A stretch of DNA of 44,952 bases from Craspedostauros australis (taxonomy: Eukaryota), in assembly GCA_030167865.1 (NCBI GenBank), contig JALAGF010005473.1, positions 62,001 to 106,952 on the forward strand, read 5' to 3'. Shown piece by piece: positions 1 to 44,952 of the stretch. How positions within the stretch are numbered: position 1 is the stretch's first letter; each line of letters begins with the position of its first letter. Both the position numbers and the translations under genes were made by a program. The notes under the pieces are model-generated. The model worked only from the letters and a program-made list of their open reading frames with translations. It made no database searches and was not told the origin of the DNA.

Positions 1-2
1 GG

Positions 3-1496
3 GCGATGAACCATCTCGATCTCAGCGATCTCCATCAAGCGCCAACCGATGAAAGTGGAACAGATGTTGCAAACAACGAGCAGCTGACGAAATCATCACA
101 GGCCGCCGCAGTACCCACAACGGTGGCGACGACTGCATCATCAATGATCGCTACACCGAAAGCTGATGCAACGCGGGTGGCGACCAAGAGATCGCGTTTC
201 ATTCTGCACGTTGGACCAGCGAAAACAGCCAGCAGCACTGTGCAGATCGACATCAGACGGCTGTTTTATAAACCAGCGCTGGTGAAAGACGGCTTCTGGT
301 ACTTCGGTGTGTATTGTTACAACCGGGTGTACGGCAATATGAGTCTCGATGTAATCAGGCAGCTGGAGAACGTGGATTGCATGCACAAGGAGTATCCAGA
401 ATATTTGAAGCGCAAACGTCAATCGCAACCTCCTCGCACCCAACAAGAAGATTCTTTCAACACATCAGCTGCAGCATCAGTCACAACGTCAGCCACAACG
501 CTATCATCGACAACATCGCCCGATGTTCCAGAGTGCATCCAAAATGTCAAGACTCTGCTTGATGCCATGAAACACAAGCATGCCTCGTTGATTGTGAGCA
601 ATGAGGCATTTTCATACACGAGGCTGTACAAACAGAGGGTTGGCATGTACTGCAACCCTGCTTTCCTTGACAGCTGGAAGAACCTGCTGGATGGCTGGGA
701 CGTGACTGTCGTTGCGACCTACCGCCGCATGTTCGACTGGATGCTCAGTAGCGTGAAGCAATACAGTGCAATGGGAGCCTTCATTCGCGGCAAGAACTTT
801 GCTATGTGGCCAGATCAGGGCGGGTCAAAGTATCCTTCCTCCTGGCCAACGATCCAGGACTGGCTCAATATCTCGGTCGAATACCCGCTCTGTGGACGTC
901 AGGGAGCCATCGCAGCCCGCCGGTGGGCGTACTTGGACGGCGCCATCCGGCCCTGGAAGGACAGCGGCTTCCACATCCACACTTTGAACCTGCACGATAA
1001 GCGGCACATCACGCAGCAGCTCATGTGCGATTACGTTGATGCGCCTAGATCGTGCGCTGCCTTGCAGAGGAAGGAGCGAGAGTCAGCAAAGAACATCCAG
1101 AGCATCGCTTTGTACACCTACAGCAATCTCGTGTTCGCCGCGGCGCAAGCTGGATTGATCAGTACCGAAACGCAGGCCAACAAGACGAGGCTTGAGATGA
1201 CGGAAGAATTGATCGAGCATCATCGTGCACTGAACAAGACCTTCGCAGACCTTCCGCTGGACTGTCCGACAGATTCGGAACTCGAGTCTTTCTTGAACCT
1301 CTCCCTTGCGAAGGAGGCGGAGTTGATGCCTGAGTGGTACGCATCGCCGGAAGGTGAGACAGCGCATCGTTCGGCATTCCAGAAGGCCGCATATCAGAAG
1401 CGATCATTCTGCAGCATCGATACCGAGACGGTGCTTGCGGGAGCAGCGTCATGGGATGACGTATTGGGCAGGATGAAGGATGCAATGTGGGCATGA
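3..1496 (+). CDS. Sulfotransferase-like (P-loop/PAPS-binding fold) protein, probably 5'-truncated by the window edge
   Basis: 496-aa ORF from ATG at 6, but the frame is open to the window edge. ILHVGPAKTASSTVQ resembles the 5'-phosphosulfate-binding loop and VVATYRRMFDWMLS fits the R-x7-S 3'-phosphate-binding motif. Clear paralogue of 43362-44951 (shared SNE/SDE, YRRxFxWMLSSxKQY, WPxxGG, LPLxCPT, MPExYASPxGExAHR, FCSxD). Confidence 0.65.
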   Translation, partial: AMNHLDLSDLHQAPTDESGTDVANNEQLTKSSQAAAVPTTVATTASSMIATPKADATRVATKRSRFILHVGPAKTASSTVQIDIRRLFYKPALVKDGFWYFGVYCYNRVYGNMSLDVIRQLENVDCMHKEYPEYLKRKRQSQPPRTQQEDSFNTSAAASVTTSATTLSSTTSPDVPECIQNVKTLLDAMKHKHASLIVSNEAFSYTRLYKQRVGMYCNPAFLDSWKNLLDGWDVTVVATYRRMFDWMLSSVKQYSAMGAFIRGKNFAMWPDQGGSKYPSSWPTIQDWLNISVEYPLCGRQGAIAARRWAYLDGAIRPWKDSGFHIHTLNLHDKRHITQQLMCDYVDAPRSCAALQRKERESAKNIQSIALYTYSNLVFAAAQAGLISTETQANKTRLEMTEELIEHHRALNKTFADLPLDCPTDSELESFLNLSLAKEAELMPEWYASPEGETAHRSAFQKAAYQKRSFCSIDTETVLAGAASWDDVLGRMKDAMWA

Positions 1497-2561
1497 AGCA
1501 TGCATGCATCGGTGCTTGTGTAGCTCGTACACATGCAATATCAATCGCAAAGACTAATCGCAGAGTGTTCTGCTCTGCTCTGCAGAGAAAGTAGAGAGTC
1601 GATCAATCAGGAATGTGGAGTATCTGTACCAGCACAGGAGTGTAATATTATATTATATTATTATATAGAATAATACGTACGAGTAAGATTCGCGAATGAG
1701 GCCTCTTCGAGGTTGATTGATGCTGCCTCGTCGCTGGGAATAGGCCGCACGAAGACGGCCCCTTGACGCACAAGCGAAGGCACAACACATGGGATGTGAT
1801 GGGTAGAAATCCGCCTTCTTTGCGCGCTTTTGATGCTAAGGGTTGGCAGCGCGCCTGTTGCTCTCCTCCCTTGAATTCGGAAAATGGATGTCCAGAGATG
1901 TCATTGGCGGAGATGACAGTACAGTAGTCGATTGAGTCGGTAACGTAGCTTGGATTCCTCCGAAACTGGGAAGAAATGGCGCGGCGCGAGGTCTGACATG
2001 GCGACATTCGAACTCTGTTCGCTTCGATTCCTGTGTTTGGCTCAAAACATGCGTCCGCCAAAATGGCGATTGCCAAAGTCGCGAGGGTGCGAAGAGAAGA
2101 GACCGTCCGCATTCCCACAACCAACAACAACTCGACACGCAGCATGCCAAACAGCGTCGTGTGCGCAGCGTCCAGTCTCTCCACACAACCTTTTCTTGCA
2201 CTCTCTCTTTTGGCACAGACTCAACAAGCACACAACAGTCTTGCTTCCTTCCAACAGAAGTACTCGCACTCAGAGCAGAGCAGAGCAGAGCAATACAGTA
2301 GTTCCTTATTGGCATCACACCAGGCTCATAATATAATTATAACACATTACATAATACTGTGATAGGTAGGAACAAAAAGGGGCGCAATACTTCGACGATC
2401 CATTGCACAAGTGTCGTCGAAGGAAGCGAAGCGCCAGGAACTGCATCAACAGCCGCGACTGCAACGCCACATACCGTTGGGTGTCATACGCATACTCGTA
2501 ATCGTAATCGCACCAGAGCACACCGCTCGAAAAGGAAGCGAAACGATCTGGGAATGCAGAG

Positions 2562-5500
2562 ATGATCCGCACAGGGAGCGGCAGGAAGTTCCAGCTCGAT
2601 CACACGCGGCCCAGGCACCGATTTGGGGGTGGCTCGAGGCTTGCCAAGGCGAAGCTTGCTGCCAAAGCTTCCGCGGCATCGCCCAAGACCGCCACGCTGG
2701 GAGACTACGGCTTCCTCACGCAAGAGCACGTGAATGGCGACACCGATGCGGTCGGCTACAGGCGCGATGGCAGCAGGGCAAGACGCAGTGCGAGTGAGGC
2801 GAATGGAAGCCACCGACGGAGGGACAGCGATGCGGACATCAGCCGACGGAAGACCGTGGCCAAAGCGCCGCATAGACGTGAACCAAAGAAGACCAGGGAC
2901 ACGAATCAATCAAACCCAGTAGAGATCGACAGCGAACGAGACCATCAGGACAATATTGACACCGAAAGCGACAGTGAGAGCGACAGCGAAAATGGCAATG
3001 CATACAAGTACACGCTGCCACATCATAGCGAAGACGGAGATGACAGCACTAGCGTGCAAGAGGTGGAGTCTCGTGATGGGTCTGATGCTCGGTCAGGTGC
3101 AGGTGCAGGTGCGTCCGATGCTGCTGTGGAGCAGAACAGCGCTGGGCAGCAACGCGCATCAATTCCAACCAGAGAAATCAGCAGCAAAGCAAAGCACCAA
3201 ATCAGAAAGGTCCGCAAGCAGGATGGTGATGGCGACAGCGACAGCGATCCTTCCGCAGATCTCAACCATCTCCTCCTGTCCTCGTCTTCGGAAGATGATG
3301 ACGAAGAAGACTTTGTGGATGCCAGTCCAACGCCGATGAGGAGAAGAACGCGCAGCTCGTATCAGTCAACTCTGGACTCGTTGGCAACCCTCACATCCAA
3401 AAGTTCAAATTCAAGGCAAAAGCTGCCATCCTCCAGACCAGCCGCACCGTCAAAGCATCCATCACCCAAGCGCCCGCGCCGCATGCGACAAAAGTCCATG
3501 TTGGAGGCACTTGCGGACTTCAACAAACCGCCGACGGTGCAGAAGGACGATGACAGCCCCGCTGAAAGCAGCGTTGCGGATGGCAGCAGCACGGCGAATT
3601 CACGATCGACACGGCGTAGAGCAGCCACCGTCGCAGCGCGCAACCGCATCAGATCGCAAAACGGTATCGATGAAATCGTCCATGCGCATTTGGGCCCCGC
3701 GGGTCCGAAGGTTGGCGATGATGATAGCGACGACGATGGTGACGACGATGGTGACGACGAAAGCGAGTTTGAGAACAAGAGCGACGATGAAGAGCATGAC
3801 ACGGATGACAATGGGCGTGCGGATGATAGCGATGCATTTGATTCCAAGCCTGCGTACAAGCGAAAGATGGCACCGCAAAAACAGCAGCAGCAGCGAGGAC
3901 ATCGTCGTCCAGAACGGACGAAGCGCACACGTCAACGACCGACACAAAACCGAGGCAAGCAATCAGTGGCCAAACAGCGCAGCAACAGCCACGGCAGTAC
4001 ACATTCGCATACAGACTCCAAGCTCAGCCGCAAAAGAGGCCATCATCGTGCACCAGCGGCCGCCGCAGCTGCAGCTCGTGATACCCTCACGATGACGAGT
4101 TCCAACAAGAATGGCCGCGACCGCGATCAGGACGCAATGCACTTGCGAAATTCTCGCAGAGCAGGTGTGCTCTCTGGGAACTCCAGACGTCAACTACAGG
4201 ATTCAGATAACGAAGATGACGACAATGATGATCCTGTGAATCGGAACAGATCCGCCACCAAGTCCCCTCGCAAACGACGAGCCGCGGCTGCCAAAGCGAC
4301 CAAACTCTTTTCGAAATTCATCGATGATGATGACGACGACGATGGCGATGATGATGCCGCCGAGGTGGAGAAGGTTCGTGCATCAGCCGATGCACGGCAA
4401 AAAAGTCCCAAAAAACCCAGCGACAACAACAAGAACAAGAACAAAAACAGCTTGCCATCTTCTGATGAAGAGTCTCTTCATGATGATCATCCGGTGGATC
4501 ATGACTCCGTCAGCAGCGGCAGCGATGACACGCACATGGACTACGACGAACATATCAATGGCGAAGATGACTACGACAACAGCAATAACAACGACGATGA
4601 CGACGACTCCAAGGATGAAGAATATGACGATGATGAGGAGGAAGAGGATGAAGTCACCTGGCTGAAGAATAATGTGGACGACGGTCCCGTTTTGAATGTG
4701 GACGACGAACAGATTGGTGACATGGACGACTCATCCTCGGATGATGACACCCGACGACGACCAGTGAGGAGAAAGCCCGCAGAACTTGAACTGCGGAAAC
4801 TACCGTTCTCCGGATCAACGAAAAGTGCAAAGAGTACGGAGAGCAGACGCAAGGCTGCAAGATCCACAAGGTCCGCAACGTCTTCGAATGGCCAAAAATC
4901 CATCCTCGATTCGTTTTCGAACAAGCGTAAATCTTTCTCCGCGTCAGCTGTCAGTGAAATACGCCCTACAGTACACGGGGAAGAATCGGACGGATTGAGT
5001 TCATCGGATTCCGATGCTGGTGTGAACGCCAAGCGCAGGAGTGTGGCCAATCGGAAGCGAAATGCTGGGCCACGCATGTCAAGACCAAGGCTTCCGCCCT
5101 GTCCGTCATCCATCGATTCCATCACGGCGGAACCCCTGCCGCACATGCACATATGCTTCATCCCACCAGACGGCAAGACGCGTCAATGCTTCGCCTTGGA
5201 CACGTTGCGAAAGATTGCCATCAAATCCAATCAGGGCGCAGCTCCGAAGTGGATGCAACCGCCTCATTTCCGAACGGAGCTTTCGGACGATATGCAGGAT
5301 CAGATCGCATCGCGATTCGGCAGGGAGGCGCTCGAGATCCATGGCGATTTTTACAGTCGGGAACGGCAACAACCGCTCCGAGGATTCATCGCCGAAGCTG
5401 ACGGGTCGATGAATGCCTTCGTGCAGCGCCGTCACAATGACGGCGATGATGACGATGCGTACGTCGCGAGCTCCATGAGTGACGAGACGTTTCAAGATCG

Positions 5501-6695
5501 GTTGGACAAGTACATGGACAATCAGATGGGCAGTCAAGATGTCTACTGTTGCCCCCTGTGCTACACCGAGATGCATCGAAAGGTTGCCAAGAATTCCATC
5601 ACCGCGTACTTTCGGAACAAGGGCGGCACCAAACAGAATCAACGAAGAAAAGCGTACAAGCAACGGCAGCGTGGTCACGATGGCAACAGTGATAGCGACA
5701 ACAGCAGCAACAGCAATAAAAGTAACAGCCAGGATGAAGAGAGCGAGATCGACGAAGAAGACGAAGTCGAGGAATCTACCTACGACCCCATGCTGGTTCT
5801 GCAGATCATGGACGACGAATATCAAATCGCCGGTGCCATTTGCAACACCAAGGTCGCCAACATCAAGCGCCATCTGCGAGAAGACCACAAAGTTCAAACC
5901 AAGGGCATCGAGGGAAACGATCTGTATGCGCGATACCGCATCCGAACGCAGGATGGTCTGCTCCAGCGCTGGCTCAAGAAGACGAAATCGCGCATCGGCA
6001 CATTCCAGGGCGACATGAGACGATACTGGAACGAAGGCAACAACCAGAACTTCCTGCTTCTGTTGGCGCGCGTGCAGGAGGCCGAGATGCATCGCAGGAC
6101 GCTGAAAATAGTGCGTTGCGGCGGTGACGACGACGAAGAACAGGCTCGACAGACCGCGTATGAATACTTGGTTCCCTCCGTTTCCTTTTGCCATTCAATC
6201 AAATCCCACAGCCGGACGGAGTGGAATCGCATCGCGGCACCGTTCCAACGCAGCTGGAGGGACGACATCCACGATTTCATTGTAACAAATACATCACATC
6301 TGGACGAAGAGGACGAAGTTCCGCACTTTGCCATGCGGCATGAGTTGGAAGCCCCTGGCGCAGAAGCATCTTCCCAATCCGAGAATGACGAGCTGTTTCG
6401 AAAACTGAAAAAGTACACGGAGCCGAAGCCAGACGATGACGATGACGAAGTGATTGAGATGGAGAGCATCGCAAGCCAAGAATTGAACGGATATTATTCC
6501 GAAGTGGAAGAAGAGAATGACTGGACCGCCAAACCGCAGAAACGACGACGACAACGACGACTACCACCACGCAAGAAGGAAAAGAAGAACAGGGTCGGAA
6601 AGCGGCTGGTGCGCAAACGCAAACCACGCAAATCTACTGCGACGGAGGTTTCGCCTGCAGCAAAGCGATTGCAGATTGCGGATGATAGCGATTAA
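2562..6695 (+). CDS. Large, mostly disordered acidic/basic protein (1377 aa) with a C-terminal folded region (U-box/RING-like segment and split C2H2-like finger); likely nuclear
   Basis: Uninterrupted 4.1-kb ORF with D/E/S tracts and K/R clusters (NLS-like). The folded-looking part contains DSITAEPL...QCFALDTL...PPHFRTEL and CCPLC...KRHLREDH. The gene is well supported; the function is inferred. Confidence 0.75.
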   Translation: MIRTGSGRKFQLDHTRPRHRFGGGSRLAKAKLAAKASAASPKTATLGDYGFLTQEHVNGDTDAVGYRRDGSRARRSASEANGSHRRRDSDADISRRKTVAKAPHRREPKKTRDTNQSNPVEIDSERDHQDNIDTESDSESDSENGNAYKYTLPHHSEDGDDSTSVQEVESRDGSDARSGAGAGASDAAVEQNSAGQQRASIPTREISSKAKHQIRKVRKQDGDGDSDSDPSADLNHLLLSSSSEDDDEEDFVDASPTPMRRRTRSSYQSTLDSLATLTSKSSNSRQKLPSSRPAAPSKHPSPKRPRRMRQKSMLEALADFNKPPTVQKDDDSPAESSVADGSSTANSRSTRRRAATVAARNRIRSQNGIDEIVHAHLGPAGPKVGDDDSDDDGDDDGDDESEFENKSDDEEHDTDDNGRADDSDAFDSKPAYKRKMAPQKQQQQRGHRRPERTKRTRQRPTQNRGKQSVAKQRSNSHGSTHSHTDSKLSRKRGHHRAPAAAAAAARDTLTMTSSNKNGRDRDQDAMHLRNSRRAGVLSGNSRRQLQDSDNEDDDNDDPVNRNRSATKSPRKRRAAAAKATKLFSKFIDDDDDDDGDDDAAEVEKVRASADARQKSPKKPSDNNKNKNKNSLPSSDEESLHDDHPVDHDSVSSGSDDTHMDYDEHINGEDDYDNSNNNDDDDDSKDEEYDDDEEEEDEVTWLKNNVDDGPVLNVDDEQIGDMDDSSSDDDTRRRPVRRKPAELELRKLPFSGSTKSAKSTESRRKAARSTRSATSSNGQKSILDSFSNKRKSFSASAVSEIRPTVHGEESDGLSSSDSDAGVNAKRRSVANRKRNAGPRMSRPRLPPCPSSIDSITAEPLPHMHICFIPPDGKTRQCFALDTLRKIAIKSNQGAAPKWMQPPHFRTELSDDMQDQIASRFGREALEIHGDFYSRERQQPLRGFIAEADGSMNAFVQRRHNDGDDDDAYVASSMSDETFQDRLDKYMDNQMGSQDVYCCPLCYTEMHRKVAKNSITAYFRNKGGTKQNQRRKAYKQRQRGHDGNSDSDNSSNSNKSNSQDEESEIDEEDEVEESTYDPMLVLQIMDDEYQIAGAICNTKVANIKRHLREDHKVQTKGIEGNDLYARYRIRTQDGLLQRWLKKTKSRIGTFQGDMRRYWNEGNNQNFLLLLARVQEAEMHRRTLKIVRCGGDDDEEQARQTAYEYLVPSVSFCHSIKSHSRTEWNRIAAPFQRSWRDDIHDFIVTNTSHLDEEDEVPHFAMRHELEAPGAEASSQSENDELFRKLKKYTEPKPDDDDDEVIEMESIASQELNGYYSEVEEENDWTAKPQKRRRQRRLPPRKKEKKNRVGKRLVRKRKPRKSTATEVSPAAKRLQIADDSD

Positions 6696-6773
6696 GAGCC
6701 ACTCGACTTGACGCCATGAAACGAAGATGATGACCACCATGCTGTTGCGTGATGTTGTCTCTGGTCCCATCGC
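6471..6773 (+). repeat. Direct repeat copy A (3' end and start of the 3'UTR of the 1377-aa gene)
   Basis: Aligns by eye with 11264-11650, e.g. GAAGAAGAGAATGACTGGACCGCCAAACCGCAGAAACGACG, AAGAAGGAAAAGAAGAACAGGGTCGGAAAGCGGCTGGTG and GATGACCACCATGCTGTTG. Confidence 0.95.
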
Positions 6774-8277
6774 ACACAATACCAGAACCTGAAAAAATAA
6801 AAGCGACAATAATCCGAGTGCCTCAAACAAACGACTGTGGCCAACGCTGTTGGCGATTTTTGGATCACAAGAACAGCTCTGTGGATGTGGTACGACTACG
6901 ATTTCTACGGAAGCCCCGAACAAAAACAGGCCAAAAACAGCATCATTCAGAGTCAAACTCTCCGGACTTAGCTCGTGTGCGTGTTCCTGTACTCATCTTG
7001 CCAATGCAGCATTGCATATCGTTTATATATCCCATACTGAAGTTTGGTGGCTGTTGCTCTCTTTCTCAAGTGAGAACTGATGTGATCCATCAAGCACCTC
7101 ATCATTCATGGACGCTATTGGCGTGTGTTGGGCGTGTTTTTTTGTTGTGGTTGTTCCGAACAGCTGATCCAACCATCGCTGACGTCATGATGACGCAAGC
7201 ATTGGAACCAGAATTCTCCAAACTTGCCACCAAGATTGGGGATCCGAGTGGTCAAATATCATTCCGACCTCCATGGGAGCACTAAACGCAAGCATACCTC
7301 CATACCATCGCACTCAGACAAATATAGACCACATTATTGTGACCGCCTCGGAGAGAGAATTCTGAAATGATATACATTGTGCAGAATTAGCCACAGACCG
7401 CTAAGTCCGGAGACTTCAAAGATGGAGAGTCGAATTTCTCGAAGAACAGAGGCAAGATCCTACCGAACGTCTGTAGAATTCTACGTGTAGCCAAACATCG
7501 CCAAACAAAACCCGATCCGTCCTTTGTCTGAAGGCAAAACCACACCAAGGGAGGCAACAAACATGTTAAGATCGACAAGATGGTAGTAACAATATTAGAA
7601 TGTTATCACTTGCCTGGATAGCCCTGGCTCTTAAGTTTACGTAGATGTAAAGAGATGTTCGATTGAATGTCTACAGATTCAAGTCTGAGATCGGGAAAAA
7701 TGGATCCAAAATCTGTAGCCAACTGTAGCCAATTGTAACCAATTTTAGGGGTCCAGCTCTTCGAGGCACTTAGAGTTACTTGGGATGCGTTTTGAAGCTT
7801 TTCTTTCACATGCCATGAAACTCCAACAGTCCCGGCAAATACGAACTCCACGCGGAAGAAATGGGCGTTGACAATTTCTCATCCAATCATAAACGTACAA
7901 TTTTCTCTATTCGCATCTTCATTGTTCTTGGACTTACTTTGTTTCTTCCGTAGACTATAGTCGATGTAAATGGTTCGAGTCAGCCAAGTTGCAGCATGTG
8001 CGAAGCTGGCCTTGCGTCTGCGCAGACCTCACGCTCAGACAGGCAATTCCACACGTGTCGAGACATGGTTTGGAGAAATCTGTAGTTGTTGTTGTACCAT
8101 CTAAATTACAGTTTTTAACTATGCGATGTAGGCGCTTTTGTGCCGCCTCGTTTATTCTACATGAGTCGTCCAGCGGGAACGGATGATGTTGGGTAGGTCG
8201 CTGTCCTTGTGGTGTATTCGATTGTGTGCATTGGATGGTGGAGGTGTAGAGAGAGAGAGAGAGCATGCGCGGTGCGC

Positions 8278-8718
8278 TAAACGTCACTGGACGTCAACGA
8301 AAGGAGACGGGCAGTGCCCATGCGGTTAGCTGCAGGACTTCAGCTCGCGGGCTGGGAGACGCGGCAACACATCCAAGCTATTTGCGCCGGGGGAACGATG
8401 GCTGCGACGTGGGGCATAGCGTGTAGCAGAGTGAGCAGCCATTCTGCCTGTCGTGGCTCCAACGTTGGGACCTGCTTGGCAAGCTGGCGAAGGTGGGTGG
8501 GGACGGACCGTGGTGGCAGCTCTTGGAGGGCTTGACAGTAGAATCGCATGTGCTGGGACATCACATCGTGCTCTCCTTCCTCATGAAGCGCGTGGTTCCG
8601 ACTAGACCGCTGTTGCAGCGCCATGTGCCATAGGTCGTGGGTCAACTCTGCCTGCCAGTGGATGGTCCAGTGGTAGTCTGGGGATGGAGGAGGGATGGGA
8701 CTGGGCTTTGGAGAAATC
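8278..8718 (-). pseudogene. Possible orphan or decayed exon fragment of unknown origin
   Basis: On the minus strand a pyrimidine-rich ...GTTCCCACTCTAG acceptor-like site precedes a protein-like frame (ISPKPSPIPPPSPDYHWTIHWQAELTHDLWHMAL...AEWLLTLLHAMPHVAAIV...). A TGA interrupts it at 8340-8342 and it continues about 20 codons. No family recognised. Confidence 0.25.
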
Positions 8719-9584
8719 TAGAGTGGGAACACATACAAGACAAGTGCTAAATATGACCTGTATGACAGAAACACTGAAACGGAATAGGAGGCAACAATAA
8801 CAACAAACACGAACATGCATGTGGAAGCATTGAGCATTCATTATTGGTTGCTTTGAATGGAAACAAAAAGTGGAGAGGAACGAACTTCCTATTGTCATAG
8901 CCTTCCACCGAGGAAAGCTACTCAACAGCACAGATAAGGCTAGACAGTGCTGATGACGTCATGGTATGATTACTATGATTTATTTCAATCCCTCCAAGAT
9001 TTAACGTCACAGCGAAGATTTGGGGGAGGCATCCCAATTCGTGTCACATCGACAGGGTCAGGGGATGGCTTAGAGTCACAAGCGACAACGCTCTGAAGAA
9101 AGACATTTTGCGCGTAGTGTGTTCACGCTCCGCGTCTTAACGAGATGAGAGCCGCCGAATGTGTTTCTCCGAAAGCGAAAGATCCTCCACACGATCCGGA
9201 AGACACGAGCAACAGCGGCTCACAACAAAATGAAGTGATCAAACGAAACAAATGGACCACGGATGTCGGGATGGAATCGGCACTGAGTCAAATACTGCGT
9301 GTGTCTTTCACTGAGCATCAGGAAGAATCCATCAGGCACCGCCTTATCGTTACACCAAACAAAAGGTCGCTGCGATACAAACAAGACGAGTGATCGCGGG
9401 TCATGTGCGGCCATCGTCGTCGGACAACACGACACATCGCGAACAACCAAACCAAATTGGGAAAAGACCAATTCAAGGTTACCGCGGGGGTCAACACGGT
9501 GCACACGATAGCACCGTGCTAGCACACAATACAACAAGATACACTCATAGATCCAAACTTCCATCACTACTTTCTTCCGCCACC

Positions 9585-11238
9585 ATGACGGCCGCAACAA
9601 ATAACATACCCCAGTCCAAGCTCGTCACCAGCATGGCGTCGTTCATGATTGTCATCAGCGTGATCATGACTCTATGGAACATATTCTTGACCTCCGGGAT
9701 GGACGCAACGAACATTACAACGGCCAACGCTGCGTGGGATCATCCCGTCAGTCCTGCCGTAGACATGCGGGATGTCGCAGAAGGAGGCAACATGAAGACA
9801 GTTGATCGTGACCACGCTGTGAATACCGCGAGTACTCGTACAACTGATGGAGTATTTAATGATCAGCATACGGGTATAGGTGAACAAGCTGATCCACAGA
9901 TGGATGAGCAACAAGAACAGCAACATGACCGACCGATACTATTTCCGAAGCCAGAACCGGCACAGCGATACTTTTCCCTCAAGAATGTCACGGAGACGGG
10001 GGTGGATGTTTCGGACCCACAACTTTACCTCGGAGAGGATCTGCATGGCGACAGCTCTACGGCCACAGTAATGGGCATGGGTAAGCTCTTCCACTCCACC
10101 ACTCTTTGTCTGAAGCGACACAACTGACACAATGAAGCCATCAATTCAACCAGAAATTTCACATTCGCGACCATTGTTTGCGCTTGATTTGCTCACCCTC
10201 CTGCTTGCCCCTTTTCCCACGCACCGCTCGAATCCGCCCCCATCGTATCATGCCTCAGCGACCAAGTATCCACTGGAGGTGTTTCATCGCTTTGTTGGAA
10301 CGTTGAGGAAATCCGGGTTCAAAGGGAACATCATCTTGGGTGTGGGACCAGATATAGACCCGCTGGTAATCGACTACCTCAAATCACGCGACGTCACCGT
10401 CAAGAGCTTCGAGTGGGTCAAGTGCGAGTACGAAGAAGGAAGTGAAGGGATAAAATTGCTCGCCAAGCGCAAGACGTGCATCCCGCCCTTCAACGACATC
10501 AAATCACGATGGAGCCGATTTCCTCTGCAGAAAATGTGGCTGGAAGAATGTGAAACCTGCACGGGACCGGTCCTCACGATTGACGTCCGCGACACCTACT
10601 TCCAGTTAGATCCTTTCGGCCCTGGTTCGCCCAAGGTGGAGGGGCTGCAGGTGTTTGAGGAGCACAAGAAACAGACAACGAACCACTGGATGGTGAACAA
10701 ACCCATCCGGCTTTGCAAGAATACCACGCACGAAGGTACAATGCTCTGCTCCGGGAGCACCATCGGGACGCGGAAGGCCATGCTCAAATACTTCGAGGTG
10801 ATGTATGAGGAAATGAAAGTCTGGATCAAGGTCGCAAAATGTCGATTCGACTTTGATGGCGATGATCAGACGATGCACAACCATCTCTACTATTCTGGGC
10901 AGCTCCCCTTCGCCACGCCGATCGCCTACCGCGCCGGTGGCATCATCATCACGCCTGGCAGCGCAGGTAAATCAATCTCCGGCAAGAAGAATGTGTACTA
11001 CCAAAAGACACTCAACGTGCCGTTACAGGATGCCAAAGCCATGCCGTTCCTGAATGCCACCGAAGATCGATGGCTTGGCCCCAAGGATCTCATCGACGAC
11101 GAGGGGTACTTCGTGGAGTACGATGGGTCCCGATCCAGGGTGGTGCACCAGTTTGATCGATTCGGATTTGCCCTGGATCGTTGGCTCGACAGGAAAGGCT
11201 TTAGTAGCGATCCCGATCCGATGGGAAAGCGAGTTTGA
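9585..11238 (+). CDS. Type II membrane glycosyltransferase-like protein (GT-A-like, DVRD motif), copy 1; 2 exons, 491 aa
   Basis: Exons 9585-10080 and 10259-11238. Intron 10081-10258 (GTAAGC...CTCAG, phase 1) joins TVMGM-A-TKYP in frame. N-terminal TM (MASFMIVISVIMTLWNIFL), a stem, then FVGTLRKSGF, VLTIDVRDTYFQLDPF, MLCSGSTIGT, DDQTMHN, VVHQFDR. Confidence 0.85.
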
Positions 11239-11263
11239 GTCCCGCCTCGTGAGGGGGTCCTCG

Positions 11264-11650
11264 GCGAGCGAGGAATTGACCGCGCACTATTCTGAAGTAG
11301 AAGAAGAAAATGACTGGACTGCCAAACCGCAGAAACGACGACGACGACGACGATGACGATGACGATGACGATGACGACAACGACAACGACGACTACCACC
11401 ACGCAAGAAGGAAAAGAAGAACAGGGTCGGAAAGCGGCTGGTGAGCAAACGCAAACTACGCAAATCTGCTTCGACGGAGGTTTCGCCTGTAGCAAAGTGA
11501 TTGCAGATTGCGGATGATAGAGACTAAGAGCCACTAAACTTGAGACCATGAAACAAAGAAAGTGACGACAACGACGACGATGACGATGATGATGATGATA
11601 GCGGCGATGACCACCATGCTGTTGTGTGATGTTGGCCCTGGTTCCATCGC
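11264..11650 (+). pseudogene. Duplicated, pseudogenised 3' end of the 1377-aa gene (direct repeat copy B)
   Basis: Reads ASEELTAHYSEVEEENDWTAKPQKRRRRRR* versus ASQELNGYYSEVEEENDWTAKPQKRRRQRR in the intact gene. In-frame TGAs lie in an expanded CGA/TGA tract, and there is a further CGA>TGA change (AAG TGA TTG versus AAG CGA TTG). It has no start or 5' part. Confidence 0.92.
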
Positions 11651-11841
11651 GCTTCGGTGCACTGCGATGCGATGTATTCGTGAAGTCAAGTCAAGTCAGT
11701 GCATTGTGTGAAAGTCTGGAATGCTCCAACGCAGAGTACGTAGAGTATTGGTAGAGCAGGAGAGAATGGAACAACTCATACGAGCTTGGAATAGAGTGTT
11801 ACACGAGTGCCACTGCTCAACCGAAGATTGATTGCTCGACT

Positions 11842-13596
11842 CTACGGCTTTTCTGGTTCTTCCGCTTTGGCCTTGTCGCTGCTGTCTCCTTCTTCCTCCT
11901 TGTCTCCTTCCTTTTTGGCGTCGTCACCATCGCTGGTGTCATCGCCAGTGGCTTCTTTTTCCTCAGCCACTACTTCCTCCGAAACTGCGGCTGCTTCGTC
12001 TCCTCCTGCTTCCTCTACTGATGTGGATTCAGCGGCACTCTCCGCATCGTCAGTATCTTCTTCGGTATGCGCTGCTTCCGCCGCCTTTGGTTGCGGCGCC
12101 GGGGTCGGTGGCGCACTGCCCCAGGCCTCCGTGGCACCATGCTTGGTCTTCTGAATCCAGGCACCCTGGACACCTTTGTACAAGGTCTCTGCGAGACCGC
12201 GCTTCTGCCTCCAGGCCACGTGGGTGACCTCATCCTGCGTGGCGACTCGGAGCTCCCCATCCTGCTCGACGACGGTGTTTTCGGTGGATCCGTTCTTGTA
12301 GGTGGTGATGCGACGTCCCTTCTTGCGTAGGGCGCGCGTGTCGACGAGTTGTGCGACGTACTTGAAGCGATCGCGCTTGTCGCCGTCCGCGCTGGATTGC
12401 GGGTAAGGGATGGGGTCGCCATTATCATTGTCCTTGTTGGTGTTGGGCGTGGCCGCCAACCGCTCCTTGTTTTCGAGCAGCTTGCGCACGACGCTGGGAT
12501 CGGTCTTGACGGGCACCACCGCCTCATCGACGTCCTCCTTGTAAGTGTGATTGTTGAGGATGAGCTGAGCTTCCTTGGCATCGCGGTGGTTGGCCTGCTC
12601 AAGCTTCTGCTCGATGTCGAAGATATCGTCCGTTCTCTGCCACTTGTAGGAGGTCTCGTCTGGTTCGCCGAGACCATGGATGCCAACGGGATTCTCGACG
12701 AAACGCTCGGGCGCGACCGTGAATTGGGACTTGTAAGCATCCTTGATGTTCTGCATGATCTGCTTCTCGGCGTAGTCGGCCTGCTCCTCGCAGAGCAATT
12801 CCGGGTTGTTGCGGCGCATCTGCTCTTCCTCGTGCTGCAGCTGGATGATGGCCGCCGCACGCGATGCCGTGATGCTGTGCTTCTGCGCGATGATCTTGAC
12901 GACGTACTCGTGCGACGTGGCGTTGTGGCTCTCGTGGCTGCGCATCATCATATCGATGTACTGCACGTACATTTGACGGCTGGTCTTCTGGTCGATCCAG
13001 CCGAGCGTGATCATGGCATCCTCGTAGGTGGAGAACTCCTCATCCCACGTGACGGCGGGACGGTTGGCAAAGTCCTCGGCGCTGATGACCTTGGAGTTGG
13101 GATTGAATGCGGGTCTGTAGAGCGGGTCTTTGCGCTCGGGATCCCATTCGCCTGGAGACAGCGTCGCTGTGACGAAGGGTTGCTTTGGCTTGCCAACGTC
13201 CAGGTCTTCATCAGCGCCACCTCCCGCTGAGGTTGGTGGCGGTGGCGATCCTCCTGGGCCTCTTCCTCTTCCTTTGTTGTTGTTGTTGCGATTATGCCAT
13301 CTTGGGTTGAAACTCTTTCCCCGAATGTTGTTTCTGTTGCCATTGTTGCCATTGTTGCCATTGTAGTTGTTGTTGTGGTTGTTGTTGGATCTTGACCTGG
13401 GTGGCACATTCGAGGAGAAAGAGCGCAATGCTTGCGTTTGCCCCTCCGCCTGTGCCTGCGAAGACACGACAGACGCGGCTGGAGATGCGGCCATGGCTGC
13501 GGATGCGGATGCGGATACAGGCACATGCCCGAGCTGCTTCGTCAGCACAGCCCGGGAGGGGCTGCGGATCGCGCTGCGGATCACCTTGCGAAACAT
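11842..13596 (-). CDS. Mitochondrion-targeted protein, probable mitoribosomal small-subunit mS45/Bot1-like
   Basis: 584-aa ORF with an Arg/Ser/Ala-rich presequence ending ...ALRSFSS. The segment RQMYVQY...VKIIAQKHSITASRAAAIIQLQHEEEQM resembles the helix-turn-helix core of the Bot1p/mS45 family. Acidic C-terminal tail. The gene is secure; the family call is tentative. Confidence 0.6.
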   Translation of the reverse strand: MFRKVIRSAIRSPSRAVLTKQLGHVPVSASASAAMAASPAASVVSSQAQAEGQTQALRSFSSNVPPRSRSNNNHNNNYNGNNGNNGNRNNIRGKSFNPRWHNRNNNNKGRGRGPGGSPPPPTSAGGGADEDLDVGKPKQPFVTATLSPGEWDPERKDPLYRPAFNPNSKVISAEDFANRPAVTWDEEFSTYEDAMITLGWIDQKTSRQMYVQYIDMMMRSHESHNATSHEYVVKIIAQKHSITASRAAAIIQLQHEEEQMRRNNPELLCEEQADYAEKQIMQNIKDAYKSQFTVAPERFVENPVGIHGLGEPDETSYKWQRTDDIFDIEQKLEQANHRDAKEAQLILNNHTYKEDVDEAVVPVKTDPSVVRKLLENKERLAATPNTNKDNDNGDPIPYPQSSADGDKRDRFKYVAQLVDTRALRKKGRRITTYKNGSTENTVVEQDGELRVATQDEVTHVAWRQKRGLAETLYKGVQGAWIQKTKHGATEAWGSAPPTPAPQPKAAEAAHTEEDTDDAESAAESTSVEEAGGDEAAAVSEEVVAEEKEATGDDTSDGDDAKKEGDKEEEGDSSDKAKAEEPEKP

Positions 13597-14698
13597 GACT
13601 CGTTTGGCTCCAATAGCCTTGGCTATCTTGATGGCTGTCGTGATGGTTGTGTTCGTCGACAGTGTGGTACTTGTTCACCAGAAAGGGCCAGCTGTGTATA
13701 ATAGATTATTGGTACATGCGATACAGGCACTGCAACGATGTGAAGAGACGGGATGTCGTACTCTCTCTCTCTCTCTCTTTGTCTCTGTTTGTCTCCTTGC
13801 GTGTGTGCGTGTCTCCGATCCATCAACATGCTCTCCTCCACCACCAAGCCCACAAAACTCGTGTCGCCACCACCACACATCCCCGCCTGTCTTGTTTTCG
13901 CTGAGCACATCCTGGATTTATAAATGGCATGTACTTGGTCTTACCTGAAGCAATCCACAGTAATCAACATTTATAAAGTATGTCCCTCTTCCGCTGAAGG
14001 CTTTGAGAGTACCTTGATTCCGATGGATCGCGAGCAATACCTCAGGTGGAGACGTTATTCAGACGTTAACCGATTGGGGAGTTGTGTTAGGCCGCAAACG
14101 CGCGAGCCGTGCGACTATTGCAATTCGGGTGGCTCCCTGGAGTCACGTTCCCTTGGTGAAACACGCATGCCCTTCCACGCTGAGACATTTTGAATCCCAA
14201 CAGAGAACAAGACAAAAAAGAATCACCTGTTTCCGCCCAACGTCGGCCGATTTCTCGTATCGCACAAGAAAAACAACAGCGGCGACGACCACGCCCATAC
14301 TCGTACGTACGATCGGATTATAACAGCAACATGCTCTCCATGGTACGAGTGTGTGTAAGAGGACAGCAGTTTAAAGAGAGCACATCCGGACGATGAACTC
14401 GTATCATGCATCGGTAGCATTGATGCCATCCATGTCATTGATTGCAAGAAGCGACGAAGAGCGCTGTTGGCAGTGAAAGAACAGCATGATTGGTGATAAC
14501 TAACGAAACGTTCATGGATCCTTTCCCACCGTTCCAGTTTGTGAGCACACGCGATCGGGGACTGTGATCTCCTCCCGTCCGCGATCACGTCCACTGATTC
14601 CCAACCGTAGATTGGTAAAGTTGCATCCACCTTGAAGGGACCGAGACCTTCGTGCGTTCATCAGCATCATTCTCACAGCAGCGACGACGACGACCACC

Positions 14699-16362
14699 AT
14701 GACGGCCGCAACAAATAACATACCCCAGTCCAAACTTACCACCACCATGGTGTCGTTCATGATTGCCATCAGCATGATCATGGCTCTATGGAGCATATTT
14801 TTGACCTTCAAGATGGACCCAGCGAACATTGCAACGGTCAATGCTGCGTGGGATCATCCCGTCAGTCCTGCCGTAGACATGCGGGATGTCGCAGAAGGAG
14901 GCAACATGAAGACAGTTGATAGTGACCACGCTGTGAATACCGCGAGTGCTCGTACAACTGATGGAGTACTCAATGATCAGCATACGGGCATGGGTGAACA
15001 AGCTGATCCACAGATGGATGAGCAACAAGAGCAGCAACATGACCGACCGATACTATTTCCGAAGCCAGAACCGGCACAGCGATACTTCTCCCTCAAGAAT
15101 GTCACGGAGACGGGGGTGGATGTTTCGGACCCGCAACTTTACCTCGGAGAGGATCTGCATGGCGACAGCTCTACAGCCACAGTAATGGGCATGGGTAAGC
15201 ACTTCCGTTCCACCACTCTTTGTCTGAAGCGACACAACTGACACAACGAGGCCATCAATTCAACCAGAAATTCCGCATTTACTAATGTTGTTTGCGCTTC
15301 TTTCTGCTTCCCTTGTTCCTTCTTACGCTTCCTTTTCACGCTGCACACTGCTCCGTTCCAATTGTGTCGCGCTGTATCGCAGCCACCAAGTACCCATTGA
15401 TGGTGTTTCATCGCTTTGTCGGCTCATTGCGAAAATCTGGATTCAAGGGGAACATCATCTTGGGGGTGGGGCCTGATACACGGCCGCACATCATCAACTA
15501 TCTCAAATCACGCAACGTCATCGTCAAGACCTTCGAGTGGGTCAAGTGCGAGTACGAAGAAGGAAGCGCGGGGTCCAAGGCCTTCGCCAAGATCGACACG
15601 TGCATCTCGCCCTTCAACGACATCAAATCACGATGGAGCCGATATCCTCTGCAGAAAATGTGGCTGGAAGAATGTGAAACCTGCACGGGGCCGGTCCTCA
15701 CTATCGACGTCCGCGACACCTACTTCCAGTTAGATCCTTTCGGCCCTGGTTCGCCCAAGGTGGAGGGGTTGCAGGTGTTTGAGGAGCACAAGAAACAGAC
15801 AACGAGCCACTGGATGGTGAACAAACCCATCCGGATTTGCAAGAATACCACACACGAAGGTACGATGCTCTGCTCCGGGAGCACCATCGGGACGCGGAAG
15901 GCCATGCTCAAATACTTCGAGGTGATGTATGAGGAAATGAAAGTCTGGATCAAGGTCGCAAAATGTCGATTCGACATTGATGGCGATGATCAAACGATGC
16001 ACAATCATCTCTACTATTCTGGGCAGCTCCCCTTCGCCACGCCGATCGCCTACCGCGCCGGCGGCATCATCATCACACTCGGCAGCGCAGCCAGGGTATA
16101 CACCGATAAGAAGAATACGTACTACCAAAATACACTCAAGATGAATCCGATCAAGGCCCATGCCATGCCGTTCTTCAATGCCACCGAAGACCGATGGCTT
16201 GGTCCCAAGGATCTCATCGACGACGAGGGGTACTTCGTGGAGTACGACGGGTCCCGATCCAGGGTGGTGCATCAATTCGATCGATTCGGATTTGCCCTGG
16301 ATCATTGGCTCAACAGGAAAGGCTTCAGTAGCGATTACGGCTCGGAACGACAAAAGGGTTGA
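14699..16362 (+). CDS. Type II membrane glycosyltransferase-like protein, copy 2; 2 exons, 491 aa
   Basis: Exons 14699-15194 and 15383-16362. Intron 15195-15382 (GTAAGC...CGCAG, phase 1) is at the same position as in copy 1. Exon lengths (496 + 980 nt) and motifs match copy 1. Confidence 0.85.
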
Positions 16363-17193
16363 GTTTCTGCCTCAGGTGGGGAGTGTTCTGCGAACAACCA
16401 ATAATGGGCAACTAGTCGTTGATGCATACATCGAATGCGCATGACGATCAAAGAAGCATCCAGGTGTAGGAGCTTGGTGCGGGCATGCAGATTCTTCTGG
16501 TCATGTATGATGCATACTGCTTCAATGGGATCGTCTTTAGTGGAGTGCGAGATGTTTGTTTGTAAATGTACGCGGTTGCGGAGGGTGGCTCGATACATCA
16601 ACTTGCGTGCACGCATACGAATTGGGGATCCTCGTGAGATGCACGTTGCAGGAGCCAAGATTCTCGCATCGCGCACTTTTTGGCGATTGCGTTCTCCATT
16701 CGTGGATGTTGGAATCACTCTCCACATTTTGGGTCATTCATTTTATCCTCTCGGGCAGCGTTGATGAACTTGAGAGATCCATCGCGAAGCGATTGGGAGT
16801 GAGTGGTGCGGCCTATTCTTTGGAAGCATCGTGGTCTGTGTGAGTGAGCGAACGAGCTGGCGCGAGCACCTGCGACGAGTTCTTCCATTGGAATCGAAAC
16901 ACCCCGCGCGCAGTTCCGGATGCTGTTCTTGTGCTTTGATCATCGCTGGCTCCGTGCTATCGTCATCCTGTTGCATGGAGATATGCCATCGATGGCTGTC
17001 GATATCATGCAATCCGATCCTGCATGATCAGACTCTAGAAAGACAACGCAATTGTAAATATCGTGACTACATGCCAGAGCTCCCTTCCTCTGTCTGCAGA
17101 GAGGCGCACACTACGTATCTTTTCCGAAACTATTCGTTCTCATGGTGCTGTGCCATAGTCGTACGTACGAGCATTCAGCTCAATTCGAGTGTT

Positions 17194-19752
17194 CTACGAT
17201 GATTCGGAAGAGTCGTCACTCGTCTTGCGTTTCTTGGAGCTGCGCGATTTCTTCTTTCGCTTCTCCTTGCTACGTTTCGTCTTGTGCCTGCGTTTCTCCT
17301 TCTTTTCATCTCTGTCACTGTCAGCCTTGTGATGGCGTTTGCGGTTTTTATTCTTCGTGTCGTCATCATCGCTGCTGCTACCGTCGCTATCACTGTCATC
17401 TTTGCGATGCCGTTTGCGCTTCTCTTTCTTTCTCCTCTTCGCATCATCGTCGGTGCCGTCTTTGCGGCCCCGTTTGCGTTTGTGTTTCTTCGAGTGTGAT
17501 TTTGATCGTTTTGTGGTTGGGGCGTCGTCATCATCTTTGGTTTGTGCGAGTGTGTTGGATATGGCTCGAGTCGCTTTCAGTTCTGCTCTTGGCTCAGCCT
17601 TTGATTGCGGTACATCGCCGTTGTTCTCATCCTCCTCTCCATCGTCGTCGTCGTTGTCGTCACCATTCTCGTCATCGCTTCCAGATTGAAAGATGGATTT
17701 CAACACCGTCATTGATGGACGAGCACGAGGCTGCGATGGCTTGGCTTGCACGGTTTTCGTCTGTCGTTTGGCGGGAGTCGTCTTCTTTGTTTTGCGTTGC
17801 TGCGTGGCTTGCTTGTTCTGGATCTTGTCCAGAACATGCTGTTGGAAGAACTTCTCTTCCTTGGAGCGGAGATCGGGGTCATTCGCCGTGCCCTGTTGAG
17901 AGCGATTGGTGGTAGGGATGTGAAATCGTTTGCACACGAGGGAACTTGGTTGAAAGGATTCTGTGGTGCGCTGAATGTCGATGTCCGCGGGCCCAACTTG
18001 TGAGGGATCCGTGCCGACATTCGCATCGGCATCTGTCGTTTCTGTGTTGTATTCCGGGAAATGCAACCCTACCTGCGAAGATGCTTTGGGTGCTTCCTCT
18101 TTGGCGCCACTGCGGAAACGAGTCTTCATGGATGCGACCAGCTCTGAGAAGTGCTTCCCGGCCATGGGCTTCGATTTGTCCTCCTGCTGTTGATGATTGA
18201 TGTTCCGCTTCCGCTCGCGAGCATCGGCGATCTTCATGCGTCGGGATGAATGAACATGGGCAGCAGCCGAATCCAGCGCCTCCTGGTACGCGATATCCCT
18301 CTGACGTTCTTCACGCGTGAGTTTGACGGCATGGCCCATGTCTTGGAATACGTGCGGATGTTCTGATTGTGCGAACCTGTGCGGATGAAGATTCCAGTCT
18401 CGAGGCACGTCGGGTCCGGGGTAGCGGACCTTGGCCATATCCACCACCCCCGCCAATCGGAATCCATCCAACACTCCGTACCTGTTCTTGGGTTTCTGTG
18501 AAGAAGTGCCATTGCGGTTGCTGCTGCTGTTGGTGTTGGAGGTGGCAGCGGCTGCGATCGCATCTGTTGATTCGATCCCGGCCCATGCTGAGAGCAAGCC
18601 ACCGAAGGGATTATTCTCAAGTTTTGCATTGTTTTTCTTCGATGATGATGACGCTGTCAATGACGACGACGATTGCTGATTCGTACCCTTGATATGTTTC
18701 GACTTCTGTTGAGCCATGACATCATTCTCATCGTCGCTTGAAACATGCTCATAGATCTCCGTGTTGTACATATCCTTTGAGATATCGCGTTTTTGTGGCT
18801 TGGTCGAGGATCTTGCCCACGGACTGCGACGATCATGATATCCGCCATCTTCGTCGTAGGCGTCATCGGCATCGTCCCGCAGAGCAAATCCTCCGACGGT
18901 GCGTGTGCCCACAAAATCCTCCATCGTGTCATACGCAGCGAGATGATCATCGTCGTTGTTCATGTCCATATCCATGTCATCTGCATTGAGAATACCACCA
19001 TGCGTTGCTGCGGATCGTCCATCCGCAATGGTGGCTGTGCGGTACACATTGGCTTGGCCTCTGGTACGTTGTTGCGCCAACTTCTTGCGATATTCTCGAT
19101 GCTTTTGGAACTCCGGCGCGTTCTCAAGAGCCTGGAAGCCAAGACCGGCTTGATCGAATTTGGGAGGTGGCATCTTGCGCATTCGGGATTGCTGCAGTTT
19201 GAGTTTGCGAATGCGCTTGTTGGAAAGCGATGGGGCGGTGTCGCTCTGCTTCAATTGTTGCTGCCGCTGATGTTGTTGCTGCAATGGGAAGTCATCCCGG
19301 TCCTCCGTGATGATGGCCGAAGACGTCTCCTGCCGCCAGCCCATCTGCCTCATGAGGCGCATTCCGATGCCTTGTTGAAATTTGACTTGGAAGAGACGGT
19401 CAAAGCTGGGCCCTGCGGTTGCACCACCACCAGATCTGTTGTTGTTGTTGTTGCTACTATCTGGGCGCTTGGCTGCGGCACGCTTGTCCTCGCGATCGTC
19501 CGAACGCGAATACTCCGATCGCAGCTGGTTGGGCCCACCAAAATCCTGATGATCCTCGTCGTCCATGAAGTCCTGGATCTGCTGCTGGCGTTGCGTGTCG
19601 TTTGACGGCGTCCATCCTTCCTTGCTCCCGACGGTGTTGAAGTATCCCGCCGAGAAGCCGCCCGTGAAGGCCCCATGAAAGCGGCTGCTCTCCTTGAGCT
19701 GCCGTCGCTTTGCTGATGGCACGTACACTGCCTTGGAGGACGGATTCGGCAT
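17194..19752 (-). CDS. GPATCH1: G-patch domain-containing protein 1 (TOUGH/DUF1604 family RNA-processing factor)
   Basis: Signature RFHGAFTGGFSAGYFNTVGSKEGWTPS, followed by QDFMDDED, a G-patch (GIGMRLMRQMGWRQ...GLGF), WxP/FxP-type LVCKRF motif and a K/R/D/S-rich C-terminal tail. Confidence 0.93.
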   Translation of the reverse strand: MPNPSSKAVYVPSAKRRQLKESSRFHGAFTGGFSAGYFNTVGSKEGWTPSNDTQRQQQIQDFMDDEDHQDFGGPNQLRSEYSRSDDREDKRAAAKRPDSSNNNNNRSGGGATAGPSFDRLFQVKFQQGIGMRLMRQMGWRQETSSAIITEDRDDFPLQQQHQRQQQLKQSDTAPSLSNKRIRKLKLQQSRMRKMPPPKFDQAGLGFQALENAPEFQKHREYRKKLAQQRTRGQANVYRTATIADGRSAATHGGILNADDMDMDMNNDDDHLAAYDTMEDFVGTRTVGGFALRDDADDAYDEDGGYHDRRSPWARSSTKPQKRDISKDMYNTEIYEHVSSDDENDVMAQQKSKHIKGTNQQSSSSLTASSSSKKNNAKLENNPFGGLLSAWAGIESTDAIAAAATSNTNSSSNRNGTSSQKPKNRYGVLDGFRLAGVVDMAKVRYPGPDVPRDWNLHPHRFAQSEHPHVFQDMGHAVKLTREERQRDIAYQEALDSAAAHVHSSRRMKIADARERKRNINHQQQEDKSKPMAGKHFSELVASMKTRFRSGAKEEAPKASSQVGLHFPEYNTETTDADANVGTDPSQVGPADIDIQRTTESFQPSSLVCKRFHIPTTNRSQQGTANDPDLRSKEEKFFQQHVLDKIQNKQATQQRKTKKTTPAKRQTKTVQAKPSQPRARPSMTVLKSIFQSGSDDENGDDNDDDDGEEDENNGDVPQSKAEPRAELKATRAISNTLAQTKDDDDAPTTKRSKSHSKKHKRKRGRKDGTDDDAKRRKKEKRKRHRKDDSDSDGSSSDDDDTKNKNRKRHHKADSDRDEKKEKRRHKTKRSKEKRKKKSRSSKKRKTSDDSSESS

Positions 19753-20256
19753 TGTCGAGGTGGCAGTTCGGTTGGTTGTCTTTGCTGCGGTTCGATGCTA
19801 TTCTAGTATATGATGCTTGCTTGTGCTCAGAGCACAGCAGAGAAGAGGAGAGGAGACCAGATTCGAACGGCGCAATAGCAATACCTCCCTCCTCTCTTGT
19901 GCCATACAAGCGCATGCAATTGGGTGTGCGTCGCAGCCTGTGTTGATGGATCTCTGTGCGGACTTGTTGCACATCCTTGGGTTGATGGGTGAGTTTGGGT
20001 TGGTTGGTGAGAATCACAGCCTCGTTTGCGATTTGGTCGCGAGTCATGATGAATCAATGTGATCGAAATCGCTCAGGTCCAGTCACGAAATATTCTCGAA
20101 CACTAGAATTCACCGTGGAAGCGACCGATCTACACTGCAATGACATGCTATCAATCGGTTGACTTCATCGAGTCATTGTCCAGCGACATTCCAATCACGA
20201 GCAGAATCAGAATGAGTCACACAAGGACGCAATTTTGTCGCCAGAAAAGACACCAA

Positions 20257-20281
20257 TGACCTGACCTGACCTGACCTGACC
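20257..20281 (+). repeat. (TGACC)5 pentanucleotide repeat in the GPATCH1/EamA divergent intergenic region
   Basis: TGACCTGACCTGACCTGACCTGACC is directly visible. Confidence 0.9.
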
Positions 20282-20525
20282 GGAACACGACACAACACGG
20301 CACAGCGCTGCACTGTACAGAATGGTGCTGCGCACCTGGACGCGCGCTGTCGTGTGAGTTCCAATCCTCACAACAAAAGAGTAGTCTCTGCCATTGCCAT
20401 CCACACATCATCACATCACATCGCATCAGACCGCATCCATCGCACATCGCACATTGCAAAGAGACAGGTTCAGGGGGCGTGGCTGACCGATCACCAATTC
20501 CATTCCTCTAACAAGAAAGGCGCAC

Positions 20526-20546
20526 AGAGAGAGAGAGAGAGAGAGA
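20526..20546 (+). repeat. (GA)n microsatellite just upstream of the EamA start; similar tracts at 8248-8263, 13761-13778, 25205-25220, 31502-31517 and 34174-34192
   Basis: Directly visible dinucleotide runs. Confidence 0.9.
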
Positions 20547-20556
20547 AGCAGAGAAG

Positions 20557-22227
20557 ATGGTGGAAAGACGACGAAACACGAGCAGCAGGCAGACAGCATC
20601 GGCGGTGATGAATGGACGCAGCAGCGGCCTGCCTGCGGGCGGCGACGGCAGCTCCTCCGCGCATCAGCAGACGCTCCAGTCTCTCAATGGCATTCCGTCG
20701 TCGCCCACGGCCATCAAGCCATGTACGAGCGCAAGCATGGGCGGCGTTGCCAAAGCCAGCGCATCGATCACCACGAGCGGCAATATCAGTCTGAGCACGA
20801 ACTCGGCCATCAGTCTGAGCATCAGCAATGGCATGAACAATGGCATGAACAATGGCATGAACAAGAGCATCAACAAGAGCAGCACTAAACCAGGCATCAA
20901 GCAAAAGCCGTTCGTGGAATTGGGAGTCTGGGCATCGCGAGCGCTGCTCCTCGTGGTTGCGGCCATGTACTCCACCAACTTTGCCAGCGTCAAGTACCTG
21001 GAGCAGTACTGCGACCACCCGCCGTGCAATCACGATCCCTCTGAGGCGGCCTTCTGCCGTTTCCTCGTCTCGGCTATGGTCTGCTTGCCGATCGTCTACG
21101 TCAACCGCCGCCACCGGTCGCTCATCCTCGCAGGCATGGAGTGCGGCATGTGGATGATGCTCAACTACCTCTGTCAGGCCGAGGCCTTGGAGTACATTCC
21201 GGCCGGCAAATGCGCCTTCATCGGGGCTCTCGCAGTCGTCACGGTGCCCTTGTTCGCGGGGATCTTCAGAGGCAAGCCAGTCCGTGCCATCAATCTCATC
21301 AGCGCCGGCATTGCCCTCTTCGGCGTCGCCATACTCGAGAATGTGCTCCCAATCTCCTCCCTCATCGGTGACGGCGACGCGTCTGCAACCGCTGCGCACC
21401 ACGCCTTGGCAGAAGCCAACAACCCGCCCATCGCATTGGGTCTCGGAAAGGGCGATCTCCTGGCGCTCGGACAGCCCCTCGGCTTCGGTTTCTGCGTCAT
21501 GAGAATAGAAATGCATCTGGAGCGTCACGCCCACATACCTACCCGGGTTCTCACCATGACGGCAGCGCAATGCACCATGGTCTGCATGCTGGCCTTCGTC
21601 TGGGCAAACTCGGACCGATTCTCCGAGACCGGCACCATCCTTTCGCTCTACGATCTCTCCTACATGTGGGAGATGCACCGCATCATTGCGCTTCTGTGGA
21701 CAGGCGTTGTCACCACGGTCGTCGCCATCATCATGCAGGGCATCGCCTTGCAAAAGGCATCGGCCACGGACGCTGCCTTGATTTTCAGTACGGAACCTGT
21801 CTGGGGGTCCCTGTTCGCGGGATGGCTGCTGAATGAGGAGCTCTCGTCGACCACTTACATCGGCGGTGCCTTCATCCTCATCGCCTGCGTTCTCGGCAGT
21901 CTTGGGGACGGAGGTGGCCACGGGGGCGGGAATTCAGTGGATCCAAACGCAAAGGCAAAGGCCACGGGCCTCGCATCACCGTCATCATCATCGTCATGGA
22001 CAGGTCTGTTTGGTGCAACTTCACTATCGCAACGTAAATCGCGAGAACAGAGACGGCGCCTGCTCAAATCCAAGACTAGTCAGGATCCTCTCAAAGTCTT
22101 CAAGCAGAAGCACAATGGCTACTTCGGCACCAGCGCCGCCGTCAAGATCGGTCACACCGACAGCTTCGAAAATGAACAGGAGAAGCTCTCTCACTCCATC
22201 TCCCATCCACATGTTCATAACGTGTAG
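20557..22227 (+). CDS. EamA/DMT-superfamily membrane transporter
   Basis: 556-aa ORF with about 10 hydrophobic segments in two repeats. Typical motifs include ALEYIPAGKCAFI, GDLLAL and ASATDAALIFSTEPVWGSLFAGWLLNE...YIGGAFIL. Low-complexity N-terminus with MNNG repeats. Confidence 0.9.
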   Translation: MVERRRNTSSRQTASAVMNGRSSGLPAGGDGSSSAHQQTLQSLNGIPSSPTAIKPCTSASMGGVAKASASITTSGNISLSTNSAISLSISNGMNNGMNNGMNKSINKSSTKPGIKQKPFVELGVWASRALLLVVAAMYSTNFASVKYLEQYCDHPPCNHDPSEAAFCRFLVSAMVCLPIVYVNRRHRSLILAGMECGMWMMLNYLCQAEALEYIPAGKCAFIGALAVVTVPLFAGIFRGKPVRAINLISAGIALFGVAILENVLPISSLIGDGDASATAAHHALAEANNPPIALGLGKGDLLALGQPLGFGFCVMRIEMHLERHAHIPTRVLTMTAAQCTMVCMLAFVWANSDRFSETGTILSLYDLSYMWEMHRIIALLWTGVVTTVVAIIMQGIALQKASATDAALIFSTEPVWGSLFAGWLLNEELSSTTYIGGAFILIACVLGSLGDGGGHGGGNSVDPNAKAKATGLASPSSSSSWTGLFGATSLSQRKSREQRRRLLKSKTSQDPLKVFKQKHNGYFGTSAAVKIGHTDSFENEQEKLSHSISHPHVHNV

Positions 22228-22375
22228 CGTAGCGTACAAAACTCCATTAGCTTAGTCTAGAACTTACTCTCCTGCTGCACTACATGGCGTAATAATTGCG
22301 TACCGCTCTGTATTATAATATTATATGGTACAATCCAGCGTACTCGCAGAGTCATCTTGTTGTTCCCCAGCTTCC

Positions 22376-23791
22376 TCATCGCTCACATGACAACAACTGG
22401 TTTGACAGCTGCAGGATCTCAAAAATCAAATGCGCCTGCTTCGACGGGCGCAACCGCGCCATGACATGAGCGATCGAGGCCATCTCACGACGTTGCAATA
22501 GCTGGATCACCACCGGCCACACCTTGTTGCGATATTGATTCAATCGAAATACCTGCTCCATGTCATAGTACTGGATATTCAACGACACCCACGCCTCGGG
22601 AAGTTTCAACGAGGTCAGCGTCCGGTTGCGACGCACGGCGTCCAAGATGCAGCGACCCGTTCGCTCGCGATCGATGACAGCCGTGTTCGCGTCGTGCACC
22701 TTCAGCTTGTGCAATCTGGTATGCCGCAGCAACGCCAGCAGCGATGGCACCGAACAGCGGATGTCCAAGCCAACAAGCGTGGGATGTTGCGCGATGATTT
22801 CGCAGATGTGCAGCGGCATGGTGGTACCGAGTACGGACACGCAAAATAGCATTTTGGCCGCCATGAAGGCGTCGGCGACCAGGTCCATGGGAAGTTCGTC
22901 ATCGTCGACTTCGAATATCAGCGCGGTCAATCGGGCGGGTGTCGTCGAGCTGACCATGGGCTGCAAGAATGCCGTGGGGCTTGATAGATTCTTGGTCGAG
23001 ATGGCAAGGTGCTCGTGCTGCATCAAACGTGCGGTGGTCGCAGCATCCATGCGCGCGGAGCAGCCACGGAGGTTGAGTTCCTGGAAGGAGGCATTCTCGA
23101 ATTGGCTGAACGCTTTGATGAAGATGTGAGATGAAATCTCCAGGCGCACCGTTGCACTGACCGGTGCGATAAGCATCATGAGGCCAGTGAGATGTGCGCG
23201 GATGGCGGACCATGCTGCAATAGCATTGGTCGTGCTGTTGTTGTGCGTGGCAACGTGAATGCCGTTGCAACAGCAGTGGTGGTGCAAATGCGAGGGCCTC
23301 GCTCTGCCTGTGGTGAAGGTGAGCAGACCAACCCGGAGTTCGGCGTACAGGTACCCGCCCGCACCCCGGATGCGCATGGCGAGGTCGTTCCAGTCGTATC
23401 CGCGCCGGTGCAGCGTTTGCCAGTCGTCGACTTGGAGCTCCCGCAGTGCGGTGTTTCCGTAAGACGCAGGCGGTCGCTGCTGGTCGTATCTTTGGCAGCT
23501 TTCTCCGAATTTGGCGCGATCGCAATTCGTTAGCTCATCCCAGATGCGCTCGAAGCGTTCGTCGACGTCGTTTGGTTGGCCCGCACGTTCGCTTGCAGCT
23601 GAGTCTGCCGCCTCCACTCTGCGTCGTTTGTTGTTGCTGTTGTTCCCGTTGTTCCCGTTGGGTGAGGTTGCTGGCGAGGATACTGCGGATGAAGCTGGGA
23701 CCGACGTCGAAGCTGGCTCTGCTGCCGTCTCCGATTCTGTTGGCAGGGACGCAGCAGCGGCGCCATCCTCTTCTGCTCTCCGCTTCGACAT
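22376..23791 (-). CDS. Putative RNI-like/leucine-rich-repeat protein
   Basis: 471-aa ORF with an NLS-like KRRR and degenerate LRR-like units (FQELNLRGC, LVGLDI, LHKLKV, LDAVRRNRTLTSLKL) followed by a ...RLNQYR...IFEIL cap. Confidence 0.6.
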   Translation of the reverse strand: MSKRRAEEDGAAAASLPTESETAAEPASTSVPASSAVSSPATSPNGNNGNNSNNKRRRVEAADSAASERAGQPNDVDERFERIWDELTNCDRAKFGESCQRYDQQRPPASYGNTALRELQVDDWQTLHRRGYDWNDLAMRIRGAGGYLYAELRVGLLTFTTGRARPSHLHHHCCCNGIHVATHNNSTTNAIAAWSAIRAHLTGLMMLIAPVSATVRLEISSHIFIKAFSQFENASFQELNLRGCSARMDAATTARLMQHEHLAISTKNLSSPTAFLQPMVSSTTPARLTALIFEVDDDELPMDLVADAFMAAKMLFCVSVLGTTMPLHICEIIAQHPTLVGLDIRCSVPSLLALLRHTRLHKLKVHDANTAVIDRERTGRCILDAVRRNRTLTSLKLPEAWVSLNIQYYDMEQVFRLNQYRNKVWPVVIQLLQRREMASIAHVMARLRPSKQAHLIFEILQLSNQLLSCER

Positions 23792-24257
23792 TGCGTCCGC
23801 GTATCGTGCTACTCGTATGTATGGTACGGCCTACTCTGCCGACTTGCAGATGCGACGCAAGGAGCGGACGGCAACCAAGTCAAAGCGAAGTAAGATAACA
23901 ATAGTGATAGTGATAGTGATAGTGATGAAGGGATGAGACTTGTCCTGCTGAGAGCAACTTGCATCACAAGGGATTTGGATCTTTTTGTGATCGCATTCTC
24001 TGCATTACTATTTGGATCGTGGATTCCAGAACAACACGTTTCTCCCACGATTCGCAAACACCTCATCGATCCCCACTGTCCACACTCTGGCAGTTCCATG
24101 CTGAACTCACTGTGAAGGGCATGAAAGATAAATGGAGAACTGCTGCACAACTACCGGAACTCATGCTCGATGGGTGCTTCGGCAACGCCAGGCATCAACC
24201 GCAGCAGGAATGCTAGCATGTATTGTAGAATATATTGTTGAGCATGGAGTGATAGTT

Positions 24258-25145
24258 TCAATCTTTCGCTTCGTCATCAAGATGCGCGCAGTCAGCCCAC
24301 GCATCCAATTCCCATTCGCTCCGTCTCGCTAGCCCTGCCTCGTTGTTCTCATCATCAACCATCTTTGTTCGGATGGTAAACTGCGCGATGCTGCCGTTGG
24401 TTGGACGCGGCACGGCTCCCCGCAACTCTTCCAACTGATTCTGCGATACCCCGCCCGTCTGTACCGTGTGCCGCAGCAGTTGGCCAATCACGCCACCGTG
24501 CGTCACGCAGATCACCACATCGGTTGTTGCCAAAGCTTCCAATTGGGCCACGGCACGCTGTCGCACCTCCTCCATGCTTTCGCCACCGCCTTCCATGTGC
24601 CGGTGCGTGATGTTGTCGTCTCGCACAGTATCGTCCACGATCTCCAAGAACGGATTCGTCCATTCGCACAGCACACTCCAACAGGTCGGGTACCGACTCG
24701 CGGCCTCATCCTTGTGCAGACCTTCCATGGCACCCAGATTCCATTCGGCCACATCCTCGTGGGTCTCCACGGGAGTCGCTACGGCGCGATCCAATCTCTG
24801 CGCCACGATCGTCGCCGTTTCGTTCGCGCGTGATGATGGGCTGGAGCATACTCGGATCGGCGTTGTGCTGGCATGCAGCGGGAGATAGTGTTGGCGTATC
24901 CGCTCGGCGCTTTGCCTCGCCTGATGCCGTCCCGTGTCATTCAACGGAATGTCCGACGCGCCTTGGACCAAGTGTCGTCGGTTCCATTCCGTCTGACCAT
25001 GCCGGACCACGATGAGCTTGGTGGTGGCGGCATTGTTGCTGTGGTTGCGGTCGCAGCTGCTGAATGAACGGATCGCATTGCCGGTGCTTCCCCCAACAGC
25101 GAGATACTGTCGTTGCAAGAGCCGCGATGGTAGACGGGCGAACAT
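24258..25145 (-). CDS. Histidine phosphatase / phosphoglycerate mutase-family protein with a mitochondrial-type presequence
   Basis: LIVVRHGQTEWN catalytic motif, QGASDIPLNDTG, SSPSSRANETA, EWNLGAMEG, GGESM and VTHGG. N-terminus MFARLPSRLLQRQYL...IRSFSS. Confidence 0.92.
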   Translation of the reverse strand: MFARLPSRLLQRQYLAVGGSTGNAIRSFSSCDRNHSNNAATTKLIVVRHGQTEWNRRHLVQGASDIPLNDTGRHQARQSAERIRQHYLPLHASTTPIRVCSSPSSRANETATIVAQRLDRAVATPVETHEDVAEWNLGAMEGLHKDEAASRYPTCWSVLCEWTNPFLEIVDDTVRDDNITHRHMEGGGESMEEVRQRAVAQLEALATTDVVICVTHGGVIGQLLRHTVQTGGVSQNQLEELRGAVPRPTNGSIAQFTIRTKMVDDENNEAGLARRSEWELDAWADCAHLDDEAKD

Positions 25146-26109
25146 GATGGCGGCTGAGGAGATTTGGGCGCCTCCGCGTGTTTGGATGTCTTTGAGACCT
25201 TGGACTCTCTCTCTCTCTCTTTCTCTCTTTCTCTCGTCTCAAAGTATTATAGCAGCGAGCGCTCTTACTTGACGGTGTTGCGCGTTGACCCCTCCTGCAC
25301 CTCTCTGCTTCTCTCGCTTTGCGTATCATGGTTGCGGTCGTCGTCGCTGGCACTGACATCGCCGTTGTCATTGGGAGGTCGATGGATGACGATCTTGGCA
25401 GATTGGTTTGATGCCTCGTGACTGAGCCCGGTTCATGACTGAGCCACATCAATCGAGGTTTCTGGCGAAACTTTGGAGAATGTGAGCGACACCAACGTGC
25501 ACGTGCGCGCTTAATTGCACATGGTTTTGGCGTTGAATCTCAGAAGTCTGTGACACCGTAGGCACCAGTACAATGTCAACGTTTAGCGATTGGAAGACGT
25601 CCGATTCAACGGTCACATCTGCTTCCAACTGAAGACTCTTTGACGGTCATTGGTAAGACGCACCAACATTATGCCGTGTATTGGTGGCAGATCAAACACT
25701 CTCATCCAGGTTCATGCGTTTCGTGGATATGTATATCTACGACCTTGAATATGTATTTAAACGAAATGTGCATCACTTTTTCTGTTCCGCAAATCGCAAC
25801 CACCAACCTGGGAAAGATTGCTCAACGTTGTGTTCTCTTAGTACTTATCGCTGTGGCCTTTGCGCGGTACTCGGACTTGTTGTTCGTCCGCGGTGCTGTA
25901 CTCGTTGCTGTAAGCGGTGTGGTCTCAGCAGCGCGGAGTATTCTCGCCCACGTGTCCGTTGTTGTTGATGCATCCGACAATCGGTCAAGCAACACGTCGA
26001 CCACCTTTGCTGCAAAATAAGAACACTCACGCCCCTCTCACAAAAATCAATCTGGTCGAGCATCAAACGCAACCCAACCCAACCCAACTCAACGCAACCC
26101 AAAATAATA

Positions 26110-27805
26110 ATGATGTTCAAGTCCCTCATCATGGCCTCCATGGTCTTCGCCGCCTCCGCCGCCGAGTTCACCCCTGAGAAGGGTATCCCAGCCGGATCCA
26201 AGCACGGCCTCCGCCTCATGCAGAGCGCCACCCCAGTGGACTCCGAAGGCCGTGCCCTCGAGCAGAACCGTGACAACGGAGAGTGGATGTACAACTACTC
26301 CCTCAAGTACCTGGGCTGCTCCTCCCTCTTCCAGATCTCCGGAGAACGCGGTGGCAACGACGAGGATTCCGTCCTCTACAAGGAGAACCTCATCCGTTTC
26401 GGGCTCTGCCTGCCGGACGAGAGCTGTTCTGCCTGCAGCGGCAAGTCCGCACAATACGTCGTCGGCATGGAGGAGTTCCTCATGTCGTACCTCGAGATGA
26501 AGCAGGAAGAGCAAGAGCAGGCATGCGAGACTGCCCAAGACTACACCTGCGCATACTGCGAGAACCAGAACAACAACGACGACCAGTCCTGCATCAACCA
26601 GTGCTACGTCGACAACAAGATGGACTACTGCATCGAAGTTGAGGGACAGGAAGAGGTCGACATGGACCGCTTCATGGAGTGCGCCGGTAAGTGAATGGAC
26701 CCATCGTTCTCGAAAGCGAACACCCTGGCGGCAATTGTATTCTTCATCATGATGCCATACCACATGACACACATGCTCGTGGGAACACAACGCATACGCA
26801 CGTCTCTCACATTTCTCGCATCTTTGGTTCCTTCTCTTCCTGTGTACGCGTGCGCAATTCCATCTGGGCAACTCCAACCGATGACACCGTCAACCAACAA
26901 CGCGCCCGGACAATCGCAGAGGTTGAAGCCCAGAACAACAACAACAACAACAACAACTACAATTACAACTACAACCAGAACAACAACAACAACGTCAACC
27001 CATACGCCCAGTACTTCGTCGGAGCCTACTGCAACATGGACGACGGGCATTCCATCAACATCGGCGTCTTCCAGGATGCCGGCTGCATCTCCCCAGCACC
27101 ATCGAACACTTACGAGGCCTTGACCTACGGTCAGACACTGCCATTCGAGAACGAGTCCATCATCAGCTCCGACTGCATTGCGTGCAAGCGTGTTGACCAG
27201 GACCAAAACCAGAACCAGAACGACAACAACAACAATTACAACTACAACTACAACAGTGAGTACAACGGAGTGTCGGCGCCCATTGCACTTGGATGCGACA
27301 AAGACGTTGTGGCAATAAACTCGCAGCACTTCACCATCATCATCATGTTATGATTCTCTTGGCCACTTTCTCACATCATTCTCCTCGCCTCTTCTTAATT
27401 CAACTTGCACTCTCCCTCTCGCTTTACAATATCGCAGACAACAACGGAAACAACAATAACAATAACAACCAGGACCAGAACTACGAGGTCAACGAGATCT
27501 GCCAGCAATCCTACGAGCAGGCTGCCCGTTGCGAGAGCGGGCTTGACAACGTCGGTGGATACTTCTACCCAGACACCAGCGGCTGCGAATACATCAACAA
27601 CATCCTTCCAAAGTTGGAGCGTGCATCGCGCCAGATCTCCAGCAGGTCCATCGGTGGAGCCGGTGATGGAAAGGGTGTCGCCATTGGATTCGCCGTCCTG
27701 TTCGCCATGTCCACCATTGTGTTGGGTGCTTACTCCTTCTTCCTGTACCGCAAGATCTCCCGCGCCAAGACCGGCCTTGCCGCCAGCGACGGTGTCAGCG
27801 CATAA
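26110..27805 (+). CDS. Silicanin-family (Sin1-like) silica deposition vesicle membrane protein; 3 exons, 426 aa
   Basis: Exons 26110-26686, 26920-27255 and 27438-27805. Introns 26687-26919 (GTAAGT...CGCAG) and 27256-27437 (GTGAGT...CGCAG), both phase 1, give one open frame. Signal peptide, RXL site (GRALEQ), Cys-rich acidic N/Q-rich lumenal domain (YSLKYLGC, LIRFGLC, YVVGMEEF, YFVGAYC, CEYI), one C-terminal TM and a short basic cytosolic tail. Confidence 0.9.
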
Positions 27806-28324
27806 GCGCACTACCGCCCACGCCTGCTTACACCCACCAAGTAAGCATTAAAGTCACGCCATTCACGCCCCATACACAGGCACCCGCATACCCATCGCAG
27901 TTTCAGGAAAGCGCGAATCGGCAACGTCAACCACACCAGTACACATCAGGATGGACATCACACCAACCATCAGTATCACATTGAAACAGTAATTGAAATT
28001 AGTGCACACACAAATTAACACATCGACGAACAATGAGTATCAGTATTTACGAGAAAGAGGATGATGACGAGAGATGGTACTTGTGACAACGACAGCAGTT
28101 GGGCATTGTCGTGGATGGACTTAGCGTTTGTTTCTACAGTCTGCAGACGAAGTTGCTCAGCTCCGCTGCGTTTGTATGTACCACGCGAGTATGGTTCCTC
28201 CCATCACCGTCACTATCATCACCACCATTCTTGGCATGCTGATACAAGGACATCCATCATGACCTTTGAAAAATCTGCGTTACATGAGACGAGTCCGCAC
28301 GTGTCCCAACAGTATTCTGCTGCT

Positions 28325-30611
28325 CTACATCTTCACCCCCTTGGCTGCCAATGCTTGCAGTTCGAACATCCGGCTCCTCATCTCATTTACGGTGTCGTTG
28401 TACGTATCGCCATCCTTGTTGAGATCCACCTCCTCAAAGGGATCCACCTGCAGATCGAATAGCTGCTCGAGATCGTGCTGCGGCCATTGGATGAACTTCT
28501 TGTCCTTCCGAACGAGCGCGTAGTTGGTGGGGAAATGCACAGGACCCGCAACCCACTCATAGAAGAATTCCTGCCGCCAAGACTGCTTCGTCGGTCCTGG
28601 ATTGAGATAGAGCTGAGCCAAGTCGCTGCCTTGCATCACCTCCGGCACTTTGATCTGCGCGGCGCTGAGTATTGTCGGTGCCAGATCAATGTTCAATGCA
28701 AACTCGGACACTTTGCCCCCTCGTTCTGCCTTCGACAACCGCGGATCGAGGACAATGAGTGGCACTCGCAGTGATTCCTCGTAGGCGTACCATTTCTCTG
28801 CCAATCCATGTTGGCCTGGGTATGCGTGTATGCGCGTGTTCGTGTTGCGCACAGTGGAAGCGATGCATCACAGAGTGGAGCAGAATGACAAGACAAGGGT
28901 ACGAAGAATGGTCAAAGGACACAGCAAAGCTTATGTGAGTGGCGGTGAAACGTGCATTGTCAACAATTCGAAGTTCCTGCAGGGAACAGATGCTCCTGTC
29001 TTATTATACATACCATGGAAGTTGCCATTGTCTGTGTGTAGGTACCAGTGCATAGGTTATGTCAGTTTTGGAGGAGAGATATCACGTGATCGTATCGAAC
29101 GGGTTTAGAATGTTGTGAGATGTGGGAGAACGTCACATGCCGGCAACAGCATGGAGCACTCCATTTGATTGCAACACATGTGAAATGGGATGCACCACGA
29201 TATGATACGATGCGATCGATTTCTCACTGGATGCGTGTTGTCGTTCCAGCAGATTTCCAGTCTGGATTACCGATCATCATTCATGGCAAAAGCCAACGAT
29301 GAATCCAGCGCACAAACGTTTGCCAATCGTCTCTATGGGTTTCATCTGTTATCGTTGCTGCACCTGTCACCGCAACCACGCAACCGCAACAGCAACAGAA
29401 TCATTGATGACAGCCCCCGCCCCCAACTTACCTGTCGTGAATATCACGAGCGTCTCGTTGAGCACGCCTTGCCGTTCCAGCTCATCGATCACCCGACCAC
29501 ACACGGCATCAACTTCGCTTGCCATGCGGTACATGTTCTTCATCATCAGTTGGAACTTCTCTTCGGGATAGTACCGTTTCAGTGCCCTGCCACGAGGGAA
29601 CGTCTGTCTGCTGGACAGGAACTTGGGCAGGGCATCGAGATGCTCTTGCGTGAATGTCTTGGGACGCGGGACGCCCGTGTTGGCGTAGATCCACATGCTA
29701 GAGTTCATGGGTCGGTACTGCTCGGGACTCCCGTCTTCAGCATGCGTGGCAAAGAAGCTGATCGTAAGTGCGAATGGCTGATCGTTGGGCCGGTTCCGTA
29801 AGAACTCCATGCCATCGATTTCATTCCATTCGGTGATGTGTTTCAGTACACGATTGCGCTTCTTGTAATGCGATGATTGGTAGGATATGAATTCATCAAA
29901 CGTTGGCACCGTCTGGGGCGGACCGTTATGATGCCATTTGCCGAATAAGCCGGTGTAATATCCGGCCTTTTTGAGTTGTGGAAAGAGCGTGTGGCTCCAG
30001 TTGTCACCATCGAACATGGTGATATTGTTATAGCTCTCGCGTGTTCTATGCCTTGCGAGGTACTGGCCAGTGTAGAGCGACGCTCGGCTGACCATGCAGA
30101 TGGACGTGGTGACGCAGCTGTGCGTGAAGAGCGTGCCGTTGCGTGCCATCTCATCGAGACGCGGCGTCTGGATGTAGGTGTTGCCAAGCGCACCAAGCGA
30201 CGTGTAACTCCAGTCGTCTGCATAGAGCAGTACAATGTTGAGCGGCTTATCCACATTGGCGGATTGGCCCTCTCGTTGCTGTTGCTCCTGCTGTTGCTCC
30301 TGCTGTTGGTGCGTTTCTGTTCTGCTTCTTGCTTGTCTCTTTTCGGCATCCTTCTGTTGGTCTCTGTTGTCATTGTTGATGCTATCACTATTACCAACGT
30401 TGTGGTATGCGTTCTCTTCATCCGCAAGAATGTCTTCCAACGGAGTCACAGATTGCTTCGAAAGCATCGCTGATGTGCTGAAGGCATTGTGACCAATGCT
30501 GATGGCACAGACGCAAAGGAATGCCACCAAGATGAGGTTGTTGCGTTTCTTCAGTTTCTCATCGTTGCGTGCAATTTTCTTTGCGCTCGATGACGATGCT
30601 GGTGGGGCCAT
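28325..30611 (-). CDS. Formylglycine-dependent (S1) sulfatase with N-terminal membrane anchor; 3 exons including an 18-nt microexon, 562 aa
   Basis: Exons 30611-29432, 29031-29014 and 28815-28325. Introns 29431-29032 (GTAAGT...CACAG) and 29013-28816 (GTATGT...CCCAG). Motifs [66 protein letters not shown] and LFDLQVDPFE. Confidence 0.92.
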
Positions 30612-31971
30612 CTTTTAACGAGTATAATATGATCTGATCCGATCTGATCTGAATTGCTTGGCCCGGCTGGGAGCGAAGTGCAAGTCCTACGTAGATGGAT
30701 GTGATGAGATCACCACCGATGGGACCTCTTGCATCCAAAAGTCTGGGAGTATTCGTCGTTCGATCTCAAGCAAGTTGGAACCAAGGGATCAACTAGCAAT
30801 CATGCCAGCGAAATGGAACGATAAGTCTTGGCTTCAGATTCACAACGGAACGCGTTTGAACGGAAGTGACAATGATGCTGCTGCGGCTGATGCTGATGCT
30901 GATGCTGATGCTGACAATGGAGACCAGTCAATCGATCTTTGGCGATGCGCTTTTTCGTTTTGTGTCGTTTTCAAGTTTCTGTTTGGGGCATGCGGTAAAT
31001 AAACATTTGCTATCAGACTATTGAAATGTACAATTGAGTTAGACTCAACCGACCACTTTGTTTCGTCCGACATTGCTCAAATCATGCGGACACATTTTGG
31101 AAGGCTGTTCGTTGTGGCGTCCGAGCAACAGGAATCGTGTTGGTCCATTGCGCAACACAAAAACTCTCGAGTCGGTGCGTTGACGTGAAGAAATGTCTCG
31201 AAAAGACAGTCACACCAAAGCAAACGTGATTTTCGCCGAAGATCTACGAAGGGTGCCAGCGAACAGCTGGTTCCAGTTTGGGCCACATTTGAACACCGAA
31301 GAACAACAGGGATTGCGAATTTGAGTGGTGTGGTTTGCGACGTTTCGGTCCCTAACCCGCGAGGACGATTGCGCGAGATGAAACACCAACAGACAACCAC
31401 AGAAAGGCACCAAACCACCACCGCCACAAAAATGCTTCAGTTGCGTCGACCACAACCATCAACAATACCGAACAACACCAGCGCTGCGTGCACCAACACA
31501 AAGAGAGAGAGAGAGAGGAACGGTGCAGGCGCAAAGATCTCCGAAGAAGGCCAAGACTTGTTTGTGAGTACCAGCCACCATACTCGTACTTAGACTGTTC
31601 ATTTCGGTTCTCCGATGTTCCGCATCGACATCGTGGTATCGTGGGCACGTTTGATGCGATCTGCCGAACAACATCGTGTTCCCACCCATGCCGCAACGAG
31701 CACAGCTATCTCCTTCCTCCCACGTCCCCACAGTCATCGCCACCGTCGCCGTCGCTGCTCTGCCCCTGTCCAACTTTCCCTCTCGTCCCTCACAAATTGA
31801 CAAAAAACAAACATCGTGCAACCTATCCACATCACTCAATCGTAACCAACAAGCAGCAAACTGCGACCGCCATCACAGCTCAAAGCACAGTCCAGAAAAG
31901 CTCAGATCACGCCTGCAACTGCAGCTGCAACCGTAACTGCAACCTCGACAACTACTACGACCACATCCAAC

Positions 31972-32850
31972 ATGCCATCAGTACGACAGCCTCGAACTTT
32001 GTTTGGTGCCTCTTCGCCAGGAACCACAGACGGAGCCTACGGGCCATCGGCGCAGACGCTGAAGTCGCTGGACTCTCTGCAGGATGATCTGGACATCCAA
32101 ACCATGAAGTTCATGGAGTTCACAAGGAAGGAGCAGAAAGAGATCTTCCTCCACAAAGTCAAGGAGCTGTCATCCACCGAGATCGTGGAGAATGCAGTGC
32201 ACGTCGGCGAGAGGATAGGTCACTTCCATGCAAAGGACAAGGACGACAGGACGGTGCGATCGTCAAGTCTTCTTTCCGATGGTCCATTGGTCGTTGTCTT
32301 CTTCCGCGGCGATTGGTGCACGTATTGCAACCTGGCACTGCGCTCGCTGCAGAAGGTGCTGCCAGAAATCCATGCCAAAGGGGCTTCGCTGGTGGCAATC
32401 ACTCCACAATCGCACCGCAAGCTCAAGCGGCGCCAGGGCAAGTCATCATCATCGTCGTCATCATCATCGTCATCGGCACAATCAATGGACACGCAATTCC
32501 CCATCCTCTGCGACGAGGACAATTCCATCGCCAAGCAGTTCCGCATCGCTTACGACCTCGACCCGGTCATCCGCAAGCTGTACTTCGACTGGGGCATCGA
32601 CGTTTCGTCGTTCAACGAGGACGGTTCTCACACATTGCCGTTGGCTGCAACCTACGTAGTCGACAGAGATGGCACCGTCCTTTACTCCTACGTCGATTGC
32701 GCACCGAACAAACGTGCCGAGCCGACGGAGATTTTGAATGCCATCCCGAACTACCAAAAATCCAAGCGGCACGGCATCCGGTACATCATGAGATCGAAGC
32801 TGCGTGCCATCGCTGCCCCGTTGATCAAGGGACGCATGAGAGTCCATTGA
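31972..32850 (+). CDS. AhpC/TSA peroxiredoxin-like (thioredoxin-fold) protein, copy 1
   Basis: GPLVVVFFRGDWCTYCN, GASLVAITPQ, FPILCD, LPLAATYVVDRDG and RAEP; intronless 292-aa ORF. Confidence 0.9.
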   Translation: MPSVRQPRTLFGASSPGTTDGAYGPSAQTLKSLDSLQDDLDIQTMKFMEFTRKEQKEIFLHKVKELSSTEIVENAVHVGERIGHFHAKDKDDRTVRSSSLLSDGPLVVVFFRGDWCTYCNLALRSLQKVLPEIHAKGASLVAITPQSHRKLKRRQGKSSSSSSSSSSSAQSMDTQFPILCDEDNSIAKQFRIAYDLDPVIRKLYFDWGIDVSSFNEDGSHTLPLAATYVVDRDGTVLYSYVDCAPNKRAEPTEILNAIPNYQKSKRHGIRYIMRSKLRAIAAPLIKGRMRVH

Positions 32851-34217
32851 TGTACCATGATCATTCGCTTATCCGAAGCGGGTTGACCTGCCCTGGGGAT
32901 GTGTGGGTCACCCTCTTGTCGGAAGGCGTACTATATGTCATGGGTTCCGTGGTCGTCAAAGAATGTGCGATGCCAGAGTGGAAGAATGCAACCAAGCACA
33001 TTGCAACGTTGTATAATACCAGTGAGACAGCCGCAACAAGAGCATTCCCGCAGGCCACGGGTACGACGGTTGGTATGACGCAGGTAATGGCAGGCAACAT
33101 AATTCTACGATTTCGCTGCGCTGATGACAACACTCAGCTCTTCTCTGCTCCGCTCTAAAGAAAGTTGACCCCGACACCCATTCTATTTGAGCACTACACA
33201 ACTTGCAAATCACCAAGGGGAGCCTCCCAGTCATGTAGCAGCGCAGCCATCATTTAGGCAATGCTAAGGCAATACCATCACCATTTTGTCCGTGAAGTTT
33301 CCCCGCTTGCGCTTTAATTTTAGAATAAACTTTGGTGAAGAACGATCTGCAACAACCATGGGGTCTCTTGCGTCTGTCCCATCTCTCTCTTGCGTCGCTC
33401 GGTTGCTCTGCTTCACTGCCAATACCAACTGCCCATTGGATTGCTTGTGAACACGTCCTGCCCGTGCCATCTTTCCATCAGCAAAGACTGAATACTGTAC
33501 GAATGGCGAGAAGGAGTAATCGTGGAATAGCATTCTACGTGATCTCATCATCCTCTATCGCATGCTGGTGGTGGAAGCCGGCTCTGAGCGGAAATGCCTT
33601 GTATCACATGGAGTGAAGGTGTTCCACCTCCTTCCCACGATGGTGTCCTGGTTGCAGAACCACGTAAAATGACAGGGACAAGGAAGTTGGTCTGTCGGGG
33701 TCATCGCTGACCCTGCTCACGCAGTTTCGTCCAAGAGGTCATGGTCGCCTTGCTTGTCTGTTTGTCCGTGATTGCACGGGATAAAAACGCTCCTTGTTGG
33801 TCCAACGGCCTTTTTTGGGCTCGTTGATTGGATCACTGTCGCAGAAGTCTTCACAGAGAGGTGTTTAGACGTACAACTGCGCGCTTCTTCTTTGTTCTGT
33901 CGTTCTGTGGCACATTCTGCACCCCAGCAACAGACATAGTAACAAGATCGGGGAGACTGCGCACGTGGTTGTTGTTGGTTGTCGCGATGGTGCTCTTCTC
34001 CATCCATCACCTTGCCACCCATAAATCGCATCATTCACCATCCATCATCAGCAATCCATTTGACACTACCACTGCCACCGTGCGAGTGCCCGTATCAGTA
34101 CTACAAGCAATACAAGCAAAACAGACACCATCCAACACTAACAATACTATCATTATATCTCTGTGTCTCTGTGGAGAGAGAGAGAGAGAGAGCACACAAC
34201 ACTCCATCGACACAAGC

Positions 34218-35024
34218 ATGATGGCAAAATCCGATGATGTCTACGATAGCCCCGCCGGATCTTCAACCACCACATTGAAGATGATGGATTCCCTGCAAGA
34301 CGACCTCGACCTGCAGATGATGGCCTTCATGGACATGACCAGCAAGGAAGTCAATGACGTCTACGCCCAGAAGATCCAGGAACTTGCCGCAACCGAGATC
34401 GTCGAGAATGCCATCCAGATCGGCGATCGCATGCCGGGCTTCAAGGGCAAGGACGAGAAACACCGGATCGTGCGCAGTTCGGAGTTGCTGGCGAAAGGCC
34501 CGCTCATCATCAGCTTCTTCCGTGGTGACTGGTGTCCCTACTGCAACATAGAGCTGGAACGATTGTCGAAAGTCCACTCCGACATCTTGGCACGCGGTGC
34601 CACCTTGATCGCGATCTCTCCGCAGTCGCATGACAAGATGAAGCAGCATCAGAAAGAGACGGGGGTGCTCCAAAAGTTCCCCATCGTCTGCGACGAGACG
34701 ATGTCCATTGCCAAGAAATTCCGCATCGCTTTCGAATTGGATCCCATCCTCAACACGATGTACTTGGGCTGGGGCATTGACTTGGCGTCGGCCAACGCCG
34801 ATGGTTCCACCATGCTGCCGCTGGCTGCGACGTACGTGATCGACCAGAGCGGCACGGTGGTGTATTCATTCATGCATTGCGCACCCAGCCAAAGGGCGGA
34901 GCCAGTGGACATTCTCAATGCCATACCGCACAATCCCAAAGCAAAGACGCGACAGCGGTTCACCTTGCGCTCGAGGTTGCAGAAACTCCTGCCGAACATT
35001 TCGCGGACCAGCCGCGCATCCTGA
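34218..35024 (+). CDS. AhpC/TSA peroxiredoxin-like protein, copy 2 (268 aa)
   Basis: GPLIISFFRGDWCPYCN, GATLIAISPQ, LPLAATYVIDQSG and RAEP. Start placed at ATG 34218 by alignment with copy 1 (shared TLKxxDSLQDDLDxQ); the upstream extension of the ORF runs through a GA microsatellite. Confidence 0.9.
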   Translation: MMAKSDDVYDSPAGSSTTTLKMMDSLQDDLDLQMMAFMDMTSKEVNDVYAQKIQELAATEIVENAIQIGDRMPGFKGKDEKHRIVRSSELLAKGPLIISFFRGDWCPYCNIELERLSKVHSDILARGATLIAISPQSHDKMKQHQKETGVLQKFPIVCDETMSIAKKFRIAFELDPILNTMYLGWGIDLASANADGSTMLPLAATYVIDQSGTVVYSFMHCAPSQRAEPVDILNAIPHNPKAKTRQRFTLRSRLQKLLPNISRTSRAS

Positions 35025-35910
35025 TACGAACCACAGACATGTGCCAGAACGGGTAGGGGAAGCAACACAGAGTGCACAGCACAGAGACCATACATATAGT
35101 AATAGTGTACCGATAGCGCAACCGCATGCAACTACGTGCGCACCAACAGGCAATCAATATGCGACCCGTTCCGTGAGGCCACTTTGTGCAAGTTAGATGT
35201 CCATGCTAGATGCAAATGCAAACATACGTAAATGTAGGCGCCATGATCACTCCAATGAGCGAGGGTATGGGACTCTTGTCTTTTTGGTTCGGTACTGCGC
35301 AACATGCGTCCGGGCAACCTCGACTGGAACTCCAATCATCCATCACCTGTCTTCAGTCGTTCTTCCGGTTGCCTTCACTGATACAGCATCAGCAATGGAC
35401 TTTAGGGTTCGCCAAGCCGTTATCGTTTCGGGTCGGTGACCTGTGGCCAGAACCGAGACCACATCAGTACTCGAGGTATGACTGCTCGTCTCCGTATTGA
35501 TTAGATCTGACTTTTGACATCTCGTTTGCTTCTTCCCGCATGTCCATCCAAAAAATGCAAACGGTATCGGTACTGATGCATCATCATACCGATCAACCTG
35601 CTGGTCACATGCCTCGTATTGCACGAGTAGTCGCAACATCGTGCTGTGGTACCATCGCTTGTACTATCCTCAGAGCAGGTCGTGCGGCAAGCGCCTGTGC
35701 CTTGAATTCGCTTGTGTTCTCTACTTATTCTGCCCCTCGTGCTCCTCGTGCCCATCCTTCTTGTGTGCTTGTCTTTCATTTGCTAGCTAGCGTCTACTTG
35801 CTTCTTATAATACTTCCATCTTTCGCGTGCTTGGTCTTGTTCGGCTTGTCGTTCCGGGGCGTTCCCTCCTTTGGCTTGCTTTGCTCTTTGTCTTCATCCT
35901 TCGCCTTGGC

Positions 35911-37421
35911 TTACAGATTTGTCAAATCAGGCTTTGGGTGTTTGTGACGTCCATCCAGATGGTCGAGGGTGGCCGGTGCATTGGGAGGCCCGTACACGTG
36001 CTGTCCCCACTTTGAGCAGTTGCGGTTGGCATGGAACATCATCAGATTCTCGGTCGGGACGCTGAGATTGAAGTTTTTGCCGTAGTCGGTGTAGTCCAAA
36101 TCGAAGAGCTTGAACAGCCGTTCGTAGTACGCTTTCGTTGTGAAATGGTTGCTGCGTGCGCACGTAGTACATGGCATAAAGTAGAGTAGAGCAATAAAAT
36201 ACGCATTGTCAAGCAGAAGCAAGCGTTGCGGTGGGAATGCGAGTCCGAGGTGTGGGCGGGAGATGTGAGACGGCAGGCGAGAGGAAGAATAGAATACTCT
36301 ACAGCAAATGATAGTAGTGCATTCATCAACAGCTGCACCACGAACGACGGCCACATAATGAACCACACCACACCATGCCACACCACACAATTCATGTCAA
36401 CGCCTCGTCCAACTGAGCCCGCGGTACTGTGCAAAGGACAATGCCAGATTTTCGTACTGCATGATATTGCAACACATGCGCTGTGATTCTGAAACGAAGG
36501 TCGACATGTGCTGATTTGGCTGAACATGCGAGTACGCAGACCACGAGACCGTCGCGTGCTGTCCACCACAATGGGCGTCAAACCGATTTCTGCGACACCT
36601 GACCGCCCAACCATTCCCATCGCTCAGCAGTTCAACCACATGATCACTTACTTGTCGGACCAACCATTCGTCTTGGTGAATCTCAAGCCATTGACATCAT
36701 CCACCGGCGTCTTCATCGCAAAGCATGGTCCACGATCGGTGTTTTTGGGAACGTTGGCTCGCTTGTTGAAGCGGACGATCTGCAGATCTTCCGGGTACTC
36801 TTCCATGGTCTGCACGATGCCCTTATGATCGATCGAGCGAGCGAAAGCAAAGTCATGCTGGACGATGTGAACGTATTTGGTCGTCACCAGATCCATGGCC
36901 TGCTTGATGTTGCCTGAGATTCCGACATGGTGCGGCGCCACGATGATGGTGACATGCTTTTGAATCCCAAACGTGGCGTTGAGGTTCGCAATGTACTGGT
37001 CCAATCTCTTCAACTGCCCCGGTGTCGGATGTTTCGGCTTGTCGACGGAGATGAAGAGTGGGGCGGTCTTTGGCAGGCCCTTCAGATTGCGGAACGAGGC
37101 AAGCGTCGCGTTGATCATCTTGAGGGCAGGATGCGAGGGGATGAGAGACGTGATGATGATCACGCTGCTCTTCGCCGCCGACTTTGGCTCTTCGAAGTAG
37201 TTCACTGCGGAATACTGGTAGTGGCCGTAGGTCGGTTTCCGTGCTGTGGAGTCGGTGGCCTCGAGCATCCCGCCACGCGAGGACAGCGAGACGAAGAGCG
37301 CACCGAAGATGACCACGATGAAGACGAGGCCGGATGATTTCTTGGAGCCTTTGCCTGGGACTGGTTGCCGCAGGACCTGCCTGTCGTTGGTTCCTTGTTG
37401 CGGAACTGCAGGGGCGACCAT
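35911..37421 (-). CDS. Type II membrane glycosyltransferase-like (GT-A/GT2-like) protein; 2 exons, 336 aa
   Basis: Exons 37421-36652 and 36151-35911. A 500-nt intron 36651-36152 (GTAAGT...CGCAG, phase 2) restores WSDNNHF. TM LVFIVVIFGALFVSL; motifs IITSLIPSHP, FISVD, VTTKYVHIVQHD, VRFN and HLDGR. Confidence 0.75.
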
Positions 37422-37966
37422 CGTTGTTGTTGCTGACCTTGAGCTGTTGTGGGGTCCCTGATGGATGTGCGGGGGTGTTGGTACTATTATTATTATTATG
37501 AATGTGGCTGTGAGCAACTTCATCCTTCACCCCAAGTAGCCGCTTCGTTGTTTCAACCACAACCACAACCACACAAGAACACAGCAACAGAAACAGGCAA
37601 TACTGTTGTTGATTCGTGACGCCAACGCAGCAGCCTCAACGCAGGGGATTGGCCAAAGAAACCAATGACGAAAAATAATTCGTGAACGAATTCGAATCGT
37701 GTGTGATGGTTGTCCACAAGCTACGTTTTAGAAAAGAAACAAGACTTCTACAGCCTCAAAACCAAGTATACTTGTAGGGCACCTAATTCGAGTAGAACAG
37801 AATGCTCTCTCCAGAGTGCAATATGTATTACAGTTCAGTATCGCGCAAGTGTGTACGAATAATGATACCGAGCAATTGCATAGGAGAGTGCTCTCCTCTA
37901 GTAGGGTGCCATGCCCGACTACGGACGCCTACCTGTGCTGGCGCCGTCGATGGCTGGCCCTTTCGA

Positions 37967-40900
37967 TCATCGATCCTTCTCCAACAACAGCAGCAGCTCA
38001 ACCTTCTTGTCCGCGCCCCATTCCTTGTACAGCCGGATCGCTTCCGCGCGATACAATCTGGCTTTGTCATCATCACCTGTGTCAGCAAAGTACGCCGAGT
38101 ACTTCTCGTTTGCCGTCGCTTCTTCGTGGATGTTCCCCATCTTGCGTGCCGAGCGGATGGATTCCTCGTACAGCTTTTCTGCTTCTTTGAGCTGCCCCCT
38201 GCAGAATCTCTCTTCTGCACCCAGTAATGCAACGCCAACCCTGCAGTTCGGACAACCGTGCCTCTCCCAATCTTTGAGCTTGCCCAGCAGCTTGCGTCCC
38301 ATCCTGTAGTATTTGCGAGTTTTGGACTCTCGAGCGTAAGCGAAACAGCACAAGCCACCATGGAATATCATGGGAATCAGACCATAACTGCCTGGCACCG
38401 TTCGAAGCCAATGCATTGCCAATTCCACCGTCATCTTCGCACCTCGCTCGTGATCACTGAAGCATGATGCGACGACTAGCTTGTGGAGGTTTACAACCAC
38501 GGTGTGAAACGTCACCATGTCATGGTTCTGTTCCACAACTATCTGGCGTTCGTCGTATGCGTCGCCAATGAGTCTCGTTGTTTGGCTGGAGTTCCCACGG
38601 AGATTCATGATCACTTGAAGCCCAGCCATTGTCATGTGGTAGTGCACATTTTGCTGGAAATCCAGCATGACTCTGGCGGATTCGAAATGCTCGGCTTCCA
38701 GAAGACGAAGCGAACCGCCGATAAGGAATGAGATGTTGAGACACGAGAATAGACTCCAGACTGCGGCCTCGACATCTCCAGCTGCCATGCCAATCCGATA
38801 CGCTTCTCGCAACGGCTCCAGCGATTCTCGCAATGGATGCTTCCAGTGGTGCACGAGCGAGTGTACACTGAAAATCGTCCGGCTGTGCGTGTGCTGATCG
38901 TCACTGAGTTTCAGGATATCCAAGGCAAGCTGTCCACATGCTTGGCCCGCTTCGAAATCGTTCATGATGGAACCAAGTATGAGCCCATGGAAGGGAACGA
39001 CTGTGGCCATGTGCGGAGTGATTCCGTCGCGTAGACTGCGCTTCAAGGTCTTGAAGATCACCAATGGGACCATGTCAGGCGCAGTTAAGTATGCTGTACC
39101 CATGAGCTTTTCCAAGCATTTCATGACTGTCGCGTGGTAACGATCATCGCAGCATTCCAGGGCGTCGTCAGTCTCCCTTTGCAACCTCTTCATCATCGTC
39201 TTTGCTGTGAGCATGCCTCGGACGAGGTATACACCACGACCGAGGCTCGATTTTGGGAAGTTACATCCGAGCTTCGACAGAACCTCGAGGCACAGGTCTA
39301 TTGGAGTAACCCCGTGATCCTTTTGCGTCTCTATCATGCACACGTCGATGAGTACGTGGTATGCCCTCACCTTGTCCAAGATGCTGCACTGCTGGTCCAT
39401 GATGATGGAGCAGTACGACCTTGCCCTGTCGAAGTCGCACACCACGCAGCAGCTCTCGGCCGCGGAAGAGTACAGGATGAGGCTCTGCTTGAAGGAGGTC
39501 TCCCAATGAGATTCCGGGAGGAGGTCGATAGCGGTGGTGAAGTACTGCGCGGCCAGATGGAATGCAGATGAGTTCGCGGCCTGCATTCCTGCGTTGTGAT
39601 TGAGCATGACGATCTTCATGCGCCGGTCTTGCTTGCGATGGCCTGGCATGAGATCCTGTCGCTTGTTGAGTAGATTGGCGACGAGGAAGACCTTGGTTTC
39701 GAGCTCGCTGGCGGGCATCCCGTACAGTAGAATCTCACCGACGCGGTAGTTGAGCTCAGAAAGCTGGTCTTGTGTCGGGATGAGTGCCAGTGCAGCTTCC
39801 TGGACCTTGTCGTGGACAAAGCAGAATTCTTGCCGGGTCTTGATCTTGGCCTTCTTCTTCTTCTTCGTGCTCTTCTTGTTGCAATATTGGTTATTCTTGC
39901 CATGCTTTCCACCGTTCCCATCGCTGATAGTGCTCTGATCATCCTTGTCGCTATCATTGCCTTTCGATGAATCGCGGACTCGTTGAATGAGGCCCGCCTC
40001 ACAGCAGCTCTCGAGCATGGCAGCAATATCCGCATCCGACACGTAAGTGCTGGCTTGAAAGATCTGCCGGAAGAACTTGGAATGATCCGAATGGATTGAG
40101 AGACCTTTCATGACGAGGCAGATGTTGCCAAAGGAGAACGTGCTCCCAAGACATGCCGCGATGGAGAGTATCCGATCGCCCGCTGCGATCAGTCGGAGCT
40201 TCTCCGTCATCAGATCGATGACGGTGCTGGTATTGACAGAGGAGCTCGCTGTGAGGGCATTCAGGTTCCACGTCCATTGCAGCTTCGACGAAGACGGCTG
40301 TGGCGTGTGTGAGTGCTCTTGAGTGATCAATCCATTGCTGTGCAGTGACGAGATGTACTGCTGCACAAAGAATGGATTGCCGCCGGTCTTCTTATGCACA
40401 ACTTCTGCCAGCTGCTGAATCCGTTCAGCTGGTGGTGGAGATGGTGGTGGCGACGACAGTTGCGACAGTTGTGGCGGCTGTGAGGAAACGAAAAACAATC
40501 TGGTCAGGTAATCAGTGACTTGGTCGACGCTGAAATCATCGATGGCGAGCCTGACGATTCGAATGGATCTCTCCCGCTTGGATTCCTCCAGCGAGGCCAG
40601 TGTGGCCTTGAACGATTGATTCTCATCGATCATGTTGGAGCGGTAGACTGCGATGATCGTCAATGAGGTGTTCTTGTCGTCCAACAACCACGTCTGAATG
40701 AGGTCGAGTGATGCACGGTCGGCCCATTGGACATCGTCGACAACCACCACAATGGATCGGCAGCTGCACAGAATCTGTATGAACCGTCGCAGGATGAATT
40801 TCAATCGATCCGTGTGCTTCCTGTATTCGACGGAGAACTGGGTTGCGCCATTGGCATCGAAGAGGGACACTGATCTGGAGCCATGAGATGTGACAGATGC

Positions 40901-41803
40901 CGAGGACGAAACCCTGTCTCCTGTGCCATCAACCAAGGAATCAGCACCAACCGCGGCGTGGATGTTCGGAATGACATTGCCGATGAGTTGAATCTCAGCC
41001 GCGGATAGATTCTTCAACAAGGAATTTTGAATGTCAGATTTCATCGGCGTCCCTTGGTGGTCTGCCGCATTGGTTTGGCTTGGGGATGCCGCGATCTGCT
41101 CGCACAGCTCGACCATGGCTCGCTGGATTCCAGCGTACGGCGTGCCCTCGTTCTTGCTGGACAGCTGGCATTTTCCAGAAACGAAGAGGATGCCAGGGGT
41201 TGTGCCCGTTGTTGCAGTGCCGCCTGCTTCGCCGCCTGCCGCGTCAATGTCAGAGGGTGGTGGGCTTCTTGTGCGCATTGCCTGGTGCTTGGCGTGGTCG
41301 ATGATCGCCGACTTGCCGCTCCCAGATTGTCCAGCGACGAGTACCAGCGTGCGCGGCGCCGTGGATGCGGCGCATCGGAGTGAAGATGGCGACGTTGTTG
41401 ATGGTTTTGGCGATTGGTACTGCGCATCATCTCTGTGGCCAGAAGTCTCAGTATCGCTTGTATCATCTGCTGTTGGTCCGTCCTTGGTCCTTAGGGGGGA
41501 CGGCAGTTGCGGTGACGGTGGTGGCGAAGCATCTGAGGCTTCTTTTGGTTGCTGTTGAATCGCAGCGCGGAGGATCCGGACTTCCTTTTCTCTGCCAATC
41601 AGACCAACCTGATCGAAGGCAAGCCGATGCTTGGCATCGAGAGTGTGGCCGATGAGACCACCAGTGCCATTTTCGTTGCCGTTCTCGTTCCGTTGGTTCT
41701 GCTGGTTGCTGTTGATGTTGCTGTCGGTGGTGCTATTCGTGCTGGTGCTGGCAGTGCTAGCGCTCCCGATGCCAGCATCATCGAACTTGCTCTGAGGCAT
41801 CAT
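37967..41803 (-). CDS. STAND-class AAA ATPase (COG3899-like) with C-terminal helical/TPR-like region
   Basis: 1278-aa ORF with LIGREKE, Walker A GQSGSGKS, Walker B VVVVDDVQWAD, KTGGNPFFVQ, AACLG, FVHDKVQEAA and a helical-repeat C-terminus ending ALxxY/AIRLYKEWGA. Confidence 0.9.
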   Translation of the reverse strand: MMPQSKFDDAGIGSASTASTSTNSTTDSNINSNQQNQRNENGNENGTGGLIGHTLDAKHRLAFDQVGLIGREKEVRILRAAIQQQPKEASDASPPPSPQLPSPLRTKDGPTADDTSDTETSGHRDDAQYQSPKPSTTSPSSLRCAASTAPRTLVLVAGQSGSGKSAIIDHAKHQAMRTRSPPPSDIDAAGGEAGGTATTGTTPGILFVSGKCQLSSKNEGTPYAGIQRAMVELCEQIAASPSQTNAADHQGTPMKSDIQNSLLKNLSAAEIQLIGNVIPNIHAAVGADSLVDGTGDRVSSSASVTSHGSRSVSLFDANGATQFSVEYRKHTDRLKFILRRFIQILCSCRSIVVVVDDVQWADRASLDLIQTWLLDDKNTSLTIIAVYRSNMIDENQSFKATLASLEESKRERSIRIVRLAIDDFSVDQVTDYLTRLFFVSSQPPQLSQLSSPPPSPPPAERIQQLAEVVHKKTGGNPFFVQQYISSLHSNGLITQEHSHTPQPSSSKLQWTWNLNALTASSSVNTSTVIDLMTEKLRLIAAGDRILSIAACLGSTFSFGNICLVMKGLSIHSDHSKFFRQIFQASTYVSDADIAAMLESCCEAGLIQRVRDSSKGNDSDKDDQSTISDGNGGKHGKNNQYCNKKSTKKKKKAKIKTRQEFCFVHDKVQEAALALIPTQDQLSELNYRVGEILLYGMPASELETKVFLVANLLNKRQDLMPGHRKQDRRMKIVMLNHNAGMQAANSSAFHLAAQYFTTAIDLLPESHWETSFKQSLILYSSAAESCCVVCDFDRARSYCSIIMDQQCSILDKVRAYHVLIDVCMIETQKDHGVTPIDLCLEVLSKLGCNFPKSSLGRGVYLVRGMLTAKTMMKRLQRETDDALECCDDRYHATVMKCLEKLMGTAYLTAPDMVPLVIFKTLKRSLRDGITPHMATVVPFHGLILGSIMNDFEAGQACGQLALDILKLSDDQHTHSRTIFSVHSLVHHWKHPLRESLEPLREAYRIGMAAGDVEAAVWSLFSCLNISFLIGGSLRLLEAEHFESARVMLDFQQNVHYHMTMAGLQVIMNLRGNSSQTTRLIGDAYDERQIVVEQNHDMVTFHTVVVNLHKLVVASCFSDHERGAKMTVELAMHWLRTVPGSYGLIPMIFHGGLCCFAYARESKTRKYYRMGRKLLGKLKDWERHGCPNCRVGVALLGAEERFCRGQLKEAEKLYEESIRSARKMGNIHEEATANEKYSAYFADTGDDDKARLYRAEAIRLYKEWGADKKVELLLLLEKDR

Positions 41804-43361
41804 CGTGAAGTTGGCGGTTGGGTCTACGGCAAGAATCGTTGCTCAAGAGCGGATTAATGCTGACGTTGGTTTACTGGTCCCAAACAATCCACTGCTGGAA
41901 CGGACTTGTGAGATGTGCAGCTCGCACCTCCTCCGAATGTAGGCTTTGCTTTGCTTTCCTTCCTTTTCTTCGTGCACTTGTGGACATTCGGCGAAGGCAA
42001 CAAAAGCCTCCGCGAGCACCAAGCGCACGGGCACATACGCGTAGGAGTGTGTTCTCGCAGGCTGGGCAAGTCTCCTCTCCAGGAGGAACTCTTGTTCTGC
42101 GAGATCTCCTCCGCCTTGCGCTACCAATTCGGGTCTTGACGAATCACTCTGTCATCTTCTGTGGTGCGCGTGCTGCTGACTGGTGAAATGGATCCTTGCA
42201 GCCCCGCCGACGCGAATCCGCGCAGAGCGAGAACAAAGTGTTTGCGCGTCACAAAATGCGTTGGAAGTTGGTTTCCTGTTGGCGTTTTGATGTCCCAGCG
42301 ACGCATTCGCTGCTTCGAGCGGCGAGAGGAAACCACCCACGCGACTGATCAGCAAATGATCATTTTGTGGGGCTTTCTTGTCTTTCGGCTCTGATACGAT
42401 CTATTATACAAGGCCATTCATTTGCATGCGGTGTTTGTGCCAAAACTTCTTGTTTTTGTTGAGTACCCATCCTCGTTATGATTGCATGTTCACCACGAGT
42501 ACGAGCCATACGCACGCTTGCGCGATGCCTCTGTCAGAGGTTTTTGATGGAGCCAACCAAGGTCGAGATGTGGGCACCAACAACACCCTGGGATGTTGAG
42601 GAGGGAGCAGAAATCACCGCAGTCCTGTCGACGCGAAGGCAACACCAACGAGCGACAATCAGACCGAACCTTCCATCCTTCAACAAGGGCGCCATTTTGC
42701 CACGCGAATCAAAGGAATAGTCGTGGCCGTCCGGGTTCGTCTGAGAACACCAAACGCAGGTATAAGAGAGACGGCATTGGCACGAGAGGGGCACGTCAGG
42801 GGCCATCCAAGCCAAAGAACAAAAGCACATTTGCTCCCTGTCGTGCTTCGTCATTTGTCATGATATTTGCCGTGTAATGTCCTCATTGTCTGCACCATCC
42901 TCCTTTGTGCCTATCCGCAACCACAAGAATAGATCGTACTCGTGCCGAAGGGAGGATTCGTTGGTGTTTCCGATTCAGTCGCCAAGAGGGTCGGACACCA
43001 GCGCCGAGGCAGTCTTTGCATCTCCTTTCGCAACTTCAGAGGTCCCAACAACGTGCTGTCATGTTGGGACCTCATCTGGGCGAGCCGATTCAGACCAACA
43101 CGGATACCCGAAAAGATGGCACCAGCTTGTGCAGCATCATCGCATGCATGCCTGTCTGCGTCTTGTGTCTGCCAGTCTGTATTTGACTGTCTGTGTTTCT
43201 ATGCGCCAGTCTCTTCTTTTTCGTCGGGAGGCATCAGCAGACACACGACACGACAGGGCATTTCACGCATGCTGCCTTCGTTGCGCGAGGGCGAGGCGGG
43301 GGCTCTGGCTGACCTATTGACTGCTCGTCTTTGATGGTTCGTGAGCCGAAGTGAACAATCT

Positions 43362-44951
43362 TCAATCCCATTCTTGCTTCAGCTTCTCCAACAGCTCATC
43401 CCACGACTTCACTTCGTCAAACAACCGATCCATGTCAACACTGCAAAATTCGCGCTTTTCGTACGCGATGCGTTGGAACGATGCTCGATGCGCCGCTTCG
43501 CCATCAGGCGAGGCGTACAACTCTGGCATCCATTTCTTCTCGATGGCAAGTGACATGTCGAGAAAGTCTTGAAGTTCAGTTTTCGTCGGGCATTTGAGCG
43601 GAAGATGAACCCTGGTCTTGTTGAGCGTTTCTCCGAAGTATTTTGCCAAATCGGTGGCCACCCCTGAGCGGATCTTGTTGGCCTGCATCTCCGCACTTAT
43701 GATGCTGCGATTGGCAGCTTCGAACACAATTCCGTTGAAGGTGTACCATTCCATGTCGCGAACGTTCTGGTGACGATCCCGCTCCTTGTTTTGCTTAGTT
43801 TTGCAGGCCTTGGGAGCATCTGGGATAGCGTCACAGAGCAGCTGCTCGCTCAGATCGCGTTGGGAATAAAGATTCATGACGTGGACGGGGAAGCCTGCAT
43901 TCCTCCACATCTGAATGGCGCCATCCATGAAGATAAAGATGCCAGCAATCGTCACCTTCTCGTGCTGGCCGTTGGGAACCGTTGTATTGGATTCGACCCA
44001 TTCCTGAATCATCTTCCAGGTGTCATCGTACGATTCCCCGCCATCAGAAGGCCATCGGCGGCACAGGGCGTCTCCCATCTGCGTCTTCATCCCGTTGTAC
44101 TGCTTCATGCTGCTGAGCATCCATTCGAAGGTACGCCTGTAAGTCACGACAAAGGACACGTTCCAATCTTGCAGCACGTGCTTGAAGACCCGAAAATAGA
44201 GCGGATGAGTAAAGACCCCGCCTGCCTCCAAGAGCATCTTGTGAGACCACCGTTCGTCGCTGAGAATCAGAGACAAGCCGTCGTTTTTCAATGCGCGCAG
44301 CACCATTCTCGTGTTTTTCATGCATCGCGGGAGCGCCGGCGAATACAAGAAAGCGGAAACATCCGTGTTGCTTGAGTTCGTGGATAGTATCCGATTCTCT
44401 TCCTCTTGCAGGACGGTGGCCGAACGGGACATGCAGCTTTCGTCGAATAGATTGTTGGCGTTCCGCATCTCGAGGCCTTGGTACAATTCTCTCGCGTGGC
44501 CTTTTCCAACGTAGGTGTAATTATCTTTGGCAAGGTCGTGGAAGGTTTGCAGATACTGCATGCGACGTTGGAGAGTCGTGGAGGCCGTCTTGGATGGTCC
44601 GACGTGGACGATGAGACGTGGCATCGTGCTCGCTGGTGCGGATGTCGCTCGTGGATGAGTAGGAGCAGCAGTGGCCGGTGCCGGTTCCATCGTGTTCATC
44701 GCCGAGACTTCGTGCACCTCAATGGGCATCCCCGCCTCCATCTCCGCGATGGGATCTTCCGGAGGAATGGAGTCGGGGCCCCAGTACAGAATGGATGACA
44801 TGAAAAACATGGATATTTGGAACAGCACGAGGAGGACGAGGAGCTTCGTCGTCGGCCGAGTCCGCTGCGGCGTGCCTTCGTTTCCATTGCTTGGGCGATG
44901 TCCACCGACCGTTGTATTCGTTCGAATGGGATTGATTTTGTTGTTGGTGCT
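43362..44951 (-). CDS. Sulfotransferase-like type II membrane protein, 5'-truncated by the window edge; paralogue of the gene at 3-1496
   Basis: The frame is open to the window end (...RPTTKLLVLLVLFQISMFFMSSILYW is a TM segment). Motifs IVHVGPSKTASTTLQ, LILSDE, VVTYRRTFEWMLS, LPLKCPT and FCSVD. Confidence 0.7.
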   Translation of the reverse strand, partial: STNNKINPIRTNTTVGGHRPSNGNEGTPQRTRPTTKLLVLLVLFQISMFFMSSILYWGPDSIPPEDPIAEMEAGMPIEVHEVSAMNTMEPAPATAAPTHPRATSAPASTMPRLIVHVGPSKTASTTLQRRMQYLQTFHDLAKDNYTYVGKGHARELYQGLEMRNANNLFDESCMSRSATVLQEEENRILSTNSSNTDVSAFLYSPALPRCMKNTRMVLRALKNDGLSLILSDERWSHKMLLEAGGVFTHPLYFRVFKHVLQDWNVSFVVTYRRTFEWMLSSMKQYNGMKTQMGDALCRRWPSDGGESYDDTWKMIQEWVESNTTVPNGQHEKVTIAGIFIFMDGAIQMWRNAGFPVHVMNLYSQRDLSEQLLCDAIPDAPKACKTKQNKERDRHQNVRDMEWYTFNGIVFEAANRSIISAEMQANKIRSGVATDLAKYFGETLNKTRVHLPLKCPTKTELQDFLDMSLAIEKKWMPELYASPDGEAAHRASFQRIAYEKREFCSVDMDRLFDEVKSWDELLEKLKQEWD

Positions 44952-44952
44952 G

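Follow-up and report, generated by a model that had tools for sequence, protein, structure and literature searches.

The window analysed here, a 44,952-nt stretch of Craspedostauros australis DNA, carries on its minus strand two large sulfatase open reading frames (ORFs) separated by a 616-nt gap, and within this gap an 18-nt sequence bounded by splice signals is a candidate internal exon joining the two ORFs into one gene. In the minus-strand reading, with carets marking splice boundaries, the 18-mer at 29031-29014 appears as ...tacacacag^ACAATGGCAACTTCCATG^gtatgtataa..., exon 1 ends in ...ACGACAG^gtaagt at 29432, and exon 3 is entered at cccag^GCCAACATGG at 28815, in the frame GC CAA CAT. 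Against all four junctions in the sequence, the 18-mer, splice sites, joins and positions given in an earlier note on this DNA proved correct in every detail. That note had also described phase-1 introns on both sides of the 18-mer, and the sequence confirms this (G^AC and G^GC); a skip would keep the frame. The product that includes the 18 bases is a 562-residue protein from three exons in which Asp394-Asn395-Gly396 is supplied by the microexon, and the product that omits them has 556 residues and reads ..VIFTTGQHGL...

Table 1. Features of the three-exon sulfatase gene, in window positions.
Feature	Position	Strand	Details
Exon 1	29432..30611	-	ATG 30611-30609; 393 codons + 1 base; 3' end ACAG^GTAAGT
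Intron 1	29032..29431	-	400 nt, phase 1, GTAAGT...CACAG
Microexon (probable)	29014..29031	-	18 nt, codes (D)NGNFH(G): Asp-Asn calcium ligands and conserved Gly
Intron 2	28816..29013	-	198 nt, phase 1, GTATGT...CCCAG
Exon 3	28325..28815	-	2 bases + 162 codons + TAG stop 28327-28325
Predicted N-terminal hydrophobic anchor, residues 26-44 (LILVAFLCVCAISIGHNAF)	30480..30536	-	Kyte-Doolittle
Asp132-Asp133, first calcium-binding pair (..LLYADDW..)	30213..30218	-	Columns invariant in the alignment of relatives
Catalytic-site motif C-M-V-S-R (Cys172..Arg176)	30084..30098	-	Val at the published Pro/Ala position

The donors of both introns are consensus-like (GTAAGT and GTATGT), and the polypyrimidine content upstream of the acceptors is modest (0.53 and 0.47). 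A branch-like CTGAC lies in intron 1 at 29065-29061, and intron 2 has no obvious branch-like motif. No Rfam family reached its gathering score in the introns or in the whole window, the best RNA-family match around the introns being snoRNA-like at 22.2 bits, with a gathering score of 90. Neither intron has a repeat or introner-like copy in the window, where the search gave only 13-nt chance matches. An apparent target-site duplication at intron 1, where ACAG stands both before the donor and at the end of the intron, was set aside, as it involves just two non-obligatory bases and has a probability of about 1/16 by chance.

Both ORFs are intact, and they align collinearly with relatives of full length all the way between the initial Met-Ala-Pro and the C-terminus. 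Exon 1 alone matches the Pfam Sulfatase family (PF00884) at 4e-31 (108.9 bits against a cut-off of 25; profile positions 2-238), and exon 3 matches SGSH_C at 7.5e-25 (88.3 bits against a cut-off of 29.3) together with the tail of Sulfatase (profile positions 254-301). Of the 301 positions of the Sulfatase profile, exon 1 thus reaches 238 and exon 3 picks up at about 250-254, so that profile columns are absent between the two ORFs. To see what relatives carry at this place, the catalytic part of exon 1 was used as the query of a first protein search, and the best 120 of 1826 matches were aligned with the spliced product. Seven residues stand at the junction in all 106 of the relatives among these 120 that span it; 36 of the 106 have exactly DNGNFHG, and the remainder are D-N-G-x-x-x-x variants. 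The other 14 of the 120 stop or diverge before or within the junction segment. The closest match, P0003, is a protein derived from an MMETSP diatom transcript of Stauroneis type, with 76% identity, and all seven of its junction residues are identical to those encoded here. The residues that the microexon adds are therefore present, without change, in the product of a close relative's mature mRNA. In a later search that returned longer relatives, including annotated models from Seminavis robusta, Mayamaea pseudoterrestris and Fragilaria crotonensis, the full motif is found in 120 of 120, and D-N-G stands at the place of the motif in all 200 of the fetched proteins of at least 440 residues.

The same 18 bases stand out when the gap is considered without regard to the motif. 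Within the 616-nt gap, all AG..GT mini-exons of 3-150 nt that keep the frame and contain no stop were enumerated (n = 20), and their spliced products were scored with a profile made from 88 relatives. The 18-nt exon ranks first of the 20 with 673.5 bits, followed by a runner-up at 651.1; the skip product scores 642.7 bits, placing it 10th of 21, and inclusion of the 18-nt exon is worth 30.8 bits over it. A strict 18-nt pattern, consisting of AG, Asp-Asn-Gly, 7 nt, a His codon, G and GT, was absent from all 20000 shuffles of the gap that preserved dinucleotides; its single occurrence across the whole window, on either strand, is the 29031-29014 site. With a very loose pattern (AG^AC-AAY/CAY-GG), 163 of the 20000 shuffles gave a match. 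Additionally, four of five orthologue queries in tblastn matched 29035-29012 in collinear mini-HSPs, none significant by itself, and with P0003 as the query the matches cover 30539-29433 (exon 1) and 28822-28328 (exon 3). On the strength of these sequence comparisons, the 18 bases at 29031-29014 are very probably a true coding microexon, internal to a minus-strand diatom S1 sulfatase gene of three exons, with constitutive inclusion expected. We infer such splicing and constitutive inclusion for Craspedostauros australis itself, as we do the membrane topology and substrate of the protein discussed below.

The residues encoded by the microexon fall at the metal site of the predicted enzyme. In formylglycine-dependent sulfatases, four residues coordinate calcium (Asp13, Asp14, Asp317 and Asn318, numbered as in the reference sulfatase AtsA), and the second pair lies within a ..T-S-D99-N61-G99 signature drawn from 4058 sequences, as given in the SulfAtlas paper (PMC5066984). 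The core of this second signature ([STGA]-D-[NHQ]-G) is matched by LVIFTTDNG in the product that includes the microexon and has zero matches in the skip product. With the full printed pattern, the leading [ND]-[TSA] goes unmatched, the protein having N-E-T. The claim of the earlier note that the microexon restores the metal-binding D-N motif is thus borne out by homology, by the profile ranking and by the calcium signature in PMC5066984. The first calcium pair, Asp132-Asp133, is present and corresponds to the invariant columns D144 and D145 of P0003; the full printed pattern for this first site fails at the next residue, Trp. For the catalytic motif, the updated PS00523 pattern in PMC5066984 (C/S-x-[PA]-x-R) finds Cys172 and Arg176 in place, its sole failure being Val at the [PA] position, and the pattern matches once that position is relaxed. 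At the same position V, Q, I, M, T or A occurs among relatives, and 6hr5 has Ala; judged by these sequences, the Val in C-M-V-S-R would be a family trait and not a defect of this gene. As Val stands where Pro or Ala is required, neither formylglycine formation nor the predicted activity is guaranteed.

An AlphaFold model of P0003 built from a 40-sequence alignment (mean pLDDT 80.6, pTM 0.78) contains a central strand at residues 399-405 that is followed directly by D406-N407-G408, after which come a short helix and a loop of lower confidence. The best solved-structure match is 6hr5 (E 3.9e-64 over P0003 residues 126-560), in which DNG is aligned at the same place. In the mechanism that we propose, the spliceosome would remove two phase-1 introns of 400 nt and 198 nt, both with canonical GT..AG ends, and the microexon would thereby supply Asp394-Asn395-Gly396 directly after the central beta-strand of the catalytic domain. 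Because the microexon carries the second calcium signature, a functional mRNA must include it, and inclusion would be the expected default, that is, constitutive, outcome.

A different outcome would be regulated use of the exon as a cassette, with 29432 sometimes joined to 28815 to give an inactive or glycan-binding anchored isoform and thus a switch of activity. The length of 18 nt and the phase-1 introns on both sides would let an in-frame skip evade premature-stop surveillance, and exon skipping has been reported in about 20% of Phaeodactylum tricornutum genes (PMC5859163). In that diatom, however, intron retention is more frequent than skipping, and diatom introns are described as small, whereas the skip would be a 616-nt splice (PMC5859163). 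The consensus-like donors of both introns also favour efficient inclusion, and skip-like relatives number 0 of the 106 spanning sequences in the first search and 0 of 120 in the later one. One sequence does resemble a skip: P0160 (195 aa, on a 747-nt contig) is without the five residues N-G-x-x-H exactly there (IFTTD-----GAHGL), residues that its nearest relatives P0222 (81% identity) and P0163 (59% identity) keep (IFTTDNGMFHG...). It is 1 of 339 fetched sequences, however, and its gap spares the Asp while removing five residues, whereas an exon skip would take out six residues, the Asp among them. Since the boundaries differ, P0160 is not the same event and could reflect either a real deletion or an error of assembly. 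We regard regulated skipping as very unlikely; if it were true, the gene would offer a clean natural example of an enzyme shut off by removal of its metal site.

Regulation might instead act on the flanking introns, through their retention or delayed removal, with the unspliced forms truncated or degraded. A stop would follow after 414 residues if intron 1 were kept and after 426 if intron 2 were kept. Of the alternative forms in P. tricornutum, retention is reported more often than skipping, in about 24% of genes (PMC5859163), and in plants a detained intron lies on one or both sides of more than 72% (50/69) of the constitutively spliced microexons (PMC8831610), but this plant observation may not transfer to diatoms, and we consider such regulation unlikely. 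It is scarcely credible that the 18-mer is not an exon at all and that the gene is decayed or split, as two ORF products or a pseudogene, with the motif a chance or relic feature. Such a state would agree with a protein collection that has only a 103-aa fragment for the 3' part of the gene, and with the same microexon not being found elsewhere in the prokaryotic genome collection. Against it stand the intact ORFs and their collinearity with full-length relatives, the exact identity of the seven residues to those of the closest orthologue, canonical splice sites in the right phase, and the results of the shuffles (0 of 20000) and of the mini-exon ranking (1 of 20). A genuine microexon that is expected to be included constitutively remains our preferred reading.

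Intron positions in related genes were deduced from ORF calls, many of them metagenomic, that run into introns, using their tails and heads. On the donor side, among the best 120 of 1826 matches, nine read DNG^VS or DNG^VR, corresponding to a GTAAGT-type donor after the Gly codon, and seven read AEK^C[KEA], corresponding to a donor after the first base of the Trp codon; one further sequence reads HG^GEF and another LDKT^VS. The read-through expected from the window, FTT^G, is present in 0 of these 120 relatives (best 120 of 1826). On the acceptor side, for which there were 99 matches, P0157 passes from junk into homology at ..K^DNGNFHAEHGL.., at or next to the intron-1 site and with no second intron. 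Homology begins just before YYHG in P0168 and inside the Trp codon in P0142, P0148 and P0186, and P0173 has a 28-residue insert before IFTS. The two-intron arrangement of the window was not seen in any relative among the ORF read-throughs examined. Across relatives, these read-throughs point to introns at five or more distinct sites in a stretch of about 25 codons around the motif. It appears that introns in related genes came to lie at several places near the motif, and a pair spaced 18 nt apart is so far unique to the window. There is a faint chance that the introns gathered around the D-N-G codons of diatom S1_25-like genes sometimes leave a tiny exon that can be dropped, giving an anchored, catalytically dead, glycan-binding sulfatase of which P0160 would be a first glimpse. 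A degenerate 24-nt pattern covering the microexon and its donor had a sole match in prokaryotic contigs, which is gammaproteobacterial and lies antisense to an unrelated small ORF beside gyrB; this match was rejected, about 0.54 chance matches being expected.

At the N-terminus, residues 26-44 give the highest 19-residue Kyte-Doolittle mean of the protein, 2.18. A Lys/Arg-rich stretch precedes them, and a low-complexity spacer rich in Gln and Glu follows and leads into the catalytic domain. In the P0003 model this region is a helix at 24-38 followed by disorder at 42-102. The N-terminal membrane anchor that the earlier note had predicted is therefore upheld as a prediction by both the hydropathy and the model. 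An N-terminal signal-anchor followed by a disordered spacer is the layout of type II anchored secretory-pathway enzymes, and the sequence and model suggest this topology for the diatom protein.

With regard to substrate, 6hr5 is listed as S1_25, and another S1_25 enzyme takes the 3-O-sulfate off fucose (PMC9096561). The closest characterised relatives of the diatom protein would thus appear to be S1_25 exo-sulfatases with 3-O-sulfated rhamnose or fucose as their substrates, the 6hr5 match being the one basis for this subfamily assignment. By analogy, a putative role in trimming sulfated deoxyhexose polymers is a reasonable guess. The locus may then encode an S1_25-like, predicted anchored sulfatase that might edit the sulfated fucose- or rhamnose-containing polymers secreted by diatoms. 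The diatom protein and 6hr5 share the positions of Asp-Asp, Cys..Arg and D-N-G, and 6hr5 is likewise without Pro in its catalytic motif (C-A-A-S-R). Enzymes of the 6hr5 type are bacterial, intron-less and soluble or modular, whereas the diatom gene is eukaryotic, has two introns and encodes a predicted N-terminal anchor, a disordered spacer and Val in the motif.

The gene's only own-window protein entry is P0123, a 103-residue protein that starts at the first Met inside exon 3, and no own-window protein covering exon 1 is found among the best 120 of 1826 matches (216-688 aa). This fragment is consistent with a gene that has not been modelled whole, and it lends circumstantial support to the earlier suggestion that gene predictors would probably miss the exon. 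MEPDB is said to deal with microexons for conserved residues that are missed or misannotated. In plants, conserved coding microexons that gene finders overlook or misannotate have been described at scale (PMC8831610). The diatom exon has in common with them its very short length, internal position, canonical splice sites and conserved motif, as well as being recoverable by homology, and it is likewise absent from the only database protein of its locus. The two cases differ in that the plant set is mostly of 15 nt or less and supported by RNA-seq (PMC8831610), whereas the diatom exon has 18 nt and is known from sequence. A full-text search of the literature for diatoms together with microexons gave a single paper, on an unrelated subject.

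The diatom case adds to a known class of coding microexons missed in annotation, which makes it useful for annotation, though it would not surprise a specialist. If the 18-nt exon is left out, the gene would be modelled as fragments or as a protein missing two of its four calcium ligands, and the sulfatase would be wrongly scored as inactive or missed altogether. Homology-guided recovery of microexons, as carried out in plants, would probably improve diatom gene sets. Animals have neuronal and other regulated in-frame cassette microexons, with which the diatom exon shares a short length that preserves the frame and an inclusion that would alter a functional surface; to our knowledge, the animal microexon regulators are not to be expected in diatoms. 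The diatom exon carries catalytic-site ligands, so its exclusion would most likely kill the enzyme and not tune it.

Judged from the sequences of the relatives, the surroundings of the D-N-G motif in related sulfatase genes resemble a local hot spot where introns are gained or slide. Related eukaryotic genes appear to carry introns at no fewer than five distinct positions in a stretch of about 25 codons around the motif, as indicated by ORF calls that run into or out of introns; these positions were read solely from the heads and tails of the relatives' proteins. The marking relatives comprise a group of nine (P0032, P0042, P0043, P0045, P0050, P0059, P0064, P0069 and P0094), a group of seven (P0009, P0012, P0025, P0028, P0029, P0037 and P0046), a group of three (P0142, P0148 and P0186) and the single proteins P0098, P0026, P0157, P0168 and P0173. 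Most genes of the window look intron-poor, and the two-intron sulfatase is thus locally conspicuous.

The edges of intron 1 share a short repeat. The ACAG that precedes its donor (29429-29435, minus strand) recurs as the final four bases of the intron (29032-29035), so that the genomic frame through the acceptor reads T-D-N-G-N-F-H-G uninterrupted. This repeat fits a short target-site duplication when the intron was gained, but past the obligatory AG it is only a 1-in-16 coincidence. The GlsR14 match within intron 2, scored at 22.2 bits where the gathering score is 90 (E 0.0087 in an 851-nt search), is probably due to chance, and no convincing C and D boxes were seen there by eye.

A form that lacks the motif was found once among the 339 proteins fetched, in P0160 (195 aa, from a 747-nt contig), whose calcium-binding segment is without five residues (N-G-x-x-H) when compared with relatives at 81% and 59% identity. 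The gap could be a product of variant splicing, of deletion or of faulty assembly. A 24-nt stretch identical to the microexon and its donor occurs in L001, a contig of the prokaryotic genome collection, where it lies antisense to a small unrelated ORF adjoining gyrB. It is a chance match, about 0.54 such matches being expected in the collection.

The protein collection represents the sulfatase gene of the window by the fragment P0123, which starts at the first Met within exon 3, and no full-length protein from the window is among the matches listed. At the third position of the predicted catalytic motif, the relatives carry V, Q, I, M, T or A; the nearest solved structure, 6hr5, has Ala where the window sulfatase has Val.

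Features of the sulfatase gene, its neighbors and the L001 match
Feature	Coordinates	Strand	Remark
P0123	28325-28633	minus	103-aa fragment, own-window entry
Catalytic motif C-M-V-S-R (predicted)	30084-30098	minus	departs from C-x-P/A-x-R
24-nt exact match	L001 1022-1045	plus	gammaproteobacterial MAG contig
GlsR14 (C/D-box snoRNA family)	28897-28968	minus	weak match
AhpC/TSA peroxiredoxin-type ORF	31846-32850	plus	5.1e-21
AhpC/TSA peroxiredoxin-type ORF	33828-35024	plus	3.9e-25
Long open frame	2508-6695	plus	no Pfam match up to E 0.001
Long open frame	11842-13674	minus	as above
Long open frame	22376-23830	minus	as above
Long open frame	43362-44951	minus	as above

Further long open frames in the window are likewise without a Pfam match at that threshold, the longest of the set being 1395 aa. 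Other ORFs are of the DUF1604, EamA transporter, histidine phosphatase and AAA_16/TPR types. On the strand opposite to the sulfatase gene, and immediately upstream of it, the two neighboring ORFs that match AhpC/TSA domains look like a tandem pair.
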